DNA from: Rhizodiscina lignyota
Taxonomy: Eukaryota
NCBI GenBank assembly: GCA_010015805.1
Contig: ML978122.1
Location: 2,638,453-2,702,452, forward strand
DNA: 64,000 nucleotides
Reading direction: 5' to 3'
In this document: piece by piece, positions 1-64,000 of the stretch
Layout of the letters: every line of letters starts with the position of its first letter
Position numbering within the stretch: position 1 is the first letter of the stretch
Position numbers and translations under genes: made by a program
The notes under the pieces: generated by a model
The model's database searches: none
Seen by the model: the letters and a program-made list of their open reading frames with translations, nothing else
What the model was told of the DNA's origin: nothing

Positions 1-2043
1 GAGGAACATCAGTTCCTCTTTGCGGTTAACACTATCAGCATGGTCAAGTCGGACGCTCTGTTCTCGTATATTGCACCTTCCAATGTCATTGGTTGGCTCA
101 TGCGACCAATGACATATGTCCTTCCCTTCCGAAGATACGTCAGGTTTAATCGGACCATCATCAAGTTGACGCATTTCCCACTGCTCTGGTCCATTTTCGT
201 ATACGAACGCTTCGTCCTTAGTCGGCGCATCTACGAACCTACAGATCTTGTCGAGCAAAGAGGTCGATCGTCTGGAAAAATGCCAGCGTTTTCGATGCGT
301 GCTCCGACTGGAGGAGCCTTGTTCAGTCCAGGCGCTAGACTGAGAGAACCAAGTGTTGCCACGTTTCACAAGGATCGTGCGCTAGACGAAGTATTCAGAC
401 GACCATTCAAGACTGGAAGCCGCACAAACCTCTCTGACAGGAAAAAGACCGTTGTGCACGACTGGATGGAAGGCATGGGCGATGAAGGTGGACCAGAAGA
501 GCCTCCAGAACAATCCCGCTCAATTGTTGATCTATTAGAATCTGGACGGCCCAGTTACAGACGAAGTAAGACTGGCGAGCTGATGGCAAAGAGGCACATG
601 TCCCTAGCTACCAGATCAATTGCATCAGACCCAGAAGAGTTGAGGAGCAGTATGATTGGCATTCCGAAACGTATATTAGAGGAAGACGAAGGGGATGAAG
701 AAGATTTAACAGAAAGTAGAGATATCGAAGGGGACAGCCGTCAACAAAACCTCTACTCTGAAGATGTCACACCAGAATCGGATCAGGAGCATGTGGATAC
801 TGGTGCGGAAGAGTCTGACAAGGAAAATCGCCGTTTTCGTTCTAGCCAAGTTGGTTCATACTTCGACACGTCTGCTTCAATGCGGTCTCGACCTGAGTCT
901 CAGGGGCGCTCGGGGATACAAGCCTCTTCACCTGTGCCTCTTGCTCCCCCACAGCGCGCGATCAAACCGAGACACCCTCTAGCGGAACAGCCTCTTTCGT
1001 CCGTCTCGCCACAGAAAAGCCGTCGTCAGGATCGTCCGCAACGATTCCATCATCGCACCATCTCCACCAATACAATTCTGTACTCTCCTCTAGATGTAGA
1101 TTCCGGGGCTCAGGTCAGTCAACAAGCCCAGCCTCGTCGCCCTCAAGTCCAGCTCTTCAAAACCCCTATCTCTCACTCTCCCCGCTCTCGTTCGCGATCT
1201 CCCGTCAAGGGCAGCTCCTCGGGTCCAACAACCGCCAAACAATCTTCTGGGGTCATAACACCGGGACGTGGTGTCCTTGCTGGTGGAGGCGCTAAACGCC
1301 CTCCCACTTCTGGTGGACAAGCACAAGCAAAGCCGAGGCCAATCATGCCCCCTCGTGGCTTCCACGAAACGGCTCCAAATCTCAATCTCGCCGGATTCTT
1401 AGCCCTCGACAGGGAGCTGGATCGCAGGAAGCCCAGCTTCAACACCATTGCATTAGACCTGGCCTCAGATCTCGGGGACAATAGATACAGGCCAGATGTT
1501 GGCGCTATTAGCGGTATGCCTGCCAGCTTTTCCACACAATTGGAGGTGGAACGACAGAGGCACCTGAAACAGCAGATTGCAAAAATGCAGACGAAGCCGA
1601 GCAAACCTGGAACTGCAGCACGACTGGGTTTTGGATTTCCATTCCCAAGCGCTGCGAATCCATTTTCTCTTGGCCATGCTAAGGACGAGGATGGTGAAAA
1701 TGACGACGAAGGAGATGGCGCACGACGAATGTCGAAGTTAATGCTCGCTCGTATGTCAAATCTGGAGGAAGGGTTCCGAGAAGTTTTGAACGAAGTCCGA
1801 GAGTGGAGGAGAGAAGGCGGGATCAGGACTATGCCTGCGACTGCACCTGGCAGTGCGGGAAGTACGGAAATTGGGGAGAAAATTCCAAGAAGAGGAAGTG
1901 ATGGTGCAGAGATTGAGAGCCCAAGAGAGAGGAGGAGAGGGAGAGGCAAGAGAAAGATGCCCCTTGACGATGACGGTGTGCAACACGCGGATTTCGGACG
2001 CGACATGGAGAATGAGGAGGCGAGGCAGAGCTCAAGTGTGTAG
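1..2043 (+). CDS. 3' part of a YVC1-like/TRP-type fungal ion transport protein with a long disordered C-terminal tail (5' end outside window)
   Basis: Frame is open from base 1 (EEHQFLFAVNTISMVKSDALFSYIAPSN...RFNRTIIKLTHFPLL), a segment I recognise from fungal YVC1-like channels; then an S/P/R-rich tail and a coiled-coil (KLMLARMSNLEEGFREVL); stop at 2041-2043. Confidence 0.7.
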   Translation, partial: EEHQFLFAVNTISMVKSDALFSYIAPSNVIGWLMRPMTYVLPFRRYVRFNRTIIKLTHFPLLWSIFVYERFVLSRRIYEPTDLVEQRGRSSGKMPAFSMRAPTGGALFSPGARLREPSVATFHKDRALDEVFRRPFKTGSRTNLSDRKKTVVHDWMEGMGDEGGPEEPPEQSRSIVDLLESGRPSYRRSKTGELMAKRHMSLATRSIASDPEELRSSMIGIPKRILEEDEGDEEDLTESRDIEGDSRQQNLYSEDVTPESDQEHVDTGAEESDKENRRFRSSQVGSYFDTSASMRSRPESQGRSGIQASSPVPLAPPQRAIKPRHPLAEQPLSSVSPQKSRRQDRPQRFHHRTISTNTILYSPLDVDSGAQVSQQAQPRRPQVQLFKTPISHSPRSRSRSPVKGSSSGPTTAKQSSGVITPGRGVLAGGGAKRPPTSGGQAQAKPRPIMPPRGFHETAPNLNLAGFLALDRELDRRKPSFNTIALDLASDLGDNRYRPDVGAISGMPASFSTQLEVERQRHLKQQIAKMQTKPSKPGTAARLGFGFPFPSAANPFSLGHAKDEDGENDDEGDGARRMSKLMLARMSNLEEGFREVLNEVREWRREGGIRTMPATAPGSAGSTEIGEKIPRRGSDGAEIESPRERRRGRGKRKMPLDDDGVQHADFGRDMENEEARQSSSV

Positions 2044-2202
2044 GGCCTGTTGCTGAAGGGTGGATATTTTGCTTTCTGCATCATACCCTATATGTGGGTG
2101 GCTTTCGGTTTTGATTTTCAGGGTGGAGCATTCCAGCGATTCTATTGACTTCTGCAATTCTAACCCTTCTTACTTCTAATTGTCATTCTAGGTAAATTCA
2201 TC

Positions 2203-3075
2203 TTAAGCGTGCCACCCAACACCCCTCTCCTTTGCCAATATATCTTGCACGTAATGTCCTTCAACATCTAAAAAGTCTTGTTTCCCTCCCTTGTTGACAA
2301 CCTGGTCTCCATCTGGCCTCTTCGAGTACACCAATCCGCCAAAATTGTCATCTTCTACCAACTTCACCATCCCGGCCGCCATCTCGTCCGGCGTATTGTC
2401 GGGCCTATGTTCCTTGAAATCCGAACGATAGCCAAACATCTTCGCCTTATCGTCTTGCCTGTCCGTCCAGAGCGGAGAAGTTACCAGGCCAGGACACATG
2501 GTCACAACTTTGATCCCTTCCTCCTCATCTGCTAGTCCGAGGCTCCTGCCCAGTCCAACGACCGCGTGCTTGCTCGCGCAATACAGTGCGGAGATGTAGA
2601 TACCTCCGAGGCCTGCACCTGAAGCGACTAAGCAGACCACGCCTTTCTTGTCCGCGCCGAGAAGCGCGCGAAACGCCAACCTGGTGAATTTGATGGGATG
2701 CTCGGCGTTAATCCGCATAGTAGCATACGACTTGTCCTCCGTATCTGCCCAGAAGTTCGACCATGGCGGTTCAAAGATGCCTGCACAAGGACAATACACA
2801 TCCGGGACATCATCCCAGGTCTTGACGGAGGTGGTGATGACGTTCTTCAGGTCCTCCCAGTTGGTAACGTCGCATTTGGTGAACACGACGGAGCCATCTT
2901 TGGCGCTGTTCACGAACTCCGATCCCTGATCGGTGAGCTTGAGGTCGCCGATGACTACTCTGGCGCCCTTGGAGTGACATATTTTGGCGAAGGAGAGGCC
3001 GATGCCGCTGCCGCCTCCTGTGACTGCTACTATCTTCCCCTTGACTGGGAATGCGCCGACTGGTCCTTTGCCCAT
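2203..3075 (-). CDS. Short-chain dehydrogenase/reductase (15-hydroxyprostaglandin dehydrogenase-like)
   Basis: Intronless 290-aa ORF with TGGGSGIG Rossmann motif, CDVT and catalytic YCASK (YxxxK). Confidence 0.92.
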   Translation of the reverse strand: MGKGPVGAFPVKGKIVAVTGGGSGIGLSFAKICHSKGARVVIGDLKLTDQGSEFVNSAKDGSVVFTKCDVTNWEDLKNVITTSVKTWDDVPDVYCPCAGIFEPPWSNFWADTEDKSYATMRINAEHPIKFTRLAFRALLGADKKGVVCLVASGAGLGGIYISALYCASKHAVVGLGRSLGLADEEEGIKVVTMCPGLVTSPLWTDRQDDKAKMFGYRSDFKEHRPDNTPDEMAAGMVKLVEDDNFGGLVYSKRPDGDQVVNKGGKQDFLDVEGHYVQDILAKERGVGWHA

Positions 3076-3863
3076 ATTTTTGTCTTTTCAATGTATTGTT
3101 GTATCTGATGATAAGGTAAATGTTAAATATTTCCGATGTTTATGTCCCTTGCTCTTCCGATCCCAATTAATTTCAACCTCAAAGCGTAAGATAGGAGACA
3201 TGGAAGAAGCATAACGGTCGAGCATCCCCGCCCTTCCGCTTTGCCGTGGTAAGATACTCTCGAAAGAGGGGATCTCGGCTTTATCAGATGTCTTGACTCG
3301 CAAAACATATTCCGACTGGAAACTGCTCGCAAGAATGATAGGCCCTCGAATAGTCTACTACCTGCCCAAAAGAGTCATCGTGGCCTTAGAGGGGTTATGC
3401 GTGCCAGTTAAATATAAACGAAAGGCCTGTCCTCCTTAGCTCTTATTTTAGGTGGGGTGGCACCCAAATGCAGGGGCTTCACCCCACCCGGAGACTCACC
3501 GCTCACACAAATTGTCGGGAGGTCTCAGCCTTACTGGATCTCTCCACGACAATTTGTCTCTCGACGACTGCCATTGACAGTGTCCCACTATCACAGTGAT
3601 AGCTGCTCTTGTTGCTTTTGTGACGACCAATATATTCGTTGTAGTATTAATCGTAGTTAGAGTACTCCTTGTCGAAGAGCCTGCTCCACCGACCGTCCTA
3701 AACAGGTCACCGATCTCGATGTCCGTTCATATCTTTCAACTGACAAGTCCTCTTTCAACAGCTCTCATACCTCGACAATTCTCATACAGCGTCCACTCCT
3801 GTTCACTCTCTGCTCTGATTCTTCCTTGCAACACTAACAGTACTGCTTATACGTTTCTTCTCC

Positions 3864-4825
3864 ATGGCGCCAGATCCGCGCATGGTCGTCATCAACAACT
3901 TTACCAAGACACTGCACAGCAAAGTTCCGTCACAACTCAACCCCAAGCTCACGAGGCTCCCATCGCCATACACAGTATGCGTTATTGGGGCTAGCTCTGG
4001 TATTGGCGAGCACATCGCTTACTCCTACGCCTCTGCTTCCGCGACGAACATCCTTATCGCCTCTCGCGATATGGAAAGTTTGGCAATTGCAGCAGAAAGA
4101 ATGAAGCAGCTCAACCCACAAGCTCGAATTGAAGTCCATGCTTGCGACGTGACTTCCTCCGAGTCTGTCGCTGCTCTGGCTCAATTCACGAAAGACACAT
4201 TTGGCCGGCTTGATGCTCTCATCCTGAACTCGGGTTACGCAGGCCCAGTAACATTACGAATAGACAAGGGTGAGCCAGAATGGGTCCAGCGTGCTTTTAA
4301 TGTCAATGCGATGGGAACGTATCTCGTCGCACATTACTTTATGCCCCTGATCATGGCGTCAGAAGGCGGTACAAAGACATTCATTGCGGTTGGTTCTTTC
4401 GCTGGTTGCATTCGGCGCGGTCCCATCGCAAACACTGGCTATACTGTTAGTAAGATGGCACAGACACGACTCATCGAGTACCTCAGCGAGCAGTTTGGTG
4501 AGGATGGCTTGCTGCCTGTAGCCATACATCCCGGGGCAGTCCTGACGCCAATGGCGGAGGGAAACACGCCTGAGGAATTTATGCCATGTGAGTGCTGTTT
4601 TTTTACCTTTGCGAGCTGCCAGAGAACTAAAGTTTTGATGTAGATCTAACTGACGAAGTCGACTTGTGCGGAGCAGTATGCGTTTGGCTGAGCTCAAGGG
4701 CGAGAGATTTGCAATGGCTCGCAGGCCGCTTGATCTCGGCGACGTGGGATATGGATGAGTTGATCTCGAAACGTCACGAGATTGTGGATAAGGATCTACT
4801 CAAATTTGCAATGCTCACAGGGTAA
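3864..4825 (+). CDS. Short-chain dehydrogenase/reductase, two exons
   Basis: GASSGIG, CDVT, NSG and YTVSK motifs; intron 4588-4643 (GTGAGT...TAG) restores YLTDEVDLCGAVCVWL...WLAGRLISATWDMDEL; stop TAA at 4823-4825. Confidence 0.9.
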
Positions 4826-5701
4826 TGAGTGATTCACGGTCCTACACCTGTTATCATATTCGCCAGCTGCCGCACCTTGGTTATCATCTATCACCCCAGA
4901 GCACAACGCTTATTAACAAATATCTCGTCTTTTGACAATGATCTACTGTTTAGGGAGAGCGAAAAGACTATGTCACTTTGATCCATTAACCAATGAGATG
5001 AACTGGAAGTCGTCGAATAAGAATCCTTGTACCACATGGGTAAGACAACGAGGCAAACAGTTGCACAGGTGCAACGACTCAGCCTCCACCATTTCGATCT
5101 CAGCCAGAATCTCATAAGGCTGGAACCGGCAAACTACCTGTTTGACTCGTGATTCCCGCTTTGAGTATTTAAATGTTCAATGGCATATGCGCACAGCCTC
5201 ACATATTTACAGGGCAGAGCCGGATGAAGTGTCCGTATTGTGTTTCATCTTGTTCTTTGCATCCTCGAAAGCCTCAAACTGATTGGATTGGGAGGCCGGA
5301 CGCACACCGACTTCCAATACGACGTGCAGCCGCCACGCATTTGCGAGCTGCGCAGCCTCGTGGAGTCTGGGCAGTGCCCTCAGAGTCCCGGTCCCTTCAG
5401 CCTCGGATTTTAATCTCAAGAGAGCCTCGATTTGCACCAGTTCATTTATTCTCACTCTGGTGGGCACATGTTTGTCAATGATCGATTTCATTATACTGCT
5501 TTAAAATTATCTACCTGTCCTTGGTCCTCTTGTTTCTCACCTCACAACAACAGAGATCGATGGTTCACATTGAATAAAAACTGGAGCTTTTCGCAAACTG
5601 GTCCCTCCAGAGAGCCTTCATCTACTTCTCAACTACTCTCGAATCGGTGGAAGTCACTAGCCCGCCAAAGGTCTCCGAATCCTGCTCAACCTTGTGTGAA
5701 A

Positions 5702-6736
5702 ATGTCACATGATCTTGTCGGATATACCCCCGAGCCAAATGCAGGACGCGGAACGGTCAATATCTTGTGGACGTGCCTTGCGACGGTCTTCCTATGCACC
5801 TATACTGTTCTCCATCTCGATGTGCCCAGTCGATCAGATAAGTGGCACTTGATCCGACGCAAAATCAAATGGGTGGCCATCGGTGTCCTGGTCCCAGAAC
5901 TAATTGCTTGGATTGCCTTTGACCAATGGCTTTACGCAAGGAGGACCTGGAAACTCATGCGGCAATACTCATGGAGCACTGCAACGATGCTTGATGCACA
6001 TTTTCTTGCAATGCAAGGTATATCGGTGAGAACCAACAGCGGCACTGTTCAAAGAACCATCAACAAGGAGATGGTAGAACAGTTTGTGAAGATAGAGGAA
6101 TATCGGAAGGCATTCCCGCCTGTGGAGCTTATACGGGACAAAAGCAAAACAGACTTCCTCGGGAAATTAATGACCTGCCTTCAGATCCTCTGGTTCCTTA
6201 TCCAGGTTCTCAGTCGCAAACTCCAAGGTCATGATGTGTCCCTCATAGACGTATCTAATGTCTCTTACGTCTTACTTGCCCTCTTAAGTTTCGGATTCTG
6301 GGCGGAGAAACCGAATGATATCTCTCAACCGATAGAGGTAGATCTCCCTAATAGCGTGGATAACTTTGGTCAGGGGTGGCCCTCAAGCTGGCTCCGAGAT
6401 CATCCTCATGATTCTGAGTAGAAGACCGCGGTAGTGGCACTCTTCTTTGCGGCAATATTCTCTGCCATCCACTGTGCGGCCTGGGGCTATGACTTCCCAA
6501 CGCCTGTCGAAGCTTGGCTTTGGAGGTCTGCTGCAATTGTCTGTTTCATTTCGCCTACCATTCTTGTTTGCTTGGCTTTTTTCGCTGAAAATTCTTTCAC
6601 GATGTCTGTATCTTCCGCAACATATCTCATCGCACGATCATACTTGCTGGTGGAAAGCTTTGTGGTTTTTCGGGCGGCTCCTGCAAGTATCTACAGATCT
6701 GTCTCCTGGGCACAGTATATACCACATCTGGGGTAA
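5702..6736 (+). pseudogene. Uncharacterised fungal multi-pass membrane protein interrupted by one in-frame TAG (6419-6421)
   Basis: ORFs 5432-6421 and 6434-6736 share a frame; family-like motifs RGTVNILWTC..LHLDVP, PELIAW.AFDQW, IRDKSKTD.LGK, W.EKP.D before the stop and IHCAAW.YDFPT..E..LWR, YLIAR..LLVESF after it; no convincing intron spans the stop. Confidence 0.6.
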
Positions 6737-7158
6737 TCAAGTAGTGTTGAATTAACCACAATAGGGGCTAAATGAATTTGTTATTTATTTCATTTTTTGG
6801 GTTGAATTTTGCCTCTTATTTCCATGTACTTATCAAGGGCTTCTAGATGTAAAAGTAAAAAGTAAAGTACATACCATGAAAAAGAAGATATATAGTAATA
6901 TTTCCACGATTAAATCTCGTTTACTACGTAAATCCTTAATGTAATGGAATGGATCTTCAAACAATAAGCCAGGAGGCCCACGCCATCTTTCAGATAAAAT
7001 CGACTCGTAGAGAGAGTGGCAGAGGATCGGAAGTGGCTTCTCTGAGCGGCGCACTCAAGTTCCAGGTATTTCTGATTGTGAACTAATAGCTAATTCGCGA
7101 GCATTTAGATTCAAAGAGTGATCTCATTACTTTCTCCTTGTACCTAGTTTATCTCGGC

Positions 7159-8452
7159 TCAATACAGTTTTGGGACCCTCCATGGCGCCCATCGCGGATC
7201 ATAAGTCCAATTTCCCACCGTCCTAAACACGCTCGTATCCGCCTGTTCATCAAACAAAAACTTGTCATAAAAGGCTGTGATCTCGCTGACCTGATCGCTC
7301 GGAAACATGCAATGATCATGCGGGCCATCTTGGCTGAACCCCTGATGATTACCAACCCCGAGTGACTGGAAGATCTTGTTCGCCGTCTTCATGCACTCGT
7401 AGTTACTCCAGTCTCCGAGCCAGAGGAAGCCGACATTCTCAGTGGAGTACAGACCACGGGGTGCTACGAGGCCGGCAAGTTCGTGATGGTCGACGGGTAG
7501 AAGGCCGATGCTGTAGTTTGTGGCGGCGAACTGGTCAAATGAGAGGGAGAACCACACATTCTCGGTCACGATCTCGACAGCGGCTTGAGTCGCCAACCCG
7601 CGATTCACCAGCATGTCGCGGCTGGTACGCCAGCATGCGTCACCTCCACTACCACTCTCCTGCGGAATGGTGAGGATGATGCGCTCGTCGAAGGCACCGG
7701 CAACCAAAACACCTTTACCGTCACGGCTGCAACCCGTTATGCCGAGCTTCTTGGTGTTGATGTTGAGGTCTGGAGAGGCCTCTAGGACGTCGATGATGCG
7801 GCTGACGGCCCAGGCCCAGGCCATCATGGAGGAGGCAGAGGCGTTGTGGCCATACAGGTCGTAGTAGAGGCCGAGGCCGCGGGAAGAGGTGTTGTCTTGC
7901 TGGCCCATCTCGGAGTTGTCGAAGACGATGATTGCGGCGCCATCGGGAGCTGGCACGGACAAGCCTCCGTACGCAATTAGTGCCGGATAGGGTTTCTTAC
8001 CGCTGGAGGGGTAGGTAATGTTCACAGTCCAGTCAATAGTATTGCTCTGCCATCCTGCAGTGATGGTCAAGCCGGTAGTGTTTGACGATACCTTGGAGGT
8101 AGAGGACTTGAGGACCGGCGGACGTGTTGGCTTGAGGCCGAGCTCGTACTTTTGAAATAGAGAGCGCAGCTGGGCGGCACGGCAGGTCCAGGAAGCCTTG
8201 CTGGATACTGGTGCGCCTGACAGGAAGTAGAAAGGATCCGGTAGGATATATGTTTGGTTGACGAGCTTTATGTGAGAGGGGAGACGCGCACACTCGTCCG
8301 GAACCTCGCCGACTAGTAAAGGTTAGCAGTCAGATGAGCAAATTGATGAGAAGCTCCTCACATTCTCGTCCATATCCCGCTCCATACCCGTAGTCTTGGG
8401 CCAAGGTGGAAGTGAAAGAGAGAACGAACGGAATGAAACTTGCGAGTCTCAT
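7159..8452 (-). CDS. Secreted 4-O-methyl-glucuronoyl methylesterase (CE15 glucuronoyl esterase), no CBM1 seen
   Basis: Signal peptide MRLASFIPFVLSFTSTLA; intron 8313-8361; LPDPF; catalytic GCSRDGKG; PQESGSGG..CWR; DHHELAGLVAPRGL; HDHC.FP. Confidence 0.93.
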
Positions 8453-9090
8453 GGTGATAGTGATTTGACCGGACTCAAGACTGAGGCAATGAGGTTTGAA
8501 AGCCACAACTACGAAATCATGACTATAATAAAAGAATATATATGAGAGAATTTTATTATCCACAACTTATCCAACACACCAGAATAGTTTCCATTGCTCC
8601 GCAGACCTGCAGGCCGCTCATTCTTCCGTAAAATAATGCTGTCAAAAAGATTTCTCCGCTGGAATGATCGGCAGTTCTATTTGACAAGGCGATTGCCATA
8701 ATAAGAGAGAGTGTAGTGCAAAAGTGAAGGAGAAGATGCAAGTTTGCAGATCATTGTACCTGACCATGCGGGGAAAATACTGACGGCTAAAAGCACAATG
8801 CACGTGCGGATCTTCATGACCTGGAAAGAACATCGAGCCACGAGGAGGAGAAAATCTTGACAAGCTTCAGCTAAATTTACTTTAGCCGGTTCAAGCTTTT
8901 CTGACCCCTGCTGGGCTGGTAGTTACACGCAGTGATGATCACCTAGCATTAGAGTAAACTTGCTGAATATACTCCTTTCCCCATTCATTAGCATCACTGA
9001 TGTAGAACAAAATGTCAATATTTTACATTGACGGGAGTCTCCTAAGTAAAAAGTACAATACAAAGCTATTTTCCCAGACATTACACTGTA

Positions 9091-11417
9091 CTATTCGAGG
9101 ACTATGGTGGTCCAACACGGATTGGCAAGACGCCACAAATCCATATCGACATATCCCATTCCCACACGGCGGACGACATGGGTGCTACCTCGTTTGCGAT
9201 TAAGTATTGTCCTTCTAACAATGTCGGGACTCCGGTCTTCCATATCGACTAGCATGACGCACAACTGCCATACAGTTGTTGGAACGGGTGAGTTATGCCA
9301 TGGGCCTTTCCGCAGCGCTCGTCTGTGATACCTTCCAAGCAATGCGGCACAAATCACAATAAAGCATTGCGTGTTGCCATGCTGGAGCATCTGTGTTGCT
9401 AATATCCTGGTCAATGCTATTTTCCCGATCCGAAGATTCTGATCATCATTTGTCGTGTACAGATAAAATTCCAGACTGTTTTCACCGTCCCCTTCCGCCC
9501 CGTCCCGCTTTTCCATGGCAAGCCTGGCGAATGTAGTGTTGAATACCAAGCATCCAGGGCGTTTTCGCGCCTCTCGACGGGCGGCAGAGTCCAGCTCCTC
9601 ATGGTCCAGCATTGACCAGGGATTATGGGGGCCAGCTCGCCATGCACGTATGGAATCGAACTCCTCTGGCAAAGCGGCGTAACCATATGACGGCTGGACG
9701 GTGTGAGTCGTCCGAAAATCTATGGGGCTTGAGAACCACCACTTCTCCTGTGACTCTAACCGGACAGGGCGCGGTCTTTTCTTGTGGTCTTGTACATACA
9801 GCTTGACGAGGATGCCAATTATTTTGGCGGCCATTAGGTCTCGAATCCCAATATTAATAGCACCTGTCCACGCTGCCCAGCTCCAGCTCGGAATATGAGG
9901 GACACCTTTCCTCCGCTCGTGGTGTCTGGCCTCCCACAACAGGGCTGAAAGCAATAAATTCTCAGGTATCCCAAAAAGGAATTGCGTCTGTAGAGTCGCA
10001 GCCAACACGTTGCTTACACCGGCGAAAGCATTCAACACGTCGGCCTCGAATGAGAAATTCCTTGCGGTGTAATCCTTGACGAGTGCAATGTAATCTATCT
10101 TCGAATTTATGTCACGATCCCCCAGAGGTTGGTTGCTCTGCCTATGGCTCTCCAGTTTCGACTTGGTCAAACGTCTGTGTCCGGCTGATATGCCTGCCTC
10201 TTCTTCGACTAGGCACTTAGAGCATCTGAAATACACCTGGTGGTCTGTTACATAAAGGATCCTCGGCGACAGGATACCCTCCTGAAACGTCCAACCTCGT
10301 GTACACCATAATGATTTCGTGATAACGGACTCAAAGTTGGTTTTGATGCTGTCGCCTTCGACGAGGGACTGTCGCGTTTTGTTCGCTAAAGTCGGGCGTC
10401 TCTCTCGACCGCGGACTCCTGGCAAGCCCGTTACATCCGCCCTCTCAGTAGCAGCAACAATCGTGAAGGCGGCCTTTCCGTATATCTCATCCATGACCTG
10501 GATCTGACCATGCTTGTCGACACCATCCTGCACAATGCATAATCTGTCTATCCACATGTACGTCTTGCCGAGATCGGAGCAGAGACTCAGTGCATCTGTA
10601 ATGGCATCGGGTAGTGCAGAAGTTGTCAAGGCACTGGCCTGGCTGAGCACATCCACGGTGCTTCTGGTAAGCTGTACATCGTTTCCGTGAGCGGTATTCC
10701 AGACGTAACTCAGTGCGACGTATCTGACCGGTGCTGCCACCAACGTGATGCACGACTTTTCGACGTCGATGAGACGGAAGTTTTTTGGAACAGCAGTTGG
10801 CAGATTCCAACATGTATCGCCATGCATTTGTTCGCACTTTGATATCCAGCTCCTCACTAATGTGACATCGAAACTCGATGTATCCCACAATTCTACTCGA
10901 GACAGTTGATTCAGGTGCTGCTCATCTTCGTAGAAGAGCCGAACGCCCAAACTTTGCTGAGACTGATCCAGATAAATTCCACGAAAGTGATTCTGGTGCA
11001 TTTCTGTCTTTCCCATTAATACGAAACATAGAGCACAAGTTACAGGACCAAAGATCTCAGCGTCATCCGCAGTAGACTCTGACGAGTCAGTAGATGGTCG
11101 TCTCTGTTGATATGGATCTTCGTAAACAATGCGGATGAGCGGTCCGACAGCTACTTCGATAGCGGAAGTTCAGCGCGGTCTATGTCCATGCCGTCCGTTT
11201 CTTGAGCGATGAGGGAGCTGAGCAGCTCGCATATCAGACAATTTCGTTGTTGGATCATTTCCCCCAGGAGGACAGTACGAGTGCCGAAGCTCGAGGCAAT
11301 CATGCCCGTACACTGGTTAAAGCCTTGACAGCCGTTACACAAGCGAGGGTTTTGATTTGTTGTTGTAGCTTCTCCTCCGGCTTCATGACTTTCGAGATTC
11401 ATGCCTAAATGCGCCAA
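9091..11417 (-). CDS. HET-domain (heterokaryon incompatibility, PF06985-type) protein; N-terminal Cys-rich segment lies in a different frame
   Basis: RLIDV, YVALSYVW, WIDRLCIVQD, QIQVMDEIY, W.TRGWTFQE..LS.R, Y..R..S...D.LNAF.G, PSWSWAAW; main frame open from about 11169 down to 9091; upstream ORF 11151-11417 has LCNGC...CLICELL. Confidence 0.88.
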
Positions 11418-12439
11418 TGAGGGACCGAAAATGAGATGTTAGATATAAGTTTTCGCTGGACCCGTTTTCCGATTAGATCGGGCAATAGTCAGTGAGCGGA
11501 TTGCGCTTTAAGCATTGATTGCTTAGGCATCTACTTATCAGTCAACTGTCTGACTTCAGCCGGTCGCCATACAGGTCTATTGTATTCGGGCCTCGTAAAG
11601 CCTTGGCGAGAACAAAGCGGACCTGAGTAGGGTATGTATGCTGATGCGTAAAATTTAGCACACCAAATACTATTGCCAAATAACAGAGATGAAACAAACT
11701 TGGAGAAATATCTCAGTATTGATTAGACAGTGACATGATAGCCAATCGAGCTATTGTATAGTTCATGAAACAGTTGAGATACTCAGTCACACGTTGCGGG
11801 GCTGTTCGCCAGATTTTCTGCACCAGTGTATGCTCATTGGCTCGGGACGATCAAGATACTCTACCTAGCCTCGCGTGACTGTGGAGAAGTGAATCAACTC
11901 CATTAGAGGAGAGCGAAATCTCGAAGGAGACATTCCACACCGAAAAGATAATGGCGTGAGCATTTCAGTACTGTCCGGCCACGGCACCGGAGCTGAGTGC
12001 ACTGCCCAAAGCATCACAGATTCGACCAATGAGTTGCAGAAGCTATCGTGAATTGCGTCGAGTCCTCAACAAGGCTCTCATCGAACCACAGAGGACTATT
12101 GAAATCCTCAAACTCGGAGAACCATAAGAAGACGAGGACGAACGCGTCATTGCGAAGTTAAGGGGTGGGCGTGTGGCGCGGATGGAATGGGAGGATCCGA
12201 AGCGCGAACCAGGAAGGAATAGCGTCGCTCCTTCTCGTATTCCACTTGGGAAAACGAGTTAAGGGTGCACGGACCCTGGTCACGTGAGGGGCTATCAACG
12301 TCCATCGTGCGCCGCCGTCTCCAAACCACCTGCAGGGCAATAATAAAATGTGATCGCATTCTGTTCTAGCAAGACCAGCCATGCTAGCGCCTTATACACC
12401 TGCACACATGCCTTTTGAGACGAAATTCACGCAATCGCT

Positions 12440-13775
12440 ATGACTGGTCCAGAAATTCGATTCGCAAAGATCAATATCAGCGGAGAGCGTACGCGCGTTC
12501 GCAAGCAGCACGCGAAGTCAAGAACGGGTTGTGACAGTTGCAAGAAGCGGAAAATCAAATGCGATGAGAAGATTCCAATCTGCTCTGCCTGTGTGAGGAG
12601 AAAAGAGGAATGCATCCGACCTCGAATCCCCGTGGTGGACGATGAGAGGCACCGCGATGCGTCTACTCCAGCATCTCAGACCTCCTCACTGGGCAGTCTT
12701 CCACGCCCGGCGACCAGCCCTGTACCTGCAGTTTCATCTAGTCTAGATATCAACTTCCTGCAGCTACGGCTGTTCCACCACTTTGAAAGTGTCACGGTGG
12801 AAACCCTGGTTCTGGGCTTTGAAGCTTGGAAGAAAGTACTCCCCCTGGCATTCGAGGTACGTTCGGGGAAGAGGGTCCAAAAGAAGGAAGTCTCACGTGA
12901 ATTAACAGTACGAATACCTAATGCATGCGATCCTGATGATGGGTGCCGCCCACCTGTCATATCTGGATCCGACAAACGAAATCTACAAGACTGCCGAACT
13001 GGAGCATCTGTCCAATGCCACTCAAGGCATTCGCACGGGACTGTCATCCGAACTCAGCCAAAGCAGTGCCGAAGCCCTTTTTGCGAGCTGTATCCTCGTC
13101 TACAACCAAACCTGGTCCTCATACGAGTACACGGATTCTGGAGTCTCCGAGAGTCACAACCTGCAGATTGATGCCGATTTTCTACTCCCGCTGGGTGCAG
13201 GACTCAAAGGTGTCATATCAGATACTTTGATCTGGGTTTATATATGGCGATCGAGTATCTTCTCCGAATGCGTGGCGTTTTCTCCGAAGCTCAGTCTGAA
13301 CCAGTGTGCACAGCATACGGTGTATCCGGAGGAGCTGTCGATGTCGTTTGTGGCAGAGTATCTCCGCCTGTGGCCTCAAATCCCGGAAGAGAACAGCTTG
13401 AGTGGTGCTGACACCAGCACCGTTGACAGTGGAAATAGTGATTTCGTTTCATACATGACAGAAGTCACACGACTTATCCCGGTCATATCTGTCCTCAAGT
13501 TGGGCAACTGCGGCATTGATCTAAAGCCCCTTGAGACGGCGATTGTGCGCTATTTGTATAGCTGGCCTGTCCTTATGGGGGGAGCTTTGCAAATGATCAA
13601 AGACAAGAAGGACTGCGTGCAATTGTTGTTTTATCACTACTACAAAGCTGTTGAGGTAGGCGTGCCGGAAAAATATTGGTGGGCGCAGAAGAGAAAGCAC
13701 ATGGCGAAGGCACTCGAGAATGGCCTGAGGGAGAAAGGGATTGTGCCGAACAATTGCTTCCTGGAGAATGATTAG
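12440..13775 (+). CDS. Zn(II)2Cys6 transcription factor, Upc2/Ecm22-like architecture
   Basis: HAKSRTGCDSCKKRKIKCDEKIPICSACVRRKEEC; LRLFHHF; intron 12857-12908 joins to YEYLMHAIL...AAHL. Confidence 0.9.
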
Positions 13776-14193
13776 ACTTGTCGTTTGCACACCTACGTCA
13801 ACATCTTAAATCGAAAAGACGGAACGCATCAAGAGTGGCGTATTTTCGGTTACCGTTCCGGGATGGCGAGGACGCATACCGTGATAAATGCGTTCTTTCG
13901 CTGGAGCTAGACGGGGGCCCTGGCTTAGCGCTCATACCTACAAAACTCTATAGGTCTGTTGTTGTGAGTGAGTGAGTGCACAGTTAGTTTAGAATCCTAG
14001 CGGTGGCTTTTAACCCCTACTAGCTCCAGCGAAAGAACGCATTTATCACGGTACCCAATTAGGTGTACGAGTAGCCCGATCGGGTGTATCTCCGCTGGAT
14101 GTATTTCCATGGCTACTTCACGTCAATGTCTGCGCGACACCTCCAACTGAAGATCATGCTCCTAACTCAGTCTTGATCTCGACTCTACAAACA

Positions 14194-17100
14194 ATGACCA
14201 AGTCTCCCACGAAAGGACCAATCAAGATGCCGGAGTCAAAGAAGAATGAGTTCGAAGACGTGCCTACTGTCGAGCGGGAAGTCATTGAGAAGCAAATAGC
14301 TTCTCCATCGACCAAAGTTTCATACTTGACACTGTACCGATATGCTACGAAGCTTGACCTTCTCGGCCTCCTTCTTGCCATGACACTTGCTGCAGCAGGT
14401 GGAGCGATTCTTCCAGGTCTCACAGTAAGTATCCCCGTTGAGATAAGTGCCTGGTTTTAACTTTTCATCAGATTCTGTTCGGCAGTCTCACATCGTCTTT
14501 CAGAGACTTCACCGTCGGCACATCGTCAATTAGCGAAGCACGAAATGAGATCAATAGGTACTCACTGTACCTGTTCTATCTTGCGATCGGCGAGTTCTTT
14601 GCGATTTTCCTCTCCACCGCACTATTCACTTCCATCGGCGAACATATCACCATCCGCACCCGGGAGAATTATCTCAAGGCTATCTTGCGACAGAATATCG
14701 CTTACTTTGAGAATGTGGGTGCCGGTGAAGTCAGCACGAGAATCTCCTCGGACATCAATCTGATCCAAGACGGCATCTCAGAAAAGGTGGCTATGATCAT
14801 TTCTGCTATTGCAGCTTTTGTGGCAGCTCTCATCATCTCCTTCTACAAATCCTGGAAACTGAGCTTAATTGTACTATCGACTACCATTGCCATTGTTCTC
14901 GCAATTGGTGTCGGCGGTAAATTGACGATCAAATTCAAGTCCACCGCTCTCAAAACCGAGGCGGCAGCCAGCAACGTCGCTGAAGAGACTGTGGCCTCGA
15001 TCCGCACAACCACTGCCTTCGGAGTCCAGGAAACAATGGCAAAGCGATACAATGATCACCTCAATAGTGCAGAGAGCTGGGGGTTTCGAATGCGTTCTGC
15101 TAGTGGTGTTATGTTGGGTGTCGTCACTGCAATCATCTACATGGAGCACGCTTTGTCATTCTGGCAAGGCTCACGTTTTCTCGTTGACGGCCAGATTTCC
15201 CTGTCGGCCGTTATCACCATCCAGATCGCCATCATGATGGCGGGAGCTTATCTAGCGCAGATGTTACCACACTTGGGCGCATTATCTACTGCGTTGGCCG
15301 CTGGAAGCAAGGTATTCCACACGATTGATCGCAAGTCGCCTATTGATCCGTTTGAAGGAAGTGGAATGAAGCCTTCAGAGGTCAAAGGAATACTTGAATT
15401 TCACGATGTCAAGTTCCTCTATCCGTCAAGGTCAGAGCCAGTCTTTGAAGATCTCTCCTTTACCATGCCTGCAGGCAGGGTCACAGCCTTTGTTGGCCCT
15501 TCTGGTTGTGGAAAGTCGACAATCGTGAGCCTTATGCAGCGTTTTTACCTGCCAGTCTCTGGTAGTATCACCCTCGACGGGAATGACATCTCCGAGCTGA
15601 ATATACGGTGGTTGCGACAACACATGTCTTTAGTCAGTCAGGAGCCAATTCTGTTCAGTGGTACAGTCTTTGAGAACATTGAAGCGGGACTCATTGGCAC
15701 TGAGCACGAGCACGTAAGTTCAGCAAACCAATTCTTCTGTTCCATATATACTTACAATATCTAGAAAACCGATGAAGAAAAGGTGGAGCTTGTCATTCAG
15801 GCCGCCAAGACATCCAATGCGCACGACTTTATCTCCGCAATGCCCTCGGGTTACCAAACCCAAGTCGGAGACAGAGGATTTTTATTTTCAGGTGGCCAGA
15901 AACAGCGAATTGCGATTGCACGCGCAATCATTTCAGACCCAAAGATTCTTCTTCTGGACGAAGCCACATCAGCACTTGACAGCAAGTCCGAGGGCATCGT
16001 GCAAGAAGCTATCCAGAAAGCCTCGGTTGGACGAACAACTATGATTATTGCCCATAGACTGTCGACGATCGAGAATGCCGACAATATCATTGTGCTGAAT
16101 AAGGGTGAGATTGTGGAGCACGGAACTCATCACCAGCTCATTGAGAAGGGAGGAGTCTACTTTGATCTCGTGCAAGCTCAGTCATTGAGTCAAAAGAACG
16201 AAAAGAATGAAGAGCTTGGATTTGACGAAACGACTAAGGAAACCACTGATCTGCCGCTGAAATCCACGGATAGCCCTCTCACCAGGTCTTTAACTGGAGA
16301 TGCTGGTCTTGAAAAACAGATCTCTAATGCTGATGCCCGGCCCAGCCAGGAACCTTCGTCTCGCACGTCTTTCCGTGAACTGATTATATTCATGTGGTCA
16401 CTCAATCGCAACGAAAAGGGAGTACTCCTCATCGGCACCGTTTTCTCGATCCTCTCGGGAGCCAACCAACCGGTTCGTGGGATTCTCTTCGGACATTCTA
16501 TAATGGCACTATCTCTCTCGCCTAGCCAAAGCGCGAAGATCCGACACGATAGCAATTTCTGGTCTGCGATGTTCCTCATGTTGGCTCTTGTGCAGATGTT
16601 TGCGCTCAGTGGTCAAGGTATTGCGTTCGCTTTATCTTCAGAAAGACTCATACAACGAGCAAAGTCGAAGGCCTTCCGCAGTATTCTAAGGCAGGACATT
16701 GCGTTCTTTGATAAGAAAGAAAATTCAGCTGGAAGTTTGACGGCTTTGCTGAGCAGAGAAGCTAATCGAATTGCTGGGCTGAGTGGCGCTACACTGGGTG
16801 CCGTTATGGTGTTTCTTACAACCGTTCTGGGCTCCATCGGCATAGCGCTCGGCTTTGGCTGGAAGCTGAGTCTCGTCTGCATGTCGATAATGCCTGTCCT
16901 TGTTGCCTGCGGCTTCCTGAGAGTTTGGGTCATGGCACAGTTCCAGAAAAGGGTCGGTCGCACGACGGATGCTGCAGCTTTTGCGTGTGAGGCTACCGCC
17001 GCTATCCGAACAGTCGCATCTTTGACACTCGAAGAACGGATGCTCCAGCAATATCACGACCTACTTGTTACTGAAGCTCTTCGCAGTGCCAAATTTTACC

Positions 17101-18236
17101 TTCGCTCTTCGGCAGCATATGCCCTCTCGCAAGCGATCATGTTCGCAGCCTCAGCTCTGGGATTCTGGTACGGTGGCCATTTGATTGCAGATGGGGAGTA
17201 CAGCATCCTGGACTTCTTTATCTGCTTTACGGAGACTCTGTTTGGAGCTCAAGCAGCTGGCAATATTGTCTCATTCGCACCTGAACTGGGCTCTGGGAGA
17301 GGTGCTGCGGAACGATTCAAGGAAGTCATCGAGACGCAGCCGCGGATCGACTCCTGGTCTGATTCTGGCAGGAGCATTAGCGAGGTTCAAGGCCGGATCC
17401 AGTTCCAAAATGTCCACTTCCGATATCCAGAGAGACCTACACAGCGTGTGCTTACCGGTCTGAGCTTTGCGGCCGCACCTGGTCAATTCGTGGCGCTTGT
17501 AGGGGCTAGCGGCTGCGGGAAATCAACAGCATTAGCTCTCATCGAGCGCTTCTATGACCCGAGGGCTGGCGTCATCACGCTCGATGGCGAGGATATTTCA
17601 TCATTGAACATATCACAATACCGACAGCAACTAGCTCTCGTGAGTCAGGACACCACTTTGTACAGTGGAACGATCAAAGAGAATCTGTGCTTCGATCTCG
17701 ATGACGTCGACGAAACGAAACTGCATGAGGCTTGCAAGGGTGCCAACATCCTGGACTTTATCGTACGCGCTTCTGAGGTTTCAAAAGGTTCGGTCGCTAA
17801 CTGCATCGTAGATGTCGCTCCCTGAAAGCTTCAACACTCTGGTCGGACCGAAGGGAAGCTCTCTGTCAGGAGGCCAGCGACAGCGACTTGCAATCGCGCG
17901 GGCTCTGTTGCGCGACCCGAAAATTCTGTAAGTGGGACCACCACTTTGAATCAACCACTTCGCTGACCTCTCCCTTCCAGTCTGCTTGACGAAGCGACAT
18001 CGGCCCTCGACACTGCCTCGGAGAAAGTTGTCGAAGAGGCGCTCCAGAACGCGGCCAAAGGCCGGACCACGATTGCTATTGCACATCGACTCAGCAGCAT
18101 CTATCACGCCGACGCCATCTACGTTATGGAGGAAGGTCATGTTATTGAAAGTGGTACTCATGAGCACTTGATGGCGAAGCAGAGGGTGTATTGGGATATG
18201 GTGAAGTTGCAGGGGTTGAATTTTGACAAACATTAG
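14194..18236 (+). CDS. Full-length ABCB (MDR1/P-glycoprotein-like) multidrug transporter
   Basis: TMD-NBD-TMD-NBD layout; Walker A GPSGCGKS and GASGCGKS; signatures FSGGQKQR and [19 protein letters not shown] twice; introns 14425-14471, 15714-15764, 17763-17811 and 17928-17980. Confidence 0.95.
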
Positions 18237-18999
18237 ACTGGATGGCATATTCTGGGTGTTCCCGACCTCTTCCTTTTATCCTCGTTGTATTAATACCCCT
18301 CGGTTGTCCACACTGTCACTTGCACGCTCTGATTCTCGTGAGGAATAATTGGTAGTATCAGCGTTTCAGCGGATTTCCTTTGTCTGAATGTAGATCGTTC
18401 GTCAATAACTCCACTTTACCCTACTGGGTCTCTATTAATCAATTGTCTTTGCAACCTGATTCACCGCAACTCGGGTATATGACCTGATTAAGGATCCGGC
18501 ACATTCGCAGCGTTGGTTTGTAGCTGTATTTAGGGGAGCATTGCGAGCGGGGGAGAATTGCCATTATTGTTACTATTTAAGTTACTGCTCTTTATTTCTA
18601 GAGTCATTGCGACTCCCCACCGTGCGTACGTGTCTCTATCGGGCAGTCGGGCTGGCTGGTGTCCTTGCATCTATCGACTCAAGTCGAAACATCCTTCCAC
18701 TCACCTAAAAACAGGGTTGACCATCATGTCAAGGTGAGCGATGAAAATTGTTTCAACTTCATGTGATACAAATAGCCCCTCATCTGCGTTTAGCCTGTAT
18801 GTACTCCGTTGGTGTGAGAGTGTGTGTATCCCTCTGACGAGGGAGAAGAGGTTGGTTGTAGTGCTTATCTCATATCTGCCAATTGGGTAGTTACATTATC
18901 CTAGTTTGTATACACGCAGTTTTAAGTTCGTCCGCACATTGAGTAAATCGCAAATCCCATATCTCTCAATCACTTCTTCACTAAGCTAATTTCTTCTTC

Positions 19000-19822
19000 A
19001 TGGCTTCAATCACTTCCAACAAGCCTATCATCATATTCGTGCCTGGAGCATGGCACATTCCGTGGCATTACTCAGCAGTCATGGGACTATTGATCGCCGC
19101 AGGTTACGACGCAAAGAGCCTGGAACTTCCCTCCGTTGGCACAGGTCCACCCGTTCAGTCCTTTGACGCCGATGTGGCTGCCGTTCGAGCCCTCGTGCTA
19201 CTTGAGATTGAGAAAGGCCGGGATGTGATCGTTGTGGCGCATTCTTACGGCGGAGCACCCACTTCGGAGGCATTGAAAGGGACTGGAACGAAAGATAGAG
19301 AGGCGAAGGGTAGGAGAGGGGCCGTAGTCGGAATCGTATTTATGGCGGCTTTTGTGCTCAGAGTTGGTGAAAGTGTTGTCGATCCGAATAACGAGCCCGC
19401 TCACTTTAACCGCAACGTGAGCTTTCAGACGCGGAGATGATGTTTCTTGTGCGTTCAGCTGAATCATCCAGGGTCAACCAAGCTTTCTCCTGCCAGACGT
19501 AGCTGGCAAGTTCTATTTCGATTGCGACCCCGAAGTTGCGAGGACATTTGCTGCAGCGTGCAAGCCCTTTTCCTTTGCTGCGTCGACGTCACCAATTAGC
19601 TATGCTGCGTGGCAGGATATACCGAGTTGGTACATCTATCCTGTCCTGGACAAAGGTCTATCAACGAAAGCAGTTGAAGAAGACATTGGAAAGTATATGA
19701 AAGAAATCTTCAAGATCAACGCCGCTCACAGTCCATTTGCATCGGCGCCAGACGCGGTAGTCAGCATCATCAGAAAGGTAGCAGGGGAGACGATAGATCT
19801 AAAACCGTATCTGGTGAGCTAG
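19000..19822 (+). CDS. Alpha/beta-hydrolase (Abhydrolase_6, methylesterase-like)
   Basis: VPGAWH oxyanion motif, nucleophile elbow AHSYGG, C-terminal AAHSPF; intron 19417-19471. Confidence 0.9.
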
Positions 19823-20822
19823 ATACAGAGAATTCCCGTATCGATGCGTATATCTCTAGTGAAAAGACACCTACTTGGTCTATTTAGGGGGTATTAGCAA
19901 AAATTCCTCCGTAGCTTACTATTCAAGGCAAAGCGTGTGGCTTCGCGCTAGCAGGCATGTGAACCGCTCTCTTCACGTGGTCTTTACGATACCTCGCCAA
20001 CTCTGGCTTCTGAGGGAACCGTTCTCCGGCTGTCTCTTCTTCACCAGCGAGCCCATGTCGACTCTTCAACGAGTAGGAACCATGGCCGTATCGTACCCAT
20101 ACCCAACGACGCAACATACCCCCCGATTCGGTGACTGTCTCCCTTTCTCTGGAGCCCACAAGCTTCGGTTTACGCTGTCCACTGCACAATCGCGATCCGG
20201 ACTACATTCAAGCCTTCAGTTGCACTTGTTTGCTCCCGGATGAAGTCTTTGCAGGTCAACAGTATCATATTCCGTTTCAGGTCTCACGTCCACCACCTTT
20301 CTCACAAACCACTGCGTAGTGCAGGCAACAAGTTCACCAAGTTGGCAGTCTTCCCAGTTTGAGCACTTCAAAGGCCATGAGCGCAACTGGTTGAGCCATT
20401 CTTCCGGTACCTACTACTTTCGAGAATTAGGGCCAACAGTATCTTCTAAAGTGAAATGACTCACGAAGATGAGATATCAACCTTCTCAACAAGACTTCAA
20501 CCTCACCCCCACAGCGTTAGAATTCATTTGACGACAGACAGTAGACAGATGCGTGCATGATTCATGCTTTGCAGACGCCTCATTGTCTGGCACCGTGCCG
20601 AACAGTAAATTTTCCCTGCGAAAATCATGCTACCTACACACAGACACATCGAGAGCCAAAAAAGCCATGGCACTCTCCAACTTCCATGGACAAGAGCCTA
20701 CAGCCATCGCCGCCACCGATATACTTAGCTCCAGCCTAGATCGAGGGGCCGTAGCAGCCCTCCAGGCTCGCTCTGCGAACCTGTGCCATTGACGGGCCCA
20801 CTACGGTCTGGATCCATCCAGT

Positions 20823-20989
20823 GATCAACCGAGAATCTCCAGCAATGACTCTGTATGAATGGCAACTCCCATTACTACGGCCTTCTGCGGCTATATTATT
20901 CATTGTGGTGCAATATTGATCTACCGAAAAACTCCGGCAGTGTCTCTGTAGTAATGACAACTCCCACTACTGCGGCCTTTTGCGGCTAT
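20823..20989 (+). repeat. Diverged ~72-bp direct repeat (two copies, 95-bp period) upstream of the sugar transporter
   Basis: 20823-20894 vs 20918-20989; the 3' 46 bp match at 40 of 46 positions; each copy has CGG-N7-CGG. Confidence 0.85.
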
Positions 20990-21011
20990 CTCGTCTAACC
21001 CAGCAAGTTGT

Positions 21012-21055
21012 CTTTGCCCCAGCTTTGCCCCAGCTTTACCCCAGCTTTACCCCGC
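21012..21055 (+). promoter_or_regulatory. Four 11-bp tandem units, each containing a CreA/Cre1 consensus site on the minus strand
   Basis: CTTTGCCCCAG, CTTTGCCCCAG, CTTTACCCCAG, CTTTACCCCGC; CCCCAG and CCCCGC are reverse complements of SYGGRG; about 240 bp before the transporter ATG. Confidence 0.65.
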
Positions 21056-21294
21056 AAAATCTGTGGCGTCCAATTGTGATCAGCACTATATCCCCGGCCT
21101 ATCACAACAAGAGAACTCACTGTTGCTGTACTGGGATAAGAGGCCACTGCAGCAAAGCACTGTTAAGTTCCGTTACCTCGGGCTTGATACAATCAGGACA
21201 AAAGAATAGTTCTACAACATTTATAGATCCTTTACTTTCTACGCCCTTTTCATTTCACGAAGCAAGGTGAAACGCAGAGGCAAAGTGTCGCAAG

Positions 21295-23038
21295 ATGACA
21301 CACTTCAACAAGTGAGTTATGCTCTTGAACGTACTATTCTTATTGTTGCAGTTCTCCGGCTAACTAAGTAATAGATTTAACGTATACTCTATCTGCATCC
21401 TCTCGTTTGGATCTTTCTTCTACGGTTATGACTCTGGCCTCACCACCTCCATCATAGGATATCCCCAATTCATTTCTTATTTCAGCTTCAATGCCACGAC
21501 CATTGGAGCTTTGGGATCATGCTATTATGCGGGCAGCTTCTTCGGTTCTGGAATGAACTTCTGGCTTCCGGATCGATATGGTCGAAAGCCAACAATCTAC
21601 ATCGCCTGTGTTATGTAAGTTCCTGATTTCTTGTCAGTTGTGCGAGGAATGCTAACCTTGATCAGCGCTATAGTGGGTGCCATCCTGCAGACTGCTGCTC
21701 AAAACATCGAGATGCTTTTCGTTGGGCGTGTCATTGGCGGCATAGCTTCCGGTATCATCTTCGGTGTCTGTCCAATGTTCATGTCAGAAATTTCGCCACC
21801 AGAATTCCGCGGTAGAGTTGGTGGGCTTTACAACTTTAACATCAATCTTGGTTATACATGTAAGTCTTTTCATTAATCTTTTATTCATCTCTCTGTACGC
21901 TAAAATTTATGCCAGTGACCGAGTGGATGGGTCTCGGATTCAGTTACATTACCTCTGATGTCGCCTGGCGATTATTCTTGGGTCTACAACACTGTCCGCC
22001 AATTCTCATGGCTGCCTTCACTCCTTTGCTACCAGAATCGCCCAGATTCCTTATCATGAAAGGACGCTATGATGAAGCCCTGGACGTTATTAAGAAACTT
22101 CACGGCGGTGCTCCAGGACAGGATGACGACTTTTATATTCGTGAATTCAATCAGATCAAGGCACAACATGAACTCGAAGTCCGTGAACGAGTGGGCCTTC
22201 TCACCGTTCTGCGAAGACCATCCTACCGCAAGCGAATGTTCATCGTTGTGTTCCAGTTCGCCTTCGCTATGTTTACTGGTATCATCCCACTCCAGAACTA
22301 TCAATTCATCTTGTACACCTATCTTGGTGTCACCAATAAGATTGCACTTGTGATGGTCGGAGTTTGGGGGACTTGTGGGACCATATTCTGCACCATCGGT
22401 GCTTTGTCGTTTGATAAGCTTGGCCGAAGAAAGGCTTTGCTCATATCTCTTTGGGTACAGTTCCTAGCATCCATCGCCATGGTTATCTGTAAGTTCTTGC
22501 TCATCGGCCTGGATCCGTACCTGAGCCCCGTAACTGACAGAGTGTAGTCTGGGCAAGATTCGAACTTTCAGGCAACACCAATCTGCTTCTCGGACGCTTT
22601 ACTGTTGGCTTCATGTTTCTTTACCTTGTTGGCTATGCCTTTATCATGAACGCCTTCGGATACACGTACCCATCCGAGATCATGCCAACGCCCATCCGAG
22701 CCGCTGGCAACGCTGTGGCTTTCTGTACATTCAACGCCATCACAATCATGTTGGTCCAAGTCACGCCGATCGCCATCGAGCATATCGCTTGGAAGTACTT
22801 CCTCATTTTTGTCATCTGCGACTCCATCTTCATTACCGTGGTCTACTTGGTGTACCCAGAGACTGTGGGCAGGACTTTGGAAGAAATTGCAGCCTTGTTC
22901 GGTGATGATGTGGCTGTCGACATCAGAGACGCACATCATTACCCGGATACCAAGACTCTCTCAGATGAAAAGACTGATAGCGCAGTTACCCACGTCGAAA
23001 GAGTGGAGGACACTGGTACGGATCATCTCGCCCGCTAG
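21295..23038 (+). CDS. MFS sugar porter family transporter (multi-exon)
   Basis: FYGYDSG, PDRYGRK, GRVIGG, SEISPPEFRG, PESPRFL, DKLGRR, YPSEIMPT..RAAG, PETVGRTLEEI; short first exon with intron 21312-21374 and further GT-AG introns. Confidence 0.93.
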
Positions 23039-23293
23039 GATCAGCTTGCAGCAACGTTTAGTGGTGATTGAGCTGGATTCGAGCTGTCTGGTCTTGTCTT
23101 GGTGATGATCACTACGGTTCGCGAGCTTCACGAAAAGAGAGGTACAGGCGATGGATAAATAAGAGATGTGGCTTGATGATCAGTATTACTGCGACGTATC
23201 GAATTACTAGGCTAAGAAACTCTATCGCCGAGTGTGGGTCTTTCCCAGCAACATATTTGGATTCTTCAACCTCGTCTGTCTCATTCCTAGCTG

Positions 23294-24681
23294 TCAATTA
23301 ATTCCAGCGCTTGCGTTCTGTCGCCACTCCAAAATTTTCGAGTACTTCTTCGTGACAGCTCTCTTCCCAAGGCCCGACCTCCCAGTCAGTTTGTTTTCAT
23401 CGATGCTGAAGCAGTCCTCAGTGCTATGTTTGTTCTTATCATTTCGATAACTACCGCTCCCGTGGCACAGAGGAGTCAGCTTGCGCGTGTCCATGTCGCA
23501 ATACATGCCTTCCACGAGAGATACAAAGTCAGGTCCCCGAGAGTGATCCGACATGCACAGATCTGTCGCATTGTGACTCCATATATCGCTGCGGACGAGA
23601 CGTATGTCTTTCTTTTCGGCAGCGCGCTTCTTGGTGCAACTTTTGGTACCGGGCCCTCCTGGAGGGATGTTTTTGATCGGACCTGGGGAAATAATCCCAT
23701 TCCCTGGGACACCGCTTGGGTTTACGAAGTGTGCAGGGTCGACGCCCCACCAAATGTGATGGAGACAAGTATCTTCCACGTTTTGGTTCAGGACGGTCTG
23801 AACATAATCGACGTCTACGATAATGGTCCCGATGCGATGGCCACAAGTATGGTCGTTATCCAACCATCCGCAGTACGGGAACCATGGACGTTTGGATTGG
23901 GCATCAGTGCCTGGCTTGAACTGGCCCGCCTGGTATGACCACAGTTAGTGTTGCTCTCGCAGAAGAATGTGTGGCGGGAATAGGACTCATGCACTCCTTG
24001 ATGTTCTGCCTCTAGCTTCGACCAAAGAGATGAGATTATGAGGAGCAGCTGAGACAAACAAGATTTGGCTTACTTGTCTGTTTCCATAGTACCATTCATT
24101 CCACGGGCTTCCGAACAAATCTTTTACTTTGCATATGTAAAACCTGTCATAAGTTAGCATTACTTCTCTCCATACTTGGCCAAGCAAGCTAACCAGTCTC
24201 CCGGGAAGATATACTGGCTACCATCCGGCCAGGTAGCCGTGAACCACGAAATACACACGCCGTTATCTCCGCCCACAATCTGTATGTAGGACATATCTTT
24301 GCCTCCAGCAGTGCTCAATGTGACATCGGTCGTACCACCCGCCTGGAGGGAGAATTTGGGAGTCTCATCTGTGATTGGATCCTTCTTTTCGTCATAGGCC
24401 ATGACATTGAAAATGTTCCCATCCGGATCCTGATTTGCTGCAAAAGGTTGCGGAGCGGAGGTTTGGTAGGTGTTGGGGTTAATGTAAGAATTGGTGGCGA
24501 AGCCAGCCGCTACTTGCACCTACAAAACCAATATTAGCAATCCGAAAAGATACCGCGAGTCATAGAGAGTCACCGTTCCAGATGGGGTATGTATTGGGCC
24601 GCTCGGAAAATTGCTCTCAGCGAATGCAAGGAAGCCGAGAACTGAATTAACAAGCCCGACAACGTCTACAAAATTAGACAT
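23294..24681 (-). CDS. Uncharacterised Cys-containing fungal protein (multi-exon), secreted-type family
   Basis: GT-AG spliced model MSNFVDVVGLVNSVLGFLAF...GVCISWF...WPDG...WYYG...CGWLDNDH...SHNATDLC.S..S.GPDFVS..EG.YCDM.T..L.PLC; intron 24520-24573 is clear; KR dibasic sites present. Confidence 0.75.
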
Positions 24682-26122
24682 GGTGACAAGGTTACTGTTT
24701 CCCTGATAGTTCTGCGCAAATCCAACTAGAATTGAACAAGACTAGATGAGATGGGGAAGTAAACCCAGAAGAAGGCTGAAAAGGGTTGTGAGATTTGAAG
24801 AAGCCTAATTTGCATCCATCTGACACCTTTGAACGGCTGTAAATACTCATGTAGAAGCCCCTACGACATGCTGTGCCGCTCGCGGTGACGCGGATTCTGC
24901 ACGATTTATCGAAAGAAAGGCATGTGAAACTACTAAACGAAGAGATCGGTGAATATAGCCAGAGGGTATCAAATGGTTGATCGAGGCCCCCCATTCCCCC
25001 TTGTCCTCTCTATCTGTAAACCATGGGACTGAGGTGCCACATTCCACTCTTTCAAAGCCAGACATCGAGACCACGGATTGTGCAATATCATTTTAATGAC
25101 AAGAATATAATAAGAACTAGTGACATGATTTTGGGAATGTAATAGAGTATTCAGTATGTAATGGTGCCTTCGAATATCAGAGCAACCCGCAAAAGTATGA
25201 TCGAGGGGTGATGGATCTGATTGTCACTGCACTTGAGCGGCGCCTGACCAAGCCAAATAAGGATGAGACTGGGACATGGTTAGATAGAAGACTATTATCG
25301 AATAGAGCACATCCATTACACGGCGGGTTGTAAACGCATTTTCCGAGCTGATGTCGATTAGTGACAAGAATGATTCGAAGCGTCAAATGCAGAATTCCGG
25401 GGGCCTACAGTAGCATATGACATTCTAAATTAATTGTTCCTTGGGGCCATGATGAGCGATTTACTATTCCAAGTTGGATGCGTAGAACGGCCGACGAGAA
25501 CGGACACAGCAAGTGAGGCTGCGACCCCGAGAGGAAATCGCGCAATCACTTCACGCGTATGAGATGACGTCTCTACGCTCAAGGTCAACTAAGATTGATA
25601 AAGCTATAGAATTGTTAACCAGAGTTGACAGGAATATGAGAGTAGGAGGTAAGGAATCCAATAATAAAATCGTCACTTTTTTGCTAAGACAAACATGCAC
25701 TTCTTCGCCTACCGGTGCGGTGTGCCCGGCGGCACAGTCTGTCTCAAACAACACTCACTTTCCAATCAACACGCGAAGTCACTCTCGTGGGCAATTTCAA
25801 GCACTTTGACACTTATTTTGGAGATGGAGTGGTGGAGATCGGTTAGACGAGGTTACACAACACATACGACCAACGACCATGTGCCACAATCTTGCATTTT
25901 GCTTGCTGTGCCGCAGGGCTACATAACAGCGAAGTCCAATACGATGCGCAGACCCAGAAGCTTTGCAAAACAGGTCATAATGTAGAGAATGTCTTAAACC
26001 ATATCGGCCTTGCTTGTTCAAAAGATGACTAACCTGACTGCATCTATCTCTCAAGTCGTATTTCACTCCCAGCATCTGGAATTCAGCATTGCACCTTGTG
26101 CACCTCCTGCCCACGGTCAGCC

Positions 26123-27199
26123 ATGAATCAAATCAACCCCCATACCAGCGCTTTCTTTCTTTCAAACATTTTGTTCTTCTCCGCTGCCTCACTAGCTATG
26201 GAAAATATAAACGGGCAATGCTCTCAACCTGACATGTCAATATTCAACGTTAGTGGAGCCGTAGAGTTCCCCGGCTTCCATGACCCGGCCCAGAACAGCC
26301 CTAAGGGAAAGTGGACTCTCAGTATGGCGATTCGAAATGTACAGAACTTCTCAAGCAACAGTAGCAGCTTGGACAGCAGTGCCTGGCTCGATACCCATCC
26401 GCAAGAGAAGCTTTCTTCTCCTCAACTCCCGTATATTGGATGTGCAGTGGTGCTGTTCGGCCTCGTAACAGGCTTAGCTGTCAAACAAATTCCACCAGGA
26501 GTCAATAGCAACAACAGCTGCGATAGTGTCATGCCCAAAGAGTGCCAAGAGTCTATTCTATCAATCGTTAACGTTGGAGCCTCCAGGCAAGCTGGCCAAT
26601 TTTCGGGAGATGAACCTGACGTGTGCGATTTTATGGGGCAGATTGGATATACCAATCTCCCCCAGGGGTGTCCAGCGAGAACATGGGAAGCAATGGATCC
26701 TCTTGGAGGTAAGCTGTCGAATAAACTTTCATAAAGCTTGGATCGGCAGCCGAAGGTGCCATGTGCATTTGAAATTTAACAACCCACTGCAGTAGTATTT
26801 GGCAATCGCAACTTCCTCGATTCGAATATAAACTCGAACGATACGCCTCCATGCGATGCAGATATTGGAACAGGGAACTCAACCTCTGCGCTGCTTCTCA
26901 ACGGGGTGCCAGAGAATCTGGTGGGCAAATGCCCTGGCGGTGCAACAGACTTTGGATGCTACGACGCCTTTGTGCACAGCTCCATCGCCGTCGTGTTTTC
27001 AGCCTTTTCAAAGAATAGCACAGAGGCTTCCGAGTCCTCTGATGCGTCGTCATTGACGTTTGCCGACTCACGTCTCCTCTGCTTGTCAGCAAATACATTC
27101 CAGCCTGGAAGCAGAGTAGTCGAGGCAGGCGCAGGTCGACTGACCCAATATTGTGTTTGGTCCATTGTCGCGAGTCTCGTGTTTTCGTTTATGCTTTGA
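26123..27199 (+). CDS. Putative GPI-anchored or secreted Cys-rich glycoprotein
   Basis: Hydrophobic N-terminus (AFFLSNILFFSAASLA), several N-x-S/T sequons, about 10 Cys; intron from 26709 to about 26792 joins the ORFs in frame; C-terminal AGAGR plus hydrophobic tail (CVWSIVASLVFSFML). Confidence 0.72.
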
Positions 27200-27974
27200 A
27201 TGATGGAGCAACTACTGTACGTGGTGTATCGGGACCGTTACTGACAGCCAGAATGAATCAACCCAGAAAACCGGAAGCAGCTCAAACGTGGCTGGTTACT
27301 CCGGAGATCCAGTTCTGATTAGCGGGATCTTAAGGTTATGCCAGTTTTAATCTTTCGAACTGTAAATTCATGACGCTTATCTGTCGCAACATTTGCCTGG
27401 ACATGGCTGTTGGTAGTTATCAGAGTACTTGTGCTGGTTCATCTACGTTTGAATTGAGATCTCCAGACACAAACACACGCTAGAAGAAACGAGCTCAACA
27501 GACGATGCGATAGTAACGTGAACCCCAAGAGACAGCATGAGGGATCCATGAAAAGCGGGAACAGATCCCTCCAACATCATGATGGCAAACGGAATGAAGC
27601 CCAAGACCGATACCGTAAATGTGACCTCGAGACTTTCGCCGAGATGAGGCTGTCTAACCAAATACAGTTAGCGCATGTCAATGATGCTCAACTCCCTAGA
27701 CGGAAACCCACGAAGACGGTAGAACAAACATACCGTTCCGTGTAGAAGGCCTCATATTTAGTGCCCTGATCCTTAGTTCCCGCTTTGTGGCACCACGCAA
27801 AGCCAATCGTGGGTATATGAGGCTGAACCTTCGGAGATACACCTAAAGCCCGCGCGGACTTTAGTTTCTTGATTCGAATACTCGAAGACTTTAAAATGAA
27901 ACAGGTAGGAGCATATCGTCAATTGAACAGTTAGAGGAATTTATTTTGATCCACTTTCACCTCTTTCATTTGAA

Positions 27975-29055
27975 ATGGAAAACCAAAACAGGGCAGCTTG
28001 GTTAAAGGCCGCTAAAGACCATCCGTTCAAGGTCGACGATGCACCAACATACACACCAGGAGACCATGAAGTCCTGATCCGCACGCGCGCCGTTGCCATC
28101 AATCCCTGCGACTGGGCTGTCCAGAGAATGGGCATCATATGCAAAGAATACCCTGCGGTCCTTGGCGAGGACATCGGAGGCGAGATCGTAGCTGTCGGCC
28201 CAGGAGTTACAAAGCACAAAGTTGGTGATCATGTGCTAGCCTGTTCAGACCTTATTATACCCTCGTACGGAGCATTTCAGCTTTTCGTTCTAGCCCATGA
28301 GAACCTAACCGCAAAGCTGCCGGACAATGTGAGCTTCGCGGAGGGTGCTGTGTTGCCTCTTGGACTCTGCACTGCGGCGACGTCTTTGTTCGCAAAGGAG
28401 AACCTCGCTCTTCCTCATCCACAGCTCCACCCACAACCCACCGGTAAAACTTTGCTTGTTTGGGGTGGCAGTACTAGCGTCGGCAGTTGCGGCATCCAGA
28501 TGGCGAAAGCCGCAGGCCTGAAGGTGGCAACCACTTGCAGTCCAAGGAATTTCGAGTACTGCAAAGCTCTGGGAGCAGAGTATGTCTTCGATTACGGCAG
28601 TCCAAGCGTCGTCGAGGACATTGTCAATGCTTTGCGCGATGAGGACATGGCTGGAGTCTTCAACGCCCAAATTTTCAATCCTTCAGACATTCTGAAGAGC
28701 GGGCAAATCGCAAGTCAGCTAAACGGAAAGAAATTCCTGGCGACGGTGCACGTCAGCCTTGAATATATTCCTCAAGGCATTCCGGCCGACGTGGAAATCG
28801 GGATCTGTAAGAAATGGACGATATGAGCTTTAGAAAATTGCACTAACAGTGTCAGGCTACGGGACTGTCTGCAAAGACAACGAAGTTGGCGAGGCTGTCT
28901 GGGGCAACTGGTTATCAGCTGCTCTGGCAAATGGTTCCATGAAGTGTAAACCTGATCCCAAGGTCATTGGCAGAGGACTGGAGAAGATTCAGGAAGCTTG
29001 CGACGTGCTGAAAGCAGGAGTGTCGGCGAGCAAGATCGTGGTAGAATTGCCCTGA
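27975..29055 (+). CDS. GroES-like medium-chain reductase (trans-enoyl-reductase-like)
   Basis: AINPCDW, YPAVLGEDIGG, LVWGGSTSVG, TTCSPRNF, GVSASKIVV; intron from 28807 to about 28849. Confidence 0.9.
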
Positions 29056-30022
29056 TCGGCAGAAACCAATGTGCTCTTTCTAGAGCGAACTAAGCTCCTT
29101 CATACCATATACTCCTATTAATGTTTGCTATGGAGTACCAGACTTTGTATTTAAGGTGCCCACCCGTTCCCACCACGAAAAGGACGAAGAAAATGCCGTT
29201 CCTGATTCCAGTTTAGCGCCGGGTACTATGATAGGTCAGATCTAACTCCAAATTGGGGATACCCAATATTAATTGCTTGATCGCTACCAGCAGTTATAAT
29301 TCTTAAGATGTTGAAGTCGTTAATTTTGTTACTGCCTCAAGTTCTGTAATGCTTGAAAAGAATTAGCCGGCTACGATTGTTTTCTTGCTTTCATCCACTT
29401 CCGACGCATCTGAGACAATATACATCAGTCAGACTGTTGCAAGACTAAGTGAATAACGGTGCAATCGCAAAGGCAATTGGGGGGCTCATTCAACAGGACG
29501 ATCGATGGAAGTCTCAACATTGGCCACTCTTACACTCTCCAGATAATCCAAGGCGATCAAGCAGGACTACTTGTACCTGTTTACATCACAAGGGGCATAT
29601 CATCTACTTCAGCTTCGGTACCCACAAACACAAGTTCGAAACCTACAAAAACTACTGTATTGTCCATAAGCTCTTCAAAGACTGATTCGCAAGAGATCAG
29701 ATTCCTGTACAGAAGAGTTCCAGCCTCGGACCTGTAGAGCCGTTCGTCCGCGTTGCACACATCTTTAGTATCAGAGGCTTCTCATTAGCATGCTTCATTG
29801 GCGCTTATAATACAATTGCCCTTAGCATCTATCAGATTGGTCTTTCGACACATCTTGACTCTGTCTTGAATACAAACAAACTCGAGTTAGTAAAATATTC
29901 ACCATACACCATTGTGTGATTCGGCCGTCACCACCATCTGTCTTTTACCAACCAACGCTCATTATCCATTAATACACACTTCACAGAAGGAAAGACACCA
30001 ATCGCAAAACCCTTTGCCAAAC

Positions 30023-31138
30023 TCATCGGCCCTCTGACGTTGTGCTCAGTGGAGTGGTTGGTAGGTCTGGTGGAGGTGCTGGCGGCCCAGTTCCGGTCCG
30101 TCTCCTCCTTTCTCGCTCAGATACGCCGGCAGCAGGGCTCAGTTGGTCCTGGTTCTTCTTTGCCTTGCTGTTGAATTTTCCGCCCATGCCTCTAACCCAA
30201 CGCTCCTCATCAGCGTCTTCATCTTTCCCAAGCCAGTAATCAGGTCCGACCTGAAGCATGATGCGTCCCAATCGGCCTTGGAGGCCGCTCCCCTCAGGTC
30301 GCGAAGCATCAAACGGATTCGGCGCGTGGTCGGAATCGGGCTTGCTGTCCCCTTCGCCGTCGTAGGTGTGGTATAAGGAGTATGTTGATGTCGAAGTTGC
30401 AGCAATGTGTGAACGCAGCACCGAGCGCGCGTACGAGAGGACAACAGTGCAAGCGTAGAAGCGCAGGGCCCAAAGGATCGAGATGACAACGATGCTCATG
30501 ATGCTCCCGCGATCAAAAACCACGTCCTTAATACTGCGAACGTCCAGACCAGATGGAACGCCATGCGCTGTAGCATCTTGCCCCGCAAGGAGGCCACCTG
30601 CCGGCGTCGCAATGACCTTGACGTCCGATACGTTATGTTGTGGCGACGTGAATCCGGCCGTGCTGTCGATCGTGTCTCCGCCAGGGATGCCAGCCCCAGC
30701 GTTCTCAGACGGATGCTGCGCGAGCACCATGAACCACGCGACACCAAACGCGACTGTGAATGCTGCGTTGATGAGCGAGTCGATTGCGTAAATGTACGCA
30801 AACGCGACAGTATGTATTGGGCTCGGCGGTATTGAGCGAATGTACGGGGCGAGGTAAACGCCTATGGCAAGGATGGGGAGAGAGTATATGTACATAACGG
30901 CTTGGAGGACATTGAGAGGATGGCCGGTTAGGGGCGCAAGGATGCCGTAGAGCGCGGTGGCCTTGTTGAGGAGGAGGGTGAAGAGGATGATGGTGGTGCC
31001 GGTGCGTAGTGACCATACTTTCATGAATCTCTGTCACATTCAGTCAGCGTATAGATCCATCTACAGTCGCGTGAGTACAGGTAGCTGGAGACTGACTTGA
31101 GGGCGCGGGATAGCGCGCGATGGAAAGAAGCGCACCAT
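30023..31138 (-). CDS. KEI1: Inositol phosphorylceramide synthase regulatory subunit (DUF1753)
   Basis: Exon 1 MVRFFPSRAIPRPQ, intron 31031-31096, then SLRTG...LLLNKATALYGILA.LTG.PL...Q..MYIYSL, several TM segments and C-terminal ERERRRR.GTGPP. Confidence 0.82.
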
Positions 31139-31839
31139 GGCGGCACAAGAGCTCGATGTGATGTTGGTGGAAAGTATACTGCACTTTAATGCGACGGACG
31201 AAGGGTGGTGAGGGCGAATGTGCAGGAAGGTAAGAGGGAGGGAAATTGAGGACTCGGAGGCTGCGGATCAAGATACTTGGCAGTGGCTTGGCACCCAACG
31301 GCTTTGGCCGCCCTGGGCGCGAGGTGACGTTTAATTGCGGCTGGAGTCCGCTCGTCCAACCTGCGCGGACTTCGTCAAACTCATCTATTTTACACGCCTT
31401 GCTCGGTGGGATCTGAGCACACATGTGCAAAAGCGGTGAGGTGAAGGTAACAAGTCTATTCCATCTAAAGTACAATGTACAACACTATTCAGGCAAAACA
31501 CGCACATCCATTAGGTGTTCGTTTCTATATCGATCGTGTTCATGCACTGAATGCGCTCACAACGGGGAGATGTGTAGAGAGTTAATATGGGAACGTCACG
31601 GCGTTGCGGTGGGGAGGTGAACAAAAGACTCGGAAACTCGTTACCAATTTTCCTTTTCAGCTTTTTCTATCGCGGAACGGGATTTTCTCATTTTCTAATT
31701 ATACCATACACATCCTAAATCTTTATTGGCTTTCCCTTTGAGGTCCTTCTCTTTAGTAGCGACATGACTGTCTCTACTCACTGCGCAACTTTATGGAAAC
31801 ATTCTTCCATGCGACGATCAGAAGACCAATACAACGCCG

Positions 31840-34800
31840 TCAATCAAGAAGCGACCGAAGATGATGCAGGCGACTGATTGTTAGATCCCTCTCCGATGCT
31901 TTGCCCTTAGAAAACAGGATCTCAGCCAATGACTTCTTCCGGTCCTGTACCTTCACGACGTGTTCCTCGTACGAATCTTTGATGACATAGCGTACGGTGG
32001 TGACTTCCCTCGTTTGGCCAATACGATGTATCCGTGCGAGCGCCTGTTCTTCCATTGTCGGATTCCAGTGCGGTTCGAAAAGGAAAGCTCGAGATGCGGC
32101 CGTGAGAGTCAAACCGACAGCACCGCAGGACATCGAGAGCAGTAATACCTTGATTTCCGGTTCCTCTCTCAATCTTTTTAGTGCAGTTGCTCTGTTTTTT
32201 GGAGTAACTTTGCCGTCGAGACGGACGGATTGGATACCCGCACTCTGGAGCGCGGGCTGAACGATATCGAGCGTCGAAGTCCAGCTAGAAAGCACAATAG
32301 CCTTCTCCTCTCCGAGGGAACTGAGATCTGATATCAAAGCATTCACTTTAGTAGGCCAAGAAGCTAAGGATAGAGGGCCCTCAGGAGCGGGGCTCCGCGG
32401 ACTCGGTGAGGTCGTTGATGATAGCTCAACAGCCGGGCACGAAGGATAATGCGTACAAGATATTGATCCATGCTCATCCCGTGATGAGGCGACACATTTA
32501 CCACATAATAAAAAAAGACATTGGCTGAGCCAAGGCCTTTTATATGCGTCTGTAGAGTACAAGTGACCCTCTCCTTCGAGATCTCCGATCTCGTCCCAGC
32601 ATCCAGAGCAATTGATTCCTCCAACAGTTAGCATGATATTAAAGGCATCAACAGCTGAATGTTGACACCATTCGGAAACCTTTGATGACCCAGATATAGA
32701 GCATGGCACTTCAGCTACAGGGGCCATGGAAGCAATTCCGAGGTTGCATATCTTCCGAAGAGCGTTGACTCGTTGTAGCACGTTTACGTACGACGGCCGT
32801 CCATGCGTTTCGTCCTGCAGTTGTTCATCAATAGCTTGAATGGCTTGAGCTCTTGCCGAGTCGTAGTGGATCCTTTCCTCATGTGTAAAATGGAGATATT
32901 CTATCCTATCGTGTCGTGCTGGTAATTGGATGGCACTTCCACTGCGACGAAGCATAACGTAGCTGAGAAGCTTTTTAAGCCTGTCAATAGCGACATCTTC
33001 GGCTGCATCTTTCCACTTCTGGACAATGTCAGAGTCGAAAGTTATACGATCGGCGTACGGATAAATTCGAAGAAACCGCAATAAACTGGCAAGGTCGGAA
33101 AGCTTATTCTGTATAGGCGTTCCAGTGACTGCCCATCGTGAACGTGCCTTTAAGGCACACGCAGCTCGAGATGTGGCGGTAGTTGAGTTTCGAATGCAAT
33201 GTGCTATCCAACATTCAATATCGTACGGTGTAAGAGCCGGGGTTATATACCTTCATCGAGGATTATTCGATGCCACTCGACGGAGAAGAGTATGCTCTTC
33301 GCGTTCGAAGGTCGTCTCCATTCTGATGCAATGGTCTCAAATGTTGATATGACCAGGTGACATTCGCTGATGTCGTCTATCGTTTTGACGCGAGATTTGC
33401 TGTGATGCCGTCGCAATATGAGAGACCGTGGTTGCAGATGTCTTCCTTTGATCAGTCGCCAGAAATACCACGAGAGGACTATACGCACTCGGCAATTTGA
33501 GCCTCCCATGAGCCCAGGACTAATTCAGTTGTCAGATGCTTGATGAGATATGCCGCGGTTCTACGAATGGTGTGGAACTTACGAGCCGAAGGAACGACGA
33601 GAAGTGTAGCTGAGACTTGTCGTTCATCTGTTACAGCATTATCTGAGGATAATTTGAAGTGCTGCTCGAGGTCCGATGCCATCAAGGCTATCATGCTCAA
33701 GGATTTGCCCAACCCCATATGATCAGAAACAATACCCCCAGAGAACGGTGGGGGAGCTTCGTGTCGTAAAATGCCGCTCACGTTGTTTATATATCTGCCG
33801 CACGTCAAATTGTGACCAAAAAAAATGAAACAATAATTATTAGCTCGGTAAATGTAAGAAAGGAAGTATCTCAAAATAGAGGTAACGCTTACTGGATAGA
33901 CCCTGAGCAAGACTTTCTCAGACTCCATAAATCCTGTCCTGGTAATTGAAACTTCCACCCCTTCTCTCTGTCCACCATGAATGTCAGGGCCTGTCGTTGA
34001 TGTCTAGGTAGAAGTTAGTGATAATCGCTCGCGATTGCAAATGCGAACACACTTGAGTAAAACTGTCTTCACCGCCACTGGCTGTTTTGCTTCACAGAGT
34101 TCCTTTCCAAATTCGAACCCATCGAGAAAGTCGAGAGGGGCTGATGTACATGTCGTCGGTTGTGAGTATTCATTTGGCTCGATTGAGGTCATGACAACAT
34201 CTCCCTCTAACGACGATAGCCGGTGTGGATTTGCGTAACGAATGATACGATCTGGGGAAATTGGGTCTTGGAGGTACAGCTCGTTGCGTTCAAACAGCTG
34301 TCCAATCGCTTCTGACAGCCTGGATGCGCCGTAGATTATGGCGTTCAGAGTCGGTGTGTAGCCGCAATGCTTCGTTGCTTTTGACAAGGGCTGAGCTCCG
34401 GTAATGCTCAGTCGAACACAGGTCTGCAGTTGTACAGAAGGGTTCATCAAAAGGGGGTGTAAAATAGTGAGATACCTCCTTTCCAGACATGCCAAGACGC
34501 AATTGTCCATTGTTGACAGTAATTGCCCAAATTCATTGAGTATGACATCCACTTTCCCGGCTGTGAGACTAGGGGCAACTTCGCCCACGTTCAAATTTTT
34601 GATCTTTTGATGTTAGCAAAGCTAATAGTTCCCTTGAATATCAGCGCATACCATTCCAAAGCAAACCCATTCATCTGAGGGAGACGTTGATTCATTAGGG
34701 CAACTTTGTGTGTAGTTCTGGCCGTTGCTACTTTCAGGCTCTTCCGGGTAAGGCTTATTGAGATTAGATGGTGTCGAGTAGCTCGATCCCACACCTGAAT

Positions 34801-34921
34801 TCGCATAAATATGACTTGTAGTGGGTGACGAACTCAAGGCCGTAGAGTTTATCGTGTACGTCTCGAGTCGGGGACGCTTTCGGGGGCGGTTGATTTCGTT
34901 TGAAGCCAAAATTTGGGACAT
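31840..34921 (-). CDS. SNF2-family ATPase/helicase (Rad5/Rad16-like, degenerate RING insert), multi-exon, apparently intact
   Basis: NLS-like RPRKRPR; WVCFGM; HQRQALTFM; motif I GGIVSDHMGLGKS; motif II RIILDE/AH across an intron; RWAVTGTPIQN; Cys cluster CSGC..CLFLLCGKC..C....C; EPHWNP..EEQALARIHRIGQ. Confidence 0.9.
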
Positions 34922-35391
34922 ATTGATCAATGTTTCAGTCTCATGAGGAGCATCTCGTGGTCCTAATGGGGCAAAGGAGCATGTTCAGATGTGAAATTTC
35001 ATGTACAGCGGCAGTGGGTTCTGGCCTCTCCTTGTGGTGAAGGAAAGAGGAGTTTCTTCGAAACAGGCGGTCAAGCTCCCCCATAACGCCAATGGATATG
35101 GCACCTCGCATTTGCTGCGCCTCACTGATTAAAGCCCCAAATCAGGCAACGAGGCGTAACTTGCGTGGGGCCGTCGTCCAGCGAGGCGAGGCTGCAGCAA
35201 GCTGAGGGAAGGTGAGCCTCTCCATGTCAACTTCTCGTAAAACACCATCTCTATTCAAGTTAATCCAGTCCACACATATATAGGTGAATATTATTCGCAA
35301 AAATTAGCAGTTAAGTTGTTGTAGTGAGGGTTCGTTACGATATGATATCGTAGGAAGAGGAAGGACGGAATCCTCACGAAAGGCTAGCGCG

Positions 35392-38300
35392 ATGTCTTCT
35401 CTCCACGTCCTAACTCAGCCCGAAAGTCCTGCTCGTCACCTACGCGCCGTTCCGTCTCAACAAGCGCGTCTATCCATAAAGGAGGCGTTCGATCGCCTCC
35501 AGAAGTCGGTCACAAAAGAAGATGAGAGGGAATTCTTCTCTACGGAGCTCGAAGATGTCTTCGCTACCGCACGCGATGTCGAGCGACAGCTTGCCGCTCG
35601 AGGAGAGCTTCGCAACATGCGACGTATTCAGCCATTCTTCGACTGGTTACTACAGTACTCGAAAGAAATGGAGATTCTCTGCAATGGGACACCATATCTC
35701 CCTTGGGTTTGGGTATGCTTTTGCTTCAAAGTACCGCTCAAAATTTATTGCTTCGCCGACTAATGCTGCTTTGCAGGCTCCGATAAGACTCATATTGCAC
35801 TTGGCCTCAGACTTCACCAATGCAATTGAAAAGCTCATCAAAGCTTACGGTCAGATAGCTGATTGTCTTCCTCGACTCGACCGTTTGAAAGCGACATTTA
35901 GCGCCAACCAAGATTTCCAACAGGTCCTAGCGGCAGTATATGCTGATATACTATTGTTCCACGAGCGTGCATACAAATTTGTTCGAAGGAAGGGTATGAT
36001 ATTTATCGGAGCTACATATGACCAGAAGGCTAACATGCGATGCATAGGGTGGAAGTTATTCTTCTGTTCCTCGTGGACGGTATTTCAAAGCCATTTCCAG
36101 ACCATATTGGACAGTATCGCAAGACATGCGGATCTCATTGACAGAGAAGCAATGGCCCTTCATATTTCAGAAGCACGACTATGGAGACAATCTGCAATGG
36201 ATAGAGCACTTCGATTGGAGCAGGAAAATCTCATTGCTCATTCGCAAGCAGTAATGTCGTGGCTCAAAACTAGTGACGTTCTTCAGCAAGATGAACTCGA
36301 TAATCAATTTGAAAAAGGCTCCCCTGGTACTTGCGAATGGGTCATACGCCACTCTCAGATGAAAAAGTGGATTCAACCTTCGCAAGAGACGGAGATATTA
36401 TGGCTAAAAGGAAAGCCCGGGTCAGGTACGTAGCGCAGACGAAGATTTGTTCCTCATGGCTGAGTGTTCTCTAGGTAAAACCGTACTTTGCGCCAATACA
36501 ATACGATTTCTCAAAATAGGTGGCTCAGCTACAGTCATCTATTATTTTTGCAACAATTATCGGATGGGATATCTGAACGGCCTTGCCTCTGTTCTCCAGT
36601 CGCTCTGCTCACAGCTGCTTGAAGCGGAGAAAGCGTTATACTCAATCGCCTATGAGCAATATATCAGCAAAGAGAAGTCTTCCTCGATTCAGAATCTGTC
36701 TCTCCTCCTCCACACATTGATATCGACTTTCGATAATGTCCGCATCATCATTGATGGTCTCGACGAATGGGATTCGAGTCACGCGCAAAGGATGGTAAAG
36801 GAGTTGAGGTTGATCATCTCAAAGAAAGAAAAGAACACCTTCCACAAGCTTCTCATTTCGAGTAGGGAGTTGCCGCATCTTAACCGCACATTTGCTATGA
36901 AGCCAGTAATCTCATTGAGCGATGAGAGGGAAGCCATCGACAGTGCCATTCGAAGCTTTGCGGATTCAAGTGTCTCCGAGATATTTAAGACTCTTAAGGA
37001 TGATTCGAATACCGCTCTTGACGATCGCGTCCAACATGATATTCAAAGTGACTTAGTTCGAAAGGCTGACGGTACTCTGATTTAATCTCCCTGTGTTTTG
37101 AATGTGCGTGAGCTGACACTACCCTCAATAGGCATGTTCCTTTGGGTACGTCTGGTCCTAGGCATCCTTGAGCGCGCAGACAGCCTTCACTCGCTGAAGC
37201 TCGCTGTAGCATCATTCCCCAGGGAACTGGGAGACGTGTACGGCCGTATTCTCGAGGATATGAGATCTTGTCTTGCCCCTGCTGAATATGAAAAAGCCCT
37301 CCGTGTGCTAGCCTGGATCACGTTTGCGAAACGGCCCCTCAGGACTTACGAGCTTCAGCATGGAGTCACTCTGCACGCAGGTAATACACGGTTCGACCAT
37401 GAAACGAGGCCGTTACGGAATGTCTACGACATCTGCAGGCCTCTTATCGAAAATGGTCCGCATCAGACTGTCGTACTCATACATTCTTCTGTCAAAGAGT
37501 AATTACTTCGGTTCGTATAATATTTCATTGTTGAACCTGCTGACAAAGGCAAGGTTCCTTCTCGAAGTGATGAACCCACCCGTACTCAATGCAATAACCG
37601 CTCAAGGTCTTATTTTGTTCTCCTGCACGGTGTACCTGGTGAAGGGTTATGATCTAGTCGACCCCGCTGTTCCCGACCTCATCCACATGCAAAACCTGAC
37701 GGAACGCTTCCACTCACTACATCACTACTGTCGTGCATTTTGGCATGAACACTTATTCGACTACGCAACCCTAACTCCAGATCTTGTCCAGGACAGGTCG
37801 TCTACTTTGGCTTTGCAGCTGAGGTTGCTCTGTGACGTGCATCGGAGAGTCTCTGAGGCCCAACCGTTCTTGGAACAGTTGTCAGATCGTAGTTTGACAA
37901 ACGATAAATTAGAGCAGAAATTGGCTCTCCTCGCCGACATGCACTATCTCCATCGCATTGTTCGAGAGGTGTTGATATCCCGAGAAAGGTCAAACGAGCA
38001 GCGGTTATCAGTTCAAGGTATACTATTAGCTCATGTTATCTATTCATTCAATGATCTTACTACATTTACAGGCGCCAACCCTGCCGAGGATTTGTCATTG
38101 TATAATCGGATGCATTTGAAATACGAGGACGTCGCTCATAATCTTCTTCGAGCCGATCTGGTAGATGGTCTCAGTCCTGAATCTTTGAAAGTTTTTAAGG
38201 ATTGCTTTGCACCGTCTGCATTTGTCTGCAGCTACTCCGGATGTAACAATGCAAGCATGGGTTTTGGTTCTCAGCAAGAACTCTCAAAGCACGAGATAGT

Positions 38301-38765
38301 CCACGGGCCACGATTCCGGTGTCAGAACGTCTCTTGCGATTATTCTGTGATTGGATTCAGCACTGCGCACGCATTGAAACAACACAACAGGAAATACCAT
38401 GCTCCTCAGGATAAGATTTTCGTTCCAGAAAGTCTTCGTCAACACGGTAAACCGCCGGCAGCTTCTTCGTTTCTTCAATTTGATCAGCTGACGGGGTTGT
38501 GTTAGACGAATTCGTCGAATCAACAAATGCACAGCAATCTGCTCCTGCTGCTGCTGCGCCACCAACAGCACGCTACACCGTCAGATATTTTACCCATGCC
38601 CTGGCGAAGAGATCCGCTAATCTATCACAGACCTTCGCCAACTCAGATCTCGCGATCTTCGACGCCCTCAAGAACTTCGATTTCGACTCGTTCCTCCACA
38701 CGGACGACCCGAGCGGCGCGTTTACCTTCGACAATATGAATTTCAATGTGTTCCCTAAGCGGTGA
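35392..38765 (+). CDS. NACHT (STAND/NLR-like) protein: N-terminal helical domain, NACHT, winged helix, two C2H2 fingers and an acidic tail
   Basis: ILCNGTPYLPWVWAPI N-domain; GTCEW; Walker A GKPGSG/KT across an intron; Walker B IIIDGLDE; LLISSRE; KADG/MFLWVRL; RPLR..EL; IHSSVKE; CSYSGC..H...H and CQNVSC..H...YH; intron 38447-38505 adds the last coding part with NFDFDSFLH. Confidence 0.88.
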
Positions 38766-39117
38766 TGAGGCTGTTTGATCTTTCAGCGTCTCGACTAAAC
38801 CCAGAGTCGGAATCAATATGGAGATGGCGCTCTCAAGCGTTCTTCAAATCTCTCAGAGTTATTCATATAACCGTGCACGCGTATTTCATGGCTCGTACGA
38901 TTGGTCTGCTTTTGATAGGTACATTATGCAGCTGTGTAGAGTTTGTGCAAAGTAATATGTACATAGAATGAATTTTTTTACCATCAAGGCCCATTTATTT
39001 TCAATCACGTCCGTCTAGACTCTGGAGAAAGAAAGTATCCTGAGAGCACTGCCACCAAGCCGGCAAGAACAGCTGAAGCTCAAACATCGAAGTTATACTG
39101 CTCATTGGGAAGGCAAC

Positions 39118-40207
39118 CTACAGCTGTCCACGAGGGATGCGGCGGTGGCAACTGGAAAACTCTTGTCAGCATTCGCGATAAAGCTAGTGGTAATCTCCAA
39201 CAATGGGGTAGTTGAGATGGAAGAGACGTACGTTGAGGGCTCTGCTCCATGCTTGCTTGAGCCTTCCTCGGCCTTGGCCGGTGGAGTGTAGTGATGGTGT
39301 TCGTGATGGACTGGAGTTCCCTTGTGGGTCGTGACCGCACTCGAAGAGGAAGAGGGGGTCGCGGAGTGTACTGGGGTGCTGGACGGCTTAGTCTCGACCG
39401 CCTCAGCGGATGTGCTCGGCTTAGTAGAGTGGGTTGGTTTGGCAGACGTAGACGGCTTGACAGACTTGACCGGCTTAACAGAGGTGGTCGGTTTGGCAGA
39501 TGTGGTCAGTTTTGCAGATGTAGTTGGCTTGGCAGAGGTGGTTGGCTTGGCGGAGGTAGTTGGTGCAGCTGAAGTTGATGGCGCTGCTGAACTGGATTGG
39601 GCTGCTACGCTGGGCTCGGTGCCAACGTCTGATCCGGACCACTCGCTGCAGTCCACTTCTGTAGCATTTCCCACAGCAGCCTCAGTTCCAGCGCCATCGA
39701 AGAGGCTGTTTGCACCGGAGTTCAAGCAGAGGTCAAAGTTCACGTTTGCGCCCCACGAATTGGTATCTTCCAGCGTCTGCTGCGAGCAAGGCGGGTTGCC
39801 ATCGACTAAGGAACGCATCGAGAGTCAGCTTCTTTGCCTTCTAATTATTATTCAGCGTCTTGATATTTTAACTTACTGGGACACAAGTTGTTGGCCTTCA
39901 CAACGATGGACTTGCCGGCAGTCGGAACCTGGTTGCCAGAGGTATCCGTCTCAATTGTGAGCTTGTAGCATCTACCGCAAGCTGGACCAGCGCCGGCACC
40001 CGGGCCAACACCGAAGAGGTTCTGCGAGACGGCAGCAGCATAGCCATTGGTGTAGAAGCCACATGCTACAGTGGCGGAGTTACAGTTTCCAGAACCATCC
40101 TGGTCTCCAGAGCCATATTCGGTGAACGATGCCTTGTAGGTCTGGGCCTGGGCGGCAAGGAGGAGGCAAGACTGCACAAGTGCAGAACGAACAGAAAGTT
40201 TGAACAT
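39118..40207 (-). CDS. Secreted GH45 subfamily C (PcCel45A/expansin-like DPBB) endoglucanase with a Ser/Thr/Pro/Lys-rich tail
   Basis: Signal peptide; ASFTEY, ACG, YAAAVSQ..FG.GPG.GAGPACGRCY.L, IVVKANNLCP, GN..C, NFDLC, EVDCSEWSG; internal intron at about 39.81-39.87 kb; a likely 3' intron gives a stop at 39118 (unspliced stop at 39102). Confidence 0.8.
39400..39580 (-). repeat. 18-bp coding tandem repeat (K/A-P-T/S-T-S-A) in the GH45 tail
   Basis: APSTSA APTTSA KPTTSA KPTTSA KLTTSA KPTTSV KPVKSV KPSTSA KPTHST KPSTSA in the translation. Confidence 0.85.
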
Positions 40208-41520
40208 CTTGTCGTCAAGACTAAGGATCGAACTGAGCTATGCAGTTGATGCTAACAGGTAACGAGTGACAGAGAAAATAGCCTAAAGGCTCAAAAAAAA
40301 GAGAGACTGAAAGGAAGGTAAAGACCGACGTGGGGTTGGAATCACACTATGAGCGTAAAGAAAGAAGGAAAAGAAGAGGTAGGAGGAAGACATGTTTTAT
40401 GTAAAACTGCTTAGCCAGATCCGAAATGAAGCATCTCGCTTGGTGTCGATGAGGGGGAGCTGTGGTTAGCTCGCATGTCACATCGGTCAGGGCCGATGCG
40501 GTTGAGTAACGGTGTGACAATTTAGTAAAATGAGATCCGCCTGAACCCTACAGCGGCTGCGCGGTTACGTGGATGAGTATCGGCTGAAGTGTAAACAAGC
40601 TTTTCAATTCAAGAGTGATCAACGAGATCCCACTAGATATCTGCATTGTAGCAGCTTGACTACCCTGCCGGCTTGATACAGTGAAGATCGTGTGTCTGCT
40701 CTGAGAACCTGAAAGTTGGAGAGTCAAAGGCCGGGCTTTTGACGGAAGTGAAGGTGGCAAGGGTGGAGGTGGCGGACGGAGCGTCGACGGGATGTCGAAA
40801 CCGGAGAATTTCTACGAATCACATCACGACGGGTGGGATATTAAGCTCACCTCCTGGCACAACCGCCGCACAGTTCGTTCAGCTGAAATCTATTTTCTGT
40901 CGACGATGTTTGTGGTGACTTGCTGTTCATATCCTCAACGATTGATGCTAGAGCTGAAGTTCCAAGTGCTCGTTGTGTCGTATTTCTCTTTTGGTCCTCG
41001 TTAGGTACTCTAACTGGTCTATCTAAGAACTTCCACTACAAAAGCCGCGACAGCTGCAGGGGAAAGCAAGACATGTCACAGACTTCGGTCCTTTCGGTCA
41101 TGTCATGGTGTGATTTCCTCCGCCCGTGACTCGGAACGGAAGACGTTGCGGCGCCATCTCAATCTAAGAATATCAAATCGCCACTATCCATGCACGATCC
41201 GGACAACCCCTGATGATTTGACGCTATGTCCAGCCTTTTGGATGCACTCCTCGAGCCTTGAGACTTGGCGACTCGATCTATGCGAAGTATGGAGTATTGC
41301 CGTGCAATAATGGCAGCATCGTAGGCACTCTCGAGCTGACAAAATGTTTCTCGCCTAAGCATACAGAAACGCCCCCAGGTAGAGCAGCTCTGATACTTCA
41401 AGGTATGATAAGTGAAACTATCTCCGAAAGCTCAGTTGTACGATCTTCGGAGTATTCTAAATAATAGCGAACTACTAAAACACTTGTACATAAGAGTTGA
41501 TCTATCCACTGCCATGGTAC

Positions 41521-43599
41521 TCACCCCTCAAGCGGCACTCCTCCTTGGGCAAGATCTTGACGATGCATCTCTTCTGCTTCCTTTGCTTCCTTTTCCTTCT
41601 TCGCTTGAGCCGCCAACCGGTCCTTCTCATCCTGCTCCTTCTTCAGCGCTTCAATATTCAACTGGTCCTTCTCATCTTGGTCCTTCTTCAGCGCTTCCTG
41701 GTGCAACTTATTCTCTTCTTCTTTCTTCTTTACTTCTTCCTCTTCTTTCTTCTTCGCATCCTCTTCTTTCTTCCTCGCCTCCTCCTCCTCTTTCTTCTTC
41801 GCCTGAACTTGCTCCTTCTGCTCCTTCTCAAGCTTCTTGCGTTCTTGGTCCTTACGCTCTCGGTCCAATCTGATGCGGTCCTCTTCCGCTTTCTTCTTTC
41901 GCTCCTCCTGTGCCTTTTTCTTATCTGCAGCCTTCTTCTTTCGGTCTTCAGCCCACTTCTGCGCATCCAGTTCCTCTTCACTTGGGCCGTTGGCTTCTTG
42001 CTCTCTCGCATCCCACCACTCGTACAGATTGGGAGCGCCGTTCACAAGCATGTACACTGGGGTAGTGAGGAGCCATTCTTCCATAACGTCGTTGTCGACC
42101 TCCTTGAAATCGTCCAATCGCACTGTGTGGATATGATGGCGACGCTGAAAAGCAACCAGTGGATCCATCATCTCTGGGGTCTCTATCATCATGCGGTAGA
42201 GACGCTCCATAATCCCGCCTCCTGGGAATCTCCATCTCTTCAGCCCCGGCCCTGTTGGTGGTAAGTTAGCAAAGCAATTGGCTTAGAACGACTCAGAACG
42301 AACGGAGCTCTTACAGGCACCGTAGCGCGTCAACTCTCTTTCTATCTCAAGGATTTTGTACTTGTTAAAAAGCTCGTCCGTCGTTTCGAGCTTGCGTGCG
42401 TGGATATGCAGATTCAACACCATGATTTCAAACGCCCAGGGCTCACATTCGAAGAAGACATCCCAAAACGGTCGATCGTGGGCTTTCTCCACCCAGTCGT
42501 ACATGTCCATGAAGACAGCTTTCTCGAAGATCCAGGTCAACCTGCAACCCGTTATCAACTATGTTTAACGCGACAGGATGCAGTGTACGCACTCTTCCAG
42601 GTTCCAGTATTTTGATCCGAAACTCTCGGTGCTCCTCCCCAAGACCTTGGCGGTTGGGATCATGATGTTCGCACCACCCTGTCTTTCCGCATTTCTGCTT
42701 CGCCAAACAATCGGATCCTTGACTATGTTGTCGAAGATATCTCTGAAGCTGAAAGGCTGAACTGCGATTGCTTCTGAGTCTAACCACCATGCCCAGTCGA
42801 ATTCGAGTTCGTAAGCCGCGCTCATCTTCTTGATGCTCTGATATTTAAACTTTTGGTATTTAAAGTGCAGGCTGCTTGTATCCTCCTTCTCCACGAATGC
42901 GGAAAGCTCGATGGGGAGGAGATCGTACATATTGTAGAGGTGGTATTTAAGAGGCGGCCTCTCGTCAACGGACGGGTCGATGGGCCAACGGTGGTACTTG
43001 CGACCACAGGCTGGCATCTCGTTGAGGCGCTTACGGAATCTCCTTATCTCATCTTCGTCTGAGAGGATATACGCGATCTCGATTTTGTCGATATCGGTAG
43101 AGAGGCATTTAAAAGAATGCAGGGCAGTTATGGCTTGATCGAAGTGGCCACCCTATTATCGTGTTATTAAAGCTACGCTCAGTACGTGTAGAGGCAGGAT
43201 CTTTACCCATGTCGGAATGATCAACAAGTATTTAAGCTCGTCCAGGTGAAGAGAATGCGAAGGACGGTACTCGTGATAATAGCTACCATTGAAGTTTAGC
43301 AGACGGTCGTCGCCCGCGAGATTGTTTGGCGGATGCGCAGGCGGTGGATCGAGAATTGCAGCTTGCGGAGGAATATAGGGTTCCTCTGGTTTCTCCAATC
43401 GACCTGTATGGGGGCCCTTCGACGTATGTGAGGAGTTAAACAACGTATGAAACGACTCTCTGAACTTCGCGGAATCGAATTTGGGCAATTTGACTTTCGA
43501 AGCTTGGTGGCCGCCCAGGTGCACGATCCAGATTATGAGGAGGCCGGTTATTGAGTAAAGAACGATCTTGGACCCCTTCCCTCCATAGGCCCAAATCAT
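41521..43599 (-). CDS. Type II membrane putative GT-A glycosyltransferase (DUF6492-like) with a long K/E-rich C-terminal coiled coil
   Basis: N-terminal TM (IVLYSITGLLIIWIVHLG), Pro-rich stem, YLLIIPTW/GGHF, KFKYQSIKK, WWLDSE (DxD-like); exons join through GT-AG introns; about 140-aa charged tail. Confidence 0.65.
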
Positions 43600-43940
43600 C
43601 TTGCCTTCGTTGTCAGCAAAATGCCAAATGTCGGAATCGCATCTAATAATGGACTTGTGAATTTGTGAATCAAAAGTTTGCGATAGAGCACTGTATATCC
43701 TTGGCATTGGAATGCACTCTGCACGCGCTTGACACGTTCCCCTGGAATGCAGATCTGGCGCGTACCCTCACCAAGGGTTAAAAACGCTCTTCACGATAGC
43801 AATTCGAGATTCTAGATTAGCTATGGGTATCTGTGATTCCAGCTAGATCAAACATGGAATAGAGACGAAATTCCAGAGCCAGCGCTTATCATGCTAAAGC
43901 AAACATCGTACATACCGCGAATCATGCAAATCTCGTAGAC

Positions 43941-45505
43941 TCATTTTTTAGTAAAGAAATTCATGATATTGCCATGGCCCTGGCCCTTCTTTCCTTTTGC
44001 TGGAGCAGCACTTGGCAACTTCGTTTTCTTGGGCGGTGGTGCTGGTTCATCTTCCGAGAAGGATTCCCAAACGGGCTCTTCCTTCGTAACTAGCGTAAGT
44101 TGTCAGCTTTTACCGCGTCCTTGGCTTCTAGTAAGTGAGAGGAGCAATTAACGTACCGAGATAACCTTCTTCGTCCCTCGTAGTTTTCTTCTTTATGATT
44201 CGTCTTCGGCCTCGCCTTCGACCACCAGACACCTCTACATATGCCTCCTTCTCTTCTTTCTGCGGCGGGGGAGCTTTATCGATGGGTGCAGCTTCTTCCT
44301 CTTCTACAGGTGCCTCAGGCTCAGCTGGAGGTGCATCCGCCATCTCTTCGTCTGCGAGTGAGTTAGAATAAAGTAAGATTTGACAGCGCGTCAATGCATT
44401 ACCATCATCTTCCATCATCATCCTCAACCCCTCCTCTCGTTCTGCTCGTGCTTTTCGATGTGCTTCATCGGCTTCGGCATTGCTCTGAGGAACCTCGTCA
44501 TCCTCACCCTCGTCTGATAACATTGGCTCTGTTTCACATAAATTAGTAATGGGAGCAATTGAGCGCGAAAATTAGCATCTTAGAGCTCTTTACCATCTTT
44601 TGGTTGTGATTCGGCTGTGGAATCTTGCTTTGCCTTTGGTTTTGCCTTCGCAAAGGACTTGAAGATGTCTGACTTCTCACGCTTGATAGTCGGCGCTCCT
44701 TGCTTCGAAGTCGTCAATTCTGATATGGGTTTTGCATGTGCTCCCGCAGCAGTACGAACAGCACTGCCTCCGTCAACGCCATTCTTCATAGCAGTATCAG
44801 AAGGCTTGAGTTTCTCTGGCTGTGATTTGACTGCCGCGGCAGGTTTGGGGACGGCTTTGACAGCTGCGGGGGCTGCCCGTGGTGGCCGTTTGCCGCTTCT
44901 TCGTCTCACTCCTTTGTTTTGGATTACTCCATATGTCTTCCAGGCTTGTAAAGGATCCTCCGAGCCAAACTCCGCTGCGACGCGGCGCGAACACTCGGAA
45001 AGAAGCTTCAAATCATCTAGTGGCCCAGATGCTAGACCGTAGATGAACATTGTGTCAATCACTTCGAAAACTTCCTGCTTCTCTTCCAGCTCGCTCTCTT
45101 GGGCAAGCGCTGCGGCTCTTTGCATGATCTGCTCCTGCTGCTGCTCCTGCTCCTCAGGTTGCTCTGGCTCCTGCATCGAGCTCATGAATGGGCTACTCTG
45201 CATGATGCTGTCCTCATCATCCTGACTATGAAGACCGTTCGTTTGCGCAGGCGGTGCGGCTTTAGTGCCTTCGAGGTAGTAGATGGCGTGGACGGTACCC
45301 GGCTTTCTCGCATTCTGCGTTCGATGGAATTCGTATAGCATCTGCTTGGCGAGATTGACGTGGATCTTCATCGCTCTGCTGAGCAGGCGGAAGTCAACCT
45401 ATGCATCGTCCATTAGCTACTATTCGGCGCAGGTGAGTGGGATTGACGGACAACTCTGCTCTCATTGAGCACATTGACCGCTAGGTATTCCTTGTACTTG
45501 TCCAT
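43941..45505 (-). CDS. POL32: DNA polymerase delta subunit 3 (Pol32/Cdc27)
   Basis: MDKYKEYLAVNVLNE, LSRAMKIHVNLAKQMLYEFH, GRRRGRRRIIKKKTTRDEEGYL/VTKEE, terminal PIP box QGNIMNFF. Confidence 0.92.
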
Positions 45506-45797
45506 GGTTCTTTGCGAGAATGGAGCTCTGGTCGTTGTGGTTTACTCATGTAGGTTGGCGGGATCGCTGCGTACAGTCAACAACATCTTTTGCCCACGAG
45601 GTCAACAACAATTGCACAGGGTGCACGCGAAAGCGGAGTTAAGTTCGCGACGAGTCGCGTAAAGTGCAGGCGTGGGACGCGCCGGCCAATCAGGCGCCGC
45701 GTCGGCTACGGGAACTCGTTCCACAAATACAAGCCGTATTAAACGAGAAATCTCCAACTAGCATCCCAAGATCATGCCCTAAAGTTTTAAGACACTA
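45506..45797. promoter_or_regulatory. Compact bidirectional POL32/TBCD promoter with clustered MCB/SCB-like CGCG elements
   Basis: CACGCGAAA (45624), TTCGCGAC, TCGCGTAAA (45655), GACGCG, CGCGTC, a CCAAT and two GTCAACA within about 130 bp. Confidence 0.6.
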
Positions 45798-48700
45798 ATG
45801 GATACTACGGAGGACGATGACATTCGTCTCCAGAAAGCTTCTGCTTCGCTCATTACTGATCTCATCTCTGTCCTCGATACCATACTGTGGAGGCGGAGAG
45901 CACATGTCTCAGATAAACGGCGCGTTCATAGGCTTGTCAGGAGGCGGGATCTAGAGAAAGCTATTGCACTGGTAATTTGCTAATAAAAACGGTTTCGATA
46001 TGTCACTGAGAGAAGAGTAGATTGAGCCGTTCCAAGAAGAACCTCAGCTCCTGGATACACAGCTTAAAACTATTCTACCTCCGCTAATAAACGCCTATCT
46101 GGAATCTCTTCAAAATCAGGCCACTGCTCCCAAGCCGGAGACCTTCACGATTTCTTATGGCGTGTGTAAAATCTTGTACACCCTATGCAAAGTCAGAGGC
46201 GAGAAAGTCATCACCAGCTTCTTCAACAATGAAGCACGTTACCTGGAGGCAATTCTAGCAGCATACGAAGCTCTCAGCGCATCTGGTTCGGATATTCCGG
46301 ATAGTTCTTCTTCATGGGAAGAGCGCTATGTTCTTCTACTCTGGCTCTACCATTTAATGCTCGTTCCATTCGACTTGGCGAGTATATCATCAGATAATGG
46401 AGCCGGTGCATCCCAAACACCGACAACATTTGGTCTCCATCCTGCTCTGCCCGGAATTGCGTCTCGACTTCTGCCTGCATGCATGAAATGTCTGGAAAGT
46501 GCGACAAAAGAGCGCGAGGCCGCAGCGTTGGTGCTCGTCAGGATGACTCTGCGGCCGGACATGCGAAAGACTGGCCTACATGACGTTGTCATTACATGGG
46601 CGTTAGCAGAGTTAAAAGATAGCACAGAGGTCTCTGCTCAGATCCACGAACGGCTAGGCATCTTGCGGTTCCTCAGTGGCCTTACTGCTTCCGCAAGTCC
46701 CATTGAAATCCGAGGCCACCTGTTGAAAATTTACAGGACTTGTCAAGCCATCACCGACGATGACGGTCTTGCTCCACTACGATCGTCTGCGGTGGCCCGC
46801 AAGTTAATCATCAAGATCTTTCGGAACATAATTCTTCTCTGCCTGCAGTCAACGCCCCCTGATCTCGACACTACCACAGCACTGGAAGAAGTCATTGAAT
46901 ACCTCCTCAACGCTCTAGCGGACGGCGACAGTCCCGTGCGGTACGCTGCAAGCAAAGCTTTGAGTTTGATTACTCTGAAACTGGATTCTGCCATGGCCGA
47001 CGAAGTGATCGAGGCTATTCTAGCCAGTCTGAGTGAAGACGTTCTTTGGGAAGGAGCAACTCGCAACTTCACTGCAGTCAACCCTCTCCGCTGGCACGGA
47101 TTAACCTTAACGCTTGGCCACTTGTTATATCGACGAGCTCCAGCGGCTTTGAAATTGCCAGATATCCTCAACGCGCTGGTACTGTCGCTTCAGTTTGAGC
47201 AGCGTTCGGCGACCGGCAGTTCTATCGGCACCAATGTTCGTGACGCCGCCTGTTTCGGAATTTGGTCACTATCGCGAAGATACACAACTACCGAACTTCT
47301 CGCAGTAGACATGAAGGAGATTCGAACTGCCATGGCATTTGACTCCCATGGTGGTGTTCCTTTTTTCTTGGCCACTCAATTGTTAGTCGCGGCGTGCTTG
47401 GATCCAGCTGGAAACATACGTCGAGGTAGCTCTGCAGCCCTGCAGGAACTCGTCGGACGACATCCAAATATCATTGTTGAAGGCATTTCCCTGGTGCAGA
47501 CTGTGGACTACCATGCGGTAGGGCTGCGCGATCGTGCAATGATAGACGTTGCTTTTCTAGCGGGCGGTTTAGACCAAAGTTACTGGGACATTCTATTCTC
47601 TGCTCTACTCGAGTGGAGAGGTGTCGGTGCTGTGGATGCGGCATCTCGAGCGGCAGCGGCGAAATCGATCGGGCGCCTGTGTTTGAATCAATCATTCGGT
47701 CGGGTTCTCAAGCTTCTGGGCCTTCCAAGAGCTACGAACGAATCTTTACTGTGGAAGATCCATGCTTTAAAGACTCGGGAAGTAGAGGAGAGACATGGCC
47801 TTCTCTTGGCAGTCGCGCAAGTCCTCAATGTCTGCGTAGAGAGGTCGTCTTCTACTTCAAACGTCCAGGCAGACGACATTAAGCTTGCAGTAAGCCAGGA
47901 CGACTGCAAAGCTCTGGTCGAATTACTCGGCCATGTTAAATCCTGGAATCTACCAGCTCAACAATTCACCTCTGCATCATTTCGACCAGAACTCACAGCA
48001 TCTGCGGTTTGCACACTTCTAGCTGCCGCTACTTCAGCTGCGATTCGTGCAGACGGGAACGTCGCCTTTGACCCATCGTTCGAGCTGCTGCTGCGGGAGG
48101 CTAGTAGGCTTCTGCAGCTCTGTCTGACACGCAGCGAGCCTTCAGTCCTCTCCATCGTCCCCGCTTGCGCCAAAAATTTGTGCTCTTTCCCTGGTCCAGG
48201 CACCACTATTCGAGACGAACTTGTCACTTCTTGGCTCAGAACTCTAAAGCAAAGTTCTCGTCACGTCGACCAAGTCGCGGGCCATGCTCTAGCTTTGGGC
48301 GCGGCTTTTGGAACGCTACCAGATCGATCGGACCTGCAAGATGAGATCGTCGCTACACTCACGGCACGCTGCACAGATAAGGCCGAAATAGAAGCGAGAG
48401 TTCTTGCTTTGCAAGCCTTAGTACATGTCGTCGAGCCTCTTAGTATCGCTCGATGGAAAGGATTTGACGGGCATATTGATATGTTAGACGACCGAACGAA
48501 GAGCCAGCTGGAGCGAATATCAGAGGCCATCCACACTGCATTGAACGACTACACCGTAAGCGATCGAGGGGATGTTGGATCTCTTGTGCGACTCGAGGCA
48601 CTTAACACCCTTGAGAGATGCTGGAAGCTCCATATTCTCACGAAGGAGAGGAGGAGCTCTTCCCTTGGCGGGGATGTCATCAGGCTATCTCTTGAAAAGC

Positions 48701-49483
48701 TCGACAAAGTCCGTGGTCGAGCAAAGCAATGCCTTGAATCTGGCCTACCGGACCTTTCAGACCCAATTTCAGATCCAAGCGTCACCGTCTCATCTCCGGC
48801 TTACTTTGCTTTCTGGATGAAGAAAATGGTCGACGTCTCCTCCCCTCCTTTCCGGCACGCAATTCTTGAAGGATATGTCAGTTCCGCGGGAATGGGTTCG
48901 GAATCAGTCGTCCAAGTGGCTCGAGCCGCTCTGTTGAGCGCCGTAGACCCTCTGCTCCCGGAAAGCAATAACCAGCTCAGTCTCATTGCCGTTGCAAACG
49001 TCCTCATGGACGTATTCAAAAAGCACTTGGAAAATGATCGAATTTTGCTGCCTTTGCTAGAGATCATTGCATTCTTGTTAGACATGCAGATTCTCCAGCG
49101 TCTCGCTGAGACCACTTTCAAGTAGGCATTTGCCCTGATTGTTTCCAGATAATAGCAAAGATACTCACTCATCCTGCAGATGGCGCAACTTACTATCCCT
49201 CGTCCAGAAATCGCATTACAAATCGAACCACATGCACAAGCTCCATCTCGCATTAGATGTCTACCGCGGCCTCGCGGATGTTACGGTCATTCGAAAAGAT
49301 GTCACATCAAAACTCGTGAGCATGCTTTCACATCCATTTCCAAAGCTTCGGGTTGCTGCGGCGGAGACACTACTAGTTGTGACGAGCGACACGGCTCTAA
49401 AATCAGTCGACTGGTCAATGCCGACGAAAGCGTTATCTGCAGTGATAAAAGCGACCAAGGAAAGGCACGTTACTTCTTCTTGA
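45798..49483 (+). CDS. TBCD: Tubulin-folding cofactor D (HEAT-repeat protein)
   Basis: IEPFQEEPQLLD, LCKVRGEKVI, WEERYVLLLWL.HLMLVPFDL, WHGLTL, GTNVRDAACFGIW, NIRRGSSAALQELVGRH, DYTVSDRGDVGSLVR, L.HPFPK.R; introns near 45.97-46.02 kb and 49.12-49.18 kb. Confidence 0.95.
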
Positions 49484-49609
49484 GGCGTTATTTCTACTTT
49501 GGGAGGGAGAGGGGAACTTATGAATTTTACGAATCGGCTGCGGGCTGTTGAGTAGATCCCAAGCCATATCAAACGCTTTAAACGCATTCACCAATTCAAC
49601 ATATGCAGA

Positions 49610-51345
49610 TCAAAGCTCATCCGAGCCTCCCGCGCGAGAAGCACTCTCCGCTCTCCCCTGCCCCTCTGCCTTGGACAGCTTGAATCCGCTCGGAACCTTG
49701 AGTTGAAAGAGCTGCGACGGGTCGTACTCCTTGCTGACCTTCCTCATAAACTCAACATTCTCTTTGCCATAGCCTCCAATGGGGTCTTGCCACGGCCCGG
49801 CATAACTCATGTAGATGAAGTCACGAAGCAAGCCCCTCCGTGCGGCTTCCTCCTCTCCGCGCCTGTTCAGATCTTTGATCGCTTTATCCACCCTTTCCTC
49901 GTATTCCTCGGCGTCCCACGTAGCCAGTGAGAATAGGATAAGCGAGTCGCCATCCTCTTTCTTGAAACCCAGCGAGTTACGACCTTGGCCGTACGCCTCG
50001 CTCTGGATAAGGACTTGTTTAGACTGGGGCTGGAAGGCAGTGACGACGACGATCCCTGGGATGTCCATCATCGACGTTACCGTCTCGTTGAACATCTGCT
50101 GATAGTCCTTCATGAACTGTGCGTCGGGCTTGAACGTGAAGGTGCCGACTTTCACTCTCTTGCCATGGGGATTGCTCTTGTCAAGCTCTTCGTTAAAGTC
50201 TAACATCGTCGAGATCCGCGTGCTGTTCTGGAAGTTGTTCGGCAGATCAAGGAGCTCCTTGAAGTAAGCTGGATTCTCTTCGGCCTTGGTCCAGGTGAGG
50301 ATGTTCATCATGGACCACCCCATTCCGTCAATGTATGCGGTTTGCGCAACAAGAGCGGCGTGCGGATCGAAGACCTTGTCGTCGAGAGATTTCTCTATGA
50401 AGTCGAAGTACGCGTTTCGATTCTCTATGTCGCTTACTATGACGCCACCCCAGAATTTGCCTTGTTGGATTATTGTGAAATCAAAGCGGGTGACGACTCC
50501 GAAATTGTTATTGCCGCCCTTTAGAGCACGATACAGATCCGGATTGGAGGTCGCATTGGCACTGACGACTGCACCGGACGAAAGGACGACCTCATAATTT
50601 AGCACATGGTCACACGAAAAGCCATATCGAGGTGACAAGAACGAAATGCCGCCTGAGCGCCAGATTAGCCGAAGGCAAAATGTCTAGCGGGTTGAGAATA
50701 TTACCCCCCATAGTCAATCCTCCCATTCCCAAGTTCGAATCACGACCAGAGATAATCGTGAGATCCATCGGGTCAAGCTTCCCATACACTTCTCCCAGTA
50801 ACGTTCCGGGCCCGACGCTAACAAACGACTGGTCTTCCGAAATGGTGATATCATTCAGCTTCTTGAGATATACGACAACCCCATCTTCTATGTTAGAAGC
50901 TTTAGCGTGAGTCGCATGGGGCCCTGAGCGTATGGCGAATTTGCACCCGTCTTCCATCCCCTCTGAATGGGCCGCTCCGAGCACCGATATGGCAGTCGAC
51001 ACCTCAGCAACGTCTGATGGAATGACAACGCAGCGAGGAGACAGTTCTCGCGCATTCTGCATCCAGAAGGACTGTGTGTAGTCCTGGTACTCCGACTCGC
51101 CTTTTGAAAAGACCTTCCCCGGAAGAAGCGAAGAGATAGCATCGCACTGGACCAAGGTGAGCGAGCAATTTTAGGATTGTTCAAGTCTACGAGTTGCTTA
51201 CACATGATCCACTCTCTTTCAATGCTTTCGTGACTTCTTCCACACTCTGGAGAGGGATTTGAGAGTCCTGGGCAGTCGTCAAAGGTGGATTTAGCAAAGC
51301 CGCACAGGCGACCAGCAAGGTCAGCGAACTGGGCAGGGCAAACAT
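49610..51345 (-). CDS. FAD-binding oxidoreductase (berberine-bridge-enzyme/AA7-like) with signal peptide and C-terminal SDEL
   Basis: MFALPSSLTLLVACAALL signal; FAIRSGPH; VSVGPG; GMGGLTMGG; DLYRALKGGNNNFGVVTRF; YMSYA...QDPI.GYG; YDP..LFQ; two GT-AG introns. Confidence 0.88.
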
Positions 51346-52157
51346 GTTCAGGCCGGGCCAATTCGTTAATTCTCAACAGAATATGATCGAGATGCGAAAT
51401 GACAAAGGAAAATGCCCACGGAGTAGGCCACGTAAAGTACCATCCAGAGAGTCAGAGCTGCGAGTATTTGGAAAAGTGAACAAAAGCGCTTTTAAGAAAG
51501 ATCTCCGTCACGGCTAGGATAAGGAGCGTCCACATCTTAGAATTTTTGGAATCACGATCCTTTTAATAAGCATATTCGAGACGCCATACCCCAAACATCT
51601 AGGTACCGAGAATCTGCGAGCGGTTCACAAAAGAGGCACACCTTGTTTCTGCTTGTGGCTTAATTTGATAAGCACAACACCCCCGGTAGGCGGTGAGAGA
51701 GAGACTAATTGGGTGATTGGATACACCTGGGCATCATCCATCTTGTGCGGAGGAGACGAACAGCTTGCTTGTTCCTAGACAACCATTCTACTTGAGCTAC
51801 TAGAGCTGACATGATTCCGTGGAATGCTGGATTCGAAGGAAAGATGACACGACGGCCGCGATCCGCCGTCGCCGTGCACATTCGGCCCGACCAACCACTC
51901 CAATCGCTCCGACGGGCCGAGTGAAAAGTTCACATCAACTGAAGCTTGAATGAACGGCGATTATTTATCACAATTACTTTATATAGTAGAGAGCGAACAT
52001 CAATGTGGGGATGTATTCAGTAATACGTGCGGCACGACGTAAATGTATTCGATCCTTGGAGCATATCAAGGTTTCGCTCGCTTAGCACACAAACATGCAC
52101 CACCAGGTAAATCAGCAATGCCCATTCTCGTACAGATAACTCCGTTTCCACAACCGC

Positions 52158-53673
52158 TTATGCAATGCACTGATCCATCTCCGTGATGTACAGCTTGATA
52201 TGCGACTCCATCTTCAGGTACTCGTCGTGCGCCGCATGCACCTCATTCTCGATGTTTTCTTTGAGATCCGCCATCTGCCTCTCGTTAGCAACTGTTCACT
52301 GGCATATGCAATGTGCAAAGGCATACCTTCTTCTCCGTCTGCTCGATCCTCACTCTCCTCCGCTCCATCTCCCTGCCCCTCTCACCCCTCTCGTCTGCTA
52401 ATTGGCGATGGACCGCTCTAAGCTCGTCCATTCTCTCCCTTGCCTTTTCCGCCCTCTCTTCAGCCGTCTTCCTTAGCTTCTCCGTCCTCGCCTGCACGTT
52501 GCCTAACTGCTTCTTCAGCAGTTTCTCCTGCCTCTCCACGTCCGTGACATTCCTTGACCTCTCGCTCAGGGCGTCCCGATGCCTAGATGCCTTCGCAGCT
52601 TCTTCCTCCTCTCTTGCAAGATCCCCGCCCAGATCATGAAGAAGCCTCGTGCACGCGCCCACATCACCAGTAACCTGCACAAACGCATCCGCACTCGCCT
52701 GAAGAGCGCGCGCCCGCCTCTCAAGCATCTCAATCTGCGCCTTCTCGTTTGCCAACACGGCGCTCAAGTCGCGCAGCTGCGCCTCCAGCGCCTGCGGGCT
52801 CTGCGCGGTATACGGTCTCAGCTTCTCCACCTCTTGCCTCGCGTTGAGACACTGCGTCGTCTTGTCCTCCAGCACGCCCCTCAGCCTGCTGACGCTGCTC
52901 TTCTCCCTCTCCATCGCCGCGGTGATGCGCTCCTGCTCGCTCTTCAGCTCCAGCAGCTTGCTCTTCAGATCCGCCGTGCGCTGTTCCTTCCTCTGCAGCG
53001 CCTGCTCCCTCGCCTTGCGCCCGGCCTCGAGCTCCGCGAGCCGCTGCTCCTTCGCTTGGTTCGCGTGGAACAGCTCGTCGACGCGCAGCTTCGTGCGCTC
53101 GCTCTTGTTGAAGTGCTCGTCGATCACGGGCGTCTGCGTCTCGCGGAAGCGGATGAAGTTGATGATGTAGCTGAACAGCTTGACCAGCCGCGGGTACGTC
53201 GGTCGGTACAGGTCGGCGAAGCTGAAATCGTGGATGCCGCACTCGCCCAGCAGCCGCCGGCAGGTGATGAAGAAGCCCATGAGGTCGCGGGTGTCGGAGG
53301 TGAAGATGCGATCCGCGTCGCTCGCGTCGCCGCACACGTCCTCGGCGGCGACGCGCATGGCCGGCGCCACGACGTCGCGCGTGGTGTTCATGAGCAGCTC
53401 GGCGAACCATTCGAAGATCTTCTGGATCTGCTGGGGGTTGGGCTTCTGGAGGTCTGCGACGGTGAAGTTGATGCCGATGTCTGAGACGCAGCCGGCGATT
53501 TCCTTGTCGGGCTGTTGGGTGGAGCTGTTAGCTTTTGCTGTCTGTGCCAGTTGGCTCTTTAGAATGCATGTTACCAATGTCATGAAAGCCTCGCTCTCGT
53601 CTTGCTGCGGGCGCCGTTGGCTGCCCACGTTCGAGGTGCTGCGCGCCATGCTCATGCGCGCGTTGAAGTCCAT
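52158..53673 (-). CDS. NUF2: Kinetochore Ndc80-complex subunit Nuf2
   Basis: [62 protein letters not shown], coiled coil, last exon [12 protein letters not shown]...[12 protein letters not shown]. Confidence 0.96.
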
Positions 53674-54082
53674 GGTTGTGGTGGCGCGCAAAGGCGCTCA
53701 AGTGCTGGGAGGGGTGTAAAGAGGCCAAAGGTGTCGCAACAGTCGCTGTAGGCAATCCGAGGATTCGTTATCGCTCTCGATTGTTATCAAGGTTGGAAGT
53801 TGATGTTGTAATAATGCAAATGCGATGCGACAACATGCCAAGAGTCAACAAAGTTCCGCTTCTGGGCAAGGCTGAATCACGTGCATTATCTGATAAGATC
53901 ATTTGTTCTGATCTACCCCATCTCGAAAGAGACATCAGTTAAAAGATTAACAACATAGCTTTCTTGCATGATAACCGTACTATACGCCGAATTACGCAAG
54001 TCAAATTACTGACCTTTCTTGCATGCATTGTACAGGCTGCATGTAGCCACGAAAACTTATCCTCAGCTCATTCTTCCATGGC

Positions 54083-54222
54083 GACCTTACTGTACGCGGA
54101 GGCATGAAAGTTTTAGCTCGCCGCTTTCTGCCACGGAGCTCGTACCGTACACGGAGGCTCAAAACCAAGCTGCTTCGCCTGCTTCCTGAAAGCTCATCCT
54201 GTACGCCGAGGCATGAAGTTAA
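54083..54222. repeat. Degenerate ~54-bp tandem repeat (3 units), probable relic of a repeat-coding gene on the minus strand
   Basis: CTGTACGCGGAGGCATGAAAGTT (54090), CCGTACACGGAGGCTCAAAACC (54145), CTGTACGCCGAGGCATGAAGTT (54199). Confidence 0.6.
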
Positions 54223-54752
54223 CTTGGCCATGCAGTACGGCCCACCTTGGCATCCACACACTGTTCATCTCGATGTTCGCATCTCAGGCGCTAGTCGTCC
54301 CTCATGTTGACTGGATCCAGCCAGGCCTCGCCAACTGGTGCATTCTCAAAGATGCGAACCGTACTTCGAAGCTCTCCTCCAACTCCCTTCCGTGCGATCA
54401 TGTGCTGCTCTCCATTAAGCTACTCCCCCTTGTGAATATATAAGTACTGTTCGACCTTCTGCGCCTCGAGGCACGACGAAACACAAGTGGCATAAATAGT
54501 TAGAGCACCAGGCACAGAGAACGTTTTCTTGAAGAAATTCTGTCTTTCAGGCTATCCAATGTAATCCTACTACCCATAGCAGGGTCGTAAGGTAACCCCA
54601 TGCCCATATCCACTTATGCCCCCACCCATCATAGGTATCATATTCCTCCCCAATGCCATCTATGCCCATCCAGAAGCAAGTTATGCAGTGAGCGTCGTCA
54701 TGTCCAACTTTTTGTCATCCACAGGTTCGCCTTCGCTCTCCACGCGAAGCGC

Positions 54753-55837
54753 TCAAGCAGCAGCCTCCTCCTTCTCGTCATGGTGCTTCTTGATGGCAGC
54801 CTCGAGCGCCTTGGGGTTCGCGCCAACGACCTCGCCGACCTTCTCGCCGTCCTTGAACAGCACGAAGGTTGGCATGGCGCGGATGCCGAGCTCCTGCGCA
54901 ACGTCCGGGACCTCGTCGACGTCGAGCTTGTAGAACTTCGCGTTGCTGTAGACGTCGGAGAACCTGTGGAGAGACGCGTCATGTCAGTGTTTGTAATTAA
55001 TACGCCGCGAGTCGAGGAATGGGTGGGCAAAGGGAGCAATGGGGGAGAGTCTGAGACGTGTCCGGAAGTGCCTCCCGATTCCGCGATGGACCAGATCTGA
55101 AGGCAGGGCGAGGAATGGACGCAAGAGATCTTTTGTGTGCCTCCCAGCGCTATGGTTCTCGCCTTTATTGGTCTGGCCGACTTCGTGCAGCGGGTCGGAT
55201 CGTTGGTTAAAGAATGCTGGGACCAAGGGATCCTAGCAGCGATCCACCGTCGAAATTGAATTGGTTGCCAGCAGTGTGCTACGGTGGCAAATGGCGTTGT
55301 TCTGCCTATCCGTGCTTCCGCCGAACATGTCGAGATTTGGCCTCCGGAGATGCAGATTACGTGTAGTTGTACAGAAGGAAAGCTTCTCGCGACTTACTTG
55401 ACGACCTGCGGAGCAATGACTTTGCAAGGGCCGCACCAGGTAGCGAAGCAGTCGAGGACCATGAGGCCCTTCTCCTCGAGAGCCTTATCGAAGTCGGCCT
55501 TCCTAAACAAATCACCAACCGTCAGCACATATCGACAAGCGCGTGAAAGAGGTACAGGCATGCAGCTCCCACCAACCCGCCCCCACCTGCGGCAGTGGAT
55601 GGTGGGCGTGTGCTGATGCAGGAATGCGGCGGGGTACAAAACGTACGTAGCGAGGTTGTGAACGCCCTTCTTGCCTTCCGTCATTGTTGCGAAGTGTCTG
55701 TTGTAGAGGACGGGTTTGTACAGGTTCTGGTGCTTGATGGACTGTAGAGATCGCGGCTTGTTTGGCAAGTTATTCGCGGTGATCCGAGCTGTTCGAGTGG
55801 CAGTGGTGAGTACGCGTGTAGTGTACGTCAATGACAT
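54753..55837 (-). CDS. trxA: Thioredoxin with an optional N-terminal mitochondrial presequence
   Basis: [11 protein letters not shown] active site; [22 protein letters not shown]; two introns (about 55503-55628 and 54964-55397); in-frame ATGs at 55837 and 55684; TATA box at about 55875-55881 on the minus strand. Confidence 0.93.
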
Positions 55838-58225
55838 GTAAGGGATATGCGGGAGAGGAGGTGGCAGAATCGCTTTTATACGCTCCGCCCCGGGCAGTGT
55901 GCTAGGTGCGTGGAATGTACGAGAGAGTTGCGTGTAGGATGGAGCTGGTAAGAGCGAGGAGATGACGGGATTTGTTGGGTTTTTGCTTAGCTTAGCTCGG
56001 CGACGTTGGTGATTAGAAAGGGTGCAAAAGATTAGAGAGGCACGGGCAAGCTAACAGCCCAATGCGCGCTGTGGCGCACCCGGGAGATTGATTTGCGATT
56101 TTGTCACTCGGCTGCTTGCCGAAGCCGGGGCCGCAAGATGACGGAGGGGAGAGCTCAAACGGGCAATGGGGGGCTTGATTGCTCTGAGGAAAGCGCGTCA
56201 CTCACCTGTCGCTGTGCAAAGTCGCTGAAGCTGCGTGGTGATTTGGTTGCGGAGTGCGTGCAGAGCTAGGATGCAAAGCAGACAGCGAGCTGCTATGAGG
56301 AATCAAGGCGTCCCCAGCTGATCGTTGCGGCATGCGGCGCCGAGTATCGCCCTGCGCGCTCGCCCGCGACTGCCTGTGCATCTGCTGCTGACAAAAGGGG
56401 AGTGTCGAGGCCTTCAAGCTGCGATTGCGTCACTGTGCCATCGCCATCGCTGAGCGCGCATCCGACCGCACGTGAGACGCATTTCCTCTCCATCTCAAGT
56501 ACCTATGTTCACTATGTTCACTGTGAGCAGACAGAGGGACATTGCGCACTGACGTTCTTTTTTGTGCCTATTAGACAGGTCTCCACTGTGTGCTCTTTGT
56601 TGTGTATATGGCGTCCACGACCGGGCGTCACTATCGCCCCGCTCTGCATCTGAGACAGTCGTCAGAACAGCGAGCATATCAGTACATCGCGTGATGTACC
56701 ACTCGCATTGCGAATCGGGCGAGTTGCATCGTCGAGATGCGTATTTGAGTACTTCTATCTCGAACGGTCCAATGGCACGTGGACGTCAGGAGAAGCACGC
56801 TGCAGTTCAGTGTCTTGGGGCGCAACTGTCGACTTCCCCTCTCTCGCCTGCGCATCGATAGCTTGCGGCCGTTACGACTCCCACTTGGATATACTCAATC
56901 AAGCTGTCCTATTAGAATTGCATACAACACGGTAGGGGAATAAGGTCGGCATTGGCGCTGGGTAATACTGCCATCACGATGCCTTTGCCGTCGGGATATT
57001 ACACTTCGGAAATGCTTCACTGGAGTTATGGACGATACCACGGAGCAGTCAGTTAGGAAAACGAAGAGCACAGAAAACACGCAATGTCCTTCAGAAGACG
57101 TGTATTAAATTTTATTTCCACTTCATCCAGTAGGAAGTACCAAGTACCGAGTACCCCAAATTCCAAATTTCTCCCCCCAAATCCATGCCCGTCCATAAGT
57201 CCTGCACCCATGACGGAGTAGCGAATGTCCAAGGTTTTCCAAATATTTTCCCATCCAATCCTCGCTGAGGAAATCCCCATATTATAATCGCATATACAAG
57301 AACCGATTCCTCCTCCCCAATCCTGTCGCTACAAACGACAACCCCATCCGTAGATGGGATACCAAAATTGCTCTAAAAGGACAGGCAGATGCATACACCG
57401 CAGGTGGTGCACCTGGAAAACACACATTTGCCAATTTTTTTGCCGAAAGGGATAAAAGTTGCGCGCAAGCATTGCACTCACTTGGTGTGCACTGCAGCGC
57501 GCCGCTCCGCGTCTGCATGCTGCCGCATGCACGACACAGACCAAGTCCCGAAACCAGAAACACCCGCTTTCTGGATAGCCAGATCCAGATGCGAACCAAA
57601 CCCCAAATTTCACCTGCAAGATACCGGGTATGACCATGTAGTGGTCCCGGCGGTCGGATTGCTCTGCCGCCGAGTGTGCGAAGACGAGTTTGGGTGTATG
57701 TTGTCCATGAGATTGCTGATATGTTGAGACAGAGACGAGTGCTGCGTGTAGATAGGCTGGCGTGATCGTAATCTTCAGACCTGAGCTGCGTGCTTGATGC
57801 TGGGTAGACTTCCTCCGACCAATTCCGCGAAAGGAAAAACAGGTTAGGAAATCTCGAGTGATGGAATTGGTGCACGTCTTGGCACCAGATCTTCGTCCCT
57901 CTCGTCTCCACAAGAACATCAGATAGGGAAAACAGTAAGGAAAAGTTGTAAGTGATAGACATGATATGGACCATTTCAATATGGAGCCATACCAGGAACA
58001 TCAAGCAAAAGGAAAAACTGCAAGGAAAGGTAAATGAGTGTGGGCGGCTGCATTTTGCAAGCCAGACAACAAAAGCAGATAATGCCTCCAAAACAAGTAA
58101 GGAAATTCAAGTGAGTGGTGTCGTCAAATCCAGCATCAAGCAGCGCAGCTTCAAGTTAGTTCAATCCGATCACGTCCAGTCTTCCCACGCAGCCTCCGCT
58201 CCGCATAAACCAACCAAACCTCCAT

Positions 58226-61200
58226 TTACAAATATGTACCGGTATTCGACGGCTCCACATTCTCATCAAAGCTCATCCTCCCCACAGGCGTAACGTCCCG
58301 ACTCAACTTCCTCGGCGTCGGCACATCGCTCCCCGCCGTACTCCCGCTCGCGCGCCGCGCAGGGATATCAAGCAGCTTGGGGCTCATCTGCTCCTTCTTC
58401 ATCTTGACGCTCGACGCGCGGGCCACGGTGACGGCTTCAGTGGGCGATGGAGTGGCGATATCGAAAGTGTCGGTGTCGTTGTCTGTTGCGGGGGAGATGG
58501 GGTCTGGCGTCTCGACTTCCTCGGTGGCGTGGAGATGGAGATGGCGGAGGTCGGCTTCTGACGGCGGCGATTCTAGGCCGTTGACAATTGCGATGGCCTT
58601 CTCCGGCGTTAGGCCTAGCGCCTCGTATTCGGTGAGGAGGCCCTCGCGCGATTTCGCATGATGCTCGCGCTGTACGAAACGAGGTGTCTTGCCTACGTCG
58701 CCAGTCTTGAGATCCGACTCTTCCACTTTTTGGATGCTCGAGCGCCTCAGATCTTCTTCGTTCTCCGTCGCCTCACCCTCATCCTCGCCATCGTAGCCAA
58801 TCCTCGGCGTCGATTTAGCCATGAGGCTGCTGCTGGGTTTCCTGCCCATGCCCTCACTCTGGCCGCTGGCGTTCCTCTCTTCAGGACCCGGAGTCAGGCG
58901 CCTGAAGTATTCGTCCTCGTCCATTCCGAGTTCCTCGTAGCTAGGGTTCTGGCTGAACTTTTGCAACCCAGAGTTGCTCACGACGCTGTTTCTGGCGCTG
59001 CGTCTGACCGACACCTTCTTCGATGGTTTGCCTGATAGCCACGACCCCTCGCTGTCTACGGATGCAAGACTCGTGGACATCAAGCCCACGCTCTTGAGCG
59101 CCTTGTCTTCATTTTCGAGACTCGGGGCATTCGATCCCGACCGAGAATCGCTGAGGAATGGCAGGCCGGGATCAAAGTTCAGCTTGCCAATTCCAGCGGA
59201 GGAGAGGCCACGGCGAACGGCGAGAGCGCTGGGAGGTAAATCTGGCGCCGGTGATGTCATGCGCGAGTCTGGCGGAGACAGAGGCAATTCGGGGAGGTCT
59301 TCGCGGAACTTGGACATGGTTCGGACAGGGGTGCCAGAACGGTCGCGGTGGCGAGATGTCGTAGCAGTGGTCGATGCAGAGCCTGTTCGTCCAACAGTGG
59401 AAGGCCGTTGTGCCTGAGAGGTGGAGTGGGAGAGGGGCTGTCGTGGTGGAGATGTCTCAGACACAGTTGAGGTCAGGATGTTTGAGGGAAGGTGGTACCG
59501 ATGCATCGACTCGCGGCTCGGATTTGAGAGGCTGACGTCTGATGGCGTCGTTATTGTTCGGCCACGCTCGGGTTCACGGTTCCGTAGCGAAGGGCCGCGT
59601 TTGAAGAACGAAATGAAGCCCCGGGATGAGCGGCGACTGCTTGATCGTGACGTCTGCGCTTCGCCTTTGGACGGTGACGATGGCAGTGGCGGAAGAGCTT
59701 CGACGGATTCAGGCGAATCGGTCGATTTCGGTTGTTGTGGTGATGTAGGTACTCGCGTGAGTCTCGGGGTGGACGACGTAGCTGTGATTAATTCTGCTTC
59801 GCGTCCAAGCGACAAGGCTGAACCCTGTGGACGATGAGCGGGATGAATGTTGAGCAGAGCCTCTTCGCTTAAAGGTCCTCCAAGACGAAGTTGCTCTGCC
59901 AGACTGCTGCCCGGCTCGTCCAAGTCGGTATTAAGCTGTAGTGCTTTTGAATAGTCGAGATAAGACTCCTTCCTGACGGCTTCCTGGTTGCCGGTAGACG
60001 TCTGGAGCTTCGGCAACTGTCTCGTATTCGAAATCTTGTCGCCCAGGTGCTTCTCGAGGTCCTTCTTCTTGAATTTGGGGCTCTCGAGCCCGGCCAAGCT
60101 CGTAGGTCCAATGACGTCCTTCTTCTTCTTTTGCTTCGGACTCTCAACCTCTGTCAAATTTGGAGATTCAATGCCCAATCCAAGATGCTTGTCGAGGTCT
60201 TTCCTCTTCCTCTTCGAAGGACTTGCCTCGACTTCCATACCGGCTTCCTTCAGCCTTTGCTTCTCGGCCTTGCGCGCGAGTTTCCTCTTAAGACGTTCCG
60301 TTTCCTTTGCTATCTTCGCGTCTTTACGTCGTCGGTCGCGCTCGAGAGCGGCGCGAATGTCGCTGGAGTCGAGGTCGTCTGCAAGCTCATCGACTGTCTT
60401 CTTCCCCTTCAGAATATCTTTCGTCGGTGGGGGTCTTCGATTCTGGCTTCGTGAATCAACACGTCGTGAATCTGTTTGCGAAACGAGCGCTTGTGGGTTC
60501 AGTCCGCCTTGGGAATGAGAGTTGAAGGATGAGCGGATCAGAGGGCGAGGAGCGAACACGTCGAGTCTCGAGAGATGGTAAGAGTAAGGATCGGAATTGC
60601 CTGACATGGAAGAGTGGATTGAATCTTCCATCGGCAGCGAAATGTCGGACTCGGGTCGCTCGAAGCGCCTGTTCATTCCATTGCGCACTCTCTTGCTCTC
60701 CCTCCTGAGAATGCCAGAATTGTATGTTGCTGGCCTCTTGCCAACGTTGACAGGAGCGCTCATCGCTCGAATCTCCTCCTCGCGGATGTGATCGTCTTTC
60801 CTGCGCTTTGTGCTTTTTCGCTTTGGCAGGCCAACGTCTTGCGCAGCGCGCTTGCTCGACTGGTGTTGCAGTTTGCCGGGTGTATATCGTTGGCTTGCCA
60901 TGCTGGTGTGTGATAGGGAGTGCAGGTGGAAATTGTAGGGTATGTCTGCATTGTCTTGCGTGGCAGGTCTCAAGTGCGGACTGACATTGAGCTCCCTGCT
61001 GCCTGGTAGCGCCGTGATGTCTTCTCTGCTGCTTCCTCGAAAATAGAGGTATTTGTGGCGATAGTGCTCTGGAGGCTCCTCCCCTGAAGAGCGCGTGCCT
61101 GTCCCGACGGGTGAGTTGTCGGACGTATCCTTTCCCAGGTCGACGATTTTCATGCCGTTGCCCGTCGATCGCGCTGACTCTCGCCTGCGTTGGGCGTAAT

Positions 61201-61339
61201 GGGGAGCAGAGCGTTTCGAGCTGCTGGAGGTGCGCTGCATGGCATCTCCTTGCTGCACGTTTTGTTTTTCGCTACGCTCGACGGCGTGAGGACCGTCCAT
61301 CCTGGACTCGCTGCGACGCTTGCGTCCGAACCAACCCAT
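58226..61339 (-). CDS. 1037-aa intronless S/P/R/K-rich hypothetical protein
   Basis: Long uninterrupted ORF with ordered-looking blocks (EDITALP..L..SPHLRP, REEEIRAMS, LADDLD...IR..LERD.RR, SKFREDLPE.PLSPPDSR, SLASVDSEGSWLSGKP); starts MGWFG. Confidence 0.8.
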   Translation of the reverse strand: MGWFGRKRRSESRMDGPHAVERSEKQNVQQGDAMQRTSSSSKRSAPHYAQRRRESARSTGNGMKIVDLGKDTSDNSPVGTGTRSSGEEPPEHYRHKYLYFRGSSREDITALPGSRELNVSPHLRPATQDNADIPYNFHLHSLSHTSMASQRYTPGKLQHQSSKRAAQDVGLPKRKSTKRRKDDHIREEEIRAMSAPVNVGKRPATYNSGILRRESKRVRNGMNRRFERPESDISLPMEDSIHSSMSGNSDPYSYHLSRLDVFAPRPLIRSSFNSHSQGGLNPQALVSQTDSRRVDSRSQNRRPPPTKDILKGKKTVDELADDLDSSDIRAALERDRRRKDAKIAKETERLKRKLARKAEKQRLKEAGMEVEASPSKRKRKDLDKHLGLGIESPNLTEVESPKQKKKKDVIGPTSLAGLESPKFKKKDLEKHLGDKISNTRQLPKLQTSTGNQEAVRKESYLDYSKALQLNTDLDEPGSSLAEQLRLGGPLSEEALLNIHPAHRPQGSALSLGREAELITATSSTPRLTRVPTSPQQPKSTDSPESVEALPPLPSSPSKGEAQTSRSSSRRSSRGFISFFKRGPSLRNREPERGRTITTPSDVSLSNPSRESMHRYHLPSNILTSTVSETSPPRQPLSHSTSQAQRPSTVGRTGSASTTATTSRHRDRSGTPVRTMSKFREDLPELPLSPPDSRMTSPAPDLPPSALAVRRGLSSAGIGKLNFDPGLPFLSDSRSGSNAPSLENEDKALKSVGLMSTSLASVDSEGSWLSGKPSKKVSVRRSARNSVVSNSGLQKFSQNPSYEELGMDEDEYFRRLTPGPEERNASGQSEGMGRKPSSSLMAKSTPRIGYDGEDEGEATENEEDLRRSSIQKVEESDLKTGDVGKTPRFVQREHHAKSREGLLTEYEALGLTPEKAIAIVNGLESPPSEADLRHLHLHATEEVETPDPISPATDNDTDTFDIATPSPTEAVTVARASSVKMKKEQMSPKLLDIPARRASGSTAGSDVPTPRKLSRDVTPVGRMSFDENVEPSNTGTYL

Positions 61340-64000
61340 CGCGCGCCGGAGGTCGCACGGCGTGTCGTCAGGGCTCCGATGCTAGTTGGATTATGCGAAG
61401 GCCGGTCGGGCCATGCGCGCCGGCGGGAGGAACAGGCATGGAGTTGGAGCAATGAAAGGAAAAGGAGAAATTGTCGAGCTAGTGAGGCTCTACGAGCTGC
61501 TTTGTATCCTGGGCCTGGAAAGTAGAGGTCGGAGGCGGAGGCGCGCGCGCGGGCAGGGCTAGGCTGGACGAGGCAGAGCTCAGGCGCTGCAGCGGGACTA
61601 GCGGAGAATATGGGTGTGCGAAGATTGGCGTTTTATGCTGCTAGGCTCTCGGGAGCGGTCGCTAATTAAATCGACGAAACGCCACTGCTTCATGCGTTCG
61701 CCGGCGCGGTGCAGGGCAGAGGAGGCAGGCAAGGTTCGCGAGCTGACTGCGACGCAGCGAAGGTGAAAAAAGGACGGAGAAGCAGGGGGGATGTGACTGC
61801 TAAAGAAAGAGTCGGGAGGCCGTCCAGAAGGAGTGAGAGAGGGTGTCTGCGTTCAAGGTGGTCAGGATTGAAATGCAAGGAGCTGCTGGCGCGCTGGGGA
61901 GCGCATGAGGCCCGCCGTGAGGTCGGCCTGGTGGCGGCGCTAGGCCCCCTTCCAGCCAAGCACAGAGTCCCGAGCCAGCGAGACGTCGAGCCCGAGCTGT
62001 CAGAGGCTGGTTGGCTGGCTGGCTCGGGATGCGCGCTGCACTGGCTGCTTCTGCCAGAATTCCGCGCCGCGAATGACGGCGGCATTGCTGCTCGTCGGTG
62101 GCGGCGTGGGAGAGTGGGAGAGCGCGGTGTCTCTGAAGATCATGGCCTGTGCAAGGGCGACGCCGCAGGTACCGAACGTGACAAGACGCAAATCGTCAGG
62201 GCTAATGCAAGCGAGCCAGACGAGAGTCACAAGATTGGAGCTGGATTCGGAGCATTTACGACGACGACGCTGCTCTTGCACTTCGTCCAGCGCAAGAGAG
62301 TGGTCACCGCCAGAGGCTGCCTGCTGCAGCTTCGTCAGGAGAGGGCAGAGGCGGCAGCGTCATGTACGAAGTAAGTCGGCTTGTATGGCCGCCACCACGT
62401 TGCTCATTCTCGTTCGTCAATCTGCTCGAGCCTCAATTCATCCCTTCGCGCGCCCTATCACGCGCGCGACACGTTCGAAAGGCCGTTCCCGTCTCGTCTC
62501 TCCCGCGCAACATCCAGCAGATCACGCGCAGGCCAACCTCTCAGCTCTGCGCATCTTCAAAAGCACTTTGAGACCCCAAGATTGAGCGGTTCATGCGCCC
62601 GGCCAATGGCGAGGTGCGCTCGCTTGAGCATTCCTTCGCCGCACCCTACTTGTCGTCCGACTCGCCATCTCGACTGTCAATTTCTCTGATCAATGCATCA
62701 TTTTCCATCCAGCATCGTCAGGCGCGCTGCAGAGCCTTCGGCTTGCCCTGCCTCTGCTCCTCCAAGCAGCCATCCGTATCTTCCGAGCCGTGTCTGCATG
62801 CTCTCCGAGTCCTTAGTGAGCTCAGCCTGGGGAAGAGGGGACTTCCCTCCAAAGTGCTGACTCGCGATGGATCTTCTCTCTGAAACCCACTCCGCACGTG
62901 TCTAATCGTCTAATCGGCGTCCCGACACGCGTGAGACCCTTTTTCTGCCCTCACTGCCGTGGAGTCAGCGCGGAAAAAGAAGCTCGACAGGTCAGTGCAA
63001 TCGCTGCCCGTCACCAAGTGGCAGCGAAAGCCCGGTCGGAACCTCAGACGGGCACGCGCCGCGACCAGGGCGCAATTTCTACGCATGCCACTCATGTCCG
63101 ACCCATGCGTGAAAATAGCTCTCTTGCTTGAACCCGGGCAGACAGAGGGCCTCTTAGGCAGCGATCTAGGCCCGGTTCGTATTTTTCCTATATTGCTATG
63201 CATATTATTCCCGGCATGCGTAGCCCGAGTCTGCCAGCCGCGTGCCGCCCGCCTCTGCAACGGGTCTCTTCGATCCCTTGTGGCCTCGCAGAGTTCCCTC
63301 GGGACAGCTCATTCTCTATTGCAGCTGCACAGTCAGGCGGATACATGAGCGTATGCATATCACTGCGCAGTCTGCCGTCCCTCTTGAAATTAAAACTTGC
63401 TCTGTTCCCCGTCTGCCCCACAAGGGTCTTCATCAAACCTCGCTCTCGGCTGTCCCGATTCCCTCTGGGTCGAACTCCCTTGCACAGCATCGAGATCATG
63501 CCGAAATCTAGATCTTCGATTTCTTCGAATCGACTTTGACACTATTGCCGGATTGGGCAGGAGATATCTAGTGAATTGTTGAGGCGGCCGCGCTTCACCG
63601 TGGCCTAAGGGCCGCATTTTGAATTCTCCAGTCTTCACTGCAGTAGAAGGCACTACGTAAGCAGGCATGAATTGGAATCGCGTGCTTATCAAACTAGAAC
63701 AAGTCTGACAAGCCTTATCTCAACCTCGAGCCATTGATCATCGACTGTACACAGTAGAGCAAAAGTCAACATCCGGCACTGAAGAACATTTCCTGTACAT
63801 TTCTTCTATGTTCCGCGCGCCTATTCTAGCCGCGAGGCAATATGGCAGTCCTTTTCTATTCCTGCCTATATGTAACAGCCGCGCCAGTGAGGGAGATATC
63901 CCATCTTCCATCCGGACGCCATGCTAACCGAGTGCCATGAATGAAAACCCAAAAGGACATTTTCAAGGTTTGATCCACTCCATCTTGCATTTCTTATGCT

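Follow-up and report, generated by a model that had tools for sequence, protein, structure and literature searches.

The locus considered here raises the question of whether a NACHT-type receptor gene and a gene for a SNF2-type DNA translocase, which diverge from a single short spacer in Rhizodiscina lignyota, are linked by accident or form the two halves of one system. To our knowledge, fungi carry hundreds of NLR-like genes, nearly all of them without a known function, and the few that are understood signal through amyloid motifs to pore-forming proteins. In the present case the fixed partner is a HIRAN-SNF2 motor, a type of enzyme active in the remodelling of replication forks, and the pair offers a concrete, testable handle on the action of a non-canonical NLR. 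A literature search found no description of a NACHT–SNF2 pair.

The segment 31840-38765 of the window (the whole stretch of 64,000 nucleotides that was analysed) carries both genes, which were found to be intact by sequence reading and gene models. The original prediction had described two apparently intact multi-exon genes diverging from 34922-35391 beside KEI1, and the gene models and the Pfam Kei1 match agree with this description. The features of the locus are as follows.

30023..31033, minus strand: KEI1, a neighbour outside the module (Pfam Kei1, E 2.8e-50)
31840..34921, minus strand: SNF2 gene, 7 exons, 909 aa, HIRAN–SNF2–(Cys cluster)–Helicase_C, Rad5/HLTF-like partner
34652-34921, 34053-34603, 33893-34003, 33583-33794, 33489-33519, 33251-33441, 31840-33203, minus strand: exons of the SNF2 gene
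34922..35391, no strand: shared spacer, putative bidirectional promoter, 470 bp from ATG to ATG
35392..38765, plus strand: NACHT gene, 8 exons, 992 aa, DUF7708 (Goodbye-like)–NACHT–winged helix–helical–2xC2H2
35392-35712, 35777-35993, 36048-36425, 36475-37071, 37132-37498, 37554-38017, 38072-38446, 38506-38765, plus strand: exons of the NACHT gene

The six introns of the SNF2 gene are all of the GT..AG type and measure 47-98 nt. The 992-aa NACHT model is matched by the public model P0001 (Rhizodiscina lignyota NA57DRAFT_72345, 975 aa), the sole difference being an extra small intron near the C-terminus; a public entry for the window's own SNF2 protein was not among the listed proteins of at least 794 aa. 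Repeats framing the pair were limited to weak, chance-like pairs, and Rfam gave no match in 30-40 kb of the window. Motif coordinates given below were derived from the exon table and checked against the sequence.

Products of the two genes

Pfam recognised the SNF2-rel_dom and Helicase_C domains in the SNF2 protein. The ATPase core motifs GxGKT, DEAH and motif VI were near-invariant in alignments of 40 and 72 sequences, and the SNF2 core is present. Three other elements were located in the gene.

34868..34888, minus strand: NLS-like RPRKRPR, residues 12-18 (sequence reading)
34265..34603, minus strand: HIRAN-fold domain, residues 91-203, the first 113 residues of exon 2 (fold search)
32437..32610, minus strand: conserved interlobe cluster (7 Cys, 1 His) of the ATPase, at the position of the Rad5 RING

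The NLS-like RPRKRPR reported in the original prediction was thereby placed at residues 12-18, and a KRxRL-type motif near the N-terminus occurs in seven of the ten family members inspected as well as in the family consensus. The HIRAN assignment comes from the fold search, Pfam HIRAN matching none of 40 family members. A HIRAN match in the Atlas was weak (score 0.87, 36% of cluster members) and was used as a lead only.

By virtue of the HIRAN fold of its N-domain the protein has a Rad5/HLTF-like architecture, so that the earlier label 'Rad5/16-like' holds as to the SNF2 class and is sharpened within it. The likeness extends to the nearest solved sequence, that of Rad5 from K. lactis (E 2.6e-56; query, the homologue P0210 from F. 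graminearum), and to the zinc-type Cys cluster at the position of Rad5's RING. The family differs, however, in having no Pfam HIRAN or clear RING match, Pfam zf-RING_5 matching weakly in 2 of 40 members, and in a Cys pattern that is not C3HC4. It differs further in occurring in several distinct copies per genome (e.g. three clusters in F. graminearum and two in Ilyonectria robusta). Because the family is multi-copy and the closest match to the window protein is 46% identical, identification of the gene as the single-copy Rad5/Rad16/Uls1 orthologue was rejected, and on this point the proposal of a distinct gene pair stood. We know of no tie to a NACHT gene for Rad5 or HLTF, whereas such a tie is present in the SNF2 family of the window.

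In the NACHT protein Pfam disclosed DUF7708, NPHP3_N/NACHT and, as a weak match, a winged helix. The principal elements are listed below.

35629..36166, plus strand: DUF7708 N-terminal domain, residues 80-219, spanning two introns (Pfam E 1e-14)
36326..36866, plus strand: NACHT/NPHP3_N NTPase domain, residues 273-436 (NPHP3_N E 4.8e-33, NACHT E 1.1e-7)
36410-36425 plus 36475-36482, plus strand: Walker A
36753-36767, plus strand: Walker B, DGLDE
38227..38400, plus strand: two C2H2 fingers, C834-H859 and C865-H891 (ligand conservation, family profile)

The look-alikes of the N-domain in the Atlas were the DUF7708, Goodbye and NACHT_N clusters of fungal STAND proteins (scores 0.93-0.84), and together with the Pfam match they mark it as an effector-type domain of the fungal STAND repertoire. 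G301, P303, G304, D399, G400 and E403 were invariant across the NACHT family, and NTPase motifs are kept in both proteins of the pair.

None of the eight finger ligands varied among 18 family members. The fingers are atypically spaced (C-x4-C-x15-H-x3/4-H, longer than the classical x12) and Pfam zf-C2H2 gave no match at E<=0.01 in the NACHT protein; the family profile matches the fingers of GLI, TFIIIA, AEBP2 and ZIC3 with E values of 3e-4 to 4e-3. The tandem pattern recurs in 83 of the 95 representatives of at least 850 aa. On sequence grounds the two fingers belong to the C2H2 class, and DNA binding by them is assumed. The original prediction of a NACHT STAND protein ending in C2H2 fingers is borne out for the NACHT domain and for the fingers and corrected as to the ending, about 100 residues following the latter: the C-terminus consists of a helical region and the two fingers, and then a variable tail. 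No ANK, TPR or WD40 repeat sensor was detected by Pfam in P0001 or in six relatives. The same architecture class is represented in the Sordariales, where the main text of PMC12258605 describes 34 NLRs that bear C2H2 fingers, in most cases at the C-terminus, and lack canonical repeats; in that main text the words SNF2, helicase and neighbo(u)r each occur zero times.

Recovery of the NACHT family was by a whole-protein search followed by an exhaustive one, which gave 524 representatives at E<=1e-30. Members from different classes are conserved in an orthologue-like manner along roughly 90% of the protein. When the C-terminal 297 aa served as query in a word-based search confined to longer proteins, the window's own protein alone was recovered.

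Linkage, co-divergence and promoter of the pair

Eighty metagenome loci with the NACHT family were retrieved. A SNF2 homologue was found upstream on the opposite strand at 35 of them, and at 29 of the 30 whose upstream DNA measured at least 2 kb. Grouping at 90% nucleotide identity or more reduced the loci to 58 groups, and a directly upstream, opposite-strand SNF2 gene was present in 18/18 of those with at least 2 kb upstream and in 19/21 of those with at least 1.5 kb. The pair is also adjacent in named genomes of two classes; consecutive accessions or locus tags place the two genes side by side in F. graminearum (five assemblies), T. simmonsii, T. lentiforme and T. cf. simile. Homologues are thus adjacent and divergent in all 18 lineages, and the linkage on which the original prediction depended extends to F. 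graminearum and three Trichoderma species. In other lineages a distance of 520-1685 bp separates the nearest aligned portions of the NACHT and SNF2 genes.

Departures from the arrangement were also observed. The SNF2 neighbour was lost at one locus (L035), and another (L037) has, in its place, an SNF2 gene on the same strand at 4 kb downstream. Three SNF2 members, Viridothelium P0112, Lophiotrema P0075 and Acephala P0087, are on different contigs from the one known NACHT orthologue, so that pairing is not established for every member of the family.

A comparison of 779 flank ORFs from 14 lineages and the window gave no cross-locus match; as a positive control of the comparison, both genes of the pair clustered in 15/15 sources. 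Adjacency to KEI1 is not kept at other loci, and the Rsc7/Swp82 tail of some Trichoderma NACHT proteins had no match in the 80 loci or the window. More than one diverged pair was found within single metagenome assemblies. Deeply separated lineages of Pezizomycotina have retained the head-to-head arrangement, and nothing else around the pair is conserved.

The two genes co-diverge. For 17 pairs the NACHT and SNF2 distances gave a Mantel r of 0.865, a value reached by none of 5000 permutations, and the IQ-TREE trees of both genes contain the same highly supported clades; paired SNF2s are spread over the whole SNF2 family tree. The congruence anticipated by the original prediction is therefore present, and being expected from linkage alone it is no proof of protein interaction.

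Within the spacer one short element, Crz1/CDRE-like, was recognised.

35188..35194, plus strand: GAGGCTG, 204 bp before the NACHT ATG

This heptamer, which was chosen after the fact and not predefined, occurs in the upstream 700 bp of 16 of 24 lineages, eight being without it. The count of 16 was reached by none of 300 dinucleotide shuffles (maximum 12), and the element was present in 69 of 532 control windows on the same contigs (13%). Its conservation fits the co-regulation that had been claimed for the two genes. According to passages of PMC2873923 and PMC11868491, GAGGCTG is the yeast Crz1 CDRE consensus, and expression of the pair may be under calcineurin–Crz1-type control.

Possible modes of action

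Judged from the sequences, the two genes very probably work as one unit. The first encodes a Rad5/HLTF-like translocase with an NLS-like N-terminus, a HIRAN fold, a SNF2 ATPase and a RING-like interlobe Cys cluster, and the second a NOD-like STAND NTPase composed of the Goodbye-like DUF7708, NACHT, a winged helix, a helical region and two C2H2 fingers, both being transcribed outward from a short common promoter that often contains GAGGCTG. Their products would cooperate on nuclear DNA. The NACHT protein is envisaged as a nucleotide-gated switch, bound to DNA via its fingers and possibly at its own promoter, while the HIRAN-SNF2 protein would be a dedicated motor or DNA-end sensor that is recruited by the NACHT switch, induced by it, or both. 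To this reading as a whole, in which an NTP-gated switch that binds DNA in the nucleus is coupled with a translocase of its own and the window contains a copy of a two-gene module widespread in fungi, a probability of about 0.6 is assigned. Linkage, tree congruence, the promoter motif and the nature of the SNF2 gene, which is not the single-copy orthologue, agree with the original interpretation; its analogy with nwd2/het-S meets two objections.

A comparable known arrangement is that of NWD2/HET-S and other amyloid-motif pairs, in which a NACHT STAND gene lies beside the gene of its partner; several fungi have kept the NWD2/HET-S-type pair as a cluster (PMC3321046). Here, however, the partner is a DNA translocase and not a pore-forming protein, and the NLR bears fingers in place of repeats. 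No motif or domain common to both proteins was found (hhalign profile-profile comparison of the families, probability 0.1%, E 0.57), and in F. graminearum identity among alleles exceeds 99.5% for both genes (7 and 8 alleles, drawn from one 90% cluster in this one species). Both points speak against the analogy, and likewise against a role of the predicted products in allorecognition.

A second reading, possible though well short of even odds, is that of an immune or cell-death NLR. The Goodbye-like N-domain would then execute death or defence, and the fingers would serve either as a sensor or as an integrated decoy; the HIRAN-SNF2 protein would be the host component under guard or a further sensor, for DNA ends that are aberrant or foreign, a mode of action comparable to that of plant head-to-head sensor/helper pairs such as RRS1/RPS4. 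The STAND clusters that the N-domain resembles (DUF7708, Goodbye and NACHT_N) favour it, as do the size of the family, with its 524 representatives, and the occurrence of several diverged pairs per assembly. In passages of PMC9815663 the Goodbye-like class is related to the HeLo/MLKL death domains and has a four-helix core in common with them, so that this domain fits an immune or cell-death role better than transcription; C-terminal C2H2 fingers on fungal NLRs are listed in the main text of PMC12258605, where a role as integrated decoy is raised as a possibility. On the other side stand the absence of a repeat-type sensor domain in the Pfam analysis and of a motif common to both proteins, and the near-identity of alleles in the one species, F. 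graminearum, unlike the polymorphic NLRs of allorecognition. Orthologue-like conservation over most of the protein, across classes, is also unusual for fast-evolving immune NLRs.

That the NACHT–C2H2 protein is a signal-gated transcription factor with the SNF2 gene as its main target, acting through the common promoter and forming no complex, appears unlikely. The divergent arrangement is typical of regulator-target gene pairs, and the conserved element is of a length readable by two fingers, but it equals the known Crz1 site, so that another factor may bind it, and 8/24 lineages are devoid of it. Still more doubtful is the idea that an indivisible bidirectional promoter alone holds together two genes of unrelated processes: the spacer, short at this locus (470 bp) as well as in other lineages, has a conserved element, yet retention in 18/18 groups despite turnover of the neighbours, and diversification as a unit across clades, are hard to explain in this manner. 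The possibility that members of two expanded families came to lie side by side by chance was rejected, for although both families are large, the same arrangement and orientation in 18/18 lineages, the congruent trees and the adjacency in named genomes of two classes refute it.

The reading of a DNA-bound switch with a dedicated translocase can be extended, tentatively, to a nuclear genome-surveillance module, a proposal that is rather improbable as it stands. The NACHT receptor, hard-wired to the Rad5/HLTF-like translocase, would sense aberrant or foreign DNA (3' ends through HIRAN, sequence through the fingers) and remodel or silence it under calcineurin–Crz1 stress control, the cassette having spread and diversified throughout Pezizomycotina.

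Further parallels to such a switch are found outside fungi. RRS1-WRKY/RPS4 of plants is a head-to-head NLR pair with an integrated DNA-binding domain; it resembles the present pair in divergent transcription from a common promoter and in one partner being an NLR with a C-terminal DNA-binding-type domain, but here the other partner is not an NLR, the NOD is NACHT and not NB-ARC, and LRRs are absent. In CIITA/NLRC5 of mammals and the MalT/AfsR-type STAND regulators of bacteria a nucleotide-gated STAND core is tied to gene regulation; MalT-type proteins bear their own DNA-binding domain, and CIITA has been reported to recruit the SNF2 ATPase BRG1. The comparison of the window family with these proteins covers the STAND core; the family departs from them by the Goodbye-like N-domain, the C2H2 fingers and a genetically hard-wired SNF2 partner.

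If true, the proposed coupling would constitute a new branch of eukaryotic NLR signalling, with a translocase instead of a death, protease or amyloid effector. The pair ties STAND switches to DNA translocases in a eukaryote, and it is present in Trichoderma, where experiments are feasible. Context is also gained for a big, unannotated fungal expansion of Rad5/HLTF-like genes, some members of the SNF2 family being misnamed in public records, e.g. as 'alpha-1,6-mannosyltransferase'.

A divergent SNF2 and NACHT gene pair beside KEI1

Both strands of the window were read, and exons assembled by script gave the following two gene models.

31840-34921, minus strand: SNF2 gene, intact; 7 exons, six GT..AG introns of 47-98 nt, 909 aa
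34922-35391: spacer between the two start codons, 470 bp
35392-38765, plus strand: NACHT gene, intact; 8 exons, 992 aa
Just past the 3' end of the SNF2 gene: Kei1 (Pfam, E 2.8e-50)

In Pfam, the SNF2 gene product matched SNF2-rel_dom and Helicase_C, and the NACHT gene product matched DUF7708, NPHP3_N/NACHT and a winged helix, with an AAA lid in its relatives. Exon models and Pfam matches confirm the original prediction of two intact genes diverging from a spacer of about 470 bp beside KEI1. The public protein P0001 (Rhizodiscina lignyota, 975 aa) represents the NACHT gene, the sole difference being an additional small intron close to the C-terminus. Within the NACHT gene, the introns at 35994-36047 and 38018-38071 both have a length of 54 nt and are in frame and stop-free; read-through of either would add 18 residues and keep the frame.

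Elsewhere, the window holds housekeeping genes (YVC1 C-terminus, Cdc27/Pol32, TBCD, Nuf2) and accessory genes (a glucuronyl esterase, an ABC transporter and an expansin-like gene at 39848-40237). An ORF of 692 aa with a heterokaryon incompatibility (HET) domain (9091-11169, minus strand; Pfam HET E 7e-30) lies 21 kb from the pair.

Linkage and co-divergence of the two genes

Among metagenome contigs, 490 stretches matched the NACHT family and 437 encode a relative; the best 80 of these were taken as loci and searched with the SNF2 model for a neighbouring homologue. An upstream SNF2 homologue on the opposite strand was found in 35 of the 80 loci, the upstream DNA being too short in most others, and, where the contig extended 2 kb or more upstream, in 29 of 30 loci. 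Near-duplicate loci were then collapsed into 58 groups.

Groups with a divergent SNF2 gene, by length of upstream flank
At least 2 kb: 18/18
At least 1.5 kb: 19/21
At least 1 kb: 23/29

With shorter flanks, only the poorly conserved SNF2 N-terminus would fall on the contig. In public genomes the two proteins carry consecutive accessions or locus tags in five assemblies of F. graminearum (KAI6755647/8, WXC63372/3, CZS73677-9, CAG1985804/5, VTO86833/4) and in T. simmonsii (QYS92917/8), T. lentiforme (KAF3065606/7) and T. cf. simile (KAL5088923/4). The adjacent, divergent arrangement on which the original prediction was built is thus found in all 18 groups with at least 2 kb of flank, in F. graminearum and in three Trichoderma species. 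For Viridothelium, Lophiotrema and Acephala (n=3, paired by species), the SNF2 protein is on a contig other than that of the known NACHT orthologue; these SNF2 proteins may be paralogues with other partners.

Co-divergence was assessed on 17 pairs: 15 from the loci above, one from F. graminearum and one from the window. Pairwise identities ranged over 23-53% for NACHT and 29-60% for SNF2. The two distance matrices correlate (Mantel r 0.865, reached in 0/5000 permutations), and the same highly supported clades occur in both IQ-TREE trees, which are approximate, since they were built from tblastn fragments positioned on the window proteins; the gene trees are congruent, as the proposed partnership had implied. 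In the family tree of 120 proteins, paired SNF2 genes turn up in many distinct regions, and therefore the pair diversified as a unit. No other neighbour is kept: 779 flank ORFs of at least 70 aa (171.6 kb of flanks from 14 lineages and the window) gave no cross-locus match at E<=1e-5, and the same pipeline without masking recovered both genes in 15/15 sources. The unmasked run also gave two stray flank ORFs, one an additional NACHT-type gene and the other a NACHT-gene tail.

Three individual loci deserve mention. L035, a strain-level variant compared with L033, has lost the SNF2 neighbour; the breakpoint lies some 250 bp ahead of the NACHT gene, on its upstream side. L037 has 1.5 kb upstream only, and its SNF2 gene follows the NACHT gene at a distance of 4 kb, in the same orientation. 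In L013, a second, distant NACHT-type ORF (12681-14120, plus strand; 22% identity to the family) lies downstream of the pair, at a distance of about 5 kb.

Domain architecture of the two families

In a search limited to longer proteins, 7998 candidates were scored, and 1296 of them fell within the SNF2 family at E<=0.001. The original prediction had allowed for a single-copy orthologue of Rad5, Rad16 or Uls1; this was rejected, as the gene belongs to a multi-copy fungal family with several members per genome in the tree and a top identity of 46% to the window protein. Pfam detected RING or HIRAN in only one of the 120 family proteins listed, a plant protein, and left a common N-terminal domain unassigned. 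Fold prediction of this domain from a 40-sequence alignment gave a confident model (mean pLDDT 80), whose Foldseek matches at ranks 1-15 were all HLTF HIRAN or Rad5. Because of these fold matches, and because K. lactis Rad5 is the closest solved sequence to the family, the SNF2 partner is predicted to have a Rad5/HLTF-like architecture.

The NACHT family, conserved over about 90% of protein length, has members in Dothideomycetes, Sordariomycetes, Leotiomycetes and Peltula in the whole-protein search, and identity to the window protein falls from 57% (Viridothelium) to about 30% (Botrytis, Fusarium); an exhaustive search gave 524 representative clusters at E<=1e-30. An alignment of 18 sequences shows no variation in the Walker A and B residues or in any of the eight finger ligands (C834, C839, H855, H859; C865, C870, H886, H891). 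The finger spacing exceeds the classical one and Pfam zf-C2H2 did not match the window protein, but the family profile matches fingers of GLI, TFIIIA, AEBP2 and ZIC3 (E 3e-4 to 4e-3). The tandem pattern occurs in 83 of 95 representatives of at least 850 aa, taken from the best 150 of the family. Residues 1-265 resemble the DUF7708, Goodbye and NACHT_N N-domains of fungal STAND proteins; the Goodbye-like class is described as related to the HeLo/MLKL four-helix core, its function being called open (PMC9815663).

The orthologues of Trichoderma simmonsii, lentiforme, barbatum and guizhouense (P0134, P0138, P0135, P0248) end in Rsc7/Swp82 (PF08624; E 1.4e-28 in P0134), a domain of a chromatin-remodelling-complex subunit, which matched nothing in the window or the 80 metagenome loci; either the tail is genuinely fused or two genes were merged in the model.

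Proposed joint action and putative shared promoter

The two genes form a unit under strong selection to remain head-to-head, with both NTPases intact, and chance adjacency is excluded. Fungal NLRs with a genetically linked partner are known; here the surprise lies in what the partner is and in how deeply the pair is conserved. A published catalogue lists 34 Sordariales NLRs with C2H2 fingers, mostly C-terminal, and discusses these as possible integrated decoys; its main text mentions neither SNF2, helicase nor neighbours (PMC12258605). No published description of the NACHT-SNF2 pair was found in the literature searched, most subscription journals lying outside it.

Three parts of the pair are DNA-related (HIRAN fold, C2H2 fingers, SNF2 motor), and both proteins probably act together on nuclear DNA (probability about 0.6). 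The NACHT protein would be a nucleotide-gated, DNA-binding switch, and the HIRAN-SNF2 protein its motor or DNA-end sensor. A role in immunity or cell death, to which the Goodbye-like N-domain points, is unlikely; it is weakened by the lack of repeats in the NACHT protein and by the >99.5% identity of F. graminearum alleles, compared within one 90% cluster. The likeness to nwd2/het-S pairs drawn in the original prediction does not extend to mechanism: NWD2/HET-S works via a shared motif, whereas no motif common to both proteins was found here, and that mechanism is therefore inapplicable.

In the 700 bp ahead of the NACHT start, taken from the window and from 23 lineages, CAGCCTC/GAGGCTG is the most frequent 7-mer and occurs in 16/24 regions; none of 300 dinucleotide-preserving shuffles reached 16 (maximum 12), and 69/532 same-contig control windows (13%) contained it. 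It lies at -130 to -300 in twelve lineages and at 35188-35194 in the spacer, a single site unremarkable alone given 24 in the whole window. The yeast Crz1 CDRE has GAGGCTG as its consensus, and CAC[AT]GCC is the top MoCRZ1 motif (PMC2873923, PMC11868491); CACAGCC occurs in 12/24 regions. GAGGCTG may be read by Crz1 or by the fingers of the NACHT protein itself. That the NACHT protein only regulates the SNF2 gene is improbable, and linkage via the shared promoter alone is more improbable still.

Table 6 of the 2011 Trichoderma genome paper gives, among families expanded in mycoparasitic species, 'SNF2, DEAD box helicase' (3/5/5; other fungi 1.3) and 'C2H2 transcription factors' (1/5/7; other fungi 1.4) (PMC3218866); these may correspond to the two families of the pair. 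Public records label five SNF2-family proteins (P0012, P0023, P0041, P0089, P0114) as 'alpha-1,6-mannosyltransferase', which looks like propagated misannotation. A further SNF2-family protein, [Torrubiella] hemipterigena VHEMI02983 (P0043/P0242), has a complete C-terminal NACHT_N (E 1.3e-57), the N-domain of NWD-type NLRs; whether the two parts are truly fused or the model joins an SNF2 gene to the NLR gene behind it, NLRs and this SNF2 family are here connected in a second way.

Follow-up and report, generated by a model that had tools for sequence, protein, structure and literature searches.

Fusions between NLR-type proteins and pieces of host regulators are known from plants, where NLRs with integrated decoys, such as RRS1-WRKY, carry a piece of a host regulator fused to the receptor. 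In vertebrates, the NACHT proteins CIITA and NLRC5 bear an acidic activation domain, and in bacteria the STAND class includes the regulators MalT and AfsR. Fungal NLR-like proteins are many, and to our knowledge almost none of them has a known input or output. A survey of Sordariales NLRs (PMC12258605) records, in its accessible parts, zinc fingers in 57 of these proteins, 34 of them of the C2H2 type and 52 at the C-terminus, presents C-terminal C2H2 fingers as the commonest non-canonical domain, and cites the integrated-decoy concept. The combination of a NACHT scaffold with fingers, pointed out in an earlier note on the DNA described here, is by that account already published. The other point of comparison is the Som1/SomA/Flo8 family of LUFS-LisH regulators in the cAMP-PKA pathway. 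The available portions of two papers on this family (PMC3228794, PMC4631450) describe no function for the Som1 C-terminus, and neither these nor the available portion of a third (PMC10718430) mention a C-terminal motif. In yeast Flo8, according to the accessible text of PMC10716077, residues 726-799 (the C-terminal 74) serve as an activation domain, and in vitro they bind Bdf1 and Toa1. The capture of a Som1 tail by a NACHT gene, which is the subject here, was not found in the literature searched and seems new; the motif string FDFDSFL gave no literature match, and Som1 together with NACHT gave no relevant one.

The gene lies on the forward strand of the window, by which is meant the whole 64,000-nt stretch of Rhizodiscina lignyota DNA that was analysed. 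Its nine exons (Table 1), once joined, translate letter for letter to the public 975-residue R. lignyota protein NA57DRAFT_72345 (P0003 below; 976 codons with the stop, a TGA at 38763-38765), and all eight introns run from GT to AG and measure 49-64 nt. The protein reads, in order, as a DUF7708 domain, a NACHT domain, a putative winged helix, a helical region, two atypical TFIIIA-like C2H2 fingers and a 44-residue tail. Pfam recognises the N-terminal DUF7708 (E 1e-14, 55 bits against a cutoff of 25), and the nucleotide-binding region is matched both by NPHP3_N (E 4.8e-33, 115.1 bits against 24.8) and by NACHT itself (E 1.1e-7, 32.3 bits against 26.7), which places the protein among the STAND/NACHT NTPases; GPIID_WHD stays under its cutoff (23.9 bits against 27, E 5.7e-5). 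By eye, the Walker A sequence GKPGSGKT and the Walker B sequence IIIDGLDEW fit the patterns GxxxxGK[ST] and hhhhD[GD]xDE. Repeats of the ANK, WD40 or TPR kind, reported missing in the earlier note, are absent from the 13 Pfam rows at E <= 10 for P0003. The other sequence features that it listed are all found where it placed them, among them the tandem CSYSGC-H-H and CQNVSC-H-H fingers, an intron that joins the terminal part in frame, and a further in-frame intron of 51 nt. Its expectation that an ORF caller would split off the last exon did not hold, as the deposited NA57DRAFT_72345 already includes the tail exon. A word-based search with residues 600-975 matched the query alone among 7,999 scored candidates. 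Judged by its sequence, P0003 is a fungal STAND/NACHT protein whose C-terminal module, a finger pair, stands in place of ANK, WD40 or TPR repeats.

Table 1. Features of the NACHT gene and of its captured 3' end (positions are those of the window).
Feature	Position	Strand	Basis or remark
NACHT gene coding region	35392..38765	+	exact translation to P0003; Pfam domains
NACHT gene exons 1-5	35392-35712, 35777-35993, 36048-36425, 36475-37071, 37132-37498	+	
NACHT gene exons 6-9	37554-38017, 38072-38446, 38506-38579, 38631-38765	+	
Walker A loop GKPGSG/KT, split by intron 36426-36474	36410..36483	+	sequence and P0003
C2H2-like finger 1, CSYSGC...H...H, C-x4-C-x15-H-x3-H	38227..38304	+	sequence, relatives, PDB phmmer
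C2H2-like finger 2, CQNVSC...H....H, C-x4-C-x15-H-x4-H	38320..38400	+	sequence, relatives, AF2 model
Intron 7, 59 nt, GTAAAC...GCTGAC...TTAG	38447..38505	+	sequence; spliced in public model
Adaptor exon, 74 nt, encoding (D)EFVESTNAQQSAPAAAAPPTARYT	38506..38579	+	phase-1 donor to phase-0 tail exon
Intron 8, 51 nt, in frame, stop-free	38580..38630	+	homologous to last intron of Som1 gene
Som1-derived part of last exon, TFANSDLAIFDALKNFDFDSFLHTDDPSGAFTFDNMNF	38631..38744	+	X1 contigs of other locus; protein match to P0004
38-nt stretch identical in both loci, spanning NFDFDSFL (38673-38696)	38671..38708	+	double-depth contig
Non-homologous end NVFPKR and stop, in place of second Som1 block (DGVEAG...)	38745..38765	+	contig comparison

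In both fingers the gap between the second cysteine and the first histidine is x15, as against the C-x2-4-C-x12-H-x3-5-H spacing of the Pfam zf-C2H2 model (PF00096), which scores 9.6 bits on P0003 with a cutoff of 25.2. Across six aligned relatives the histidines of finger 1 are invariant and its cysteines are kept in five, while C41, C46, H62 and H67 of finger 2 are invariant in all six. The best phmmer match in the PDB is TFIIIA (1tf3, E 0.0013). An AF2 model built with the relatives' alignment reaches a pLDDT of 73.5, with helices over both His pairs (the finger region from the single sequence gives 36). When that model is run through Foldseek nothing falls at E <= 0.001 (best E 0.1), and all 48 listed rows (ranks 1-50, E 0.1-1.2) are tandem C2H2 domains, nearly all of them DNA-bound. 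Residues 640-975 have their Atlas look-alikes in Ascomycota zf-C2H2 clusters and in two NACHT clusters, and in one finger gene, L001, a basic run and then an HMG box come after a related finger pair. The finger pair of P0003 is a putative zinc- and DNA-binding module.

Downstream of the fingers, intron 7 has its donor GTAAAC from 38447, a branch sequence GCTGAC at 38487-38492 and an acceptor TTAG ending at 38505; were it kept in the transcript, the frame would stop at the TAG of 38503-38505 and the protein would lack the tail. The adaptor exon that follows is of the only length class that preserves the reading frame. Since the joined exons translate exactly to P0003, both terminal introns are already within the deposited model, and it is on that model that both are taken to be spliced in vivo. 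Homology between the adaptor exon and the upstream sequence of Som1 was considered and dropped, because shuffled sequences score at least as high in 238 of 2000 and in 118 of 2000 cases, which is not significant.

The tail beyond it has a counterpart in the same genome. Against a library of 5.8 billion sequences, an 85-residue tail query finds a same-species, 706-residue LisH protein (P0004) at E 2.1e-8 and 78% identity (32 of 41 residues), and a tblastn search of the window with the Som1 C-terminus hits 38538-38744 at E 9e-16, with no comparable match at any other place in it. All seven Som1 orthologues compared (P0005-P0011) end in the C-terminal motif, so that the alignment with Som1/SomA proposed in the earlier note stands, and on these scores the resemblance of the two predicted protein ends is far beyond chance. 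The likeness extends to the DNA. The Som1 locus (NA57DRAFT_74459) is represented here by contigs of run X1 aligned to the window; these are of unstated kind, behave as DNA and may be source data of the assembly, in which case they are not independent of it. They reveal a second genomic locus that shares the DNA of 38616-38744, with about 90% of the 114 exon bases in common between the NACHT tail exon and the Som1 3' end. Two contigs of this other locus show 7 and 4 differences from the tail exon. In one of them 9 nt are inserted, which encode the DSG of Som1; the other continues into codons for GAPDGVEAGG, the end of P0004. Within intron 8, bases 38616-38630 are aligned, by inference without a difference, to the contig of the Som1 locus, 21 of the 30 bases before 38616 match the Som1 locus, the single best match among 127,940 30-mers of the window, and 36 of the last 45 bases match overall. 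The stretch identical in both loci forms a separate 38-nt contig with a depth of 301, against 141-161 for the contigs that flank it. In the core (38671-38744) one replacement is set against about three silent differences, an inferred count in small numbers. The tail is thus copied, at the level of DNA, from the 3' end of the Som1/Flo8 gene in this genome, and the grafting of a motif onto an NLR scaffold that the earlier note had supposed is borne out in this form: intron 8 and the exon after it are a copy, now diverged, of the Som1 3' end.

P0003 has block 1 of the Som1 C-terminal motif (D-V-L-E-N-F-D-F-D-S-F-L ... F-x-F-D) and scores 54.5 bits in a tail profile of which it is itself one of the eight building sequences. 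Of 145 other tails, 98 have the second block (DGVEAG...), as against none of ten non-Som1 hosts, and P0003 is without it. Pfam has no LisH row for P0003 and BLASTP against Som1 bodies finds no match; on the predicted protein, P0003 is the recipient of one Som1 exon and not a member of the Som1 family. Pfam also has no model for the tail. The Sordariales survey, in its accessible parts, used domain annotations (PMC12258605), so a domain-based survey of that kind would miss it.

Three further records (P0072, P0067 and P0159), each a single predicted protein, combine the same finger pair, a linker of 35-45 residues and a Som1-like tail. One of them, P0067, is a finger-plus-tail protein of 188 residues with neither a NACHT nor a HET part, and P0072 has a weak HET match (E 0.011). 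The motif is also carried by an ankyrin-repeat protein (P0068) and by P0085, which has a weak match to the STAND-N-terminal-like PigL_N (E 0.11); the HET and PigL_N matches both lie below their Pfam cutoffs. The four finger-linked tails each have their own nearest neighbour among the Som1-type tails, and each comes closest to a different Som1 lineage. Monophyly of the four is rejected by an AU test (lnL difference 45.5, p-AU 3.6e-11) run on 30 tail rows, with 103 of 133 left out and the group named after the nearest-neighbour table had been seen. The recurrence of finger pair and tail in the predicted proteins of other fungi suggests selection for the combination, and would make the Som1 C-terminal motif a portable functional unit.

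How might such a protein work? The reading we favour, to which we give about an even chance, is that finger module and captured tail form an activating or Som1-mimicking output under the control of the NACHT domain. Downstream of the finger exon lies a fragment of the same genome's Som1/Flo8 gene, made up of most or all of the last Som1 intron and of the opening 114 nt of the terminal exon, and in the gene model the 59-nt intron and 74-nt adaptor exon connect it in frame. The predicted protein therefore closes with block 1 of the two conserved Som1 blocks (..L.NFDFDSFLHTDD.SGAFTFDNMNF). This tail may be the acidic/aromatic peptide by which Som1 meets co-activators or partners; its most likely role, by analogy, would be to bind co-activators or to activate, or else to mimic Som1. 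For activation, the Flo8 activation domain offers an analogy. Fingers and tail together would make a small nucleic-acid-binding, activating or Som1-mimicking output, which the NACHT domain could make available or withhold as it switches with its nucleotide or oligomerises. The earlier note reads the protein as a STAND-gated transcription factor, which in this light is a putative one. Weighing against the favoured reading are the weak donors of both terminal introns, the departures of the copy from the Som1 consensus just before the core, the missing second block, and the low scores of the fingers in Pfam and Foldseek.

A possible, if doubtful, alternative concerns the history of the gene: finger pair and Som1 tail may have been fused long ago, with each copy kept like its own Som1 by gene conversion and no repeated fresh captures. 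In four records the tail comes after the same type of finger, the second Som1 block is missing from every copy, and the short homology tract with its 38-nt identical core is typical of conversion tracts. However, L003, the one full-length NACHT homologue obtained and the nearest, has the fingers and lacks the tail, and a search of it and of the finger genes L001/L002 gives no tail match among 327 ORFs. The copies also end at differing points relative to Som1, and their linkers differ.

Could the tail be an input and not an output? If it were an integrated decoy, which we think unlikely, it would mimic the real Som1 C-terminus, a factor from an attacking mycovirus, mycoparasite or competitor would bind it and so trip the NACHT domain, and the fingers would be part of the sensor and not promoter-binding. 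The tail does duplicate a peptide that belongs to a host regulator, it occupies the C-terminal side of an NLR-like scaffold, where the sensor lies, and the motif occurs as well in proteins with a weak HET match, with ankyrin repeats or with a weak STAND-N-terminal-like match (P0072, P0068 and P0085). A mimic must track its model, and each copy is, as would be expected, like the Som1 of its own lineage. The accessible text of the Sordariales survey also proposes putative integrated decoys in fungal NLRs, for example a CHK-2 kinase (PMC12258605). Against this, one carrier (P0067) does without NACHT and HET parts altogether, the HET and PigL_N matches fall under their cutoffs, and beside its core the copy shows a reversed charge and a deletion, changes that a faithful mimic should avoid. 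Compared with the Som1 consensus, it has K just before the core where 0 of 145 other tails do (E, D, Q, G or N instead), A where 121 of 145 have V, and three residues missing. We also know of no Som1-targeting effector, which counts against the decoy. A wider form of the idea is improbable: that fungal NLR-, HET- and ankyrin-type genes repeatedly take the Som1/Flo8 terminal exon as bait that reports attack on Som1, a master regulator of morphogenesis, perhaps kept matched by conversion. If true, this would be the first fungal integrated decoy made from the linear motif of a transcription regulator, and lineage-by-lineage donor tracking would be visible in sequence.

It is likewise unlikely that the tail is a mere passenger, a dead piece of Som1 just 3' of a NACHT gene whose real end is the TAG at 38503-38505 (...LTGLC) and to which the tail is joined only by prediction. 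Both terminal donors are weak (GTAAAC and GTCAGA), without splicing the frame meets its stop exactly where intron 7 ends, two strongly conserved positions are changed and three residues deleted in the copy, and the homologue L003 does without a tail. Yet the 282-nt frame of 38484-38765 is open over 93 codons despite about 10% exon divergence, the adaptor exon has the right phase, the changes in the core are by the inferred count mostly silent, and finger pair and tail occur within one predicted protein in three other records. Chance resemblance or an assembly chimera is highly improbable, for although the motif is short and acidic and run X1 is possibly the assembly's own data, the E values are 2.1e-8 and 9e-16, the loci differ at 11 sites and a 9-nt indel with each at single-copy depth (141-161) and only the shared 38-mer doubled, and swapped flanks would leave a Som1 end unlike all seven orthologues.

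The favoured reading, a finger-and-tail output under NACHT control, would give a fungal NLR-like protein a C-terminal module that can be read, namely DNA-binding-type fingers and a peptide copied from a well-studied regulator. The capture is also a clean and datable case of exon shuffling in a fungus, in which donor intron, acceptor site and reading phase were all carried along.

Set beside known systems, P0003 shares with the Sordariales C2H2 NLRs, as they appear in the accessible parts of PMC12258605, a NACHT-type domain followed by fingers and not by ANK, WD40 or TPR repeats; it differs from them in coming from a Dothideomycete, in its N-terminal DUF7708 and in the added peptide copied from Som1. 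With Som1/SomA/Flo8, as far as the available text of PMC3228794 and PMC4631450 describes them, it has in common block 1, the last intron and the phase in which the terminal exon is read. Unlike Som1, it has no LisH/LUFS region, no Q/P-rich body and no second C-terminal block. As in RRS1-WRKY, a duplicated piece of a host regulator is fused at the sensor end of the NLR, and the integrated piece of P0003 does duplicate a host protein; the piece is a linear motif of roughly 40 residues and not a folded domain, and for P0003 we know of no pathogen effector, paired helper or immune phenotype. CIITA/NLRC5 and MalT/AfsR differ from P0003 in domain order, DNA-binding fold and lineage, with no homology beyond the NTPase, but they join a STAND NTPase to an activation or DNA-binding module and so put transcription under a nucleotide switch, which by analogy is the arrangement proposed for P0003.

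The NACHT gene comprises nine exons with borders derived from the raw sequence, and the translation of the joined exons is identical, letter for letter, to P0003, a public protein of 975 aa (hypothetical protein NA57DRAFT_72345, Rhizodiscina lignyota). The eight introns measure 49-64 nt, each with GT..AG borders. Both terminal introns are removed by splicing in the public model, so the Som1-like tail already lies within the deposited protein, without annotation; the earlier note's expectation that an ORF caller would split the terminal exon off does not hold for this record. Three of the eight introns (35994-36047, 38018-38071 and intron 8) have a multiple-of-three length and no in-frame stop, and their retention would add 18, 18 or 17 residues, respectively, leaving the protein unbroken. 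The stop of the unspliced finger frame, TAG at 38503-38505, is the final three bases of intron 7; the NACHT protein may once have ended in ...LTGLC, the new exons having been taken up immediately behind it. In P0003, Pfam recognizes DUF7708, NPHP3_N and NACHT (55, 115 and 32 bits, respectively) and, below threshold at 23.9 bits, a winged helix; as had been read from the sequence, it recognizes no ANK, WD40 or TPR repeats. The Walker A and Walker B motifs, GKPGSGKT and IIIDGLDEW, are both intact. The flanking genes encode an SNF2-family helicase (SNF2-rel_dom E 2e-27, Helicase_C E 1.1e-16) and an expansin-like protein (EXPB1_D1 E 8e-27, DPBB), whose Ser/Thr/Ala/Pro-rich region comes from an 18-nt tandem repeat of 8.1 copies.

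Features of the NACHT gene, its neighbours and related metagenomic loci
Feature	Position	Strand
NACHT gene, 9 exons	35392-38765	+
Finger 1, CSYSGC-x15-H-x3-H	38227-38304	+
Finger 2, CQNVSC-x15-H-x4-H	38320-38400	+
Intron 7	38447-38505	
Adaptor exon (74 nt)	38506-38579	
Intron 8 (51 nt)	38580-38630	
SNF2-family helicase gene, divergent upstream neighbour	31840-34984	-
Expansin-like gene, downstream neighbour	39102-40237	-
18-nt tandem repeat in expansin-like gene	39412-39557	
DUF7708-NACHT-finger homologue	L003:977-4963	
Related finger pair (also in L002)	L001:179-1029	

The tandem CSYSGC and CQNVSC fingers are present as the earlier note described them. In both, the loop from second Cys to first His exceeds that of classical C2H2 fingers by three residues, and the Pfam zf-C2H2 score is therefore only 9.6 bits. 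Support for real C2H2-type fingers nevertheless comes from several directions, by sequence and by model. Their best PDB sequence match is to the TFIIIA fingers (1tf3, E 0.0013), with the extra residues falling as loop insertions. The finger-2 ligands and finger-1 histidines are invariant among six aligned relatives, five of which keep the finger-1 cysteines. In an AF2 model built with that alignment (pLDDT 73.5), helices cover both His pairs, and Foldseek listed 48 rows for it (ranks 1-50), all tandem C2H2 domains and nearly all DNA-bound, the best at E 0.1 and none at 0.001. Atlas look-alikes of residues 640-975, which serve as leads only, are Ascomycota zf-C2H2 clusters and two NACHT clusters (971 and 895 aa).

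Where does the tail come from? A search with nothing but the 85-aa translation of 38508-38762 matched P0003 and one further protein, P0004 of R. lignyota, which has 706 aa and a LisH domain (E 2.1e-8, 78% identity). A search with the last 67 residues of P0004 yielded seven Som1/Flo8-type regulators from Dothideomycetes, which bear the name 'cAMP-dependent protein kinase pathway protein' or 'Adhesion defective protein 2', and all seven end in ...DVLENFDFD[ST]FLHT.D...F.FD...GVEA.... With a 61-position profile of these tails, 197 proteins out of 1.84 billion representatives reached E <= 0.001. The statement that a D.L.NFDFD.FL motif ends Som1/SomA regulators is therefore supported. P0003 is not itself a Som1 family member, as it has no LisH domain and no similarity to Som1 bodies.

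Contigs of the public sequencing run X1, aligned to the window at 80% likeness, reveal two loci at the NACHT stretch. The contig of the window's own locus matches exactly over 35200-38700, and a separate 38-nt contig (38671-38708) has a depth of 301 versus 141-161, i.e. double. At the other locus, an 11.8-kb contig covers 38616-38700, with 7 differences plus a 9-nt insertion, the codons for DSG of P0004's FDSGDVLENFDFD. A 59-kb contig covers 38679-38744, with 4 differences, and past this homology translates to GAPDGVEAGG, the end of P0004. This identifies the second locus as the Som1 gene. Its alignment begins 15 nt inside intron 8, and to judge from the listed differences none falls in those 15 nt (38616-38630). 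The 30 Som1-contig letters directly upstream match 38586-38615 at 21 of 30, the single best of all 127,940 30-mers in the window, against 3-12 matches at neighbouring offsets. These letters do not code for the residues before TFGNLDL in P0004, so Som1 has an intron there, of which intron 8 is a copy. In numerous short Som1 fragments from other fungi, the reading frame continues through a 'D-V-S...Q' stretch at the intron position, which suggests that this phase-0 intron is widespread. The homology stops sharply at 38744/38745, where NVFPKR-stop takes the place of the second conserved Som1 block, and no significant resemblance to Som1 is seen in the adaptor exon. The motif was thus grafted onto the NACHT protein, as had been claimed, by capture of a Som1 intron and exon at the DNA level. 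Exon divergence is about 10% (11/114 bases and one indel) and intron divergence about 20% over the 45 bases seen; the capture is not very recent. The core, 38671-38744, would hold 1 replacement versus about 3 silent differences, and 38631-38670 about 6 replacement-type and 1-2 silent differences plus the indel, counts that are approximate because three differences are not listed by position.

Among NACHT relatives, a word-based search with P0003 residues 600-975 returned the query itself only, and metagenomes scanned with the finger alignment yielded three loci. L003 holds a collinear homologue, to which tblastn spans P0003 24-914 at 30-64% identity; its last ORF runs about 280 residues beyond the fingers, Q-rich, with a possible third Cys/His cluster and no Som1 tail. 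In L001 and L002, a related finger pair (39% identical to P0003 788-905) precedes a KKRKKKK run and, after it, an HMG box (E 2.5e-11) coded in overlapping frames. These parts probably belong to a single intron-containing gene, so that the P0003 finger type would stand in a DNA-binding context. The tail profile matched none of the 327 ORFs of the three loci. The tail is thus absent from L003, the only NACHT homologue inspected, which fits the graft that the earlier note proposed.

A survey of the motif's host architectures covered 150 listed of the 197 profile matches. Among the matches listed, 113 are fragments of 43-137 aa, most with a Som1-like end; of the 37 with at least 150 aa, 21 are Som1-like outside the motif and 16 are not. 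Of these 16, P0087 and P0107 look spurious, with many weak stretches, and P0036 and P0102 look like mis-modelled Som1 ends. In another match, P0133 (856 aa), a Som1 mid-region piece, a Zn2Cys6 cluster, the Som1-like motif and a CBFB_NFYA domain occur together, the result of gene-model merging or else of further shuffling. At least 12 credible non-Som1 carriers stand among the matches listed, including proteins with ankyrin repeats (P0068) or DUF7730 (P0083), a classical C2H2 protein that carries the motif internally (P0076) and a 937-aa protein with an internal Som1 C-terminal-like stretch (P0085). P0072 (406 aa; weak HET match, E 0.011), P0067 (188 aa) and P0159 (a 198-aa fragment) show the finger pair as in P0003, a linker of 35-45 aa and the tail. 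BLASTP of P0003 845-962 against P0072 268-391 runs collinearly over finger, linker and tail (E 2e-15).

For each carrier tail, the nearest neighbour is a Som1-type tail, from a different lineage in each case, and never another carrier (identities: P0003-P0004 32/41, P0072-P0040 33/38, P0067-P0041 44/58, P0068-P0006 26/36, P0085-P0005 32/48, P0076-P0011 28/37, P0083-P0020 29/41). The best tree uniting the four finger-linked tails was rejected by an AU test (lnL difference 45.5, p 3.6e-11) that used 63 columns and 30 of 133 rows (103 left out), on a group chosen after the nearest-neighbour table had been seen and with many 'Som1-type' rows being fragments identified solely by their Som1-like ends. 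The second Som1 block is kept in 0/10 carriers versus 98/145 other rows.

The finger pair with a Som1 tail thus recurs, with lineage-specific similarity, and the recurrence calls for three or more captures, or else for an old fusion that gene conversion has kept similar. We lean slightly towards capture, because no tail is present in L001, L002 or L003 and the copies differ in where they end. By capture or conversion alike, the combination looks to be under selection. Lineage-specific similarity is equally compatible with an integrated decoy, in which the tail mimics the Som1 C-terminus, a reading that we consider unlikely. It is no more probable that the tail is a dead Som1 fragment 3' of the gene, joined only in the predicted model, a reading kept alive by a K where 0/145 other tails have one, an A where 121/145 have V and a 3-residue deletion in the copy. 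The most economical reading is that block 1, which contains NFDFDSFL, would be Som1's acidic/aromatic partner-binding or activation peptide and, with the fingers, would give the NACHT switch a transcription-factor-like output. The sole experimental anchor for tail function, set beside the motif by analogy, is the Flo8 C-terminus: passages of PMC10716077 describe reporter activation by the last 74 residues of yeast Flo8 and their in vitro binding of Bdf1 and Toa1.

A NACHT protein with C-terminal C2H2 fingers is an already published architecture. In the sections of a Sordariales NLR survey drawn on here, zinc fingers are the commonest non-canonical domain, with 57 zinc-finger NLRs, 34 of them C2H2 and 52 C-terminal (PMC12258605). 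A literature search found no published description of a Som1-derived tail on an NLR. That survey was based on domain annotations (PMC12258605); Pfam has no model for the tail motif, and a domain-based survey would therefore miss it. Beyond the published architecture, P0003 carries the Som1-derived tail.
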